From: a virus
Lineage: Duplodnaviria; Caudoviricetes
Length of the DNA stretch: 50,993 bases
Strand: one strand, 5' to 3'
Virus record (IMG/VR): IMGVR_UViG_3300005732_000004
Span: 1 to 50,993 of that record
The notes beneath the pieces were generated by a model that ran no database searches, had not been told where the DNA came from, and was given only the letters and a program-made list of their open reading frames with translations. Below, one piece after another: positions 1 to 50,993 of this stretch (its first letter is position 1; every line of letters begins with the position of its first letter). The position numbers were made by a program, and so were the translations under genes.

Positions 1-38
1 TTTCGTCGCCCGTTTATCTCATAAAAGGATTGATATTC

Positions 39-68
39 CGTTAAGCGCTTGTTCCTTTGTGAATGTCT
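39..68 (-). repeat. 30-bp perfect repeat, copy 1 (inverted relative to 18764-18793)
   Basis: Reverse complement of 39-68 is AGACATTCACAAAGGAACAAGCGCTTAACG, identical to 18764-18793. Confidence 0.95.
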
Positions 69-146
69 CAATCATTGGGCTACACCGTAGGTATGTGAAA
101 CAGATTGTCCAGTGAACGTATGTAATCTCGCAAGCTGAAATCTTTA

Positions 147-446
147 CTATAAGCGACCATGGTTGGCACAAGAACTACATGGCGCGTTGCGTGGGCAAAC
201 TGAGGGACTTGGTCCGCGCTTTCGACAAAATATGAATGCCCGTTTCTGCGCTTTTCGAGCTACCTTTTCAGCAGATTCTAGACCATCTTTTTTACCCTCA
301 GCCTTTGCGTCTGCTATGGCTTGGGCGATTAGGCTGGTTGCTGCAATAGGGTTTCTCACGCGGCCTTGTGTGTCTGTGTAAGGAACAAGCTTCAGCGCGA
401 CCCCATCAGCCTTATCAATGTCCGCTTGTGTTGGTTTGTTGGTCAT
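147..446 (-). CDS. hypothetical phage protein
   Basis: ORF 147..470; likely start at ATG 446, overlapping the upstream stop (ATGA). Confidence 0.6.
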   Translation of the reverse strand: MTNKPTQADIDKADGVALKLVPYTDTQGRVRNPIAATSLIAQAIADAKAEGKKDGLESAEKVARKAQKRAFIFCRKRGPSPSVCPRNAPCSSCANHGRL

Positions 447-643
447 GTCAGCACCGCCCAAATAAGCCAAGAAACGAGCGATATAATTAAAGCTGCCCCG
501 AAGATTACCAAGTCAGCCAACCCATCAAACCCATAAGCGGGCGATGTAGGCTTCCGCGTTGTTATGTACAAGGCAAATGCAGATGACATTATGCTAATTA
601 TTGTTGGCACTAACCACCAGCCAAATTCGATTGTGAAGGTCAT
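443..643 (-). CDS. small membrane protein (2 TM)
   Basis: Two hydrophobic segments; ATGA coupling on both sides. Confidence 0.75.
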   Translation of the reverse strand: MTFTIEFGWWLVPTIISIMSSAFALYITTRKPTSPAYGFDGLADLVIFGAALIISLVSWLIWAVLT

Positions 644-843
644 TGGTTTTGGTCCTTGAAACGGATTTGAAAACCTGTTGTCTCAATAATGCTTGCAAGC
701 CTCTCGCTTTCTCTGGGGGACAAACTGTTCGTCCACCCCGCCTCCATTTCATAGGAAAAGCCTCCGTCCTTTCGCTGTCTTGCGCTTACGACCAAGTTTC
801 CGTGAGTATTGTCCCTGATAAACAAAGCAGCTGTACAGTTCAT
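640..843 (-). CDS. hypothetical protein
   Basis: ORF in a tightly coupled minus-strand operon. Confidence 0.7.
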   Translation of the reverse strand: MNCTAALFIRDNTHGNLVVSARQRKDGGFSYEMEAGWTNSLSPRESERLASIIETTGFQIRFKDQNQ

Positions 844-1356
844 CTACCCCTCCCTTTGTTCAGGTAGAAGAATTGACTTGAAGGCGGTTACTTTGCTGAA
901 TGGGATTACGGCATCGGAACTACCAGCTTGTCGCCAATCAACGGCTAAATCACGTGCTAACGACCTGCGACATGGCGAACAAACAACTCCATCGGCTATC
1001 ACAGCATATTCAGTGTAGAACAACATTTCTTCTAAGGCTGTGTTCCACCCATTATCTGCATCACGTTTGGTTTTTTCGCGCTTGCGTCCTGCAACGAGCG
1101 CGTCCCAAGCGTCAGCTTTATCAACGTGGGTTTCGGACTTGTTGGTGTCGCGTTGGGCTAGGGTTTCAGCTTCGAAGTCAGCGAATATCTGTGCGATTAA
1201 ATCCCTGCCTTCCGCTTCGATCAGGATCACTTCCGAATTGCTGTGTTGTCGGGCACAAAATGGTTGCGCCTTTTTCCAAGCTGCATTGGCCGCTTTTAGG
1301 TGGCGGGCCTTTACGGTTCGCTGTTCAACCTTGTTCGTTTGGTCTGTAGTGGTCAT
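844..1356 (-). CDS. hypothetical protein
   Basis: 170-aa ORF, translationally coupled. Confidence 0.75.
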   Translation of the reverse strand: MTTTDQTNKVEQRTVKARHLKAANAAWKKAQPFCARQHSNSEVILIEAEGRDLIAQIFADFEAETLAQRDTNKSETHVDKADAWDALVAGRKREKTKRDADNGWNTALEEMLFYTEYAVIADGVVCSPCRRSLARDLAVDWRQAGSSDAVIPFSKVTAFKSILLPEQREG

Positions 1357-1547
1357 GAGCGTACCTTGAGGATATTCAAATCAAAATCGCGGCTATTCTC
1401 ATGCACTGATTGGTCTGCGAATGATTTGGTAATTAATGTTTTTTCTGGGACATCACGCGCCGCACGTACAAGCTTATCTAGGTCCAGCAATTCGCGATCA
1501 GTTGCGATGATTGTAACGTCACCGTTTGCGGTTTGTTCAATTTTCAT
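1353..1547 (-). CDS. hypothetical protein
   Basis: ATGA overlaps with neighbours. Confidence 0.7.
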   Translation of the reverse strand: MKIEQTANGDVTIIATDRELLDLDKLVRAARDVPEKTLITKSFADQSVHENSRDFDLNILKVRS

Positions 1548-1897
1548 CGTCCTGCCTCATACCAATCTAGCATTGCGTTCAACGCCGCTGCTTCAAGTTT
1601 GTCCTGAGTGTTTTCAGCCATTGCGTGGTGCGCCTCAGCCATTTCGCGTAGCCCTGCGATCACTTCCGGCTTTATTTCTGGGCGTTGCTTGTTGACCATC
1701 AGTTCTGATAGGGCGTGAGAACGCTTCACGGCTGCAGCTTCACCAGCTACCATGCCTTGCTGGTAAGCAGCTTGAAGGGCTTCGCGCATTGAAAGGTACA
1801 GACCCTTGGTATCAATCCCATCATCCCCGTTGTTGCCTAAAATTACGTGCTGCGCCATCTTCTTGAAGTCTGGCTTATCTGTGATTGGGTTGGTCAT
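1544..1897 (-). CDS. hypothetical protein
   Basis: ATGA overlap, GAGGA RBS. Confidence 0.75.
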   Translation of the reverse strand: MTNPITDKPDFKKMAQHVILGNNGDDGIDTKGLYLSMREALQAAYQQGMVAGEAAAVKRSHALSELMVNKQRPEIKPEVIAGLREMAEAHHAMAENTQDKLEAAALNAMLDWYEAGR

Positions 1898-2166
1898 GAT
1901 TTGTCCTCTTTCAAGTCAACATCTCCGCCGAAGCAAATGCCTCTCCAAAGTCCATCAATTGTGAACCGCTTGATCTCACCATCAATCAGCGCCGCTACGG
2001 GATAATCGCCATCGGCGTCAGTGCAAAGAATGCGTGCTGGCTTCCCGTCAGATGTGTACTTCTTGCCCATCGAAACGATTTCGTTAGGGTCGATTTTACG
2101 CTCTGCAACTTTCGGCTCATTCCAGTTATTCCATTTCGGGGTACTCCAGTAGTTCAAATCTCTCAC
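1894..2166 (-). CDS. hypothetical phage protein
   Basis: Motif GKPARILCTDADGDYPVAAL is typical of small phage proteins; coupled. Confidence 0.75.
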   Translation of the reverse strand: MRDLNYWSTPKWNNWNEPKVAERKIDPNEIVSMGKKYTSDGKPARILCTDADGDYPVAALIDGEIKRFTIDGLWRGICFGGDVDLKEDKS

Positions 2167-2969
2167 AGCCCTTCCCCCTCGTAATATGGGATTTCGATTT
2201 CAACGCAAGCAGTGCGGTCTGTACATCTACTCGCTAAGTTATCCGCACCTTCCCTTGTTTCATGCAACACAAGCCTCACCCCGCTCGGATAAACATTAAC
2301 CCACCGCTTCAAAACCTTGCGCTCTGGCTCTGGCTCGATAGGAAACATGCGTTCACAATCTTTAAGATCACCGAGCACATCGCGATTAGCTTTCGGCTCT
2401 GGCTTTTCAATCTCGGCCTTAACCTCGGCCATTTCAGCGTGATACTTGTCAGATGCACCTGACGTTTTGATATTGCCTACAATTTCATCATCTGTGTCTC
2501 GCTCAACATACGTCAAATCAAGCTTTGTACTGGGGGCTGTTTTTCCGGGAGTTGTAAGTGATCCCTCTGCTTTTATAGTGAGGCTTTCTTCACCAGCAGC
2601 GCCAAACGTAATATCATTGCCCTTGGTTTGTTCGCTGGCCAATGAGATGACGCGTATTTTGGTATCTAAAGGAAATTCGATGAGAAATGTGTGTCCACAT
2701 GGTTCAGCATAGACGCTTAGATTTACCCGATTTTTGTAAGTGAATTTTTGCAGGCGATTCCGAATTAAAACCTCAAACACATCGCCAGCCTTGAGGTCGG
2801 ATATGCGGGGCTTGCTGAATGACTGGGGAATGTCGAGCGCTGTTAGGCATTGGCTATCAGCGTGGATGATTGTCTCACCATCTTCGATGTGGGTTTCTTT
2901 CACCTTAACGATAGCGCTTTCTTCTTTGTAGAAAACCCACTCACCAATTTTAATGTTTTTCTTTTTCAT
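2163..2969 (-). CDS. hypothetical phage protein (C-terminal WVNVY...R.AC motif)
   Basis: 268-aa ORF with RBS. Confidence 0.8.
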   Translation of the reverse strand: MKKKNIKIGEWVFYKEESAIVKVKETHIEDGETIIHADSQCLTALDIPQSFSKPRISDLKAGDVFEVLIRNRLQKFTYKNRVNLSVYAEPCGHTFLIEFPLDTKIRVISLASEQTKGNDITFGAAGEESLTIKAEGSLTTPGKTAPSTKLDLTYVERDTDDEIVGNIKTSGASDKYHAEMAEVKAEIEKPEPKANRDVLGDLKDCERMFPIEPEPERKVLKRWVNVYPSGVRLVLHETREGADNLASRCTDRTACVEIEIPYYEGEGL

Positions 2970-3054
2970 TTCACGTCCTATCTAGGTGTTTTGTGTAAGG
3001 GTGGCGGGTCACTAGCTGGTTAGACCAGATCACCGCCTATACGCTCACAACGTA

Positions 3055-3414
3055 TTAGATTTCAAAACTGTCGTTATATTCTTCATTGAAGCGGGCCTCT
3101 AACTCGTCCTCGGCCCAAATCTTTGTGAACCCATCAACCCACATAACCGCTGACCTGTAGTCGCGATTGTCTTTGGATTGTTCTGACCAGTTAAATTCTG
3201 CATTTTTCGACATTTGCGCGGCGAGTTCGCGGGTAACGTCTGAGCGCTTGCCATCTTCACTTAGAAACTCGACCCGAACTGATTTAGCTTCATCTTCTGA
3301 CATTTGTGAAAGATGATTGTTCTTCAACTTATTCAACAAGCGCTTTGGATATACAGTTGCCCATTCGCCGTGTTTTTCAAAGTCTGAAACTGTGACCGCA
3401 TAAAACTCTTGCAT
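3055..3414 (-). CDS. hypothetical protein, first gene of an early operon
   Basis: GAGGG RBS; downstream of a consensus promoter. Confidence 0.8.
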   Translation of the reverse strand: MQEFYAVTVSDFEKHGEWATVYPKRLLNKLKNNHLSQMSEDEAKSVRVEFLSEDGKRSDVTRELAAQMSKNAEFNWSEQSKDNRDYRSAVMWVDGFTKIWAEDELEARFNEEYNDSFEI

Positions 3415-3457
3415 TGCTTTACCCTCATATCTGCTATTGTTTTAATGTCTATAAACA

Positions 3458-3486
3458 TGTATAAGATAATACAAGAACAATGTCAA
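3458..3486 (-). promoter_or_regulatory. sigma70-type promoter
   Basis: TTGACA-17 nt-TATACA on the minus strand. Confidence 0.75.
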
Positions 3487-3499
3487 ACGGAAAAATGAA

Positions 3500-3943
3500 A
3501 TGAAAATTATAGAACAACAAGCAATCATTGCGCAGCGTATTATGCAAGATCATGCAACACAAGAACAGCGGGATATATGCGCCTATGCACTAAGGGTTTT
3601 GGGCAACTCACGAAATACTAGCGGGATATGTTCACGCTTCAATCTTATGGCGATTATCATTTATGGGGTTGTCGTTTATCATACCAAATCAGCGCGGGTT
3701 GAGCTTAAACATACGTTTGGCGCTGAAAAAATGGCGTTAATCGAAAGCGTTGTTAACCATGATAACCCTAAATCTAGGCTAGTAGCCAATGCGAAAGCTG
3801 CGCTTCTACTAGGTAAGGCTTCGTTTCTTATCGCGCATAATGGCAGTTCTGATGATATCGAGCATTTGAAACAACAAGTGTTTAGCATTACCTCGTTAAG
3901 TGTCCCGATGAAACATGAGGCTAAAAAGGTCTTGGGAATGTGA
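3500..3943 (+). CDS. hypothetical protein, possibly a degenerate HD-domain (RelA/SpoT hydrolase-like) fold
   Basis: Lone plus-strand ORF; spacing pattern ELKHTFGAEKMALIESVV...AHN resembles HD_4 proteins but lacks the HD residues. Confidence 0.6.
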   Translation: MKIIEQQAIIAQRIMQDHATQEQRDICAYALRVLGNSRNTSGICSRFNLMAIIIYGVVVYHTKSARVELKHTFGAEKMALIESVVNHDNPKSRLVANAKAALLLGKASFLIAHNGSSDDIEHLKQQVFSITSLSVPMKHEAKKVLGM

Positions 3944-4171
3944 CAGACCCGAAAAGCAGAAAGCAATGAGGGATGGGATGCTAATCGGGTCCATCTGTTT
4001 AGCAAGGGCAGTTTGCTCATCGGCCCTGCATCATTATGTTAGGGGCCTTGGGTTTAAACGTCAACCGGATAAGCCACACTCATCACATAATGCGGTGCGC
4101 TGATTTTAAACCCCGTGGAGCGCTGATATTGCCCATTCGGTACAGTTGCGCCAAATCCTGCCAAAATCGCC

Positions 4172-5092
4172 TCAGTGATGCTTATATTCGGAATACGGGG
4201 CATTTAAACTCAATTGCTCGGCTGGTTTATTCATTCGGTCCAATATTTCTTTTGGAGCGCGGCATCTCGGCTCATTTGGTTTCGGCCCTAGGTCAGGGTG
4301 CCAGTTGCCGCTTTCTTCAAATGATTTAACCCACGCTTCCCATTTTTCCTTGGTCATGCCGTTTTGCTTTTGAACTGGTGATTGTTCAAAAGCCTCCCAT
4401 CCATTCGCCCTAATCCATGCGCTTAGAGATTTCCTAAACTGGTTTTCCTTTTTGAGCATTTCGGCTTTTGCCTTAGGCATTGCCTTTGCTAGGTTAGCTT
4501 TGTCCTGATCGGTTAGGCTGCAATATGCGTTGTACGCCTCTTTTCGGTTATCACCGTCTTTCCATCTATTATCCCAAATCTCACTCAAGAACCTGTCAAA
4601 GATAGGTTCGCCAATCTTGTTGTATTGAGCGCGGGGGGATTTTTCTTTTTTTGTTTGTTTTTTTTCTTCTTCTTTAGCTTTAGTTTTAGATAGCATCGCT
4701 GGGGCATCTGCAACAGTGGGTGCGTTCGCATACCCACTATCGTTGTTTTTATTATCATTTTTCCCCCATTTTGCGTTAGCCGCAGCTCTCGCTTTTGAAC
4801 TTTTTTCAAGCAAAATTTTTATCGTTTTTGATACTTTTTCGTTATAGATAAGACCGTCTTTTTCTTGTATATGCCCGAAATGAATAAGCGCTTCTAATGT
4901 TTTTTTGAACTGATTTTTAGTGTCGCATCCACACAATCTAGACAAGCGCCTGTCATCTCTTTCAACAGGCCCAACACAGTCGTACATTTCAACCAAAAGC
5001 GTAATATAAACACCTCTTTCGAGCGCGGATAGTCTTCCAGTGCCTTTGCCCCAGTCGTCTATGTAGAATGGAAAGTGTGTTATTTTAGACAT
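4172..5092 (-). CDS. replication initiator, DUF1376/YdaU family
   Basis: N-terminal FPFYIDDW...LSALERGVYITLL; low-complexity linker; C-terminal W..LGP.P.EP.C..P; adjacent to dnaB. Confidence 0.85.
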   Translation of the reverse strand: MSKITHFPFYIDDWGKGTGRLSALERGVYITLLVEMYDCVGPVERDDRRLSRLCGCDTKNQFKKTLEALIHFGHIQEKDGLIYNEKVSKTIKILLEKSSKARAAANAKWGKNDNKNNDSGYANAPTVADAPAMLSKTKAKEEEKKQTKKEKSPRAQYNKIGEPIFDRFLSEIWDNRWKDGDNRKEAYNAYCSLTDQDKANLAKAMPKAKAEMLKKENQFRKSLSAWIRANGWEAFEQSPVQKQNGMTKEKWEAWVKSFEESGNWHPDLGPKPNEPRCRAPKEILDRMNKPAEQLSLNAPYSEYKHH

Positions 5093-5118
5093 TTTTACTC
5101 CTAATTTTGGAGCAGGGC

Positions 5119-5232
5119 TTGCAACTAGCTCATTGATCAGCTAAATTAACCCTGCAACGTGAACACTTGCAAACTACACCCTCTCAGGTATCAATTCAAG
5201 CCCTCGGATTAGTTTTCGGGGGCTTGTCTTTT
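5119..5232 (+). ncRNA. putative antisense (counter-transcribed) small RNA upstream of the rep gene
   Basis: TTGCAA-17-TAAATT promoter (5119-5147), then a 12-bp hairpin plus T-tract (5197-5232) with G:U pairs valid only on the plus strand. Confidence 0.55.
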
Positions 5233-6604
5233 ATGTGTTCCTATACGGATCGTTAGAACTATCAATTCGATTATAGGCTAGGTTGATATCCAAATGAATT
5301 GTCCCAACTGCCCCGTTGCGGTTTTTGGCTGCAATGACTTCTAGATCGCGACATAACTTTTGGTATTCATCTGGCAACATACTATCAGCATCGGCATAAT
5401 AGGCTTCGCGGTGAATGAATAGAACGGCGTGAGCGTCTTGCTCAATCTCGCCAGCCCATCGCAAATCTGACAATGTAGGGCGTTTGTTTTCCCGTTCTGT
5501 ATTGGCGCGTGATAACTGACATAGTGCGATAACAGCGCAATCAAGTTCTTTTGCCATTTCGCGTAAGTGTCCTGATATCTCGCCAGTTTCGGCGGTCTTA
5601 TTGCCACGATAAGTTCCAGCGGCCTTAACCAAGCCCATGTGATCGACGCAAACAATATCTAGCGTTTGCCCATTACGTTCTAGTTCGGCTTTCCTTGCCC
5701 TTGCTCTGGACTTTATCTGGTGAATTGTAAGCGTTGCCGATGTGTCATAAACGAATGGCACCTCTTTGAGCGTATCGGCTACATCAAGAACCATTGAAAG
5801 CTGATCATCTGTTGCTGTTGCACTTAGCAATGATTGATATTCAGGCGCATCATTGCCAAACTTTCTATGGGCTAGTTCCGAAACAAGCCGTGCAAATATT
5901 TCCTCTTGAGACATTTCAAGCGAAGGCATAAACACGCCAAACCCCGAACACGCTGATTTAAATGTTGAGGATAATGCCACTGCCGTTTTACCTGCGCCTG
6001 GCCTACCACCAATCACATAATAGAACCCGCGCTTATACCCGCCGATCTTTCGGTCAAGGTCAACAAGCCCTGTTGTCGCGCCCCGCATTCGGTTTTTGTC
6101 TTTGAGGCTTTCAAAATAGCTGGCCTTGGCTTCGTCTAACGTTCCAACGATTGCCGTTTCGTCACGATCCGAAAGGCTTTCAAGCACCACTGCAAAATCC
6201 GTTGCGGTTTGATCTGGATCAATTAGCGGGTCTGTTGATGATGTTTTGATTTCCTCTGATATCTCGGCAAGTTTTCGCCTAGACCAATATTCGCGCAGCT
6301 TATCGATTAAAGCGGGTAGTGCAGTAGGTACTTGAGCCTCGTTTGTAATCGCGGTGATTATGTCGCTTTCAGACATACCTTGCGTTCCCGCGACATTGTG
6401 TTTGCGCAGTTCAGCCTTTAGGAATGAAAACGATATCTCATTGCCAGAATCAGCTTGCTCACGAAACGCGATGAATATGGGGTTGAGCAACGGGTCATCA
6501 AACCACTCAGGTTCAATCTGCCCACCCATAACAGCCAGCGTTTTAGGAAACCGCAAGAACGTCCCAATTATCGTGGCTTCTAGTGTGAAGTCATGTAGCT
6601 GCAT
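5231..6604 (-). CDS. dnaB: replicative DNA helicase, DnaB-like
   Basis: Walker A GGRPGAGKT; SLEMS, VDHMGL, QLSR, RPTLSDLR..GEIEQDA and KNRNG motifs. Confidence 0.95.
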   Translation of the reverse strand: MQLHDFTLEATIIGTFLRFPKTLAVMGGQIEPEWFDDPLLNPIFIAFREQADSGNEISFSFLKAELRKHNVAGTQGMSESDIITAITNEAQVPTALPALIDKLREYWSRRKLAEISEEIKTSSTDPLIDPDQTATDFAVVLESLSDRDETAIVGTLDEAKASYFESLKDKNRMRGATTGLVDLDRKIGGYKRGFYYVIGGRPGAGKTAVALSSTFKSACSGFGVFMPSLEMSQEEIFARLVSELAHRKFGNDAPEYQSLLSATATDDQLSMVLDVADTLKEVPFVYDTSATLTIHQIKSRARARKAELERNGQTLDIVCVDHMGLVKAAGTYRGNKTAETGEISGHLREMAKELDCAVIALCQLSRANTERENKRPTLSDLRWAGEIEQDAHAVLFIHREAYYADADSMLPDEYQKLCRDLEVIAAKNRNGAVGTIHLDINLAYNRIDSSNDPYRNT

Positions 6605-6605
6605 G

Positions 6606-6821
6606 TTATGATTTAACTTCGATTGTGTTTAGGATTTGTTGCGCTACATCACCTACTTTCTTCCAAGTGTTTTCGCGTTCTTCTCTCAAGATTTTCCAGT
6701 AATGGCTAAGACGGGCTGGCGTTATACCAACTTCCTCTGCAATTTCGGTTTTGGTGCGGTAGGGGTTGCGCTGCACCGCCGCAATGATTTTGCCTTTGGT
6801 GCTTAGGTGTGAAGTTTGCAT
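6606..6821 (-). CDS. helix-turn-helix DNA-binding protein
   Basis: TKTEIAEEVGITPARLSHY HTH pattern. Confidence 0.75.
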   Translation of the reverse strand: MQTSHLSTKGKIIAAVQRNPYRTKTEIAEEVGITPARLSHYWKILREERENTWKKVGDVAQQILNTIEVKS

Positions 6822-6882
6822 TTTAGCCTCTTGTTTTCGATTTCTTTATATATGCGTAAAGTATTATTGGATTTATTGCAAC

Positions 6883-6907
6883 AAAAAACCCGACATTAAA
6901 TCGGGTT
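6883..6907 (-). terminator. intrinsic terminator
   Basis: AACCCGA/TCGGGTT stem with U-tract on the minus strand. Confidence 0.75.
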
Positions 6908-6948
6908 CTCTTTGCGCGTTGTGGTTATGTTGCTTTGACTAGCGGTAG

Positions 6949-7056
6949 TTACACCAGCCCTTCCATATGCTGCACGGCATCGACATAAGCGATTGCCATT
7001 GAAATTGTGAAAGCAAATATGCCCATTGCTATAACTGTTTTGATGTTTGGGGCCAT
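6949..7056 (-). CDS. 35-aa membrane peptide (not in ORF track)
   Basis: MAPNIKTVIAMGIFAFTISMAIAYVDAVQHMEGLV; GAGAGGA RBS; TTGACA at 7108-7113 upstream and a terminator downstream. Confidence 0.6.
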   Translation of the reverse strand: MAPNIKTVIAMGIFAFTISMAIAYVDAVQHMEGLV

Positions 7057-7169
7057 TTCAATTCCTCTCATTATCAATGCGGTATTGATTACATGTAAAA
7101 AGATAGTTGTCAATGTGTTTTTAGCAGATAGATTGAAAGGCTATTGCCTTATGGTTTCGTTTGATAATA

Positions 7170-7425
7170 ACCTCCCACCCCCGTTTAGGTTGGAGTATGA
7201 CTACACCGACCCATTCGAAGCTTCACCTTATTTGACGGAATTCTGATTAGGCTTATTGCTATGTACCTAATCGGGCCGGGGTATCCCCCTCAGCTTTCAC
7301 AATGAGTTTGTGCTAGACTATGCTAAACGCTACGCCCTGCATTTTGTTTTGGACCCGTTTTAAGGCGCGATCACTCAACATGCGTTTTGTAGCTATGGTT
7401 AGGTTCATTGTTGGGAACCTAATAA
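7170..7425 (-). ncRNA. hairpin-dense non-coding region (candidate structured RNA or origin)
   Basis: No credible ORF; stems at 7399-7406/7415-7422, 7245-7251/7266-7272, 7329-7333/7389-7393 and others. Confidence 0.4.
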
Positions 7426-7448
7426 AAACAGGTTGAGAACTTTTTGTA

Positions 7449-7554
7449 TTGAATTATGAAATCGTTATGTTATAACGTCCATAACATGTCGGCGAGTTCC
7501 GCAACTAAACCGGCATTTTTAGGGTCAGCACGAAACGCTGGCCCTTTTCTTTTT
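7449..7554 (+). ncRNA. putative antisense small RNA
   Basis: TTGAAT-16-(TGT)TATAAC promoter (7449-7476); terminator AGGGTCAGC/GCTGGCCCT followed by a T-rich tract (7521-7554). Confidence 0.55.
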
Positions 7555-7605
7555 GTATATGAGTTAGGAGAGGGTGGCAAGTTCTAGTCACTAGAAAGTT
7601 GCGCC

Positions 7606-8754
7606 CTAGATGTGGCAGTCAACCATAACGACCCAATAACTATCTGGGAGCCCTTCTATACGCTTAGTAATCGCGTCTTCCCATTCTGCTGCGTCTTTGT
7701 TATCGCTAGACATGCCGAACCACCCCATAGAACCCTTTTCGTTCCATACGCCATCTTCTAAGTATGCCCAACATGTTAATGCGGGGCGTGCTGCCGCATA
7801 TGCAATAGGGTCGCGAACAGTGTCAGGCAGAGATTCGCCCCAGCAACCCCAAGCATCTAATATCCCAGATTCTCTAGCGTCAAATACTGCGTTTCCTTCT
7901 CCTTGTTCTGTTATCCAATTTCGGTACGCGGGGCGGTCATCTTCAGGCAAGTCATCCCACTGCTTCTCGATAGACTTTTTATTGTCGATGTAGTTTAGCC
8001 ACAATTTCAACGCCTCGTCATAACTCAACCCTTTTTCGTTGATTGAGCTAATAATACCATTTAGGGCTCTATCAGCTTTTTGTTTGCGCATGGCTTCCAA
8101 ATCTAGGTTGCTAACGCACATGCCGTCGAAACCTTTTTCGTCAAACTGAGAACCCATAATTCCGGCTTCGCCCTTAAAGGCTTCTTCAGGTTTTTTGGCT
8201 AAAAGTTGTCCGCCCCATCGGCCCCCAACTTCCCACCAATCCCACTTCGCGTTAGGGTTTGTCATCCGGCCAATACGGCCATTCTGGACCTCTGTGTAAC
8301 CATGATATTTTTCTGCGTAATCCAAAAGACTGTCGTAAGCCGCGCCCTTGGTTGTCTTGAACCTTTCATATCCGAGCAAAGAACGAATTTCGTGGTCGTC
8401 CATGCGTACCTTTGCGCGGTATCCCTTGCTATCACCCCAATCTCTTGAAGACCAAGATATCCCGCCTCCGCAACCAGTCCCCATGCCAACAATGTCTTTT
8501 TCTTTTGCATTCGGCTCACGATAGAACTGGTCCTCGTAACCCTGAAAACATTCATCAGTACATGGGGTGCGCCAATACTCTGTTTCTGCTTCAAATTCCT
8601 TCAAAACTTCGGTATGCTCATCAACGAACACAACATGTTCGTCTAGAACATCCGTGCATTCATACTCGTGAAACGGCTGTAGCGCCTTAGATAATAGCTT
8701 GTTTTCCTCTGTCGGCTTTCTCGGCAATACAACTAATACAGTAAAGTGGCTCAT
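7606..8754 (-). CDS. conserved phage protein of unknown function (NPNAKWDWW motif)
   Basis: MSHFTVLV...NPNAKWDWWEVGGRW...GSMGWFG...VDCHI; GAGAGGA RBS. Confidence 0.9.
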   Translation of the reverse strand: MSHFTVLVVLPRKPTEENKLLSKALQPFHEYECTDVLDEHVVFVDEHTEVLKEFEAETEYWRTPCTDECFQGYEDQFYREPNAKEKDIVGMGTGCGGGISWSSRDWGDSKGYRAKVRMDDHEIRSLLGYERFKTTKGAAYDSLLDYAEKYHGYTEVQNGRIGRMTNPNAKWDWWEVGGRWGGQLLAKKPEEAFKGEAGIMGSQFDEKGFDGMCVSNLDLEAMRKQKADRALNGIISSINEKGLSYDEALKLWLNYIDNKKSIEKQWDDLPEDDRPAYRNWITEQGEGNAVFDARESGILDAWGCWGESLPDTVRDPIAYAAARPALTCWAYLEDGVWNEKGSMGWFGMSSDNKDAAEWEDAITKRIEGLPDSYWVVMVDCHI

Positions 8755-8769
8755 TCTCTTATCCTCTCA

Positions 8770-8892
8770 TTAGATTTTAGTGGTCACTGTAATTTCTACA
8801 AACAGCCCCGCCGCTTTTGCCAGCTTTGGGCCATCTTCTAGCCATTTGGCGAACAGTTTAGAAGCTTCATTTTCATGGGATTCCTCAGTCAT
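8770..8892 (-). CDS. 40-aa hypothetical protein (not in ORF track)
   Basis: MTEESHENEASKLFAKWLEDG...; overlaps upstream gene end and fills the gap. Confidence 0.5.
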   Translation of the reverse strand: MTEESHENEASKLFAKWLEDGPKLAKAAGLFVEITVTTKI

Positions 8893-9094
8893 TAGAGGCA
8901 ACCTTTTCAAGCCGTTGCGCACCACAAGTCAAAGCAAAGAACACCTCTTCCCCTGCGTCGTTCTTGGCATACAGCTTGTTTTCTCCATTGCAGCTTGTGA
9001 CGGTTACAATGTCGCCTAACTGTGCAAATCCAGGAGCGCCCATGCCTGTAATCTTGAGCTTGTCGCCCTCTTTGATCGTAGCATAATTAATCAT
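8885..9094 (-). CDS. hypothetical protein (KOW/SH3-like pattern)
   Basis: IKEGDKLKIT...GDIVTV; GAGAGGA RBS. Confidence 0.7.
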   Translation of the reverse strand: MINYATIKEGDKLKITGMGAPGFAQLGDIVTVTSCNGENKLYAKNDAGEEVFFALTCGAQRLEKVASND

Positions 9095-9129
9095 CGTCTA
9101 TCCTCTCATTATGGTTGTGGGGTTAGTGG

Positions 9130-9387
9130 TTATTCTGGAGCGTGAGGCCGTGGCATCATCGGCGTCCAATGCGTGTGGTATCCAGGCCAGCCACCGACAT
9201 CAAACCTAGCGGCAGGATTGTCGCCGTTCTTTGCATGTGTAATACATTCAACAGTATCCCCGCAATCTAAAGGGGAACCGATGTAAGGGGATTCAGCCAA
9301 CCACTGGCCATCGACCCAGCACCACCAAAGAACGTCGCCATTGCTTTCGTCCCATTCGTCTAATCGTCTAGGCGTTAGAATATCCAT
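9130..9387 (-). CDS. hypothetical phage protein
   Basis: EW.E..GDVLWW...HTHWTP motif. Confidence 0.75.
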   Translation of the reverse strand: MDILTPRRLDEWDESNGDVLWWCWVDGQWLAESPYIGSPLDCGDTVECITHAKNGDNPAARFDVGGWPGYHTHWTPMMPRPHAPE

Positions 9388-9399
9388 CTCTCTATTCCT

Positions 9400-9600
9400 C
9401 TATGTTGTGGGGTTTGAATGAATAGCAAGGTCTTTTGATGCTATCCCTGTGCCGATATCGCTAAACTTAGAATACCCTGCAAGGAACAATTTTGGGCAAA
9501 GCCTGTCTTCAATAACCTCCCATGCGTCAGATGCACTATCAGCCTCAAGGTTCATGTCCACATCTACCGTTACTGCTCCCGTAAATTTGTATTTAGGCAT
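9400..9600 (-). CDS. hypothetical protein
   Basis: ORF with RBS in operon. Confidence 0.7.
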   Translation of the reverse strand: MPKYKFTGAVTVDVDMNLEADSASDAWEVIEDRLCPKLFLAGYSKFSDIGTGIASKDLAIHSNPTT

Positions 9601-9612
9601 ATTACCGTTCCC

Positions 9613-9804
9613 TTATGTGTTGAGTTCATCTTTGACAGTATCGAGTTGCGATTGAATGTGAGATTCTAACTCGTTCAACACGACATTGCCTTTCCTGCGA
9701 CGTGAGCCAGCTTTATAGCCGCGCAATGATATTAGGGCGCTAATTAACCCGTCATGCCGCCCGTTTAGCCGATTTTTGTATTTATCTTCTTCATCCATCT
9801 TCAA
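9613..9804 (-). CDS. hypothetical protein
   Basis: ORF flanked by 13-bp direct repeats CCCTTATGTGTTG. Confidence 0.65.
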   Translation of the reverse strand: MKMDEEDKYKNRLNGRHDGLISALISLRGYKAGSRRRKGNVVLNELESHIQSQLDTVKDELNT

Positions 9805-9843
9805 CCCCTTATGTGTTGTTGTGATGCGCCATAGCGCTTGGAA

Positions 9844-10161
9844 TTATTCGCCGCGAGCCTTGGCAAGAACCGAATTGGCTCTAGACATGAAGCCATCAAC
9901 ATAGGATGGATTGCCGCCTATCGCTACTTGCATCTTTTCATCGCCCCCCATAAGGGCGTATAACATATCGTAAAGCTCTGGTGCTGCTGCTATCAAATGG
10001 GCGTTGGCACCATCAGGCAAAGTGCAGTCGTCGCAATCGTCATAAACTGTACAAATCCAACCGTCTGCGGCGTTTTTAAACGTCACTACCGTTTCGAAAT
10101 TGTATGCGTTCCCGTTTGTCAAAGCTTCCCACGGCCCCTTTGTAAACTTTGCCTCGCTCAT
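9844..10161 (-). CDS. hypothetical phage protein (TPGPW...ANAHLIAAAPEL family)
   Basis: FTKGPW and ANAHLIAAAPELY motifs. Confidence 0.85.
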   Translation of the reverse strand: MSEAKFTKGPWEALTNGNAYNFETVVTFKNAADGWICTVYDDCDDCTLPDGANAHLIAAAPELYDMLYALMGGDEKMQVAIGGNPSYVDGFMSRANSVLAKARGE

Positions 10162-10200
10162 TTCATTATCCCTCTTGGTTATAGAATTGTGTTGGTTGGG

Positions 10201-10410
10201 TTATTTGATTATTTCCAACTGTGTAGCGTTAAAATGCGGAGAAAATGGTATGCACGCGTAGGTTAATCTTTCATCGTGCATTGTCGCGGATGCACCAGCT
10301 TTATCGCACATTTCAAGTGTGTAATTGTATAAGTGTTGCCTTTCCATTTCGACGGGTTTGCTATCCGCTGATGTGACTAGTAATAATATTACTATCCATG
10401 TTTGCGTCAT
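10201..10410 (-). CDS. small secreted or membrane-anchored protein
   Basis: Hydrophobic N-terminus, two Cys, GAGGG RBS. Confidence 0.7.
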   Translation of the reverse strand: MTQTWIVILLLVTSADSKPVEMERQHLYNYTLEMCDKAGASATMHDERLTYACIPFSPHFNATQLEIIK

Positions 10411-10439
10411 CTGTTCATTCCCTCATTGTTTCGTTGTGT

Positions 10440-10516
10440 TGGCGAACGCGGCAGGATTCGAACCCACAACCTGTTGACTAGAATTCAATTGCTCTATCCA
10501 GTTGAGCTACGCGTCC
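10440..10516 (-). tRNA. tRNA-Arg (anticodon UCU)
   Basis: GGACGCG-TA-GCTC AACTGGATA GAGC-A-ATTGA ATTCTAG TCAAC-AGGTT-GTGGG TTCGAAT CCTGC-CGCGTTC-G-CCA; A20 Arg identity element; encoded CCA. Confidence 0.9.
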
Positions 10517-10526
10517 TTGTTGCCCC

Positions 10527-10556
10527 ATTAGTTGCATATCTGTTTTGGGGTGTCAA
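10527..10556 (-). promoter_or_regulatory. promoter for the tRNA and downstream operon
   Basis: TTGACA at 10551-10556 with a weak -10 (ACTAAT) just upstream of the tRNA. Confidence 0.5.
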
Positions 10557-10644
10557 CATCATTTATACATCAATATTGCATCTCTTAATGTTGCATAGTT
10601 ACGTTATTATGTATATTGTTGTTTTGAACACAACGGAGAAACAA

Positions 10645-10848
10645 ATGAAAAAACGCATTCCTGTAGCACTAAATGACGCGCAATATAACGATATTTCAAA
10701 CGCGGCTGAACATTACGGGCTAACGCTATCCGCGTTCATGTGCATGGCTAGTCGTGAAAAGGCGGACCGAGTCAATAGCATTCAAGAAGCGCGGCCCTAC
10801 ATCTCTAACAACGTTGTAAGCGCACCTATCAATGGAAAGGAAGGGTAG
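10645..10848 (+). CDS. ribbon-helix-helix-like DNA-binding protein
   Basis: Likely start MKKRIPVALND after GGAG RBS; RHH pattern AAEHYGLTLSAFM. Confidence 0.7.
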   Translation: MKKRIPVALNDAQYNDISNAAEHYGLTLSAFMCMASREKADRVNSIQEARPYISNNVVSAPINGKEG

Positions 10849-11193
10849 ATGGACATAGAGGTTGGCGACACATTTTACCTGTTTGATATAAATAGGCGAG
10901 TTTACAAATTAAAGGATGACGGGTCACTTTTCAATTCTGGCGGTCCAATTTACCGTGAACATTTTTACCCTGTTCAAATTGAAGGTGAAACTTCAAGATC
11001 ATGGGTTTTGCCGCACGGCAAAAAAGTCCCAAAGAAAGCCCCGTTCTCAGTTCTATACACTGAAAAAATGGTCGACGAAAGTTGCTGGCTAAAATCGAAC
11101 CGCCATAAGCTTGCATCAATGGTGAATGGATGCCGTGACTTTGAGATTTTAAAACAAATTGGAGACTTGCTGGGATTTGAGGAAGACAAATGA
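10849..11193 (+). CDS. hypothetical phage protein
   Basis: 114-aa ORF, coupled. Confidence 0.8.
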   Translation: MDIEVGDTFYLFDINRRVYKLKDDGSLFNSGGPIYREHFYPVQIEGETSRSWVLPHGKKVPKKAPFSVLYTEKMVDESCWLKSNRHKLASMVNGCRDFEILKQIGDLLGFEEDK

Positions 11194-11348
11194 TGGACCT
11201 TAAGCTTTTAGCCCTAACGCTAAACTTGCAGAAACGGTGCAAATCTATGACACAATCGAGTAACCTTGAAGTGCAATATGCCGCCGCAGATACGCTTGAT
11301 TATCTAGGCGAGAAAATCGACCAACAACAAGGAAAGGATACAGCGTGA
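11190..11348 (+). CDS. 52-aa hypothetical protein (not in ORF track)
   Basis: MMDLKLLALTLNLQK...; ATGA overlap. Confidence 0.55.
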   Translation: MMDLKLLALTLNLQKRCKSMTQSSNLEVQYAAADTLDYLGEKIDQQQGKDTA

Positions 11349-11506
11349 CAGAATGCGAGAAAGAAATCGAAGCCCTAAAACTACTCCATAAGAATTGGGA
11401 CGGGCTACCATCCGACGAAAGGCAGGCTTTGCACGACAATTTTATATGGGCAATTAGTTCTGCGGTAAAGGTGGGGCTGGTTTGTTTCCCCAAACAACCT
11501 GTATAG
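11345..11506 (+). CDS. 53-aa hypothetical protein (not in ORF track)
   Basis: GTGA overlap, AAGGA RBS. Confidence 0.55.
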   Translation: MTECEKEIEALKLLHKNWDGLPSDERQALHDNFIWAISSAVKVGLVCFPKQPV

Positions 11507-11515
11507 GAGATAGAG

Positions 11516-11704
11516 ATGAAACTTGATTTTGAAGGATGGACTTCGACAAGTTCACATGAACGAATTTGGCTTTGGCAGATGTGGGGAATGCGCCCGCTGT
11601 TTGTGCTGTGGTACAAGATGGGTGGCAAATATCTATCGGGCTGGACCCCGTTTGTCGTAAAGATAAACCGTCCTGTAGATAACACTAAACAAGGGAGTGA
11701 GTGA
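11516..11704 (+). CDS. Trp-rich hypothetical protein
   Basis: AGGAG RBS. Confidence 0.65.
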   Translation: MKLDFEGWTSTSSHERIWLWQMWGMRPLFVLWYKMGGKYLSGWTPFVVKINRPVDNTKQGSE

Positions 11705-11705
11705 G

Positions 11706-11864
11706 ATGGATAATGATTCTGACGAAATCGAATGCGCGGTAGAAATGCTGCGCCTAATCAATGGCGGTAAAACACCCGCTAAAGTTCGCCTCGCGCTAAA
11801 GCAGTCAGGCTATACGGCAGAACAAATTGCGATTGCCGGACAAGTTCTAATAGACGCTCAATAG
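11706..11864 (+). CDS. 52-aa hypothetical protein (not in ORF track)
   Basis: MDNDSDEIECAVEMLRLINGG...; GGGAG RBS; followed by a terminator hairpin. Confidence 0.6.
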   Translation: MDNDSDEIECAVEMLRLINGGKTPAKVRLALKQSGYTAEQIAIAGQVLIDAQ

Positions 11865-11866
11865 AA

Positions 11867-11897
11867 CAAACCCCCGAACCAATGGAACGGGGGCTTA
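11867..11897. terminator. hairpin between converging units, likely a terminator
   Basis: CCCCCG/CGGGGG stem; followed by TTTGTT on the minus strand. Confidence 0.6.
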
Positions 11898-11899
11898 TA

Positions 11900-12436
11900 A
11901 AGAACTAACCCGTACACCGACAAACAAGATGATCAAACTTGATGCACTATTTGGTGCAGTGGGGTTAGTCATAAAGCAAGGCCGAAGCCTTGGGCCTACC
12001 GACACGCGATAGGTGGGTGATGTTATTAACACGCCGTCTTAGTTAATCACTCGGTCCTTAGACTTTATCGAGCCAGACTGGTCCGCTGGGCCTTGGTTGT
12101 GTACCATTCAGGATTTATAACCATTAAGTCTGAGCTTTTCGACAATCTCAGAATACCCGGTCACCCACGATGTTAAACTGTTATTACTGTAGGCAGGGCG
12201 CTAATCCTGCTTGCTGCAAGTACCACGGCTTACTGGGAACCCTAACCCCCGAACAAATCTTTAGGCTTTCGCCAAGGATTGAACCAACTATGCAGTCATT
12301 CACGTGACCTAGTGCTTCTGCTTTCAGCACCGCTACAGTAATTTGTTTTTGAAGCCGCCGAAACCAAAGTTACCCAAGGTTCATCCCGTCCATATAGGTA
12401 CGGGGGGCACGGACGCGGCTTCAAAACTCGATTTAT
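11900..12436 (-). ncRNA. multi-domain structured non-coding RNA unit
   Basis: No ORF of 60 aa or more; own promoter and terminator; four tandem domains closed by 8-12 bp stems plus a C(UUCG)G hairpin. Confidence 0.7.
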
Positions 12437-12440
12437 AGCA

Positions 12441-12469
12441 ATCATAAAACATGCAGCAATACACGTCAA
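12441..12469 (-). promoter_or_regulatory. sigma70-type promoter of the ncRNA unit
   Basis: TTGACG-17 nt-TATGAT. Confidence 0.75.
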
Positions 12470-12497
12470 CAAAAAAGACCCGCCATAACAGCGGGCC
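12470..12497 (-). terminator. intrinsic terminator after the gapR-like gene
   Basis: GGCCCGC/GCGGGTC stem followed by TTTTTT on the minus strand. Confidence 0.8.
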
Positions 12498-12527
12498 AGT
12501 TTCTACCTGGGGAGGGATCAGGCAGGG

Positions 12528-12809
12528 TTATTCGGAATCGTCGTCTTGATCACCAGCCTCAAACAACGGCAACATGCCAAGCGCTTGCTTATAGAGGTCA
12601 AGAACTGCCTCTTGTTCTGATCGCTCGTGCGGCTCTTGCTTGCGGAGCTTGACGATTTCTCGCATTGCCTTTGGATCAAAACCGCCGCCCTTGGCTTCAG
12701 CATAGACATCGCGGATATCGTCAGAGATTGATTTTTTCTCAGCCTCAAGAGTTTCTATGCGTTCTATAAATGCGCGGAGTTGTTCACGAGCGATTGTTGA
12801 ATTACCCAT
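12528..12809 (-). CDS. gapR: GapR/DUF2312 (UPF0335) nucleoid-associated DNA-binding protein
   Basis: [36 protein letters not shown]...[10 protein letters not shown]. Confidence 0.9.
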
Positions 12810-13221
12810 TTTCTGCTTTCCTTAGTTTTCCTAAAACGTATTTCGATGTTCTCAAAATCTTAGCCCATACGCTCAATTCTTCTGATCGTATCGTAACTAG
12901 AACATGATCATTGTCCCAATACTCAACATCAAACTTGACTAGATACCGATCATCTGGAGATACCTTTGATTCGCCCAAGAGGTCGTGAATTGGCTTAACC
13001 ATATTATCGAGGTCAAAGCTATTTGCAGATGCGGGAATACGTATTGAACTAGACCAATAGCACAACGGCATTCTAGGCAGTTTTTTGGCCTTTATTTCCC
13101 ATAACGCCGCATCATGCCATGCTTTGTATTCCGCCGTTCTGCTACCCGCGCCCTTGCCGTATCGGTGGAGTTTGTTTGCACTTGTCGGGGTGTTACTGAT
13201 CTTTAGCGTTATCTGCATCAA
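12802..13221 (-). CDS. rusA: RusA-like Holliday junction resolvase
   Basis: [18 protein letters not shown] and DDRYL motifs. Confidence 0.8.
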
Positions 13222-13378
13222 GCTTTTTCTTTGCTGCTAAAATCCAGTGCGCAAGCTGTTGAGTGCGTTGAAGCCGATTTGAGCTAGCCACTTCTTTGAA
13301 CGCCTCCCATTCGGCATCTGTAAGATATACAGACCGTCCACGCGGCTTATCTTCGTAGGGCTTTATTTTATCCGCCAT
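13193..13378 (-). CDS. ribbon-helix-helix-like regulator
   Basis: RSVYLTDAEWEAFKEVA pattern; first gene after a divergent promoter region. Confidence 0.65.
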   Translation of the reverse strand: MADKIKPYEDKPRGRSVYLTDAEWEAFKEVASSNRLQRTQQLAHWILAAKKKLDADNAKDQ

Positions 13379-13460
13379 TTATAACAATCTCCTGTTGCCA
13401 AATTAAAATCAATGTGCAATAACATGTATATCAATATCACAAAGATAGCAAGAGGGTAAT

Positions 13461-13649
13461 GTGGACAAGATCGACATAGGCAAAGCCTACAAGGCTTTAA
13501 GCGACATAGGTTATGACATCACTTTGCTAGTGAGCGCAACCGATGCAACGGAACCAACAACCGCCGCACGAATTGAAAAGTGTGAAGCTGGTATTGTGAA
13601 GATAGCGCAAGCGTTTGGGTTTGAGATAAGCAAGAGGGAAAAGCAATGA
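13461..13649 (+). CDS. hypothetical protein
   Basis: GAGGG RBS; first gene of the recombination operon. Confidence 0.7.
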   Translation: MDKIDIGKAYKALSDIGYDITLLVSATDATEPTTAARIEKCEAGIVKIAQAFGFEISKREKQ

Positions 13650-14371
13650 CTGATCACCCGATGAAGGGGCACAACTCGCCGCCAGATGAATTTGAAATCA
13701 TCAAAGAAGAAATCAACGACCTATATCAAGAGGCCAAAAACTGGTGTGATGGAAAGCCCATTGGAACCGAAGATCAAGAGCAAGCCGTTTCTGATCTTAT
13801 GGCCATGATCCGCGATGCTGAAAAACGCGCCGACGCATTGCGCAAAGATGAAACCAAACCGCTTGATGATGCAAAGAAAGCTATTCAAGACAAATTCAAC
13901 ACGCTCATTGGCAAAAACAAGAGCGTGACAGGATTAACTGTAATGGCTCTAGACGCTTGCAAAAAGGCAATCGAGCCATATAGGCAAAAGAAAGAGGCCG
14001 AAGCTATTGAGAAGGCCCGTATTGAGCAGGAAAAGGCATTAGAAGCCGAACGAATTGCGCAAGAAGAACTGCGCAAGGCTTCACAAACAACTGATCTTGA
14101 GCAACGCGAACGCGCCGAGGCTTTAGTTAAAGAGGCGAAAGTTGCTGAAAAGTCAGCCAAGAAAGCGAACAAAGTCGCGACAACTGGTCTAGGGCTGCGC
14201 CGATCATACCGCGCTGAGATTGTGGATTTAAATGAGGCGGTCAAACATTTCTGGAAACTTGATCCAGAACCGTACCGCGAACTAACCCAACGGCTTGCGC
14301 AAAAACATGCCGACAATAAAGGCGGTGCAGTTCCAGGCGTTGTTATTCATGAAGATAAGAAAGCAGTATGA
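13646..14371 (+). CDS. coiled-coil phage protein of the recombination module
   Basis: GHNSPP N-terminus, long helical region, VPGVVI C-terminus; next to the annealase. Confidence 0.8.
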   Translation: MTDHPMKGHNSPPDEFEIIKEEINDLYQEAKNWCDGKPIGTEDQEQAVSDLMAMIRDAEKRADALRKDETKPLDDAKKAIQDKFNTLIGKNKSVTGLTVMALDACKKAIEPYRQKKEAEAIEKARIEQEKALEAERIAQEELRKASQTTDLEQRERAEALVKEAKVAEKSAKKANKVATTGLGLRRSYRAEIVDLNEAVKHFWKLDPEPYRELTQRLAQKHADNKGGAVPGVVIHEDKKAV

Positions 14372-15069
14372 TGAAATTCAATGATGAACAAATCAAAGTG
14401 CTAAACGCACCGCTTGACCCAAAAAACGTAAAACAGCGCAAGCAGGGCTACGGCAATGTTAGCTATGTTGAGGGCTGGCACGTTATCAATGAAGCCAACC
14501 GCATCTTTGGATTTGGCGCATGGGATCGTGAAACAAGCGTTTCTCTTGTTAGCGAAAAGCCCCGAAAAGTCGGCAAGCAAGGCAAGGACGGGTGGTCTGT
14601 AACTTACACGGCAACAGTTACGATCACAGTTGAGGGTGTAACCCGTCAAGGCGTTGGTGCTGGCCATGGTATCGACGTTGATTTAGGCCAAGCGCATGAA
14701 AGCGCAATCAAAGAAGCCGAAACAGATGCAATGAAACGAGCATTTATGACTTTCGGCAATCCGTTTGGCCTTGCGCTTTACGACAAGCAGCAAAAGAATG
14801 TTGGTGTTCCGCAGGATGACACACCGCAGCAAGAGCAGCCAAAGCAAGAAACCCCATTCGATAGCCAAGAAGTTGATTGGGAAGGATTGGCAGAACGTCT
14901 TAGCCTAGCAATCAACAATGCTGAATCAGTGGACGCTATAAACAACATTTGGGACCACGAAAGCGCACAAAAGGTTTTAGATAATATAGGCGAAAACGTT
15001 GTTGCGTCTTTGAATGAAGCTCGACGCAATAAGATTGGAAGCTTCAAAACCGCGTTTCCAGAGGGTTAA
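14368..15069 (+). CDS. Rad52/Sak-family single-strand annealing protein
   Basis: SYVEGWHVINEANRIFGFGAW...KEAETDAMKRAFMTFGNPFGLALY. Confidence 0.92.
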   Translation: MMKFNDEQIKVLNAPLDPKNVKQRKQGYGNVSYVEGWHVINEANRIFGFGAWDRETSVSLVSEKPRKVGKQGKDGWSVTYTATVTITVEGVTRQGVGAGHGIDVDLGQAHESAIKEAETDAMKRAFMTFGNPFGLALYDKQQKNVGVPQDDTPQQEQPKQETPFDSQEVDWEGLAERLSLAINNAESVDAINNIWDHESAQKVLDNIGENVVASLNEARRNKIGSFKTAFPEG

Positions 15070-15071
15070 GC

Positions 15072-15497
15072 ATGGCAAAGAAAGACAAACCACCAGCCCC
15101 AATGGTTGTGAAAACGCCTAAAGGCATAAAGCCACTTAGCGCGTACGATCAAGAGGATATCTTATCGCATCCAATGGGAACGGAATACGACTTAGTGATC
15201 AGGTCAAAACGTAACTGGCCGCATCTAAAGAAGTATTGGGCAGTCTTGCGGTCTGTCGTTCACAACAGCGAACAATGGCCGACCGCAAGCCATTTACATA
15301 TGAGCCTTAAATTCGCATGTAGGTATTATGATGAGTTTCTAGACATAACCACAATGGAAATGGTGAAGGTTCCAAACTCCGTATCGTTCGATAAAATGAC
15401 GCAACAAGAGTTTGAAGAATACTACGAAATAGCAATGAAAACACTAGCCGAGGCCATAGGATATGACCCGCTAGAATATTCAGATGAGCAGATATAG
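15072..15497 (+). CDS. DUF1367/NinB-like phage protein
   Basis: RN..HLKKYWA...PNSVSFDKMTQQEFEEYY. Confidence 0.7.
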   Translation: MAKKDKPPAPMVVKTPKGIKPLSAYDQEDILSHPMGTEYDLVIRSKRNWPHLKKYWAVLRSVVHNSEQWPTASHLHMSLKFACRYYDEFLDITTMEMVKVPNSVSFDKMTQQEFEEYYEIAMKTLAEAIGYDPLEYSDEQI

Positions 15498-15505
15498 GTG
15501 ATGAA

Positions 15506-15676
15506 ATGAAGTATAAAGCATTTGTCGCAGTTAATGGCGACACCAATGAGCCATATATAAATTCGGTCGGGTCAAGCGAACAAGAAGTCGGCGTTAATAT
15601 TTTAACATTAGACTTGGATGATGATGCCCACGAGGACATGAAAATTTTACCCATTGAAATAGAGGTGATGAAATGA
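15506..15676 (+). CDS. 56-aa hypothetical protein (not in ORF track)
   Basis: MKYKAFVAVNGDTNEP...; flanked by the 14-bp direct repeat AGGTGATGAAATGA. Confidence 0.55.
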   Translation: MKYKAFVAVNGDTNEPYINSVGSSEQEVGVNILTLDLDDDAHEDMKILPIEIEVMK

Positions 15677-15804
15677 GTGGCAAAACAACAACCATCCTAG
15701 AACGTCTAGACGCACTAGCAGCAAAGCTAGACGCTAGGTCTATTGTGCTTGATGACATTAAGCGCGATGTGGATATGATCAAAGAATTGGTGGGCGTGGA
15801 ATAA
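15673..15804 (+). CDS. 43-aa coiled-coil peptide (not in ORF track)
   Basis: ATGA and TAATG coupling on either side. Confidence 0.55.
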   Translation: MSGKTTTILERLDALAAKLDARSIVLDDIKRDVDMIKELVGVE

Positions 15805-17717
15805 TGGCAGAAAATAGCGGTATCGAGTGGACGCATCACACGTTCAACCCTTGGATCGGATGCACTAAAGTAAGTGCGGCATGTGATAATTGCCTGCACC
15901 CCGACACGCTCGTGATGATGTCTGATTCAAGTTGGAGGCGTATAGGTGAACTGTCCGCAGGTGACGTTCTTTATGGCTTCAGTGAAGGCCAAGGAGCGGG
16001 GAGGAACCGCGTAGGCGCTCCTTCTTTGGTCGAGGCAGTGTGGGAGACGTCTGCCCCAACAATCACAATTAGGACTTCAAGTGGGAAGGAGATAACAGGG
16101 AGCAAAAATCACCTGTTCTTGGTTCGAACGCCTAGCAGGACGGTATGGAAACGTGCTGATGAACTTACGATAGGGTCGGTATTACTCGGATGGGGCGACC
16201 CTAAGACCGCGGCCAATATTTCAGACCCAGACTATGCATCAGGTTATGTTGCTGGCGTTTCCGATGGGGATGGGACTTTAAGGTTCGACGCAGATTGGCG
16301 CTCAGACAAATGTGGTTTTCCTCAGATGTATTGGCGCGTTGCAGTACTGGAAACTGATCGGCCACTGATTGATCGTCTTTTGTCTTCACTTCACATTCTT
16401 GGTGTCGATCTTCACGAAAGACCTTTTTCAGGCGGGGGGGATTGCAAGCCAATGATCAAGGTCGAAACACGGGCCAAGAAGACAATCCAAGCGGTTGTAG
16501 ACGCAATGGGCTTTAGGGACGCAGACCAATGGAAGGCGGGTTGGTTGGCAGGTTTCTTGGACACAGACGGATTTTGTTCAGGCAGTGCAAGAGCATCAGG
16601 AGTCGTCCACCGGTGGAGCCAAGTTTATGAACGCAACGGCCATCTTGATCGCACTGTCCAGTTTATTCACGATCTTGGTTTTCGGGCGACACTTGAACGG
16701 TATGAAAATCGCGCTTCAACAGTCGTACTCAACGTCAACAGCGTTGAGGAGCGGTTCCGCTTTATCGGGACAATTCGTCCGGCTCTATCCCGCAAAGGAG
16801 TAGATAGGGTCTACGGCTCCAAGCACGCGCCCAATGAAGACGCAGTAACACAACTGATCGAGGGGCCCGAAGATAAATTGATTGACATAACAACTTCTAC
16901 GCGGACTTTCGTCGCCAATGGGGTATCAACTCACAATTGCTACGCTGAAGCATGGGACAACCGATTTAATGGAGAACGGTGGGGCGCAAAAGCTGCGCGG
17001 ACAAGAACCAAAACATGGGGCAACCCTGTCAAGTGGCAAAAACAGGCCAAGGCGAACGGCAAACGATACCGCGTGTTCGTGGCTTCATTGGCTGACGTAT
17101 TCGACAACCACAAATCTATTCAGCCAGAATGGCGGCATGAACTTTGGTGCTTGATTAAGCAATGTCCTGACTTGGACTTTCTAATGCTTACAAAGCGCCC
17201 TCAGAACATCAAAAAGTATCTACCCGATGATTGGGGTGCTGGATATCCGAACGTTTGGCTTGGGACCACGGTTGAAGATCAAACCGAAGCTGATAGGCGC
17301 ATCCCGCATCTGCTGGACGTTCCTGCGCGATTACACTTCTTATCGTGTGAGCCTTTGCTGGGGTATGTTGATCTTGCCGAGTGTTGGCACGGGGAAGACG
17401 CGCTAGGGTCCGAATGCTGGGGCGATTGCGGATGGTGTGAAAATGGGCGCATTCCATTGCATAATTGTGCCAAGGGCAAACAGACCAACGAGCAGTTTTC
17501 AAAAGGTCACAGTGGCATAGGCTGGGTGATCACTGGCGGCGAGAACGCGACGGAGTTTCGTTCTGCTAACCCCGATTGGTTTAGGTCATTACGTGATCAA
17601 TGCGCTTTGGCTGACGTGCCGTTCCTGTTTAAACAATGGGAAGGCAAAAGCCAAAAAGAAATCAAGGCTAAAGGCCGCGAATTAGATGGTGTTATTCATG
17701 ACGGGTATCCCGCATGA
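15804..17717 (+). CDS. Gp37Gp68/DUF5131 (radical-SAM-like) protein containing an intein
   Basis: IEWT..TFNPWIGCTKVSAACDN|intein|CYAE; LTKRP, NVWLGTTVE, FLSCEPLLG, WVITGGE and FLFKQW motifs. Confidence 0.92.
   Translation: MAENSGIEWTHHTFNPWIGCTKVSAACDNCLHPDTLVMMSDSSWRRIGELSAGDVLYGFSEGQGAGRNRVGAPSLVEAVWETSAPTITIRTSSGKEITGSKNHLFLVRTPSRTVWKRADELTIGSVLLGWGDPKTAANISDPDYASGYVAGVSDGDGTLRFDADWRSDKCGFPQMYWRVAVLETDRPLIDRLLSSLHILGVDLHERPFSGGGDCKPMIKVETRAKKTIQAVVDAMGFRDADQWKAGWLAGFLDTDGFCSGSARASGVVHRWSQVYERNGHLDRTVQFIHDLGFRATLERYENRASTVVLNVNSVEERFRFIGTIRPALSRKGVDRVYGSKHAPNEDAVTQLIEGPEDKLIDITTSTRTFVANGVSTHNCYAEAWDNRFNGERWGAKAARTRTKTWGNPVKWQKQAKANGKRYRVFVASLADVFDNHKSIQPEWRHELWCLIKQCPDLDFLMLTKRPQNIKKYLPDDWGAGYPNVWLGTTVEDQTEADRRIPHLLDVPARLHFLSCEPLLGYVDLAECWHGEDALGSECWGDCGWCENGRIPLHNCAKGKQTNEQFSKGHSGIGWVITGGENATEFRSANPDWFRSLRDQCALADVPFLFKQWEGKSQKEIKAKGRELDGVIHDGYPA
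15891..16937 (+). mobile_element. intein (349 aa) with LAGLIDADG homing endonuclease
   Basis: Starts CLHPDTLVMM; block B ITGSKNHLF; YVAGVSDGDG and WLAGFLDTDG; ends TFVANGVSTHN followed by Cys+1. Confidence 0.95.
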
Positions 17718-18136
17718 TCCACTCCAAGGAATACACTGATGCGGCAAAGGGACAACCCTGCACGTTTCAAATCCCAGGGGTTTGCAACGGCGATTGGACA
17801 ACAACAGTATCAGCGCATATTCGAGATGAACACAAAGGCGGAGGCAGCAAGGCTAGTGACATAAGCACTGCGGATGCATGTTTTTGTTGCCACGATGTAT
17901 TTGATGGCCGCGTTGGACAAATGATCCTATCGAAAGAAGATTGGCTGTTCTATGCCCTTAGGGGCTTACAGCGAACAATTGAAAACAGGATAGCGCGGGG
18001 CATTATCAAAGTTCCTATGGACACCACCAAGCGCAAAAGCGGAAAGAAAATCACCAGCGGCCAAAAGATGCAATCCAGGCCAATGCGAAACGAGAAATTC
18101 AAACGGAAACTTAACGGCGAAACTGTCAAACGATAG
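17714..18136 (+). CDS. DUF1364 (YbcO-like) putative nuclease
   Basis: AKGQPCT.QIPGVC...TTVSAH...K.SD...AC..CHD..DGR. Confidence 0.85.
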   Translation: MIHSKEYTDAAKGQPCTFQIPGVCNGDWTTTVSAHIRDEHKGGGSKASDISTADACFCCHDVFDGRVGQMILSKEDWLFYALRGLQRTIENRIARGIIKVPMDTTKRKSGKKITSGQKMQSRPMRNEKFKRKLNGETVKR

Positions 18137-18160
18137 CGCCAAACCAAAGAGGGTAATAAA

Positions 18161-18547
18161 ATGGATAAGACACGAAACACAAATGAAGTACGCAAGAAGG
18201 CTATCAGCCTAGTTGATAGCTATGAGGAGTTTCTAGTGCTGGCGGCAACAAAGCGCCTACAGCTATTGCGTGAAATCAAAGAACTTGATCAGACAGTTGT
18301 TGACGTAACGCAAGCCAAACTCGGTGCTGAGGCAACAACTTTCTTGTTGGATGAAGATGATGGCGAACGCAACTATACACCAAACCCTGTCAATGTGACG
18401 GATGAAAGCCAATTAGCCAAGCTTGGAAAGAAGTTTGAGGCTGAAGCGTCCGCGCCCGATATGATGCAAGAAATGCGTGATATTACCGCCGAAGTTGAAG
18501 CCGAGACAGACGCAACAGGCGATGCAAAGGCTGTGGAGGGTGAGTAG
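18161..18547 (+). CDS. hypothetical acidic protein
   Basis: GAGGG RBS. Confidence 0.75.
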   Translation: MDKTRNTNEVRKKAISLVDSYEEFLVLAATKRLQLLREIKELDQTVVDVTQAKLGAEATTFLLDEDDGERNYTPNPVNVTDESQLAKLGKKFEAEASAPDMMQEMRDITAEVEAETDATGDAKAVEGE

Positions 18548-18760
18548 GTGTTCGGGATGAAAATTGTGATGACAGATGGTCTGCCAAAGGTTTGGGATTA
18601 TTCAAAATGTCGGTCGCCTTCACGAGCGGAACGGCGGCATAAGCGAAATGGCCATGTTAACCCGCATATGGTTCAAGAGCCGGACAAAGCGGTTATCATG
18701 GGTAACACGGCATTTGTATCGCCAAGAATGTATCACGCATTGCAACGGACCGCCCAATAA
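18548..18760 (+). CDS. hypothetical phage protein
   Basis: DYSKCRSPSRAERR motif. Confidence 0.7.
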   Translation: MFGMKIVMTDGLPKVWDYSKCRSPSRAERRHKRNGHVNPHMVQEPDKAVIMGNTAFVSPRMYHALQRTAQ

Positions 18761-18763
18761 CCA

Positions 18764-18793
18764 AGACATTCACAAAGGAACAAGCGCTTAACG
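18764..18793 (+). repeat. 30-bp perfect repeat, copy 2
   Basis: Identical to the reverse complement of 39-68; intergenic. Confidence 0.95.
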
Positions 18794-18843
18794 AAAGAAA
18801 CTACGTAAGTACGAAAGAACTTAACTAAAGGGGGTCGGATAGC

Positions 18844-19131
18844 ATGGCATTGATGTGCAAAGTATGTGGCGTGAACAACTCACGAGCCACAAGAATATAC
18901 CAACCAGAGGATTGTATGCGAGGTGAAGATGTGCAGGACGGGGCCGATATGTGCGCGGGAATGCGCTTAATGCTGACAGAAATGGCCTTGCGTCGGGCAG
19001 TCTGCCCAGAAGCATTTGATACCAACGGGCGGATAAAAACTGCCCAACTTGGTTTTGCTGTAGAGGCTCAAAACAAGGCGATAGAACAGCAAAAGCGCGT
19101 TTTCGGGCCAACGTTGATTAAAGGGGAATAA
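18844..19131 (+). CDS. hypothetical Cys-containing protein
   Basis: CxxC near the N-terminus. Confidence 0.7.
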   Translation: MALMCKVCGVNNSRATRIYQPEDCMRGEDVQDGADMCAGMRLMLTEMALRRAVCPEAFDTNGRIKTAQLGFAVEAQNKAIEQQKRVFGPTLIKGE

Positions 19132-19133
19132 GC

Positions 19134-19604
19134 ATGGGCAAGCTATCTAAACCAGCCAAGCGCGGCAAGGACGTGCTAGACTATATCCTGAAACGCTACA
19201 CACAAGCCAATGGGAAGGTCTACAACAAGCGCGGCGATGAATGTGGGTACTTGACCCCGCAAGGGCGCTATAAGCTCACCCTGTACCCTCCTAGCGGCAA
19301 ATGCGTCATGTTTCGCAGCCATGTAATATGGGCAATTGTGCATAAGCGGTTAGCAACTGGCACATTAGATCATCAAGATGATGACCGGACCAATGATGAT
19401 ATTGGCAATCTAAAGGAAATGCCTATGGTCAAGAATTGGGCTAAATCATCCACAACGCCTAGAGGCGTTACCGAATATCGCGAAGGTGCGTATATGGCCA
19501 GGGTGATATGTGACGGGGTGCGCCATTATTTCGGGTCTAGCAAATGCGTAGATGAAGCTGCTGAAATGGCAAGGCAAGGGCGTGAGCTATTGGGTGTGGA
19601 GTAG
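19134..19604 (+). CDS. HNH homing endonuclease (HNH plus AP2-like)
   Basis: SHVIWAIVH...LDHQDDDRTNDDIGNL; RGV...YMARV...HYFG. Confidence 0.85.
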   Translation: MGKLSKPAKRGKDVLDYILKRYTQANGKVYNKRGDECGYLTPQGRYKLTLYPPSGKCVMFRSHVIWAIVHKRLATGTLDHQDDDRTNDDIGNLKEMPMVKNWAKSSTTPRGVTEYREGAYMARVICDGVRHYFGSSKCVDEAAEMARQGRELLGVE

Positions 19605-19605
19605 G

Positions 19606-19764
19606 TTAGTCAGCGTTCCTTTTAAACAGCTTATCAATATAATCGATAATGGATTTTCTGAGGCGTTTATTTCGCAATATTAGTGCGATTATCCCGAAAT
19701 CTAAAACCGCTAAAGGAAAGGCTGCTGCCTTCATATATAAGTCGATTATTTCGTAAATATCCAT
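19606..19764 (-). CDS. 52-aa single-TM protein (not in ORF track)
   Basis: MDIYEIIDLYMKAAAFPLAVLDFGIIALILRNKRLRK...; AAGGG RBS; overlaps the tail of the upstream membrane gene. Confidence 0.55.
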   Translation of the reverse strand: MDIYEIIDLYMKAAAFPLAVLDFGIIALILRNKRLRKSIIDYIDKLFKRNAD

Positions 19765-20149
19765 GGTCCCTTGGTCCAATTATTAGAAACATTGCGATAT
19801 AACCAGACGCTTCATAAATAGCTCCTGAATCGTCAAGGCTAAGGGAACCCCACGAGGCGAAAACGCCAGCTATTGAAACGATGATTAGGCACATTGCAAT
19901 TAGTATGCCTTGCAGTGAATAAGAAGCCCAGCGCATTACGACAAGGGCTGACAAAGTATAGAGCAACGAAGTAAGCAGATATGAAAAATCCAGCGGGGTG
20001 AAAGCGACTGTTGCCCTAGTCGCCACCCATAGAAGGATCAAAAGGGCAGCAAATTCCCGCTTGCCCTTTATAAGCAAACAAGGGGACATGAGCGTTAACA
20101 AAACGCCCATATAGAATAAACCCCATATATTTGTCGAGATTAGCGCCAA
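19667..20149 (-). CDS. multi-pass membrane protein
   Basis: About 5 hydrophobic segments; exact start uncertain. Confidence 0.75.
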   Translation of the reverse strand: MALISTNIWGLFYMGVLLTLMSPCLLIKGKREFAALLILLWVATRATVAFTPLDFSYLLTSLLYTLSALVVMRWASYSLQGILIAMCLIIVSIAGVFASWGSLSLDDSGAIYEASGYIAMFLIIGPRDHGYLRNNRLIYEGSSLSFSGFRFRDNRTNIAK

Positions 20150-20472
20150 GATGAAACCTCAATGCCAATTTCTTTTGAAGCGGCGATAATGTCATCATCA
20201 GTTGGTGACGCTATGCCACAATCACAAAGAACTTTTCGCAAGCTGTTATGGGCCATTTTCACTTTTGGGCCAGCGGCGATAGCCTCTAAAATAAGCGCCT
20301 CGGCTTCGCCAGCTTCCATATGCAGAGCATCGAATGATGCGCAAACATCTTTTGTAGCTTTCCGAACTTCTTCTAGCGCTTTTAAGCCAAGGGCCTCACC
20401 TTTTGCTTGATGTTCCCGATAGCGCATTAGCGCAGCGCCAGCCAATTTAACAGACTTTGGACATTCGTGCAT
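20140..20472 (-). CDS. helical hypothetical protein
   Basis: AGGA RBS; 110 aa. Confidence 0.8.
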   Translation of the reverse strand: MHECPKSVKLAGAALMRYREHQAKGEALGLKALEEVRKATKDVCASFDALHMEAGEAEALILEAIAAGPKVKMAHNSLRKVLCDCGIASPTDDDIIAASKEIGIEVSSWR

Positions 20473-20480
20473 TTGTATTC

Positions 20481-20903
20481 CTACTCTTGTATTGTGATTT
20501 CACCACTAATTGAAACAAAAAGCCCGTCAACAGTACGGTAAGTCCATACAGCGCGGGCAACATCACCAGATTGCAGGGCTGGGCATGTATCGCCCGTCCA
20601 CTTGTCAGGTGTGTAATATTCTAATTCAGACCTGCCCTCATACGGGGCTTTGCCGCCGCCAGAACACAAAGAAATGTTATCTCTAACAATCTCAGCGGCC
20701 CAATCGGCTTGGATAATTCCGCCCTCTACCTCGAATGCTTGGCCGAACATGCCTTCGCTATATTCTAACGATTGAAGCTTCATGGATATTGGAGGTGGTG
20801 GGGATGATATCTTTGTTGCTGTTTTCTGCACCCCGACCCCAAGGTTTAGGCCAACAAAGCTAAGCCCTAAAACAGCAGCAGCAACGATTAGATTGGTTTG
20901 CAT
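20481..20903 (-). CDS. membrane-anchored or secreted protein
   Basis: Likely start MQTNLIVAAAVL (TAATG overlap); N-terminal TM. Confidence 0.75.
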   Translation of the reverse strand: MQTNLIVAAAVLGLSFVGLNLGVGVQKTATKISSPPPPISMKLQSLEYSEGMFGQAFEVEGGIIQADWAAEIVRDNISLCSGGGKAPYEGRSELEYYTPDKWTGDTCPALQSGDVARAVWTYRTVDGLFVSISGEITIQE

Positions 20904-21136
20904 TATACCCACCCTTGAGCGCTCATCCACGCGCCCGCTACCACCATAAACATTAGAAGAGGCCCCCCGATTTTTATTACGGTTGATATGATGGTGAATG
21001 CTTGCACTATCGATGCCCCGCTGTTCAGTATTTGCCATTTATCTGATACCTCGTTGAACATGTGCCGGATTTTCGCAGCTTCGTCACCTTCGATAGGCTC
21101 TTTTGAAAAGCCATTCCCATGAAAATCATCTTTCAC
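20903..21136 (-). CDS. holin-like small membrane protein
   Basis: C-terminal hydrophobic helices; sits in the lysis cassette. Confidence 0.5.
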   Translation of the reverse strand: MKDDFHGNGFSKEPIEGDEAAKIRHMFNEVSDKWQILNSGASIVQAFTIISTVIKIGGPLLMFMVVAGAWMSAQGWV

Positions 21137-21350
21137 TTACCATGCCTTTCCAACAACCGATTGATTGCCCATGCTTATTATGCGCAAGAATATCCCGCGC
21201 AAGACCGTCAGAAACTTCGAAAATATCATCAACAGTCGGCTTAATAGGCTTCCATCCATCACAAGCAACGCCCCCTTTAGTCGTGGCGCAACCACTCAGA
21301 ACGAAGCTCATCACGAACAGCGCTAGTAGGCATGTTGCGAATTTCTTCAT
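21126..21350 (-). CDS. outer-membrane spanin (Rz1-like lipoprotein)
   Basis: Signal peptide with lipobox LSGC; overlaps the i-spanin 3' end in another frame. Confidence 0.85.
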   Translation of the reverse strand: MKKFATCLLALFVMSFVLSGCATTKGGVACDGWKPIKPTVDDIFEVSDGLARDILAHNKHGQSIGCWKGMVSER

Positions 21351-21531
21351 CAGTCCTAACCCTTTTACGTAAATTCTTTAGGCTTTGCTCAGTTTGCTTT
21401 GCCCGTTCGCTTGCTTTGCCAGCAAGGAAAACTTTCAGCAATAAAGCCCCTAGCCCCGCAGCGATTAGAAAAGCGGAGGCAAAAAACCTGCCTACTTTTG
21501 ATCCAACCAACATTGCGATAAAGCTTGCCAT
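21277..21531 (-). CDS. inner-membrane spanin (Rz-like)
   Basis: N-terminal TM plus charged helix, directly after the endolysin. Confidence 0.8.
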   Translation of the reverse strand: MASFIAMLVGSKVGRFFASAFLIAAGLGALLLKVFLAGKASERAKQTEQSLKNLRKRVRTDEEIRNMPTSAVRDELRSEWLRHD

Positions 21532-22367
21532 TATGCAGGGTCCATAGTTTTAATGCGCTTAATCAGGTAAAACGCCGCTATCAGCCCAAAGATTACAAGT
21601 AAAGCTGACAATGCCCATTGTATAGGACCAGAGCCAGCTAGTACAGCCCCTAGAGATGATATAATGCTACCAAACAAACCTAATGTATCTGGCTTTTTCA
21701 TAGCATCAATAATATTTGGTTGTTCTGGCTCTGCTTTTGCATCAGGGCGTTTAGGCGGTATTGGTGCTGGAATATTCTCAATAGGTAGCTCAGTCGCAGC
21801 CATACGGGTAGCGCGGTCTATTACACCGATGTCATCAGTTTGGACGCCTAGACGTTTACCCATGACGCGGGTTGTCCAGCCGTTCTTAAATCGTTTCCAG
21901 CTTTTCAGCGTCTTCATAAACGCCCAGCGTCGATGGCAATACGCACTGATAAGCGAAACAGTTTGATCTACCGTTAGCGCATCAATGGCGGCAATGGTAT
22001 TTATGCCCACTTGCCCGTCAATCTTTAGACCGGATTTGAATAGGCTGTTAACCGTGCGCTGCAAATCTTTTCCAGCTTTATTTGTGCCGGAGTTGATGGC
22101 ATAATCGCAAACAGCATAATCAACACCAGACCGCAAGCGGTCACAACTGGAAATATCCCAATATTGAACCTTGAATATTTCCGATGCCTCACCTTTTGTT
22201 AACGCCTTAACCTCAGTGATCGTGACGTTTTTCTTTCCACGCCATGCCGCCAAAACCTTATGCGTTATGCCGTGATTAGTTGGACCGCCATTGTCTTGAG
22301 GGTCGTTAACGTACCCGCCTTCTGACAAGCCCATCCATTTTAAAACTATCGGCCAATTTTCCTTCAT
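21531..22367 (-). CDS. endolysin, glycoside hydrolase family 108, with C-terminal TM helices
   Basis: EGGYVNDPQDNGGPTNHGIT; D.AINSG; DGQVG; F.NGW..RV; start MKENWP after GGAG. Confidence 0.92.
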   Translation of the reverse strand: MKENWPIVLKWMGLSEGGYVNDPQDNGGPTNHGITHKVLAAWRGKKNVTITEVKALTKGEASEIFKVQYWDISSCDRLRSGVDYAVCDYAINSGTNKAGKDLQRTVNSLFKSGLKIDGQVGINTIAAIDALTVDQTVSLISAYCHRRWAFMKTLKSWKRFKNGWTTRVMGKRLGVQTDDIGVIDRATRMAATELPIENIPAPIPPKRPDAKAEPEQPNIIDAMKKPDTLGLFGSIISSLGAVLAGSGPIQWALSALLVIFGLIAAFYLIKRIKTMDPA

Positions 22368-22389
22368 TATAATCTCCAAGTTAGCTAGG

Positions 22390-24798
22390 TTAGACCAGTG
22401 TTGCGCACCAAGTAACTTGCACATCTGCACTAGCGCTAAACGAAGCTCCAGTTGTCACGTTTAAAAATAACCGCCGTGATGCTGGCGATTTTGCGACACG
22501 ATCTGTAGCCGCTGCCATTGATAAAGATAGAGTGTTGCCAGTTGGTTGAACACATTGAAGTGTGAAATCGCCGTTCCCAGCCGCCGTGCCACCAACATCA
22601 AGAGACACGGTTAATGTGTCGCTTAATGATGCTGTTGTTGTGGCAACAGCTAAGTAATTTATCACATAATTTTCGTAAAGCGCAACGCCACCAAAAACAG
22701 AATTTTTCGCATAAACGTCAATATTCGCAGAAGGGCCAGGATTTTGAATATTTTCTGTGAAAACTACTTTACTCTCGCTAAACCAGACATTTGACAAATC
22801 TCCACTTTCATCTCTAATCGCGAGACCGGAACCAAGAGACCCGACAATAGAATGGGTGAACGATGTTGCGCGAACCCCTGGCAATGCGTGGATAAAATCA
22901 GGGTTTGCCGTTGCAAGCCCCTCCGTTCTAACGTGAGTTATTTTGTTGTCTACGCATTTCCCCGCGAAAACCTCATATGTAGACGTAGCATCAGGAACAA
23001 CCGCCCAAGGATCGGCTACCGTATAGGTGGTAGCTGTGTTCGATGCAATGCGCCGGACTTGTCCAGACCCCGTCCCGCCTGTTATTTGCACCGCGCTATT
23101 GAGATATTTATTCGTGGTTAAAGACTTGCTTGTGTCAATAAGCGTATTTTGAGCATTGGAACCCGTTGAAGTACCGTTCTCAACATAAGCATTGTTGTTT
23201 AAGCGAAAATAAGCACCAGTCACGCTTTCGCCGTTGATATGAGAAATCATGTTGCCGTTTCCAGCCTCCATATCGACGAGATATGCAACAGCCGCAACAC
23301 GGTTTAACGGCCCTATAATGTTGGCATTCCCACCGTTTGAACCAGCAACAGCATCGCCCAAAGCCCCTTGTGAAAATTTAATCGCCGCTTGGGTGTAGTT
23401 TGTACCGCCCGCGCCATCACCACCGAAAAGCCCCGGTGATTTAATAACATTATAGTACGGTGATGAACCGTTGTTACCTTGGCCATAGTACAGAACTGCA
23501 TTTGCCCTTTTAATCTGCATTTGAACGTTGAACTCAGAGTATGCAAACGATGTGATATCAACGCCTGTGTCGGGGTCTGTTGTGTGGGAAGTCGTGATGA
23601 TAGAAAAGTTATCAAACAAACAATAATTATAAGTTGTTGTTGATGCTTCCTCGTCGCTGTCGCCTGTAATGACAGTGCCACCAGATGCATTCACGAACTT
23701 AATCTTTGAAATCCCGGAACCAAGGCCGACAAGCTGGAAATTGCTTCTCGCTGCGTAAATTGGACCTGTCACATATAACTCACCAGCAGGGATAACAAAT
23801 CTTGCTGGGGCAATATCGGTGTTCTGAATTACAGTATTCACCGCAGCAGACTGATCTACTGCACCGCCCATAACGACACCAAATTGTCGCAAATCATACC
23901 CGTTCTCGCTTGGGTTGCAATAGAATTTAACAGGGGTGCCATTTGAGTTTACAATATGATGGTCTGACGCGCCACTCGCCGCTACTGTGTAAGAAAACCC
24001 TTGCGCCCAAACAATATCACCCTCGGCAACAGTACCTGATTGTGAAGTTGTGTAAGTAAGCCCCGTGTCTGCAAGCAAAAGCGCAACGGTTTTAAACCCC
24101 TCATCTTTTGCAATGGTGGCGGCTGATTTCGCCGCACTTGTTAATGTACCATCCGCTAAATCAGTTCCCGCCCATTCGATATTTACCCGCGCAGTTCCAA
24201 CGTTTAGAGATGTTGAACCGTCATGGTTATTCACGTCTAACTCAACATAATCGGTCTGGTCTGTTGCGCCTGTTATATCAAAAACAGCATCAACAGAATC
24301 AACTGTTAACCGAACGCGGTTCTTTGTCGTGTTCCCATCTGGATCAAGCGCCAATAGCGTTGCTGAAATATCGGACAAGCCCAATGTTTCATCATCAATA
24401 TAAAGCTTGGTTGCAGCGCTTAAATCTGCATTGTTTGCACGGATAGATGATGTTGAAGGTGGTGCAGATGTTTCGGATTCAAACCCATACGCATAACCAG
24501 CACGGCCAAGCGCGTCGGCGTCATACTCGCCCGCCGTACCAATCGCTACATAGCGTAGCGTTCTGACTTGGGCACCATATGTGGCAATGATCTTATAAGC
24601 GCCACCGATAACATGAAACGCGACATTACCGTCCGCAACTGGTATAGGGTTAGCTAACGCCGATGTACCATTCCTATCAGAATATACATTTGTAAGCTCG
24701 CCAGTATCATCATTACGCACCTCGACGCTGCCCGCAGTCGTAATTTTTTTACCCGTCGTTTCATCTGTGAAATCAGTTTCAAACCGTGCAAGCGCCAT
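22390..24798 (-). CDS. tail fibre/tailspike with pectin-lyase-like beta-helix (putative depolymerase)
   Basis: Last large tail gene; RQFGVV...DQSAAVN...IPAGELYV...LVGLG beta-helix start. Confidence 0.8.
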   Translation of the reverse strand: MALARFETDFTDETTGKKITTAGSVEVRNDDTGELTNVYSDRNGTSALANPIPVADGNVAFHVIGGAYKIIATYGAQVRTLRYVAIGTAGEYDADALGRAGYAYGFESETSAPPSTSSIRANNADLSAATKLYIDDETLGLSDISATLLALDPDGNTTKNRVRLTVDSVDAVFDITGATDQTDYVELDVNNHDGSTSLNVGTARVNIEWAGTDLADGTLTSAAKSAATIAKDEGFKTVALLLADTGLTYTTSQSGTVAEGDIVWAQGFSYTVAASGASDHHIVNSNGTPVKFYCNPSENGYDLRQFGVVMGGAVDQSAAVNTVIQNTDIAPARFVIPAGELYVTGPIYAARSNFQLVGLGSGISKIKFVNASGGTVITGDSDEEASTTTYNYCLFDNFSIITTSHTTDPDTGVDITSFAYSEFNVQMQIKRANAVLYYGQGNNGSSPYYNVIKSPGLFGGDGAGGTNYTQAAIKFSQGALGDAVAGSNGGNANIIGPLNRVAAVAYLVDMEAGNGNMISHINGESVTGAYFRLNNNAYVENGTSTGSNAQNTLIDTSKSLTTNKYLNSAVQITGGTGSGQVRRIASNTATTYTVADPWAVVPDATSTYEVFAGKCVDNKITHVRTEGLATANPDFIHALPGVRATSFTHSIVGSLGSGLAIRDESGDLSNVWFSESKVVFTENIQNPGPSANIDVYAKNSVFGGVALYENYVINYLAVATTTASLSDTLTVSLDVGGTAAGNGDFTLQCVQPTGNTLSLSMAAATDRVAKSPASRRLFLNVTTGASFSASADVQVTWCATLV

Positions 24799-25064
24799 TA
24801 GCGAATACCTTTTTTCTTCTTACCAAAAATGAAAAGCCCTAGACCTATTGGCGATAATACACCAATGCCCATAACGAACCCCATAAATATATCAACCTGA
24901 GAAACGCAATAGGCCAATTCAATTCCGGCCTTAAACCATTCTACGATATCGGTGTTGTTGTGCATCTGCCAATCGTGGTCATCGCAACACGCCTCCCAAG
25001 ATCGACCCTCATTGTTCCAGCCATTAAACCAGCCCGTACAGCCATCACCCATTTCAATCGCCAT
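24798..25064 (-). CDS. small protein with PLA2-like CCxxHD motif and C-terminal TM
   Basis: DGCTGW...EACCDDHD. Confidence 0.65.
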   Translation of the reverse strand: MAIEMGDGCTGWFNGWNNEGRSWEACCDDHDWQMHNNTDIVEWFKAGIELAYCVSQVDIFMGFVMGIGVLSPIGLGLFIFGKKKKGIR

Positions 25065-25491
25065 CTATCAGCGCCTCAATTTCATCTGCTGTTTCACGAA
25101 CGACTATATCACGATCTACGCCATCAATGCTAACAACAGTTCCGCGCTTATCCTTTGTTGGCAAAATAGTGAGCAAATCAACATTCACCGCCATTTTAGA
25201 CCCGCGCCTTACGTGATCATCATCGTTATGACTGCACTCGAAACAAACTGGCGTTAGCTTAATCAATGCGCCATCAGATTGAGAAACTAAATCGTCAATT
25301 GTCTCGTTAACCACGATATCATCGCCAATAGTTTCATTGCGTATTAATACTGCACCGTCATTTTCAAACACAGCATCAATTCTGTCAGGAGAAATTGCTC
25401 TTTTAGGTGGTTTATTATCGATGCCACGTTGCCGATTTTGCTTTTGCTTAATCGTTACTTTGATACGTTTGCGTTTAGGTTGTTTTGCCAT
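25054..25491 (-). CDS. hypothetical protein in the tail module
   Basis: Coupled ORF with a basic N-terminus. Confidence 0.75.
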   Translation of the reverse strand: MAKQPKRKRIKVTIKQKQNRQRGIDNKPPKRAISPDRIDAVFENDGAVLIRNETIGDDIVVNETIDDLVSQSDGALIKLTPVCFECSHNDDDHVRRGSKMAVNVDLLTILPTKDKRGTVVSIDGVDRDIVVRETADEIEALIDGD

Positions 25492-27977
25492 CAGTTAACC
25501 TTCGCGCCGTAATATGTGCCTAAGAATGAAACTTCATTGATATATGACCAGCCATCAACGGCTTGCCCTGCCGCGCCACCGGTGCCGCCTGAAGGCCCAC
25601 CATATACCTGCTCACCATTGCTCCCAGCCGTTGCACGAGCGCCACCATCGCCGCCCTTACCACCTTTGCTTGGATGGTTGGAGTTGCCGCCAGCGCCACC
25701 AGTATCAAGAACACCAGCCGCACCATCATTAGCCCCAGGTGATGAACCGCCAGCGCCATAACTAGCGCCACCACCACCGCCGCCGCCATTAACTTGAGGA
25801 CCAAACCACCCTACATAGTCACCAGCCCCGCCGCCCCCGCCGCCCCCGCCGCCTTGGATTTCAGCAGCAGCCACGCCGTTCAAATCGATTGGATAACGAG
25901 AATAGAACGCATCGCCACCAGCGGCCCCCGGCAATCCTGTGTTGTTATCACCGCCGATACCATTAGCGCCTTTGCCGCCCTTGCCAGCTAACGTGCCATC
26001 CATATTCACGGTAATGCGAACCAAGTGGAATTTAATAGCCCCACCAGTTCCAGTACTTGTTGCGTTTGCGTCTAATGTAACTTGTGACGAACTATCGATT
26101 GTCAAAATCTTAGTGCCATCAGGTATGCCTGTACCACTAACAAACATTCCAACAACAAGATCAGCCGTATCATCAGCAATGTTTGTGAATATGGCAGAAC
26201 CGCTTGTTCTATCCCCCGTTGTGTCAAGCTCTGGCCAACTGCCGATATCAAGTGCATATGTTGATGTCGAATCAGCAGTTAACACAACACCAGTATTCAC
26301 GTTTAGAGTAACTTCCTCACCGCCCGTTGGGGCAGGATAAAGCGCGTCATGAAGCGTTCGCAAATTAACGTCGCTATCATTTGAACTGATTGTTATTGGT
26401 CTATCATCTGGATCAAGAGGGTCGATATCATCAAACAAGAACTCTTGCGCCTCGATTTGATACACATCACGTCTTGGGTTAACCCGCAATATCTGCGCAG
26501 GAACATCAACTTGAACGCCCAAATCATCTTGAAGCATTGGATCGGACACAATGCAACCATCACCCATTTTGGGTTCAAGATCACCATGCCTAAAGATTTC
26601 AAACGAAAATTTCCTTGGCGCTTCGCGGAACATGCCGATGATAAGCTTGTTTACCCGTTGCGCAGCGGAGCTACCGCCTACAGCAATCCAGCGGCTAAAG
26701 ATTTGGCGTATTGCTTTGCCATCATCAACTTCAGCCTCAGTGTCGATATACAGTTCAGATGCGCGATAGTTATCTTTGTTTTTGACACTTTCAACAGGGT
26801 TTCGCATCCCGTAATATGTCTCAACACGGCTAACACGCTCTTTGGGTTGTTCTGTTATCTTTAACGAACCCTTGATTATTTTTGTTTCGTCAAATCGCAA
26901 TGCATCTGTTGTGATCGCTCTTAGAACCTGCAATCTAATCTCTGGCTCTAGATCGTCCCACCATGTCATTAGTCCGCATTGTTCAATAAGCTCTGAAGCC
27001 AAATCACGCACGGGGGTAGGCTCTGGAATTAGGGCAGTAACAACGCGGCCATAATAGTTAGCTGTTTCTGTTTGCCATTCGCTTAGCGGAATATCGCCTG
27101 AATCAACGCCAGCGCCATTGACCAAAAGGTCATTTAGAACATCGGCAGGGTCTTGCGCGGAATATTCTTTAGCCAATTGAACGCGATCACCAGCAGAATG
27201 TGCGATTGCCTCAGTGTTATATTGAGCGCGAGTAATGGTTAGAACATCGCTTGATCGTGTGAACGATACAATTTCTTTGCCGCCAATTGTAACATAACCG
27301 GACGCGGGGTAGTCCGTATCGCCAACGCCTGAAGGGGTTAGCGTTGCGCTTGTTGCGACATCAGTAATATCAGCAACCAGTGAACCAGTTGAAAGCTCCG
27401 GCCATAAAGCCCGATCACTATCCGCTCTTTTAAGATTATCTTTAGCTGTGACAGTGTATTTACCATCACGATTAGGCCCACTAAAGCCCTCTATCGTGAA
27501 TGTGCGGGTTTCCATGTCTGCTATGGCTTGCCCGTATGTTCCTTGGATTAGGCGCATTTCCCGCGCTCTTAGAAACGGTTGCCGCGCCCGAAACTTGCCA
27601 AAGAACGTGCCTTGTGCATAAGGATCAACGCCGCGCTCTGTGACATACTTATCAAGCCCGTCGCCCGTATCAGTATGAGGGTGATCAGTGAACGTGACCG
27701 TTAACGAACCTCTAATGCCTAAATTCTTACCAACGGAAATTGTTGAGGGCGAGAAATTGAACGTGTCGATATAAGGTAGCGCGTCAAAATCTGAATTGGT
27801 TCCGAACCTTAACGTTACTGGAACGTTATCAAAGTTTGCGCGATCTTGGCATGTTTTCCGAGTGTTTAAACACTTCTTTGATCCTGTCGTTGGAATTGAT
27901 GCGGTACAAGCGCCAACGCCATAAGACAAAGAACAATAGTCAACATCAATCTCAACATATGCAACGGATTGCGTCAT
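25491..27977 (-). CDS. tail tip / hub protein with Gly-rich C-terminus
   Basis: CSL.YG...CTA...C.NTR.TCQD N-terminus; position after the distal tail protein. Confidence 0.85.
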   Translation of the reverse strand: MTQSVAYVEIDVDYCSLSYGVGACTASIPTTGSKKCLNTRKTCQDRANFDNVPVTLRFGTNSDFDALPYIDTFNFSPSTISVGKNLGIRGSLTVTFTDHPHTDTGDGLDKYVTERGVDPYAQGTFFGKFRARQPFLRAREMRLIQGTYGQAIADMETRTFTIEGFSGPNRDGKYTVTAKDNLKRADSDRALWPELSTGSLVADITDVATSATLTPSGVGDTDYPASGYVTIGGKEIVSFTRSSDVLTITRAQYNTEAIAHSAGDRVQLAKEYSAQDPADVLNDLLVNGAGVDSGDIPLSEWQTETANYYGRVVTALIPEPTPVRDLASELIEQCGLMTWWDDLEPEIRLQVLRAITTDALRFDETKIIKGSLKITEQPKERVSRVETYYGMRNPVESVKNKDNYRASELYIDTEAEVDDGKAIRQIFSRWIAVGGSSAAQRVNKLIIGMFREAPRKFSFEIFRHGDLEPKMGDGCIVSDPMLQDDLGVQVDVPAQILRVNPRRDVYQIEAQEFLFDDIDPLDPDDRPITISSNDSDVNLRTLHDALYPAPTGGEEVTLNVNTGVVLTADSTSTYALDIGSWPELDTTGDRTSGSAIFTNIADDTADLVVGMFVSGTGIPDGTKILTIDSSSQVTLDANATSTGTGGAIKFHLVRITVNMDGTLAGKGGKGANGIGGDNNTGLPGAAGGDAFYSRYPIDLNGVAAAEIQGGGGGGGGGAGDYVGWFGPQVNGGGGGGGASYGAGGSSPGANDGAAGVLDTGGAGGNSNHPSKGGKGGDGGARATAGSNGEQVYGGPSGGTGGAAGQAVDGWSYINEVSFLGTYYGAKVN

Positions 27978-28807
27978 ATAGCCAAGCCGCCTATGTTGAT
28001 ATCAATATCAATATGCCCTGTTATCCGGTTGATTGTTGGCATGGGGTCGCTAATAGGCCAGCAAAACCCAACCTCATCTGGATAGTTCTCAGGGTCCCAT
28101 GCAAAGAAGAATGTTGTACGTTTGCCAAGCAACGCTATATCTTTGAGATTAGCCCGATACCATGCAGGGTCTAGATCGCGCTGAACAATGTTCGCGGAAA
28201 GCTCTGCAGCCAATTCAACATAGCCAAGACGATCACCGCTATTCGCTGTTGCGCCGTAACCAATCGATTGTCTTGCATATTTAATAGGCATGTGACCAAC
28301 GGGCAAGCCATTTGGTAGTGGCAACGATGTGCCGCAATACATGACCGCCGCTTGTGGTTCAACAGTCCCAGGGGTTAGCGTAATACGCAGCCCATTTGAG
28401 GCCGTAGCAACGAATTGGAATACCGTTGGTAGATTGTCGGCCAAGATGTTTTCGCCTACAACTTCAGTCCAATCATTATCATCACCAGCATCGCCACCGG
28501 GGTCAAGAATTTCAACAGATGTAATAACGCAGCCACCATCACTAAAATTGTGCCGAGCAAAAGCAACGTAGTCAATCGGGTCTGTATAATCGAACAAAAC
28601 AGTAAGTTTTTGCGCGTTTGTACTTCCAGACTTCCACAATATACTTGTATCGGCATTGGATAGATTAGTAGCGGGGTTCGCCGTTGTTTCTTCATCGGCT
28701 GTAATAGTTGTGAACTCAACTAGATTGTGATGATAAATTCTAGGTAACCCAGATTCCGCATCTGTTGCCGTTGCAAGAGTATATGCGCCGGAAAATACTA
28801 CGCTCAT
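27974..28807 (-). CDS. distal tail protein
   Basis: Directly after the tape measure; FFFAWDP..YPDEV motif. Confidence 0.75.
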   Translation of the reverse strand: MSVVFSGAYTLATATDAESGLPRIYHHNLVEFTTITADEETTANPATNLSNADTSILWKSGSTNAQKLTVLFDYTDPIDYVAFARHNFSDGGCVITSVEILDPGGDAGDDNDWTEVVGENILADNLPTVFQFVATASNGLRITLTPGTVEPQAAVMYCGTSLPLPNGLPVGHMPIKYARQSIGYGATANSGDRLGYVELAAELSANIVQRDLDPAWYRANLKDIALLGKRTTFFFAWDPENYPDEVGFCWPISDPMPTINRITGHIDIDINIGGLAI

Positions 28808-28808
28808 G

Positions 28809-31025
28809 TTAAGCCGCCGTTGTTACGTTAAGTGTGCCGCCATCATCTGTGAACTCGTTTAGCAGTTCTGCAATTTGTTCGCCAGTAAATCCATTGCCAA
28901 CAAGCGTCACGTTAGTTGTTCGCCCTGTGTCTTGTTGCCCAGCTTGGCCAGCACTAACAGCACCACCACCGACGCTAGGAGCGCTTGAACTGCCTTTATT
29001 GGAACTAGCTATAGCCGCGATCTGAGCCGCACCAGTAGCCGCCGCCACGCCAGCCGCCGCAAAGCCCCAAGGTGTAGGGCCATACGTCGCCAGCGCCTTT
29101 GTAATGGCTTCAGCGGTGTTAACAACAGCATTGGCAATAGCAAACGCCTTGTTGTCTTTGAACATTGAGGATAACGCGCCTGTTAGGCCGCTTGCCAAAC
29201 CAAGTGTTGAAGACGTAGCCGCCATATTAGCGCGGAAAGCAGCTTCGCCGTATTCCTGCCAAGATATCTTGCCTTGCGCCAAAAGCCCGTCAAGGTCTGA
29301 TATTTGCTGACCTAGCATTGTGAGCGGGTCAACTGTAGCAGGGCCAAGGGCCGCAAGCGCATCAGACATTTGATAGATGTTGTCGTTTGCAGCTTCTAAC
29401 GCGCCGTTAACCCCGCCGCTATCACCAAGCGCCCCGCCTTCACCTTCCAAAATGGTTTGCATATTCGCCAATGCTTCATTGGCCGCTGTAGAGTTGCCCG
29501 TCATTTCGGACAAGCCCTGTGTTAGCTCACCAATATAATCACGGCCCATCGCATCGCTAAAAGCACCTGACACGGCAGTTCCTAGCTTGCCAGCCCCGCC
29601 CGTTTCCTGTCCTTTGAATTGAGATAGGTCAACATCTTGGATATCGCCAAGCCCTGGGATATTCTTCAATGCGCCAACAATCGCGTTAACACCGTTTTGA
29701 ACAATATCAATTGCGCCGTTCATTGCTCTTGTGAAGATATCCGCAAATGCCCCCGGCAATAATCCCCACCCGACAACGATAGCCCGATATGCACCACCGA
29801 ACAGCCCTATAAGCATATTGGCCGCGTCTTTTGCTATAGACACAGCATCAACGCCAAGCACATCTTTTATTTCGTCGCGGAAAATATAGACCGCTGAAAC
29901 AAGTGTTGTTATGCCAATGAGTAAAGCGCCTAGAGGGTTAGCGGCAATAGCTACGCCAATAGCACTTATTGCAGCAACGCCAGCGGTCCCAACGGCGACC
30001 AGACCCGTTACCATAGCCCCTAGGATAGCAGGGCCGAATGCAATGGCCATAGCAACGCCAGCCGATGAAGCCATCACGGCAACCGTGTCAAGATTAGACA
30101 TTAGCAACGATATGCCATCAGCAAGCAATTGCGCACCGCCAACGGCTAAAGTCATAGCCCCAACAAGCGCGGTTCCCACCATTTGCATGAACGAAACAAA
30201 TGCAGGGTTTTGAATTGCTGTAATCAGGCTTTCAATTGCTTTTCTAAGTCCTTCCGTTGCGGTGCCGCTGATTTCGAATAGATCACCCCATGCGTTCTCA
30301 AGGGATTTAAGCGCCCCGCCAAGAGTTTCACGAGCTGCCTTTGCAGACCCACCAAATTGCAGTTCAAGCTCGTTAAGGATAATTGATTGAGCGCCAAGCA
30401 TATCATTGCTTTCGACCAAACTCTTAACTGTGTCTTTTTGCGCTTCTGTGAACTGAATACCAGCCCTAGATAAAGCAGTCATACCCAATACTGGGTCGTT
30501 CAATGCTTTACCAACTTGCAAAACAGAACTGTTTAGGTCCATTCCCATACGTTCGGATAGGTCAAGCGCTGCCGCTGTAGCGCGGGGGAATGTTTCACCA
30601 GATATTTTGGAAAATGTAAGTAGTACACCTTGGGCGCTATTGATTGCCTCGTCACCTACATTAGTAACCTTTTGCAATGCCGCCGCATGGGCATTGAGGC
30701 TTTCTATAGTTTGGCCAGACACACCCGCAGTTGATCTTAGGCCCGCCGCGAGTTGCGCTTGCTGATGTTCTGCATGTGAAGTTGCTTGAACGAATGTTTG
30801 AAGTGTACCAGCAGCGATCCTAAAGCTTGCATAAACAGCAGCCGCAGCCGCCGCAGCCTTAGCCATACGCCCCATAGCAGATGATGATTTTTCAGTTTCA
30901 TCATGCAGCCGTTCGGTTGCGCGTTCGGTTTGCTCCGATTGCTTTTCAAGCTTATCAAGCTCTTTTGTGGCTGTTGTTACGCCTTCAGAGCTAATTTTAA
31001 GGCCAAGTTCTGCTACATCTGCCAT
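28809..31025 (-). CDS. tape measure protein
   Basis: Ala/Gly-rich helical 738 aa; VGKALNDP..G.TAL.R.GIQFT. Confidence 0.92.
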   Translation of the reverse strand: MADVAELGLKISSEGVTTATKELDKLEKQSEQTERATERLHDETEKSSSAMGRMAKAAAAAAAVYASFRIAAGTLQTFVQATSHAEHQQAQLAAGLRSTAGVSGQTIESLNAHAAALQKVTNVGDEAINSAQGVLLTFSKISGETFPRATAAALDLSERMGMDLNSSVLQVGKALNDPVLGMTALSRAGIQFTEAQKDTVKSLVESNDMLGAQSIILNELELQFGGSAKAARETLGGALKSLENAWGDLFEISGTATEGLRKAIESLITAIQNPAFVSFMQMVGTALVGAMTLAVGGAQLLADGISLLMSNLDTVAVMASSAGVAMAIAFGPAILGAMVTGLVAVGTAGVAAISAIGVAIAANPLGALLIGITTLVSAVYIFRDEIKDVLGVDAVSIAKDAANMLIGLFGGAYRAIVVGWGLLPGAFADIFTRAMNGAIDIVQNGVNAIVGALKNIPGLGDIQDVDLSQFKGQETGGAGKLGTAVSGAFSDAMGRDYIGELTQGLSEMTGNSTAANEALANMQTILEGEGGALGDSGGVNGALEAANDNIYQMSDALAALGPATVDPLTMLGQQISDLDGLLAQGKISWQEYGEAAFRANMAATSSTLGLASGLTGALSSMFKDNKAFAIANAVVNTAEAITKALATYGPTPWGFAAAGVAAATGAAQIAAIASSNKGSSSAPSVGGGAVSAGQAGQQDTGRTTNVTLVGNGFTGEQIAELLNEFTDDGGTLNVTTAA

Positions 31026-31028
31026 GTC

Positions 31029-31370
31029 TTAATTAGCCTTTTTCGAAATCTCAGCTAGGTGTACATCGTCCAGTAATTCTAACACTCGCACCTCCCAAGG
31101 TTCAATACCTTCATTGCATAGTTTATCCCATGCACTTATTGTTTCAAAACTTAGCGGGGATACGCCAAAACCATTTGATCCCCGCCTTCTTGAAAGCCTT
31201 GAAAACCAATCCACAATGTAACTATGTGAGATTGGTTCTGGGGTTTCAATTTCTTCTCCAACCGATTCAAGGTGCTGACGGAGGGTTGAGCCTTTTTCAT
31301 CTGGCCGATCATACTTGGCCTTATGAATAATGCACTCAATCAGTGATCCCGTCAGCTTTTGGTAAAACGG
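31029..31370 (-). CDS. tail assembly chaperone gpT part, reached by -1 frameshift
   Basis: The -1 frame is open from about 31370: FYQKL...GSTLRQHLESV...DWFSRLSRRRGSNGFGVSPLS. Confidence 0.75.
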   Translation of the reverse strand, partial: PFYQKLTGSLIECIIHKAKYDRPDEKGSTLRQHLESVGEEIETPEPISHSYIVDWFSRLSRRRGSNGFGVSPLSFETISAWDKLCNEGIEPWEVRVLELLDDVHLAEISKKAN

Positions 31371-31810
31371 TCAAGGTCATCAGCCGCTTCAAGAACTTGT
31401 TCAAACAATGTTGGCAATCTTGTGTATAGCTTTTCAACTTCATCAGGGGTGCAAGCTGGGCCTTCAAATCCTTCAGGGTAGCGCCATGAAATAGTAGCAG
31501 CAATCATGTCATCAAGCTGCAATTCACGAAGCTCATTAGCGGTATCGCCAGTGTACTTATCGCCTTGAGAAGCAGCAGCGCGGCGGGCCTTGCGGTTTGA
31601 CGGTTCAGCCTTTGGCGCTGCAATGCCTGATTTCAAATAGAAGTCCAACACACGGTTGCGCGTTTTCTTGCGCCGTGAGCTATCAGGGCCAGCAAGGCAA
31701 ATAAACATTCCTGTTTTTTCGCCAGCGTCATTGATTACTTCAAATTCAGAGCCTTTTTCTTGGCTCTCAACAGATAAAAAGTTTGTATCGAAATCAAACG
31801 TCTTGCTCAT
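31352..31810 (-). CDS. tail assembly chaperone gpG
   Basis: Between tail tube and tape measure; ends CGT TTT ACC AAA AGC TGA. Confidence 0.85.
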   Translation of the reverse strand: MSKTFDFDTNFLSVESQEKGSEFEVINDAGEKTGMFICLAGPDSSRRKKTRNRVLDFYLKSGIAAPKAEPSNRKARRAAASQGDKYTGDTANELRELQLDDMIAATISWRYPEGFEGPACTPDEVEKLYTRLPTLFEQVLEAADDLDRFTKS

Positions 31811-31818
31811 ATCGGTTC

Positions 31819-32724
31819 CTATGCTGGTGTGCGTGTAATAACAAGTGAAGATACATCACTTACATTATATGTACCAGTAAAAGGCATTTGAACCAATAGA
31901 CCTTCATCGGCTTCTGTGATTGAAGCGTCTGTATATTTCAATGAAGAAATATCAAACTCAAGATCACCGCCAGTAATGCCCTCGAACTCAACAGTCAAAG
32001 CGCTTTCGGTTTCGCCTAAGAACTTGTTGATTAGGGCTTCACTTTCAAATAGCGCCGTTACTGTACCAGTTACACCAAACATACCTATGTTGATATGGTT
32101 GGCGATATCTGTACCGATGATATTAATAGCCGCCGCGTTGTTGGTAATACTCAAATCCAAAGCCGTAACGTTGGCGCTTGAACCGCCTTCGCTTATGGTC
32201 CCGGTGAACCCGTCAAATGGATCGTTGCCAGTGGTCGCCGTATCAGTATCCGAAACGGTTGAACTTGCAGGGGTCATGCCGCCCAAGCCAGTAACCGAAA
32301 ACGAACCCGTTACCATCGCATTTGGTTGGGCAGAAATCGAGAACCCGCTCATGATGCAACCAAGATACGGGTTAAACTCTGAAATGCCCTCAAAACGACG
32401 CTCAAGCGTGAAATACTTCAGCGTTTCACCAACCTTCAAAACGTTGGTTGACCATGATGAACACATCACACTTTCAAGCAATGTATCAAAATCGCCATAA
32501 GCAAGCTCAATAGGTATATCACCAGATGCTTTACGCGCACCATGCCGCAAATGCGTAACATTACGGTTGCCAATACGCTCAGACTGAAAGCTGTCTTTAT
32601 CGATTTTAAGCGTAGGCAGTCCGGCAATCGGAATTTCGATTAGCGTTGGCGTTGCTGGTGTTGTGCCGGGTGTAGATTCCACAACCTGCCATAGTGATTG
32701 ATCAAAACGTAGACCTTGGGTCAT
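31819..32724 (-). CDS. major tail tube protein
   Basis: ESTPGTTP...SGDIPIEL.YG.FD..LE; position in the tail module. Confidence 0.9.
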   Translation of the reverse strand: MTQGLRFDQSLWQVVESTPGTTPATPTLIEIPIAGLPTLKIDKDSFQSERIGNRNVTHLRHGARKASGDIPIELAYGDFDTLLESVMCSSWSTNVLKVGETLKYFTLERRFEGISEFNPYLGCIMSGFSISAQPNAMVTGSFSVTGLGGMTPASSTVSDTDTATTGNDPFDGFTGTISEGGSSANVTALDLSITNNAAAINIIGTDIANHINIGMFGVTGTVTALFESEALINKFLGETESALTVEFEGITGGDLEFDISSLKYTDASITEADEGLLVQMPFTGTYNVSDVSSLVITRTPA

Positions 32725-32727
32725 GGT

Positions 32728-32901
32728 TTATTCCCCCTTCTTAGTGGATTTGGAAGCTTCTTTAGCGCGAACACCGCGCCCTTTTTCAACGTGCCTATCA
32801 GCCGTTTGTTCTGAACTAACGGTATATTCATCGCCAGGGTTAAGCCAAACAAAGGGCTTGCCCCAACGAAACCGTCTAGATGCAGTCATTTTTACTGTCA
32901 T
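32728..32901 (-). CDS. small hypothetical protein
   Basis: Likely start MTVKMTAS; fills the gap. Confidence 0.6.
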   Translation of the reverse strand: MTVKMTASRRFRWGKPFVWLNPGDEYTVSSEQTADRHVEKGRGVRAKEASKSTKKGE

Positions 32902-32902
32902 T

Positions 32903-33343
32903 TTATGCGCCTCTGGTTGCGTCCGCAATCCAGCGGATCGATATAGGAATTAACATTAAAGGTTCATCTGCTCTTGAAATATCAGACCCGACGCTAGGCG
33001 GTCTTTCAACTCTTACCGTAAAGCCGTTATTGGTCATAGACGTCCCAAGTTCGAAATGGTTTGCGATATCCCCTGCTATTTCTTGCGCAACTGCAAAATC
33101 TTGATTGCGTTTCGCATGTAACATTATTTGGAATATGCCCATATGTCTTGTTTTACCAGTCCCGCCCATAGTAGCAGCAAGAGGATCATTGCGGAATAGT
33201 GAAGTTGATAAATAATTATCACCCGTTGGTGGTGTAAAATCCTCATTGGGGTAAGCAATCGTAAGACCAGGCGAAAGCGTTAATGCTTGCAACTTGATCT
33301 TTAATGCTAACCAAATAGCCGTTTCTGGTGTAGGTGTTGCCAT
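32903..33343 (-). CDS. tail terminator-like protein (DUF4128-like)
   Basis: IAYPN..F.PP...GIFQI...A..IA.HF..GT. Confidence 0.8.
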   Translation of the reverse strand: MATPTPETAIWLALKIKLQALTLSPGLTIAYPNEDFTPPTGDNYLSTSLFRNDPLAATMGGTGKTRHMGIFQIMLHAKRNQDFAVAQEIAGDIANHFELGTSMTNNGFTVRVERPPSVGSDISRADEPLMLIPISIRWIADATRGA

Positions 33344-33354
33344 TTGTTAGCTCT

Positions 33355-33774
33355 TTATACTTGCGCTCTACTCTTGAGCTTTAAAACGGTTTCTTGCACT
33401 ATCTGTTGCCATCGTTGGGCTGGAAGTCTAACAAACCCGTCTAGATATTCCCTTGGCCGCGCATATGCAGCGGTGAACCCCATGTAAATAGTATCTGTAA
33501 TGGACGCGCCAGCGATGACCAATGCGATTTCATCACCCGCCGAATATGTCTGGCCTTCACCGGGAACGCCTTCAGGGTTAATGCTAGGCATTTGAGAAGT
33601 TGAGCCCATTAAAGACGCTCTTAGGTAGCCCGTATCGATTTTCATTCGACCACCTTGCGAGACAGGCTTTCGTATTTCACTAGCCATTGTCTGCGCGGCC
33701 TCATTGCGAACGGCCTTGATACGCTTTTCAGATTGTCGAACCCATGACCCAACATCAGCGCTAAACTTGCCCAT
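33355..33774 (-). CDS. HK97 gp10-like tail completion protein
   Basis: IDTGYLRAS...AAYAR..E; start MGKFS. Confidence 0.8.
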   Translation of the reverse strand: MGKFSADVGSWVRQSEKRIKAVRNEAAQTMASEIRKPVSQGGRMKIDTGYLRASLMGSTSQMPSINPEGVPGEGQTYSAGDEIALVIAGASITDTIYMGFTAAYARPREYLDGFVRLPAQRWQQIVQETVLKLKSRAQV

Positions 33775-34184
33775 TAGCCTCTCACTATGAATTTCCAAGC
33801 GATAGCAGTGCCAGCGCGGGGAATGCGCATGGTTTTGAGTATCTCCAACTCTTTGCTATCCATCGTGATCTTATCACCCGCCAAAACTTCAAGCTCGGTA
33901 TTAACATTGGTAACAGGCGAACCGTCAACGTGCGTCTTGAGCATAATGGGCGATGCTGTAATGATTACATCTGTGGAAAAGATCATCTTGCCATCAACGA
34001 ACTTATCATCAACAGATTTAGCAACAGCGTTAAGGCTGTATCTAACCGTGCTATCAGCAACAGGGGTCCAAGACTCGTTAGCATCAACAGCGCCAGGGGT
34101 TGTGCGGGTTAGTGTAATAGTCCCTTGTTTGAACTCAGTGAGTAGCGAAACCGCCACCCCTTGCATGTCATCATAGAAACCCAT
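33774..34184 (-). CDS. head closure / head-tail joining protein
   Basis: MGFYDDM...LL.EF.QG; synteny. Confidence 0.75.
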   Translation of the reverse strand: MGFYDDMQGVAVSLLTEFKQGTITLTRTTPGAVDANESWTPVADSTVRYSLNAVAKSVDDKFVDGKMIFSTDVIITASPIMLKTHVDGSPVTNVNTELEVLAGDKITMDSKELEILKTMRIPRAGTAIAWKFIVRG

Positions 34185-34185
34185 G

Positions 34186-34701
34186 TTATTCCCAAGCCCA
34201 TGTTCCACCGCGTTGCGTTCCGTCTAGAACAGGCGCAAGCATGTTTTCAATTTGACCGTATTTGGTTTCAGATGTAGCGCCCTCAAAGAACTCTTGTTCA
34301 ACAGCGCCTTCAACCTTATTCTTCTTAACCGCGCCACCTCTTGCTGCATCGGCAGACAAAACAGCGCTTAAAGCGCGTGATGCAAGTTCCGAATTGGCAT
34401 TGATGATTTCTTGAGGCAAATCAGGCAATGGGTAGCCAGCTTTATCAAAGGCTTCAGCGCGTGGCCATTGTAGCCCTTGCAGGGTTCCTTTGCGCAGTCC
34501 TCTATAGTATTCACCATAACGCGCATCGAGATAACCAGCGGCTTCACGCAAAGTGCCTTCTTTTTCAGCCGTTGTTGCCGCATTCCATGTTGTATAGAAG
34601 CTGGTGTGAGTACGATTGCCCCAGTAATTATCAGCATCAGCAACTGAAACATAGCTTTCTGCCCCAACAATTCCAGTGCCGTCTTCAACAGTTAACGCCA
34701 T
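34186..34701 (-). CDS. head-tail adaptor (DnaT-like family)
   Basis: MALTVEDGTG..GAESYVSVADAD.Y...QGLQWPR. Confidence 0.85.
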   Translation of the reverse strand: MALTVEDGTGIVGAESYVSVADADNYWGNRTHTSFYTTWNAATTAEKEGTLREAAGYLDARYGEYYRGLRKGTLQGLQWPRAEAFDKAGYPLPDLPQEIINANSELASRALSAVLSADAARGGAVKKNKVEGAVEQEFFEGATSETKYGQIENMLAPVLDGTQRGGTWAWE

Positions 34702-35108
34702 TATCCGGTCACCTCACGTTGTACAAAAAAGCGGCCCTCAAGTGCGCGGGTTACAACGCCAGAACCATCAACCAATTCAAGATCGTATATGAATTTCTCG
34801 CTAAGGCTAATTGGTTCTTGGCTATTCATTAACAATGTTAGTGATGAATTATCCAGCATTGATTTTGTTTGTGTCGCGGTCATGGTGAACGTTACCGTTC
34901 CAGCCACGCCGCCAAGCGCCAATGTGCCACCATCCGCATCAGAGCCAGTTGAGAAATAAACCTCGGCTGTGTTGTTATACGCTTTCTTGACAGAAGCGCG
35001 GGCTGTATACCCTGTTAGATCAACAGCACTACCACCGCTATCTAAATGGGTATAGACGAAAGAAAAATCCTCGCCTTGCCTAACGTTTAGATCATGACGC
35101 TTTGTCAT
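34701..35108 (-). CDS. virion structural protein (BppU-N-like)
   Basis: QGEDF...VDLTGYTAR...YDLEL...G.VTR.LEG.F.V..EVT. Confidence 0.7.
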   Translation of the reverse strand: MTKRHDLNVRQGEDFSFVYTHLDSGGSAVDLTGYTARASVKKAYNNTAEVYFSTGSDADGGTLALGGVAGTVTFTMTATQTKSMLDNSSLTLLMNSQEPISLSEKFIYDLELVDGSGVVTRALEGRFFVQREVTG

Positions 35109-35118
35109 AAGTTAGCCC

Positions 35119-35523
35119 TTATTCAGCGATTTCTGACACAACATATTCTGCGCGATCTTCATTTGACATCGCCATGAATGCTTCAGCATCATCTTTGCGC
35201 ATTTTCTTAACCGCTTTGATTTCTACATCGCCACTGAATACAGCGAACCAGCCACGGCCAACATCTTTTGCAGTGTAAGCGTCATCTTCAACAACCTCAA
35301 CCGTTTCTGGCTGTTTGTTTTCAATAACAGGCTCAAACATTTTATTTTCAGGTGCCGCCGCTACGCTTTTAACTTCACCAAGGGAAATAAACCCTTCCTT
35401 GCGCAAGCCTTCAATAAGATCAGCGGGGATATCAGGATCAGGCGTTTGGCCAACCTTGGCCGAGTGCGCCTTGATACCATCAAGCGAATAATTGAAATTC
35501 TTTAGAACTGTGCATTTAGTCAT
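35119..35523 (-). CDS. hypothetical head-module protein
   Basis: Start MTKC after GAGGA; APENKM motif. Confidence 0.7.
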   Translation of the reverse strand: MTKCTVLKNFNYSLDGIKAHSAKVGQTPDPDIPADLIEGLRKEGFISLGEVKSVAAAPENKMFEPVIENKQPETVEVVEDDAYTAKDVGRGWFAVFSGDVEIKAVKKMRKDDAEAFMAMSNEDRAEYVVSEIAE

Positions 35524-35530
35524 TTTGTCC

Positions 35531-36157
35531 TCATGAAGGTTCATAGAAAGCAACCGAAATAGAAAGCGGGTTATTTGATCCTGATATATTAGTGACCCTA
35601 AACAGGTAATCTTCACTAGATTTCAGAATATATTCTTCGAATGAAGTGGCAATCGCTCCTGTTGATTTGCCAGTTCCCCCGCCTGGAGCCAAATGATCGG
35701 CTAAAATAGTGCCATCCGCTGATGTTGTTGGAGTATGATATACAGATGTAACAGCGGTGTTAGCCGATGTTCTGTTTCGATTGACTGGCGTTATCGCAGT
35801 TCCGTTATCTGTTACTGTCGGGTTTTCGAATATTTGAATTCTAGCATCCCCACCAACCCCCGCTTGAAATCTTATATGAACGGATTGGCTAGCATCCGTG
35901 CTGATGAGCATTTCAATCGTTTCGTCATCAGCTACGCTTTCACTAACATAATCTGCCTCAAATGCTATCCCATTATGGATTTGCTTATGAACCATGTTTT
36001 GAGTAACAAGTGCGTTTGCGGTTGCATCAACTTCGACAAGCTCACCACTAGACCCACCAACGAGCATGACCGCAACAACCTCAGCATGGGAACCGTCGCC
36101 CATGTCTCTTAGTCGCCTAGATGTGTCTGCCGCCGATGGGTAAGTTTTGTCTGACAT
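35531..36157 (-). CDS. putative virion structural protein
   Basis: Beta-rich; NGTAITPVNRNR; head module. Confidence 0.75.
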   Translation of the reverse strand: MSDKTYPSAADTSRRLRDMGDGSHAEVVAVMLVGGSSGELVEVDATANALVTQNMVHKQIHNGIAFEADYVSESVADDETIEMLISTDASQSVHIRFQAGVGGDARIQIFENPTVTDNGTAITPVNRNRTSANTAVTSVYHTPTTSADGTILADHLAPGGGTGKSTGAIATSFEEYILKSSEDYLFRVTNISGSNNPLSISVAFYEPS

Positions 36158-36522
36158 TAGCCAATAAGCACCGTAAATGTGCCTGATTTAGTATCGCCGC
36201 CTTGGGCAATAACGATTTCTACACGGTCACCAGCCATTGCGATAGGTTCATAAATCTCGTTGGTCCCGTCATAGGTCACGCCGCCACCGACCTGATCAGT
36301 GACGGGAACACGAGGGTAAACGCTTTTAGCAGCGTTCACATTTGATTCGGTCCACAAGCCTTCGCCTGTAGCCTCGGAAGTGATAGTAAAGTCCACACCA
36401 TCCGCAAAATCAGTCTTTGCGTAGTGAATAGACAAGATGCGGCCATGATCTACACTGATATAATCAGTAGCATCGCCATCTGCATCCGTTGTTATTGTGA
36501 CTGATTTGCGTTGAATGAACAT
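36157..36522 (-). CDS. putative virion structural protein
   Basis: Beta-rich Thr/Gly/Asp composition; head module. Confidence 0.75.
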   Translation of the reverse strand: MFIQRKSVTITTDADGDATDYISVDHGRILSIHYAKTDFADGVDFTITSEATGEGLWTESNVNAAKSVYPRVPVTDQVGGGVTYDGTNEIYEPIAMAGDRVEIVIAQGGDTKSGTFTVLIG

Positions 36523-36531
36523 TATTTATCC

Positions 36532-36945
36532 TTAGACCGTGATTACTGGTGGAGCCGCAACGCCAGCAGTGCCGAGAATAACCCAGCCAATTGTATCGTC
36601 AATATATTTCAGTGCGGCAGTATCACCCGCATCAGCGAAAACAATTGTTGCAAAGCCAGAAGATGTAGCTGGTGTAAGCGTACCATCACCACCGCCATCT
36701 GTTACTAGTGCGATAACGATTTCTTGATTCGCAACGCCATCAGCTAAAGTCAAAGCTTCAGCATCGGCACCAGTTGTTTTAGCAACATAAAGTGCGGTGA
36801 TTGGAATAGCCAATGAATCTGCAGCCGATGTTGTTGACGCATCGAAACGGCTATCGGTGAACGTTGAGCCGCTTTCAAGTTCCAAAGTGCCGCCAACTTT
36901 CCAGCTTGCCCCACCTTGATCCATTTGGTTTGAAGTGTTGGACAT
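36532..36945 (-). CDS. putative head fibre/decoration protein
   Basis: QGG...VGGTLE.ESG; LTLADG..Q; AGGAGG RBS. Confidence 0.75.
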   Translation of the reverse strand: MSNTSNQMDQGGASWKVGGTLELESGSTFTDSRFDASTTSAADSLAIPITALYVAKTTGADAEALTLADGVANQEIVIALVTDGGGDGTLTPATSSGFATIVFADAGDTAALKYIDDTIGWVILGTAGVAAPPVITV

Positions 36946-36965
36946 AACGTCCTCCTATAGATTGA

Positions 36966-36990
36966 GAAAAGAACGGGGCCGGAGCCCCGC
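36966..36990 (-). terminator. intrinsic terminator after the capsid decoration gene
   Basis: CGGGGC/GCCCCG stem followed by TTCTTTT on the minus strand. Confidence 0.75.
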
Positions 36991-37003
36991 GCTAAACTAG
37001 CGA

Positions 37004-37438
37004 TTAGCTAGGTGGGTTATCCGTTGGCGCATGAAGTGGGTTGCCAAGGATTGCGACACCAGCCAAGAAAATGTTGCCAGAATCGTTACCTGAAGGCGTA
37101 ACCGTCATGCGAACATAACGCTTGTTGCCTTTATAGCCGATTTTACGACATTCATTATCATCAGCAAAGGTAAAGCCCGCTAGGGCCTCGGTGCCGATCA
37201 ACTGAGCATCAGCAACAGCCGCATTATCGGTCAATGATGAATTGTCACCATCTTCAACCAAAACCGCAAAAGTTGCGTCCGCATCTGTGTTGGTGCCAGT
37301 GACTAGAACCAATTCGCACGATTCATAGCCATAGGTATCAATGATTGCCGAAACAATCGCTGTGTTATCCGTCCGAGCCGCAACAGGTACGATCAATGGA
37401 ACGGGGTGAATGTTATTGTGAAGATCACGAGAAGCCAT
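37004..37438 (-). CDS. capsid decoration/cement protein
   Basis: Directly after the major capsid gene; IDT.GYE...IGY.G.KRYVR. Confidence 0.8.
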   Translation of the reverse strand: MASRDLHNNIHPVPLIVPVAARTDNTAIVSAIIDTYGYESCELVLVTGTNTDADATFAVLVEDGDNSSLTDNAAVADAQLIGTEALAGFTFADDNECRKIGYKGNKRYVRMTVTPSGNDSGNIFLAGVAILGNPLHAPTDNPPS

Positions 37439-37472
37439 TTGGCCAACTCCTTTTTCTAAAGTGAATGTAAGC

Positions 37473-37488
37473 AGGGGCCGAAGCCCCT
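37473..37488 (-). terminator. UUCG hairpin after the major capsid gene (terminator or stabiliser)
   Basis: AGGGGC-TTCG-GCCCCT on the minus strand. Confidence 0.6.
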
Positions 37489-37500
37489 ACCAATCAGCCG

Positions 37501-38835
37501 TTAAGCTGTGATTTCGAGTTTGCGAATGGCTTCAGCCAAAACAACCTGACCGCCAACACGCTTGCGCATGATAAAGCGGACGTTACCAGATGTTGCCTGT
37601 GTATATGGGTCACGCATCATTTCCATTGTGATACGGTCAACCCATGTATAAGCACGGCGGAAGTCGCCATATGCTACAGGGAACAAGCCAGCGCCGATAT
37701 CAGGCATGTCAGGCAATTCTAGATACGGGTCGCCATCAATGGTATTTGCCGCGCCTTGTGCAATGCCTGGGGTCCAAAGATAGTTACCAGCACCATCTTT
37801 AAGCTTGCGAACAGCGCCGATGGTGGTGCGGTTCATTACCCATGTTGCATTACGAGAATATGCGGTTTTAATCGCATGTTTCAATGACAGCAGACCATCG
37901 CCATTTGTAAGCGTAGCAGCTTCGCCTTGCGCCGTAGAGCTAACATCGCCATTGGTCATAAAGCCTTCAGGCTGGCCAACGCCAGTACCAGAAACAAACG
38001 CCGTACCTTCACCAACAGCGAACTGTTCAGAAGATTCGTCAGTGATTTCGGCTTGCATGTTGAAAGCGCTATCTTCGAGCATCGCATTTGAGATGTCGAT
38101 AAGGGCATAACCCTCATGAGTAGCGATTTCTTCAAGGCCGTATGTCAAACCAGTTGTTTCTGATTTAGTGCCTTGTTCTGCAACCCACTGCATTGCGAAT
38201 TGGCCAGTACGCTTTGGAATCTCAACTGATTTGTTTGCTGTCTGGCGAACACGCGCAAGCGCACGAACGGGTGACATCAATGTTTCAGCTTTGATGATTT
38301 CACGAACCAACTCAGTAGGAGCCAAATAGCCGCCTAGTGTGTTTGTGCCAACATTAAGCGATTTGTATTCAGCACGAACTTCGTCAAGAACTGATTTTTG
38401 ACCCTCAGTAAGATTGGCCTCGCCTGTAGTGTGGATGCTGACAACGGCCCGCGCCCAATCATTAACACGATTGGCTTTTTCTTCAGGATCGCCAGAAGGT
38501 GAACGCTTAAAAGCAGTTTCAAGAGCGTCAAAGTTTTCTTTAAGCTCTTTCAATGCAGCGTCAGTCTTTTCGGCCATAGCCGCTTTTTGGCTGATGTCTT
38601 CGAACTTGTCGAGAACGCCGTTGATCCGCTCTGTCTTTTCTTCAGAAAGGATATCAGCAGAACCAACTTTTTCAATCTCAGCAAGGCGCTGATCGTTAGC
38701 AGATTTGAACTCCTCAAAAGCAGTCATTACCTTTGAGACAGCTTCCTTGGTGTCGGTTGGGGCGTTGCCGCCTTTGTTTTGACCTTCGTCTTTGACCTCA
38801 AGAGGCGCAAGACGCGAGTTTTTATATTTAGTCAT
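37501..38835 (-). CDS. major capsid protein, HK97 fold with delta domain
   Basis: GGYLAP.E; WVAE; LEDS; KLKDG.GNYLW; YGDF; RDPYT; KRVGG. Confidence 0.95.
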   Translation of the reverse strand: MTKYKNSRLAPLEVKDEGQNKGGNAPTDTKEAVSKVMTAFEEFKSANDQRLAEIEKVGSADILSEEKTERINGVLDKFEDISQKAAMAEKTDAALKELKENFDALETAFKRSPSGDPEEKANRVNDWARAVVSIHTTGEANLTEGQKSVLDEVRAEYKSLNVGTNTLGGYLAPTELVREIIKAETLMSPVRALARVRQTANKSVEIPKRTGQFAMQWVAEQGTKSETTGLTYGLEEIATHEGYALIDISNAMLEDSAFNMQAEITDESSEQFAVGEGTAFVSGTGVGQPEGFMTNGDVSSTAQGEAATLTNGDGLLSLKHAIKTAYSRNATWVMNRTTIGAVRKLKDGAGNYLWTPGIAQGAANTIDGDPYLELPDMPDIGAGLFPVAYGDFRRAYTWVDRITMEMMRDPYTQATSGNVRFIMRKRVGGQVVLAEAIRKLEITA

Positions 38836-38860
38836 TTTCGTTTTCCTTATTGGAACAAAG

Positions 38861-39565
38861 TTAAGCTCGCAGCATCGCTGCAAACTGTTCAAGAGCCTCG
38901 ATATCATCTTGGCTCGAAGTGCTGACATCATCCCGATGGTTCAGCTTGGTGTCTGCTTCGTCCCGAAGGTCAGACTTAAATCCACTTGCCGCAATCGATT
39001 TAGCAGCGCCAGCGGAAAATCCACCCTCCTCTCGGAGGAATTGTTCAAAATCTCTGATCGTTTGGATGCCTTGTTCGCCTTTAACGGCGCTAATCATGGC
39101 TTGCTGGTTCATTGGGAACGTTACAATTGACGTTTCCATAAGCTCAGCTTTAAGGATTGTGCGGATTTCATTGTCGCGATCATAAGAATAATCTTGTGTG
39201 CGATAGCCAATGGACAACCCGTCCAAAGCGCCAGCCTTCATTAGTTCATGAGTTTCTTTGCCATCTTGAACGCCCAGCATCAAATGGCCCTTAACAAAAA
39301 GCCCCTTAGCGTCAGATGATATCTGGTCCCAAACACCAATAACTCGACGTGTATCATGATGCAAAAGCATCTTGACCTTGTTAGCGCCCCGCGTCCGCAA
39401 GCTCTCGTCAAAAGCACCAGCCTGTACGATGTCGCCGCCTAGATCAATATTGCCATAAATACTGGCATATCCTTCAAACTCGCCGTTCTCACTTAGCTGT
39501 TTGGTGTCAAATTCGGCAACGCCGCCAATAGACCCTTTGAATTGGGTGTCTTTTAGTTCATACAT
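38861..39565 (-). CDS. HK97-type prohead protease
   Basis: FEGYAS.YGNID.GGD.V..GAF; MLLHHD; LDGLSIGY; E.SIVTFP.N. Confidence 0.95.
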   Translation of the reverse strand: MYELKDTQFKGSIGGVAEFDTKQLSENGEFEGYASIYGNIDLGGDIVQAGAFDESLRTRGANKVKMLLHHDTRRVIGVWDQISSDAKGLFVKGHLMLGVQDGKETHELMKAGALDGLSIGYRTQDYSYDRDNEIRTILKAELMETSIVTFPMNQQAMISAVKGEQGIQTIRDFEQFLREEGGFSAGAAKSIAASGFKSDLRDEADTKLNHRDDVSTSSQDDIEALEQFAAMLRA

Positions 39566-39608
39566 TTACTTAACTCCTTGACCCAATGCTAAGGGTTTGC
39601 TTGTTATT

Positions 39609-39868
39609 CTACTCATTATCGAGGTCCGGTTCAATGCCTACTTCGATTATAACTGGTGGATGCATGGTCCCTAGAATGCTTAGATATACCGGAGCGCCGT
39701 TTTGCAACGCTTCCAATTCACCCGCCGTTGGCTCCCATGCCGTAACCATTCGGTTTGTCTCGATGTTTGTTGCGCCATCAATTACCAATTCGTCACGAAC
39801 AGGCACCCAAGATAGCCTTGAGATTTGCCAAGTATGCGGGTGTGATTTTGTATTTTCTTGATCAACAT
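39609..39868 (-). pseudogene. small conserved phage gene split by a 1-nt frameshift
   Basis: ATG 39868 gives MLIKKIQNHTRILGKSQGYLG, then the -1 frame gives VPVRDE...MVTAWEPT.GEL.AL..GA.V.L.ILGT.HPP. Confidence 0.6.
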
Positions 39869-40887
39869 TAGTTCAAGGCCTCTGCTAAAAAGTCGATGCG
39901 GGTTTCTACAAAACAGCGACATTGAATTCCAAAAGGTGCTGTCATAAAAGCCCCTTCTGGCGTTTGAAACGGCTGATTTAGCCCAACACCATCAGCATTC
40001 ATGCCAGGGATAAGAACATGGTCATCTCTAACCCGTTCATCGCCCGCCGTATGTGCATAGCGCTTAATCGCGTCCTCTTTGATAGCGCCCGATTCAACCG
40101 CTTGTCTGTACGCCTCGCGATTAGCTTCATTCAATGCCGCTAATGTTTCATTTCTAGCGATTGTCTCAGCCCGATAGCGCAATGACTTGTTGCGATAGGC
40201 CGCTAACATCTTACGACGTGTCGCCGCTGGTATTGGCTTGCCTTCGCGTATTGCTTTGGCAACGGCCCTATCAAAACGCCTATCCCGCAAATCTCTTGTG
40301 AGCGCATTTCTTAGCAATGCAGGATCGTCAGATAGCAATTCGTTCAAATAGTTCCGCTGCCACTGCTCTTGACGTTGTGTTAAGCCGATCAACCCACCTA
40401 CGCGATTACCTGTTTTTGGGTTAATTCTACCAACCAAATCAAGTGCAACTGTTTTAGGGTTTAAACCACGTGATAAACCATCTCGCAGCGCTGCCCGTAT
40501 CATTTCACGCTGATCATTGACAATATCAGTAACAAGCAATGACGATCTTTGAGCGATCCACTGTTCAGCCCGTAGATTGCGAACATCAAACCGAATAATG
40601 ACCTGCGCACCGCGTGGGGCCGCTTTCTCAACAGCTTGTGCGGTTCTTATGCCGCCGCCTTCGTATACGCCTTCCATTTCGCGGGTTAAAGGACGTAAAT
40701 CAAGCGGGTCAAATCCGATTAGCCTAACAGCTTCTTCGATATCACCGCGCCGAATAGCCGCCTCAACCTCGGTTATCTTAACGCGACTTGTGACCTGATT
40801 AACTGAAGCTAAGAATGCGTCCTGCATATTAGGTTCAAATTCATCGGCAAGCCTGTTTAGCAATTGAGGGTCAATGCGTTTAGCCAT
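39868..40887 (-). CDS. minor head protein (Mu gpF/SPP1 gp7-like)
   Basis: RAETIARNET; GDERVR..H; IQCRC. Confidence 0.9.
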   Translation of the reverse strand: MAKRIDPQLLNRLADEFEPNMQDAFLASVNQVTSRVKITEVEAAIRRGDIEEAVRLIGFDPLDLRPLTREMEGVYEGGGIRTAQAVEKAAPRGAQVIIRFDVRNLRAEQWIAQRSSLLVTDIVNDQREMIRAALRDGLSRGLNPKTVALDLVGRINPKTGNRVGGLIGLTQRQEQWQRNYLNELLSDDPALLRNALTRDLRDRRFDRAVAKAIREGKPIPAATRRKMLAAYRNKSLRYRAETIARNETLAALNEANREAYRQAVESGAIKEDAIKRYAHTAGDERVRDDHVLIPGMNADGVGLNQPFQTPEGAFMTAPFGIQCRCFVETRIDFLAEALN

Positions 40888-41056
40888 TCAGCTTGTCTAA
40901 CCGCTTTATGCTTGTTTCGTTCATAGCTATAGACCGATTAAGAGAAGCATTGGCTTGATCTAACAAATCCTTCGACTGCTCTAAATTGTGTCGGCAAGCC
41001 CCAACGCCTAAAATAAACCCTAAGACAATACCGCCAGCAATTCCAAAAAATATCAT
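40880..41056 (-). CDS. 58-aa membrane-anchored protein (not in ORF track)
   Basis: MIFFGIAGGIVLGFILGVGAC...; GAGGA RBS; fills the portal-gpF gap. Confidence 0.6.
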   Translation of the reverse strand: MIFFGIAGGIVLGFILGVGACRHNLEQSKDLLDQANASLNRSIAMNETSIKRLDKLNG

Positions 41057-41058
41057 TT

Positions 41059-42489
41059 CTATTCCTCTGGATTGTCCTCAGTGTCAGCCCCGTCAATGTC
41101 GCCACGATCTTCAGGCACATCACCCAAAAGCCCTTGCAAGATATCATCGGCACCAACAAGAAATTCTTCAAACGTGTTATCAGCACCAACAAGACCAACA
41201 TATTTCAGATAGCGCCATAGTGGCTCCATCATTGAACTGTCAGCTTCCGCCGCTTTCGCTAGGTTAGCCAGCACACCCGCGTCAATCTTGCGTTGTGGCA
41301 TATCTGGCTGAGGCTCGAACTGTAGCGCATCGCGGGCTTCATCACGCGATATGAGGCCAGATGTCCAAAGCTCATTGGTGTTTTTCTGGCGAATTTCACG
41401 CCGCAAGCTTAACGGTTCAACTGCATCAAGATCAGGTTCAAGCCTTAGATCATCACCGAACTTGGGGGCCAGCCAGATATTGAGATGATCAACAATCATC
41501 TTTTGAAGCGGCAAAACCGTTTCTTCGTATAGGGCCAACTTAGCTTCGCGCTTATTGTTGTACGTGCTTTGCCCCGGCAATAGCAGATCAATAGGAACAC
41601 CGCGAACAATGCAGATATCTTGAGCCGCATCAAGTTTGGTTTCGGTTAGCTGTAATTGCTCCATAGTCATAGCAAATTGAATCCAATCAACATTGCCATT
41701 TGTGACCATTGGTCGCCCATGGTTGCCCGAACCAGTATGACGGTCAATCAGCTTCTTTTCAGCCGCTTCGATGAACTCTGGCGGTGCGCTTGTTTCGTTG
41801 CCATCCTTTTTAATGGGCTTATAAACCAGCATACCGGACGGTACAGCGCCGTTTTGCAGAACCGCCATGTTATGCGCACCAGCTTCGTTATGGCGATCTA
41901 TGGCGTATGCCGCTGGCTCCGTTGGTGATAGCCCGTACCAATCATTAGTTGGGTGGAACCGCTTGATATGGCAAATCTTGCTTTCACCCGTGATCGGGTC
42001 AACAGGCCAACGCTTTGATTTTCCGTTCGCGCTGTATTCATAACCAGATGGTAAGCCATGATTACCCGCGATAACCTTCATCCGGTCAGGACGTAGCGTC
42101 CAAATCTCTTTTGGTGGCGCGTTTTTACGATCTGGGCCTACACCTTCAAAATATCCGTTACCCGCAATCTGCAAATAAGTTGCCATTGCTTCGAGCATGA
42201 ATGGCAATGTCTGCCCAGGGGCAGGGCTGTTTAGCAAATCAAGCAATTCGCTATTATCAATGAGCTTGTCGCCCTTGAACAGCAATAGCGGTACTGAGCT
42301 AACAGCTTGAGCGGTCATTACAATGCAGCGATAGTCAATCGCGTTGCGAATATAGCCTTCTTTTGCGAATTGTTCGTAATCACGCTTTGACCAAACAGGA
42401 CTACCCGCGCCCATGCCCGAAATAACCGTACCCGCTTCGCTGGCCTTTTCTTCGCGCTTGAACCACGTTCTAGGGTCATGAAGTTTCAT
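41059..42489 (-). CDS. portal protein (HK97 family)
   Basis: LRPDRM; HIK.FHP..DWYGLSP; NGA.PSG; TY.N..EA; position after terL. Confidence 0.93.
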   Translation of the reverse strand: MKLHDPRTWFKREEKASEAGTVISGMGAGSPVWSKRDYEQFAKEGYIRNAIDYRCIVMTAQAVSSVPLLLFKGDKLIDNSELLDLLNSPAPGQTLPFMLEAMATYLQIAGNGYFEGVGPDRKNAPPKEIWTLRPDRMKVIAGNHGLPSGYEYSANGKSKRWPVDPITGESKICHIKRFHPTNDWYGLSPTEPAAYAIDRHNEAGAHNMAVLQNGAVPSGMLVYKPIKKDGNETSAPPEFIEAAEKKLIDRHTGSGNHGRPMVTNGNVDWIQFAMTMEQLQLTETKLDAAQDICIVRGVPIDLLLPGQSTYNNKREAKLALYEETVLPLQKMIVDHLNIWLAPKFGDDLRLEPDLDAVEPLSLRREIRQKNTNELWTSGLISRDEARDALQFEPQPDMPQRKIDAGVLANLAKAAEADSSMMEPLWRYLKYVGLVGADNTFEEFLVGADDILQGLLGDVPEDRGDIDGADTEDNPEE

Positions 42490-42554
42490 TAATTTTCCTT
42501 ATGATCCTATCGCAACAAACAGCGCTGCATTTACTTAATGTGCGCATATATTGG

Positions 42555-44003
42555 CTAACCATTAACGTACCATTCAAATTCTTCACCGCCAAGCGCCAAT
42601 TCGTTAAAGGCTCGGCTTGCTGCGTCGGTTTGGTCCTTGAACGTCCCATTAGGGAAATTACAAATCTCATCTAAAAATGGTTCAATCCAAGCATCTTTAA
42701 CTTGGTCGCCTGTTCTTAGTATATCAACATTACCCGCCTCAGCTTGCGCAGATAACGGGTCAGCCCTTGTAACCTTATCGCCGCTTTCTGGCGTTGCCCT
42801 TGCGCCAAAACCTGCTAATTGCTTAACAAGATATTGCGCTTGAGCCTTGCCAGCTTGACCTGGGTCTTTGGGTAGCGATATGCTACATTCCGTTCCGTCA
42901 GCGTTTGCCGTGCTAATAATTAAACGCTCAGCACCACCAGCGGTTAATTGCCCTCTTGTGGAATGGGCTATGATAAACCTACCGTCCGGCTGTTTACCAA
43001 TCTTTACGCCAGCGGTAAAGGCCGCTTTCTTATCAGCAGTTGCCGCCAAATCCCACCCGCGAACGAATTTAGTATTAGAAGGAACCGCCCTTGCAGTACC
43101 GAACCATTCCCGCTTAAACAAGCCGCCTTCGCGTGGAACTGGTCTTTGTTGAAATTGGCCAGCAACAGCGAATGAACCCATAACCTTTTTGTCGCGGTCA
43201 ACGACTTCTCTAGGGAACCGTTCAGGAAACAACAATTCGCCTTCTTCAGTTCTAGGGTCTTCAAATCCGATGGATGTGTAACACTTACGGCTCGGCTCGA
43301 ACTCCATAGGCAAGCATAAGTGCTCATATCCAAGATCACGCGCCAGAATATAGCCGGATACATCATTTTCGTGCAATCGCTGCATAATGATGATGATTGA
43401 AGATTTCTTTGGATCGTTCAAACGTGTTGGCAATGTTTCGGCAAAAACCCTGTTCGCGGTATCGCGCTCAGTTTCGGAATATGCCTTTTCAGGTGATAAC
43501 GGGTCATCCCAAATAACAATATCGCCGCGTTTACCTGTCATTGACTTAACAGCGCACGATTGCCGCCAACCGCGCTTTACGTTCTCAAACCCCGTCTTTT
43601 CGTTCTGATCACTTGTTAGGGGCAGCGGCCAACGCTCTTGATACCAACCAGATTCAACAAGTATACGGTTGCGCCTGTTATCCCTTGTCGCCAAGCTTTG
43701 TTCATATGACGCGCCAATAATGCGCGATTCAGGCCAACCATACGGCCCCCAAACCCATGATGGCAAAAATACACTTGTCGCTGTACTCTTGCTTGTTCCC
43801 GGTGCGATATTAATCAGCAACCTTGTTATATCACCCTTAACCGTAGCTTCTAGGTGTTCACCCAACGCATCCATGTGCCAACCATGAACGTATGGAATGC
43901 CAGGCTCAATCTGTGGCCATGATCTTTTGATGTAATTGCTTAACGACCTTTTGCAGTATTCCCGCTCTATCGCTAGGAGATCAGCTTTCGTCAGATGCTT
44001 CAT
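42555..44003 (-). CDS. terL: terminase large subunit
   Basis: RLLINIAPGTSKS; TGKRGD..IWDDP; MQRLH..D; WDLA; DQTDA. Confidence 0.95.
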   Translation of the reverse strand: MKHLTKADLLAIEREYCKRSLSNYIKRSWPQIEPGIPYVHGWHMDALGEHLEATVKGDITRLLINIAPGTSKSTATSVFLPSWVWGPYGWPESRIIGASYEQSLATRDNRRNRILVESGWYQERWPLPLTSDQNEKTGFENVKRGWRQSCAVKSMTGKRGDIVIWDDPLSPEKAYSETERDTANRVFAETLPTRLNDPKKSSIIIIMQRLHENDVSGYILARDLGYEHLCLPMEFEPSRKCYTSIGFEDPRTEEGELLFPERFPREVVDRDKKVMGSFAVAGQFQQRPVPREGGLFKREWFGTARAVPSNTKFVRGWDLAATADKKAAFTAGVKIGKQPDGRFIIAHSTRGQLTAGGAERLIISTANADGTECSISLPKDPGQAGKAQAQYLVKQLAGFGARATPESGDKVTRADPLSAQAEAGNVDILRTGDQVKDAWIEPFLDEICNFPNGTFKDQTDAASRAFNELALGGEEFEWYVNG

Positions 44004-44586
44004 CTTGAGCCGCTAAAATTTCCGCCATTGCTTCAGGTGAAAGCTTTGTTGGGTCAATGTTTGATTTAGGCGACATTGAACCGTCACTTGATGAGTGATC
44101 AATCTTGTCAACAAACATACCTAGGTGCTTGCCAAGATCAACCAGTGCCGCCTTTTTATCGTGCATCTTGATCTTAACACCAGCTTGCGTAAGAGATACC
44201 TCAGAAACAGCCGCCGCCGTGTCATCATCAATCTTACTGCTAGGGACCAGCTTGACGGGATACATACCTAGCCCGTTCTTGTCCGCGTTGACATCAGTAT
44301 CATCTACAGGGCTAATGCCCCATTCAACAGCATTACGGATATCGGCGAACGCGATTTTCTTTAACTCAGATACAATCATGTCTTGAGTTACTTGCGTTCT
44401 TTCTGCCCGTTCTTGCAAACGCTTCTCAACTAGAGCCTTAATGTTAGGTTTAGTTAAGTTCTCACTTGCGATTACATTTGCCGTATCTTTGCTATACCCC
44501 GCACGTATTGCCGCTTGTGTTCCGTTAAGGTCTACAAGGTATTCTTGGACAAACGCTTGTTGTTTTGGGGTTAGCTTATCAGCCAT
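43981..44586 (-). CDS. terS: terminase small subunit
   Basis: LTPKQ..FV.EYLVDLN.TQAAIRAGYS...K.HDK..AL..LGKHLGMF. Confidence 0.95.
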   Translation of the reverse strand: MADKLTPKQQAFVQEYLVDLNGTQAAIRAGYSKDTANVIASENLTKPNIKALVEKRLQERAERTQVTQDMIVSELKKIAFADIRNAVEWGISPVDDTDVNADKNGLGMYPVKLVPSSKIDDDTAAAVSEVSLTQAGVKIKMHDKKAALVDLGKHLGMFVDKIDHSSSDGSMSPKSNIDPTKLSPEAMAEILAAQDEASDES

Positions 44587-44609
44587 TTAATACAAAACCC
44601 TTGTGGTTG

Positions 44610-44801
44610 CTACTTGTTAACCTGAGTGTTAATCGTCTTAGAGGCACTATATCGGGATACCTCGCACCATGGGCTTACGCCTAATGGCGGGTAAATAACG
44701 GTATAAGGTAATACAAAATCGCCCCAATTAACCTGCATATGGGCCGCATTAGTTGTTGCTTGCCCGTTTGGGCCTACAAACTTCATACGTAAGGCTCCCA
44801 T
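44610..44801 (-). CDS. hypothetical protein
   Basis: Short ORF in the late operon; start uncertain. Confidence 0.5.
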   Translation of the reverse strand: MGALRMKFVGPNGQATTNAAHMQVNWGDFVLPYTVIYPPLGVSPWCEVSRYSASKTINTQVNK

Positions 44802-44992
44802 TCAGACCCTACACACCGAATCCCACAAGCGCCGACTTCACCACTAAGCGCCCGCCCATACATCACTTCGTAATTTTCAAGCCACACCCATGTGCCATCG
44901 GTCATTTGCGTTGGGAATAATGCAAAACATCGCGTCCAATTATCCACAACGCGATCTATCCATTGTTGTTGCGTTTCGCCCTGCCATTTCAT
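44783..44992 (-). CDS. hypothetical phage protein
   Basis: W..CFALFP....DG.WVWLE motif. Confidence 0.7.
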   Translation of the reverse strand: MKWQGETQQQWIDRVVDNWTRCFALFPTQMTDGTWVWLENYEVMYGRALSGEVGACGIRCVGSEWEPYV

Positions 44993-45132
44993 GCGTATAT
45001 ATCATCCCCTGCATTGCTCAAAGCCTTTTCCATATCTGGATCAAGCTGTGTTTGCTTTTCCAATAGGCTTGAATAGAGGGAAATGATTGCTTCAGATAAT
45101 TCCTTATCTGCGCTGTTAGGTTTTTCGATCAT
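44989..45132 (-). CDS. 47-aa hypothetical protein (not in ORF track)
   Basis: MIEKPNSADKELSEAIISLY...; ATGA coupled to the next gene. Confidence 0.55.
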   Translation of the reverse strand: MIEKPNSADKELSEAIISLYSSLLEKQTQLDPDMEKALSNAGDDIYA

Positions 45133-45279
45133 TGCTTTCTACCCTAAATTTAGAGACAGAAAAGCCATAGCGAACGCTGGTTTAACCGCGCTCTGGGCCT
45201 CTGTCGAGCCTCGCCCTTTGTGGGTGGCTCGGTGGTTTCGCTTGGTATTGTGCGAAGATCACAGAAATCATCCGCCTAC

Positions 45280-45309
45280 AATTTAACCTGATTTGCGTTG
45301 AAAATACAA
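45280..45309 (-). promoter_or_regulatory. candidate late promoter downstream of the nusG-like gene
   Basis: TTGTAT-17/18-TTAAAT/TAAATT followed by a GC-rich leader. Confidence 0.45.
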
Positions 45310-45317
45310 GCTGTTTG

Positions 45318-45824
45318 TTATGGCCTATCAAGCATAGAGGATGGTATATCCATTTTTACTACTTTGCCTTGGTCAACTATAACATCGACTTTCCCGTCAT
45401 TCCTGAATATCCCAGATAAACCGCCCCACCATTCATGATCTTTGCTTATCTTTACTTTGTCGCCTGTCTTGAATGTGCTTGGGTCGCGGTCTTGAGCTAT
45501 GATCTGTTCTATTTCCTTCACCTGGTCTATATCCCTTGGTTTGACGGTTAACGGCCCATTATCACCTAACAATAGGCCATATACCCCATTTATGCGCTGT
45601 ATTTCGCCCCATTCATCTTGATTGGATAAGCGAACGAATACGTATCTAGGATACATTGGCCTTTTGACAATAACAGGCTTTTTTGACTTGCGGTGTTTTG
45701 GGAACTTCTTAACCCTAACGATTGGCAAATAAACATCGGCTTTGTCATCCCATGTTTCGGCTATCTTTTCCGACACCTCTATTTCACGGCTTCCATGTGT
45801 TACGACAACAAAGTAATTATCCAT
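45318..45824 (-). CDS. NusG-family transcription antitermination factor
   Basis: NGN domain (YFVVVT..SRE...PMYPRYVFV...INGVYGLL) plus KOW (FKTGDKVKI...GL.G.F). Confidence 0.9.
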   Translation of the reverse strand: MDNYFVVVTHGSREIEVSEKIAETWDDKADVYLPIVRVKKFPKHRKSKKPVIVKRPMYPRYVFVRLSNQDEWGEIQRINGVYGLLLGDNGPLTVKPRDIDQVKEIEQIIAQDRDPSTFKTGDKVKISKDHEWWGGLSGIFRNDGKVDVIVDQGKVVKMDIPSSMLDRP

Positions 45825-45843
45825 TATATGCCTCTTGTTTAGT

Positions 45844-45948
45844 GTGGAAGTGGTGCTGATTTACGCTTAGATGTCTCACGGATTACCGCGCACCGCCAGC
45901 GAACTAACATACATATGCATCAACACCTACGATTTCGCCAGCTTCCAC
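45844..45948 (-). ncRNA. candidate pseudoknotted RNA element in the nusG leader
   Basis: Closing stem GTGGAAG/CTTCCAC; crossing helices GCTGGCGAA/TTCGCTGGC and GGTGTTGAT/ATCAGCACC. Confidence 0.45.
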
Positions 45949-45981
45949 GTCCGGCTCGAAAGGTGGCAGGGGTAATTTGAT

Positions 45982-46287
45982 TTATTCGCCTTGTTTCCAT
46001 TCTGCAATTATTGCAGCGGCTTCGTCTAGTGTGTAGGTGTTTTTCTTGTAATCACCTATAAAATTCCCAATCACATAAAGGAGCCAAATAGTCCCTGCTA
46101 TGATTTGCAGTGTTACCGAACCAAGATAAACGCCAAACCATACAGAGCCGCATAAGCTCCCGAAAGTTGATGCCTTCTTTGCCAATTCCTCCCAAAATCT
46201 TTCTCGGATCAAAACCATACGTGACGTTTTATATTCGAAGTCCTTGATAAAGCGCTCAAATTTTTCTTCTAGTGTCAATTCACTCAT
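45982..46287 (-). CDS. membrane protein (2 TM)
   Basis: Two hydrophobic segments. Confidence 0.75.
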   Translation of the reverse strand: MSELTLEEKFERFIKDFEYKTSRMVLIRERFWEELAKKASTFGSLCGSVWFGVYLGSVTLQIIAGTIWLLYVIGNFIGDYKKNTYTLDEAAAIIAEWKQGE

Positions 46288-46577
46288 TTGTTTTCACCTT
46301 CTTTTCTGTCTTGTGTTTGGGATTTGAGGTGCAATAAAATATGACGCTGCACATCTTGCATCCCAATAATGCGACCTTTTTCAAGGTCTGATTTATGTTT
46401 ATGCTTGTTATAAAAATCGATAGGCTCTTGAAGCTTTGTGGCGAATGCTTCCAAAGTCTCGTTGCGCACCTCTTGAATGAGTTGGGCTGTTTCCTCTTCA
46501 TATTCCCGTGCTAGGTGGTAACGCTCTAAGCGCTTAACGTGCTTTTGCGCCCGCTCCATATCCGCTTGTCTGGTCAT
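46284..46577 (-). CDS. hypothetical protein
   Basis: GGAGG RBS; ATGA overlap. Confidence 0.75.
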   Translation of the reverse strand: MTRQADMERAQKHVKRLERYHLAREYEEETAQLIQEVRNETLEAFATKLQEPIDFYNKHKHKSDLEKGRIIGMQDVQRHILLHLKSQTQDRKEGENK

Positions 46578-46807
46578 TGCTTGGCCTCCGTAGGTGCCGC
46601 ATAGATGCAGTAAAAATTTGTGCGATTTTCATATTTTCGTGAAAGCTCAATACTGGGCGTCCAGTCTGTCGGGTGCTTAATGCGCTTGTGTTCTTGCATG
46701 TGAACAATGTTTTCAATACATGCAGCCATGGACTGCATTTCTACTCGCTCAATAGCGTGGCCGCTGTTGGAAATGATTATCAAAAGAACAATAGCTTCCT
46801 TGATCAC
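46574..46807 (-). CDS. small secreted or membrane-anchored protein
   Basis: Hydrophobic N-terminus; SM.AC...FYC pattern. Confidence 0.7.
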   Translation of the reverse strand: MIKEAIVLLIIISNSGHAIERVEMQSMAACIENIVHMQEHKRIKHPTDWTPSIELSRKYENRTNFYCIYAAPTEAKQ

Positions 46808-46849
46808 GCCCTCTCCCCTTCTAGTGCTGGTGTGTGTTGCTTATTGGTT

Positions 46850-47317
46850 TTAGAATGGGATATCATCGTCCATGCCCCCACTATCAAAGGCTGGCGCACT
46901 TGCTTGAGGCCGACCACCCGCCCCCGCATCGTTCGAACGTGACCCGCTACTATCGTTGTTATCACTGCGGCCACCTAACATTGTTAGTGTTGAGTTGAAT
47001 CCCTGAAGCACGATTTCGGTTGAATAACGGTCATTCCCGTCTTGATCCTGCCATTTGCGCGTTTGCAATTGCCCCTCTAAATAGACTTGTGAGCCTTTCT
47101 TTAGATATTGCTCAGCGACACGACATAGACCTTCGGAGAAGATCACAACGCGGTGCCATTCTGTTTTTTCGCGCTGCTCACCTGAATTCTTGTCGCGCCA
47201 CCGTTCAGATGTCGCGATGCGCAAATTGACGATGGGACGCCCATCTTGCGTGTTGCGAACTTCTGGGTCTGCGCCAAGCGACCCAACTAGAATTACTTTG
47301 TTTACACTTCCTGCCAT
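46850..47317 (-). CDS. ssb: single-stranded DNA-binding protein
   Basis: [12 protein letters not shown]...EKTEWHRVV...DDDIPF. Confidence 0.97.
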
Positions 47318-47521
47318 TATATTTACCTAAATGTTTTGGACATATAGTCCTGTAATTTAAGCATAGGGGGTTATCAGCCCCCCATACCGTGCGAATTGAG
47401 CAAAGCTTACAACAAAGCTTTACAGATTATCGAGATTGGTTCTTAGCGGGTCTCCTCGCTGGTTCTAACTGCTTACCGTCTACCAGCTTCGCGCGTGTAA
47501 GCCCCCTTGGGGTATTGGCCA

Positions 47522-47998
47522 TCATTGGCCCTTGGTTAAAACTTTATCCATGCGGATTTTATGCCGCATTCTTCCGTTGGCTACTAAACTATGGCAACGG
47601 GAACCAAACAGTTCACCCAGAGAACCATCGGAATAGCCAAATTTCTCTTTAAGCCAATAATAACACTCACATCGACACGCATGTGTGATTGCGTCTTTAA
47701 CAGCTTTGGATAACAAAATATTTCTATGTATTTTATACCTTTTTGCAATCTTATCAATTACTTGATCTGGGCCAAGATCGGTAAAATCATCGCTCGTGAA
47801 AAGCTTGATCGAATTTAGGAAATCCTTTTGACCGCCTTTTGTCCGAGCATCATATCTTTTCTTTTCTAGTTCACGTTGTTTTTGCGCTTTCCTTATCTGG
47901 TTTAGATATTCGCGCTTCACTACAGTTGGCTTTGATGGCCATAGTCTTGATTTAGCCTCAGAATATCCCTGAACGATTTCTTGTACACTTTGTCCCAT
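47522..47998 (-). CDS. DnaA C-terminal-like HTH protein
   Basis: I..IA..Y.I....LL...R...YY.......S...LG..FG.R.H..V..G pattern. Confidence 0.65.
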   Translation of the reverse strand: MGQSVQEIVQGYSEAKSRLWPSKPTVVKREYLNQIRKAQKQRELEKKRYDARTKGGQKDFLNSIKLFTSDDFTDLGPDQVIDKIAKRYKIHRNILLSKAVKDAITHACRCECYYWLKEKFGYSDGSLGELFGSRCHSLVANGRMRHKIRMDKVLTKGQ

Positions 47999-48062
47999 TG
48001 TTACCCTCTCTTACTGAATGTTTGTGTTACTCGCTTTGGCCATTAGGTGCCTTTATGTTGGG

Positions 48063-48203
48063 TTATGCAAACATCTTGAGCGCAACGTATAAAGCCGTGA
48101 CGATGATAACACCCACTCCGCTACCTACTGCCAGCCCGCACACAAAATAATGCCTTGTTAGTTCACGATGTTCTTCTTGCGTAAGCTTCAAAATCACCAT
48201 CAT
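48063..48203 (-). CDS. small single-TM protein
   Basis: Likely start MMVILKLTQEE; C-terminal TM. Confidence 0.55.
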   Translation of the reverse strand: MMVILKLTQEEHRELTRHYFVCGLAVGSGVGVIIVTALYVALKMFA

Positions 48204-48231
48204 GCGCTTCCCTTGGCCCAGCTCGGAATAG

Positions 48232-48354
48232 TCATGCTCCCCATCCCAACATGACAAATATACCTAAAGTCACAAGTAGCCCCAAAGCGCACACTAGCAT
48301 GTAGATAATCATGTAAATGGAAAACCGCCAATCGTCATTTATACCTTTAGTCAT
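48232..48354 (-). CDS. 40-aa TM peptide (not in ORF track)
   Basis: MTKGINDDWRFSIYMIIYMLVCALGLLVTLGIFVMLGWGA. Confidence 0.55.
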   Translation of the reverse strand: MTKGINDDWRFSIYMIIYMLVCALGLLVTLGIFVMLGWGA

Positions 48355-48357
48355 CTC

Positions 48358-48570
48358 TCAATCCTTCCTATGTTCTGCACACCGCCATTGGCCTAGACGT
48401 GCCTTTGCTGCAGCCTTGCGGCCTAATCCTAATTCACGCATTGCCTCGCTTAAGCTGACATTGTAGCCAAACCCAGGGTAAGGAACGTCGCAAACATCGC
48501 ACTTGGTCATGAACCTATAAATCGGCTCACCATCCGCGTTAGTGCCTATGCGTTTAAGTGCTGCTGGCAC
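48358..48570 (-). CDS. small Zn-binding hypothetical protein
   Basis: CxxC...FGY...W.C.EH. Confidence 0.7.
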   Translation of the reverse strand: MPAALKRIGTNADGEPIYRFMTKCDVCDVPYPGFGYNVSLSEAMRELGLGRKAAAKARLGQWRCAEHRKD

Positions 48571-48793
48571 CGCTTATCCGATCACAAGCCCGTTGGTTAC
48601 CCTTTTCGCATTCTCCAATCTGTATCGATGCAATTGCCCAAAATACTAGGCACAAAATCAGATATAGCGTTAGAGGCGTTATTTGCTTTAGTTCTGCCAT
48701 GTAGCGGGTTTTGCAATCTGTGTGAGGGGTGACTGCTCCCCGCCCTGAAGGACAGGGCTTCAAGCGCTCTGCGCTCATTTCGCTCCGCTTCAT
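48554..48793 (-). CDS. membrane protein whose 5' end is supplied by the TnpB element right end
   Basis: Frame runs from the ATGA at the tnpB stop through the element end into TPHTDCKTRYMAEL...TM. Confidence 0.55.
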   Translation of the reverse strand: MKRSEMSAERLKPCPSGRGAVTPHTDCKTRYMAELKQITPLTLYLILCLVFWAIASIQIGECEKGNQRACDRISGASST

Positions 48794-49898
48794 GACAAGG
48801 CTCCTTCTGCAAGCGCGTCCAGTCCGACACGGAGAATGTTCTGTGCTGCGTTCACGTCACGGTCATGGACCGTCCCGCAATCGCTGCATTCCCACTCTCT
48901 TATTCCAAGACCTGCGATACCTTTCGGCCTCGAATTGGGCAGTGTGCCGCAACTCGAACAGGTTTGGGTTGTATATGCCTCATTTGCCTCAAGCATCTTC
49001 CCGCCATGCATAACTGCCTTGTACGACAACATATTCTTGAAGCTTGACCAGCCAGCATCGAGTACACTCTTTGCCATTGTGGTCTTGGCTAGTTTTGATG
49101 ATGACACATCGCCAACGACGATTGTGCCAAACTGTTTTGCAATGGCGTTTGAAGCCTTGTGCAAAAAGTCTTTACGGCGGTTCGCAATCTTCGCATGGAT
49201 ATTGCGCACTCGCTTTGATTTCTTTGCCCGCTGGGATATCGCCAACGCTTTCTCTGACTTGCGGTAAAACTGCATGGCCTCTAGACGCTCACCATTGCTT
49301 AGTGTCACCATGTCCTTTAATCCAAGGTCAATTCCCACTGCCTCTTTTTCAGCCACATCTGCGCATCCAACCTTAATCGGCATATTGATGTACCAACGAC
49401 CGCGTGCATCTTGATTGAATGAACCAGCACCAATCTTAATACCCTCAACCAAACGTGGATGCAGGTGCATTACTTGATATTTCACGCCACGGAATTTGAG
49501 TGTTTGCCCATCAAATGTGATGTGACTAGTGTTGAAAGGAACCCAACCTAAGGACTTGCGGCCACGCCACCGCAAACCAGCACGCCTTGCTTTCTGTCGG
49601 GAAATGTCAAATTGCTGACAAACACGTTGCACTGTGTGCGCGTGTAAGTCTAGCTCCTTTGACGAACTCGCGGTCAGCTTCTGCAGATCGAACCGGGAAA
49701 GCCAAACTCGGTCGCGTTTCCAAGCGAACATCGATGTCTCGTTTAGGTAGTTCCAAACAAAATTCACTGCACGCGCTTGCCGAGATAACTCACTTGCAAA
49801 CTTATCCCGCACTCGCAATTTGATAGTCAGTGTTTGTTCCATTTTGTACTCACTTACCCACACTTGGGGGAATGGGGTTGCGTTCGTCCGTTTTTCGC
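48729..49898 (-). mobile_element. IS200/IS605-family solo-tnpB element (no tnpA)
   Basis: tnpB plus right end AAGCCCTGTCCTTCAGGGCGGGGAGCAGTCA(C); left boundary inferred from restoring the reading frame. Confidence 0.7.
48790..49842 (-). CDS. tnpB: TnpB RNA-guided endonuclease
   Basis: VGIDLGLK (RuvC-I); NEAYTTQTCSSC and WECSDC Zn finger; HDRDVNAAQNI (RuvC-III); ORF also open from ATG 49902. Confidence 0.95.
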   Translation of the reverse strand: MEQTLTIKLRVRDKFASELSRQARAVNFVWNYLNETSMFAWKRDRVWLSRFDLQKLTASSSKELDLHAHTVQRVCQQFDISRQKARRAGLRWRGRKSLGWVPFNTSHITFDGQTLKFRGVKYQVMHLHPRLVEGIKIGAGSFNQDARGRWYINMPIKVGCADVAEKEAVGIDLGLKDMVTLSNGERLEAMQFYRKSEKALAISQRAKKSKRVRNIHAKIANRRKDFLHKASNAIAKQFGTIVVGDVSSSKLAKTTMAKSVLDAGWSSFKNMLSYKAVMHGGKMLEANEAYTTQTCSSCGTLPNSRPKGIAGLGIREWECSDCGTVHDRDVNAAQNILRVGLDALAEGALS

Positions 49899-50258
49899 TC
49901 ATGCTTCACCTCTCAGATTAGCTATTAATTCACTAACTCGGCGCTCTAGCTCTTCGTCTAAAATGTTAGCTGACCATATATGCTCTTGGATATCTTGAAG
50001 CTCTTCAACAATAGGGCCGTAAATCTCCCTTGCACATGCAAGAACTGCCTGTTCATGCGCTTTGCTGATTGCATCTTCACCATCGAGAACAACTTGGGTC
50101 ATAGACCAAGAAACCGTTGTATCAATACCTACCCCATACCCTGATGACGCTGGGCCTATTTGCTCGGCCTCCTTAGTGATTTTCAGGCGGGAAGTTGGAT
50201 ATACAGGAACCCTGTTTCCGCGAACTGATTTCAAGCTTTCAATAATGGGAAGTTTCAT
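49899..50258 (-). CDS. hypothetical protein
   Basis: Coupled ORF. Confidence 0.75.
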   Translation of the reverse strand: MKLPIIESLKSVRGNRVPVYPTSRLKITKEAEQIGPASSGYGVGIDTTVSWSMTQVVLDGEDAISKAHEQAVLACAREIYGPIVEELQDIQEHIWSANILDEELERRVSELIANLRGEA

Positions 50259-50590
50259 GATCCACCTCTTGCGCGCTTGAGGGCGGTGCGGGCTTTTTTT
50301 ATGCGCCTATACCAACTGTGATTTTTGTTCGAATTGTCGTGAGGGTTGATGCCTTTTTGGCGAACAAGCGCATTTACTTCTTTCAATAAATCAACAACCA
50401 CCTCAACCAGTTCATCCTCTATGGGACGGTGGTTCCATGCATTCATGGCCTCTTGCTGAGTGCAAAAACGTTCGGACTCGCACAAGCAGTTTGAACATTC
50501 GTACCAGTATTCGTTGTTCACCTTTTGCCAGTCATCCGCGGTCATTTTGCTATTCCCGCAAAACGGACAAAGTTTAAGCTTCTCAGTCAT
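50255..50590 (-). CDS. Lar-family (restriction alleviation-like) Zn-binding protein
   Basis: LKLCPFCG...C..C...EA..AWN.R. Confidence 0.8.
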   Translation of the reverse strand: MTEKLKLCPFCGNSKMTADDWQKVNNEYWYECSNCLCESERFCTQQEAMNAWNHRPIEDELVEVVVDLLKEVNALVRQKGINPHDNSNKNHSWYRRIKKARTALKRARGGS

Positions 50591-50916
50591 TTCTTACGCG
50601 CCTCCAGCATTGCGTCTGCAAATTCGTATGCTGACTGGGCAATACCTTTTGGGTCAGATTCACCAAATGACGCAAGGTGCCCCATAAGCGCCTGACCTGC
50701 GAAATAGTCGCGCAGTGTCATATCTGACTGCATGATTTCGGGGTTTAATGGGTCGATAGTGCGATACCAAAGGTCGTACTTACCCAACTCATCTTTATGG
50801 GTATACTCATATTTCCATGCCTCGCCGTTATCGATCACGATCCCGTCAGCCCTTGCCTTGGCTAAATCGTCGCCATCCCATTTATCGTGATATGCCTTCA
50901 TTCGCTCAGTCATCAA
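50587..50916 (-). CDS. hypothetical phage protein (MTLRDYFAGQAL family)
   Basis: MTLRDYFAGQAL...AY..ADAMLEAR. Confidence 0.85.
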   Translation of the reverse strand: MMTERMKAYHDKWDGDDLAKARADGIVIDNGEAWKYEYTHKDELGKYDLWYRTIDPLNPEIMQSDMTLRDYFAGQALMGHLASFGESDPKGIAQSAYEFADAMLEARKK

Positions 50917-50993
50917 ACAACCCTCTCAATCATGTGCAGTTCATAAGCCCAACCAGCTAGAACAGGCGTTAGGGCGCAAAATAAAGCGGTGAG

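Follow-up and report, generated by a model that had tools for sequence, protein, structure and literature searches.

What is encoded in the gap between two converging gene sets of a phage genome, where perfect inverted repeats follow one another between two terminators, and is it an RNA gene? The genome is a single IMG/VR virus record, linear and with an estimated completeness of 91%; its whole length of 50,993 bp is referred to here as the window. The initial annotation had read the gap as a separate, non-coding minus-strand unit flanked by two terminators, and this anatomy is borne out by the analysis (Table 1), while the broader reading as an undescribed ncRNA locus is supported in part.

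On the minus-strand side lies an operon of a 61-aa RHH-like gene, a RusA-like gene and gapR, ended by the terminator at 12477-12497. The plus-strand side consists of a series of small orphan genes, the last of which is a 55-aa ORF (11697-11864) with no Pfam or PHROG match. Its product has a single homologue among 5.8 billion proteins, the copy on the metagenome contig L082 (3728-3923, 96% identical), so that gene and RNA unit have been inherited jointly. Exonuclease and Rad52-like recombination genes are found to the right of the unit, and DnaB-like helicase and primosomal genes 5-8 kb to its left. Searches for an integrase, a resolvase or a reverse transcriptase (RVT_1) gave no match in the 50,993-bp record, nor did a search for Ro60/TROVE, for which control genomes were matched. 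The hosts of both the window phage and the phage of L082 look alphaproteobacterial.

Table 1. The RNA unit, its neighbours and the stretches shared with contig L082, in window coordinates.
Feature	Position	Strand	Remarks
tRNA-Arg(TCT)	10440-10516	minus	sole tRNA in the window (ARAGORN, Rfam); 1.35 kb from the unit
55-aa orphan gene	11697-11864	plus	convergent; stops 6 nt short of the unit's terminator hairpin
Match to L082 3728-3923	11705-11900		96% identity
Unit's terminator hairpin	11871-11893	minus	followed by UUUGUU
Domain 4	11904-11969	minus	8-bp closing stem; window-specific
Domain 4 perfect inverted repeat	11904-11911/11962-11969		8 bp
C(UUCG)G-capped hairpin	11977-11992	minus	stable tetraloop in minus-strand reading only; missing in L082
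Domain 3	12013-12168	minus	8-bp closing stem; window-specific
Domain 3 perfect inverted repeat (I10)	12013-12020/12161-12168		8 bp
Match to L082 4038-4075	12173-12211		95% identity
Domain 2 3' frame	12183-12211	minus	T-arm-like hairpin CAGG/CCUG and 3' closing-stem strand
Domain 2 inner segment ('cargo')	12212-12309	minus	98 nt; window-specific
Domain 2 5' frame	12310-12342	minus	acceptor-like closing-stem strand and D-like hairpin GGUGCU/AGCACU
Domain 2 perfect inverted repeat	12183-12192/12333-12342		10 bp
Match to L082 4267-4520	12310-12563		92% identity
Domain 1	12347-12426	minus	three-way junction; 11-12-bp closing stem, two inner hairpins
Domain 1 perfect inverted repeat	12347-12358/12415-12426		12 bp
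Sigma-70-like promoter TTGACG-17-TATGAT	12441-12469	minus	10/12 match
gapR-operon intrinsic terminator	12477-12497	minus	9-bp stem, 6 G-C pairs, then TTTTTTG
gapR	12528-12809	minus	PF10073, E 2.5e-35
RusA-like resolvase gene	12802-13221	minus	upstream operon
Match to L082 4799-5209	13084-13493		89% identity
61-aa RHH-like gene	13193-13378	minus	upstream operon

The arrangement of closing stems lies far beyond chance. Together the four adjacent stems total 38 bp, a sum reached in none of 1000 dinucleotide shuffles (mean 7.3, maximum 34). No other 576-nt stretch of the record scores as high, and the runner-up among unrelated places reaches 29. Each of these stems had been proposed in the initial annotation, and each is present as a perfect repeat (12, 10, 8 and 8 bp for domains 1 to 4); the C(UUCG)G hairpin, the unit's terminator hairpin and the gapR-operon terminator (hairpin and T-run, 12497-12477) were likewise found where they had been placed. 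Finer detail fared less well, as the five inner hairpins claimed for domain 3 and the three-way junction claimed for domain 4 are absent from the minimum-energy folds.

Folding is biased towards the minus strand, with a predicted -193 kcal/mol for the 576 nt (z -2.92, 0/100 shuffles) as against -173 kcal/mol for the plus strand (z -1.85, 5/100 shuffles). Stability is unevenly distributed along the unit: domain 1 (z -3.81), domain 4 (z -3.76) and the terminator hairpin at 11871-11893 (z -4.61) were each matched by 0/200 shuffles and domain 3 (z -2.28) by 4/200, while domain 2 as a whole is unremarkable (z -0.69) and its inner 98 nt fold worse than expected (z +1.69, with 194/200 shuffles folding equally well or better). 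Plus-strand folds are also significant for domain 1 (z -3.03) and domain 4 (z -2.88). Only when the minus strand is read do the G-U pairs and the GAAA and UUCG loops come out correctly, as had been noted for the tetraloops. In the predicted fold of the whole unit there is nearly zero pairing between domains. No CCA-like tails occur 3' of the closing stems, iterons or direct repeats in the region do not rise above chance, and antisense complementarity elsewhere in the phage nowhere exceeds 13 nt, which is the chance level.

The promoter that had been proposed is indeed present at 12469-12441, beginning right behind the tail of the gapR terminator and ending ~15 nt before domain 1, but a 10/12 match is by itself at chance level: sites of at least 10/12 number 8 in the window, compared with 12.1 expected from shuffles, and 3 in the local region, compared with 3.8 expected.

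Comparison with Rfam 15 agreed with the earlier remark that no known family was recognised at the locus. At the gathering threshold the only match in the window was tRNA-Arg, and at E up to 10 the region yielded terminator-type noise at both edges and one chance match to a snoRNA. Since there is no Rfam match, the locus is not ROOL, GOLLD, c4, 6S, Y RNA, tmRNA, a group I intron or a known ribozyme. Candidates considered individually were rejected on further grounds: no tmRNA was called by ARAGORN or Rfam, a Y RNA finds neither an Rfam match nor a TROVE gene in the record, and a retron ncRNA finds no RVT_1 match there. Domain 2 had been called tRNA-like. Its 10-bp stem stands, but as a tRNA it is called by neither ARAGORN nor RF00005, and the tRNA model gave no match between 11600 and 12700 at E up to 10; 'tRNA-like' nonetheless proves apt for its frame, which is homologous to a family with canonical T-arms, described below.

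Relatives of the unit are rare. With the window's region as query, blastn found no homologue in 50,697 phage records or 72,556 plasmids, and blastn and nhmmer found none in 80 GapR-anchored IMG/VR loci or in 72 loci of the RNA family described below. Exact 20-24-mers were drawn from domains 1 and 3 and from both the frame and the interior of domain 2; each had 0 matches in IMG/VR. An 18-mer of domain 1 matched 16 times in 185,579 species genomes (~17 by chance), with no match extending beyond 24 nt, and among 401 sampled genomes of one class around a Hyphomonas genome there were eight with weak matches, 9/9 places lying inside long ORFs. Anchoring on the 55-aa and 61-aa proteins gave no relatives in viral, metagenome or genome contigs, and the 80 GapR loci held no similar ORF-free gap 3' of gapR, by a test that is crude in GC-rich DNA. 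A second metagenome match, L083, was discarded as a 21-nt chance match. The sole relative found is L082 (6214 nt), a mosaic sister; contigs of DNA run X1 carry an L082-type variant with the same joint, and may or may not be an independent sample.

Conservation between the window and L082 is partitioned by module. Kept in L082 are the promoter hexamers (both identical, with 2 spacer bases changed), the terminator hairpins, domain 1 and the domain 2 frame (92-96%), and the 55-aa gene. The contig has no gapR, and its RusA-like gene enters the same last codons and the same terminator, so that the terminator at 12477-12497 is kept although the gene upstream of it differs. The interior of domain 2 has been swapped (98 nt in the window, 191 nt bearing the family core in L082), as has the block of domain 3, UUCG hairpin and domain 4, in which 272 nt in the window stand against 114 nt in L082; for this replacement a closing stem of 7-8 bp is possible. 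Recombination breakpoints fall at frame/cargo borders and in linkers. Of the closing stems, those of domain 1 and of the domain 2 frame are conserved in the relative; domains 3 and 4 are absent from it, and the interior of domain 2 is not conserved. With a single independent relative, moreover, the 92-96% conservation may stem from recent common descent rather than from selection.

The substitutions themselves tend to preserve structure. A 45-nt stretch of domain 1 is identical in the window, L082 and run X1, and the consensus fold of the window and L082 is a three-way junction with 25 pairs, 0 of them changed. Four of the five substitutions in domain 1 lie in junction strands and the fifth abolishes the outermost pair of the 12-bp stem. 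Structural support from this domain is modest and partly circular, because the changes fit only the consensus fold, which was chosen with both sequences, and 3/5 would disrupt pairs of the window-only minimum-energy fold. The frame of domain 2 shows a compensatory change from U-A to C-G in the D-like hairpin, the other two substitutions lying in loops, and in the terminator a C-to-U change gives a G-U pair on the minus strand and an A-C mismatch on the plus strand. Jointly, these changes in one relative, 4-8% diverged, favour an RNA made from the minus strand.

Domain 2 of L082 leads beyond this pair of phages. In blast against phage records it showed a 32-nt perfect match in very different phages. 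In coliphages CUS-3, IME10 and Huey the element occupies the non-coding gap from the Q antiterminator to the holin gene, and further carriers are Escherichia phage Jgk1 and Acinetobacter phages SR and NL. Pseudomonas jumbo phage D6 has a copy inside a tRNA array, a circularly permuted minimal form of ~110 nt. The core of the family is a near-invariant 28 nt with the pattern UAAAACGAGGCGUCGNNACACGCCUAUC, which was recovered from 68 IMG/VR contigs and at least 9 phage records. It lies around a predicted three-way junction, and is seen both in a tRNA frame and permuted in the jumbo-phage tRNA array. The CUS-3 type is present in 119/5426 complete E. coli genomes, where copies sit between the Q antiterminator and lysis genes, and it was unannotated in 12/12 among the matches listed. 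Family phages belong to Acinetobacter, Aeromonas, Pseudomonas and uncultivated hosts, and tRNA arrays are a frequent location of the element.

The 68 contigs and 4 further loci make up 72 stretches (55 distinct sequences, 21 types at 90% identity), from which a common plan was derived by alignment and anchored parsing of 18 representatives; in MAFFT alignments of the family the outer stems are out of register. An acceptor-like stem of 7-15 bp, occurring in ~14 different sequences, closes the element. Behind its 5' strand come a hairpin placed like a D-arm, AAUC(A/G) as a conserved stretch, a helix here called h and then GAGA, and the inner pairs of helix h covary, with GC, AU, UA, CG and GU forms. 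There follows a variable interior of ~100-200 nt with covarying helices of its own (12/36 predicted pairs doubly changed in a 9-sequence subfamily). Towards the 3' end come UAAAACG and a 6-bp hairpin, next the second strand of h and a T-arm, and finally the strand that completes the closing stem. Canonical T-arms (GGUUCGAAUCC or close to it) occur in L107, L131, L135 and L169, whereas those of the other members, L082 among them, are degenerate.

For all this likeness to tRNA, ARAGORN called no element a tRNA or tmRNA in the 18 loci. Six of these loci have tRNA genes, and in five there is a same-strand tRNA within about 120 nt of the element. Rfam 15 holds no family matching the elements. A group I intron within a tRNA was rejected for the family, there being no Rfam intron match at E up to 10, 1 or 0.1; the exon-like parts also have no anticodon loop. 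No conserved protein partner emerged from the 75/105 flanking ORFs searched (19/20 representative loci, the ORFs of L100 being excluded), where no PHROG family occurred in more than 3/75 and the commonest were terminase and portal. A description of the family was not found in full-text literature, and supplementary tables of two papers (PMC10690425, PMC4201824) may list it; the large viral-RNA catalogue of Fremin et al. 2023 (PMC10690425) comprises 10,006 candidates.

How much of this family does the window possess? Domain 2 of L082 is an ordinary member: its acceptor-like stem, helix h and T-arm recur, as covarying helices, in ~20 distinct types, it is 82% identical to L147 over 250 nt, and it is found by a leave-one-out profile at 7e-61. 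Window segments 12310-12342 and 12173-12211 align with the frame of this member at 92-95% identity and with one compensatory pair. The first is homologous to L082 4267-4299 and is the positional counterpart of the family's acceptor and D-arm; within the second, 12183-12211 aligns with the T-arms of family members. The two elements also occupy the same place within the same transcription unit. Through L082, therefore, the family and domain 2 of the window have in common the acceptor-like stem that closes the element and two hairpins, one D-like and one T-like, whereas the window has no AAUC...GAGA strand, no helix h and no 28-nt core. The core had 0 matches in the window at up to 3 mismatches, and nhmmer profiles of the family gave no match there at E up to 10. 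What the window retains in its domain 2 is thus the family frame only, and this domain must not be filed as a member. Since L082 carries a regular member of the family, the complete element is more likely to be ancestral, and the cargo of the window copy would then have been exchanged or destroyed. Judged from the sequences, module 2 has probably lost the family's function in the window phage, because 98 unrelated nt that fold poorly now stand in place of the family core.

The reading that we favour, with guarded confidence, is a stand-alone modular ncRNA gene whose product is probably cut into stable pieces and may act in trans. Minus-strand 12469-11865 would be a gene of its own for a predicted ncRNA of ~545-570 nt, driven by the sigma-70-type promoter just behind the gapR terminator. 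Transcription would start ~8-10 nt before domain 1 and end at the unit's own terminator, the hairpin at 11871-11893. The RNA may be pictured as a chain of stem-closed modules: module 1, the three-way junction, would form the conserved 5' part, module 2 would be built on a tRNA-derived frame which in L082 carries the family core, and modules 3 and 4 would be lineage-specific additions. The long closing stems could serve as processing and stability devices, after the manner of tRNA precursors and tRNA-like RNAs, a role suggested by analogy with family members in tRNA arrays, with YrlA as presented in PMC4201824, and with phage immunity RNAs. Cleavage by RNase P or RNase E would presumably take place in the short A/U-rich linkers, and the primary transcript would be cut into several stable small RNAs, acting in trans most plausibly by protein binding; the decoy or anti-defence role put forward in the initial annotation is conjectural. 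Of all the parts, domain 1 is conserved best and is the strongest candidate for a functional RNA in the window phage; domains 2-4 of the window copy may be decayed.

Decay could also be the greater part of the story. The locus might be what remains of an ancestral family RNA that lost its interior by illegitimate recombination, with at most domain 1 functional and the leftover, a coreless frame together with domains 3 and 4, reduced to an intergenic scrapyard. This is the main rival, which we consider unlikely while giving it serious weight: the family core is absent from the window, the 98 nt that replace it fold worse than shuffles, none of the collections searched holds a homologue of domain 3 or 4, and the identity of the retained parts, at 92-96%, equals that of the flanking genes and so gives no sign of purifying selection. 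Against a scrapyard speak, on the other hand, an intact promoter and terminator, a full set of stems far above chance, and the perfect 8-bp stems and significant folds (z -2.28 and -3.76) that domains 3 and 4 keep; and that the L082 replacement can be closed by a stem of 7-8 bp suggests that the module architecture is maintained.

A bolder extension of the modular ncRNA gene, which we hold to be rather doubtful, would make the locus a natural 'tRNA-scaffold' cassette, in which foreign RNA modules are placed in a tRNA-derived frame, use the tRNA-processing and tRNA-stabilising machinery of the host, and are swapped as cargo between relatives. The cargo of L082 would then represent a new widespread RNA class, either a ribozyme or a high-affinity decoy for a host protein (tRNA-directed or defence).

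That the unit acts whole, as one large, ornate and unprocessed RNA in the manner of ROOL and GOLLD, is improbable. Half of it has been exchanged between two close relatives, which is hard to square with a single cooperative fold, pairing between the domains is almost nil in the predicted fold, and neither ROOL, GOLLD nor any other Rfam family is matched at E up to 10; these points tell more against such an RNA than the similar size (~570 nt), the phage location with a tRNA gene 1.35 kb off, the many GNRA and UUCG loops and the whole-unit fold (z -2.92) tell for it. Quite improbable, too, is an element that works at the level of DNA, be it a recombination hotspot, an origin-like region or a protein-binding region whose inverted repeats act in the DNA itself. 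In its favour, the symmetry of perfect inverted repeats holds for DNA, mosaic breakpoints are concentrated at the locus, and the locus lies between convergent operons near RusA, exonuclease and Rad52-like genes; yet its tetraloops, its G-U pairs and the U-G change in the L082 terminator are strand-specific, the domain 2 stem has its homologue in an acceptor-like stem that covaries within an RNA family, iterons and direct repeats do not exceed chance, and the replication genes are 5 kb away. The encoding of small proteins (for example by ORFs of 58, 48 or 45 aa) is extremely improbable, for although the minus strand has ORFs of 45-58 aa, the longest one to touch the region (58 aa, in keeping with the original claim of none of 60 aa or more) begins upstream of the -10 box, the 48-aa ORF has GCG in L082 in place of its GTG start, the conserved 5' part of L082 is free of minus-strand ORFs of 40 aa or more, and the other small ORFs fall in unconserved segments.

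Structured RNAs of phages are much less charted than phage proteins, and this locus would exemplify an RNA gene made of exchangeable stem-closed modules. Its main value is as a lead, via L082, to a widespread tRNA-like phage RNA family named by no annotation pipeline, which with its 28-nt core, covarying helices and permuted form is a candidate new class of functional RNA that can be put to the test; culture collections include E. coli strains with the family. The window's own copy, with its core lost and with one relative, is of lesser value, being a rare and possibly degenerate variant.

Among known systems, ROOL and GOLLD resemble the locus in being large, ornate, phage-borne and often near tRNA genes, while the window locus is modular and half exchangeable and gave no match to them at E up to 10. 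In tmRNA an acceptor stem and T-arm likewise frame a large structured insert, but the window has neither a tag reading frame nor a series of pseudoknots. Phage immunity RNAs, c4 of P1/P7 and CI of P4, are cut from longer transcripts by RNase P, the T4 tRNA cluster yields the stable 'species 1 and 2' RNAs, and in engineered tRNA scaffolds a tRNA frame stabilises an inserted RNA. What these would have in common with the unit is the form of stem-closed small RNAs freed by tRNA-processing machinery; none has a sequence or Rfam relation to the window, and the window unit has no complementary target of significant length in the phage. YrlA-type Y RNAs, which occur in bacteria and also in phages, combine, in the account of Chen et al. 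2014 (PMC4201824), a tRNA-like module (T-arm, D-arm and acceptor-like stem; an RNase P substrate) with a second functional module. In YrlA the RNA ends lie in the Ro-binding stem, whereas in the window they would lie in the acceptor-like stem; what the window would share with YrlA is the pairing, in a phage ncRNA, of a tRNA-like module with another module.

The RNA family, represented in the sister phage contig L082 by domain 2 of its non-coding locus, is widespread among phages, as listed in the table, and is built on a tRNA-like frame—an acceptor-like stem, a D-like hairpin and a T-arm—inside which lie a covarying helix and a near-invariant core of 28 nt. It is also carried by 119/5426 RefSeq E. 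coli genomes, where its copies were without annotation in 12/12 of the matches listed, and Rfam 15 held no entry for it. Its sites are often within or adjoining tRNA arrays, or in the Q–lysis gene interval.

Members of the tRNA-like phage RNA family and their positions
Member	Sequence	Positions	Strand
Domain 2 of sister phage contig	L082	4047-4299	minus
Coliphage CUS-3	L100	1348-1565	
Further locus	L102	1358-1564	
Pseudomonas phage D6	L103	about 1476-1600	
68 IMG/VR loci	L104-L171		

Upstream of the RNA locus, the minus-strand operon differs in part between the window and L082. Its first gene encodes a 61-aa protein identical in sequence in the two phages (window 13193-13378, L082 4909-5094), for which no relative was found in the IMG/VR search; it has the look of a small DNA-binding regulator opposite a divergent promoter region (13379-13460). 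The window carries gapR (12528-12809), whereas L082 lacks it (4485-5072). The RusA-like gene of L082 is longer, and its final residues (..D.DDDSE) and terminator are the same as those of the window's gapR, placing a recombination joint within the last codons.

The tRNA-Arg(TCT) gene of the window (10440-10516) is a precise presence/absence difference between these two phages, L082 having 18 unrelated bases in its place (3434-3451) between flanking regions of 95–98% identity. A 148-aa ORF on the plus strand (10402-10848) overlaps this opposite-strand gene; the C-terminal part of its product is similar to a 69-aa L082 protein (3520-3729), with which it shares the ending ..INGKEG, and the true start of the gene is probably near 10640. 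In the IMG/VR locus L135, the Rfam tRNA model matched a 154-nt stretch end to end (5151-5304, 49 bits). On this reading the stretch would be a tRNA gene of the phage, interrupted by ~80 nt of inserted sequence; a tRNA array lies in the same contig, as does a member of the RNA family.

The D6 copy of the family is minimal and circularly permuted: the core strand comes first, followed by the AAUCAG...GAG strand, and its termini lie in a distal 8-bp stem rather than in an acceptor-like one.
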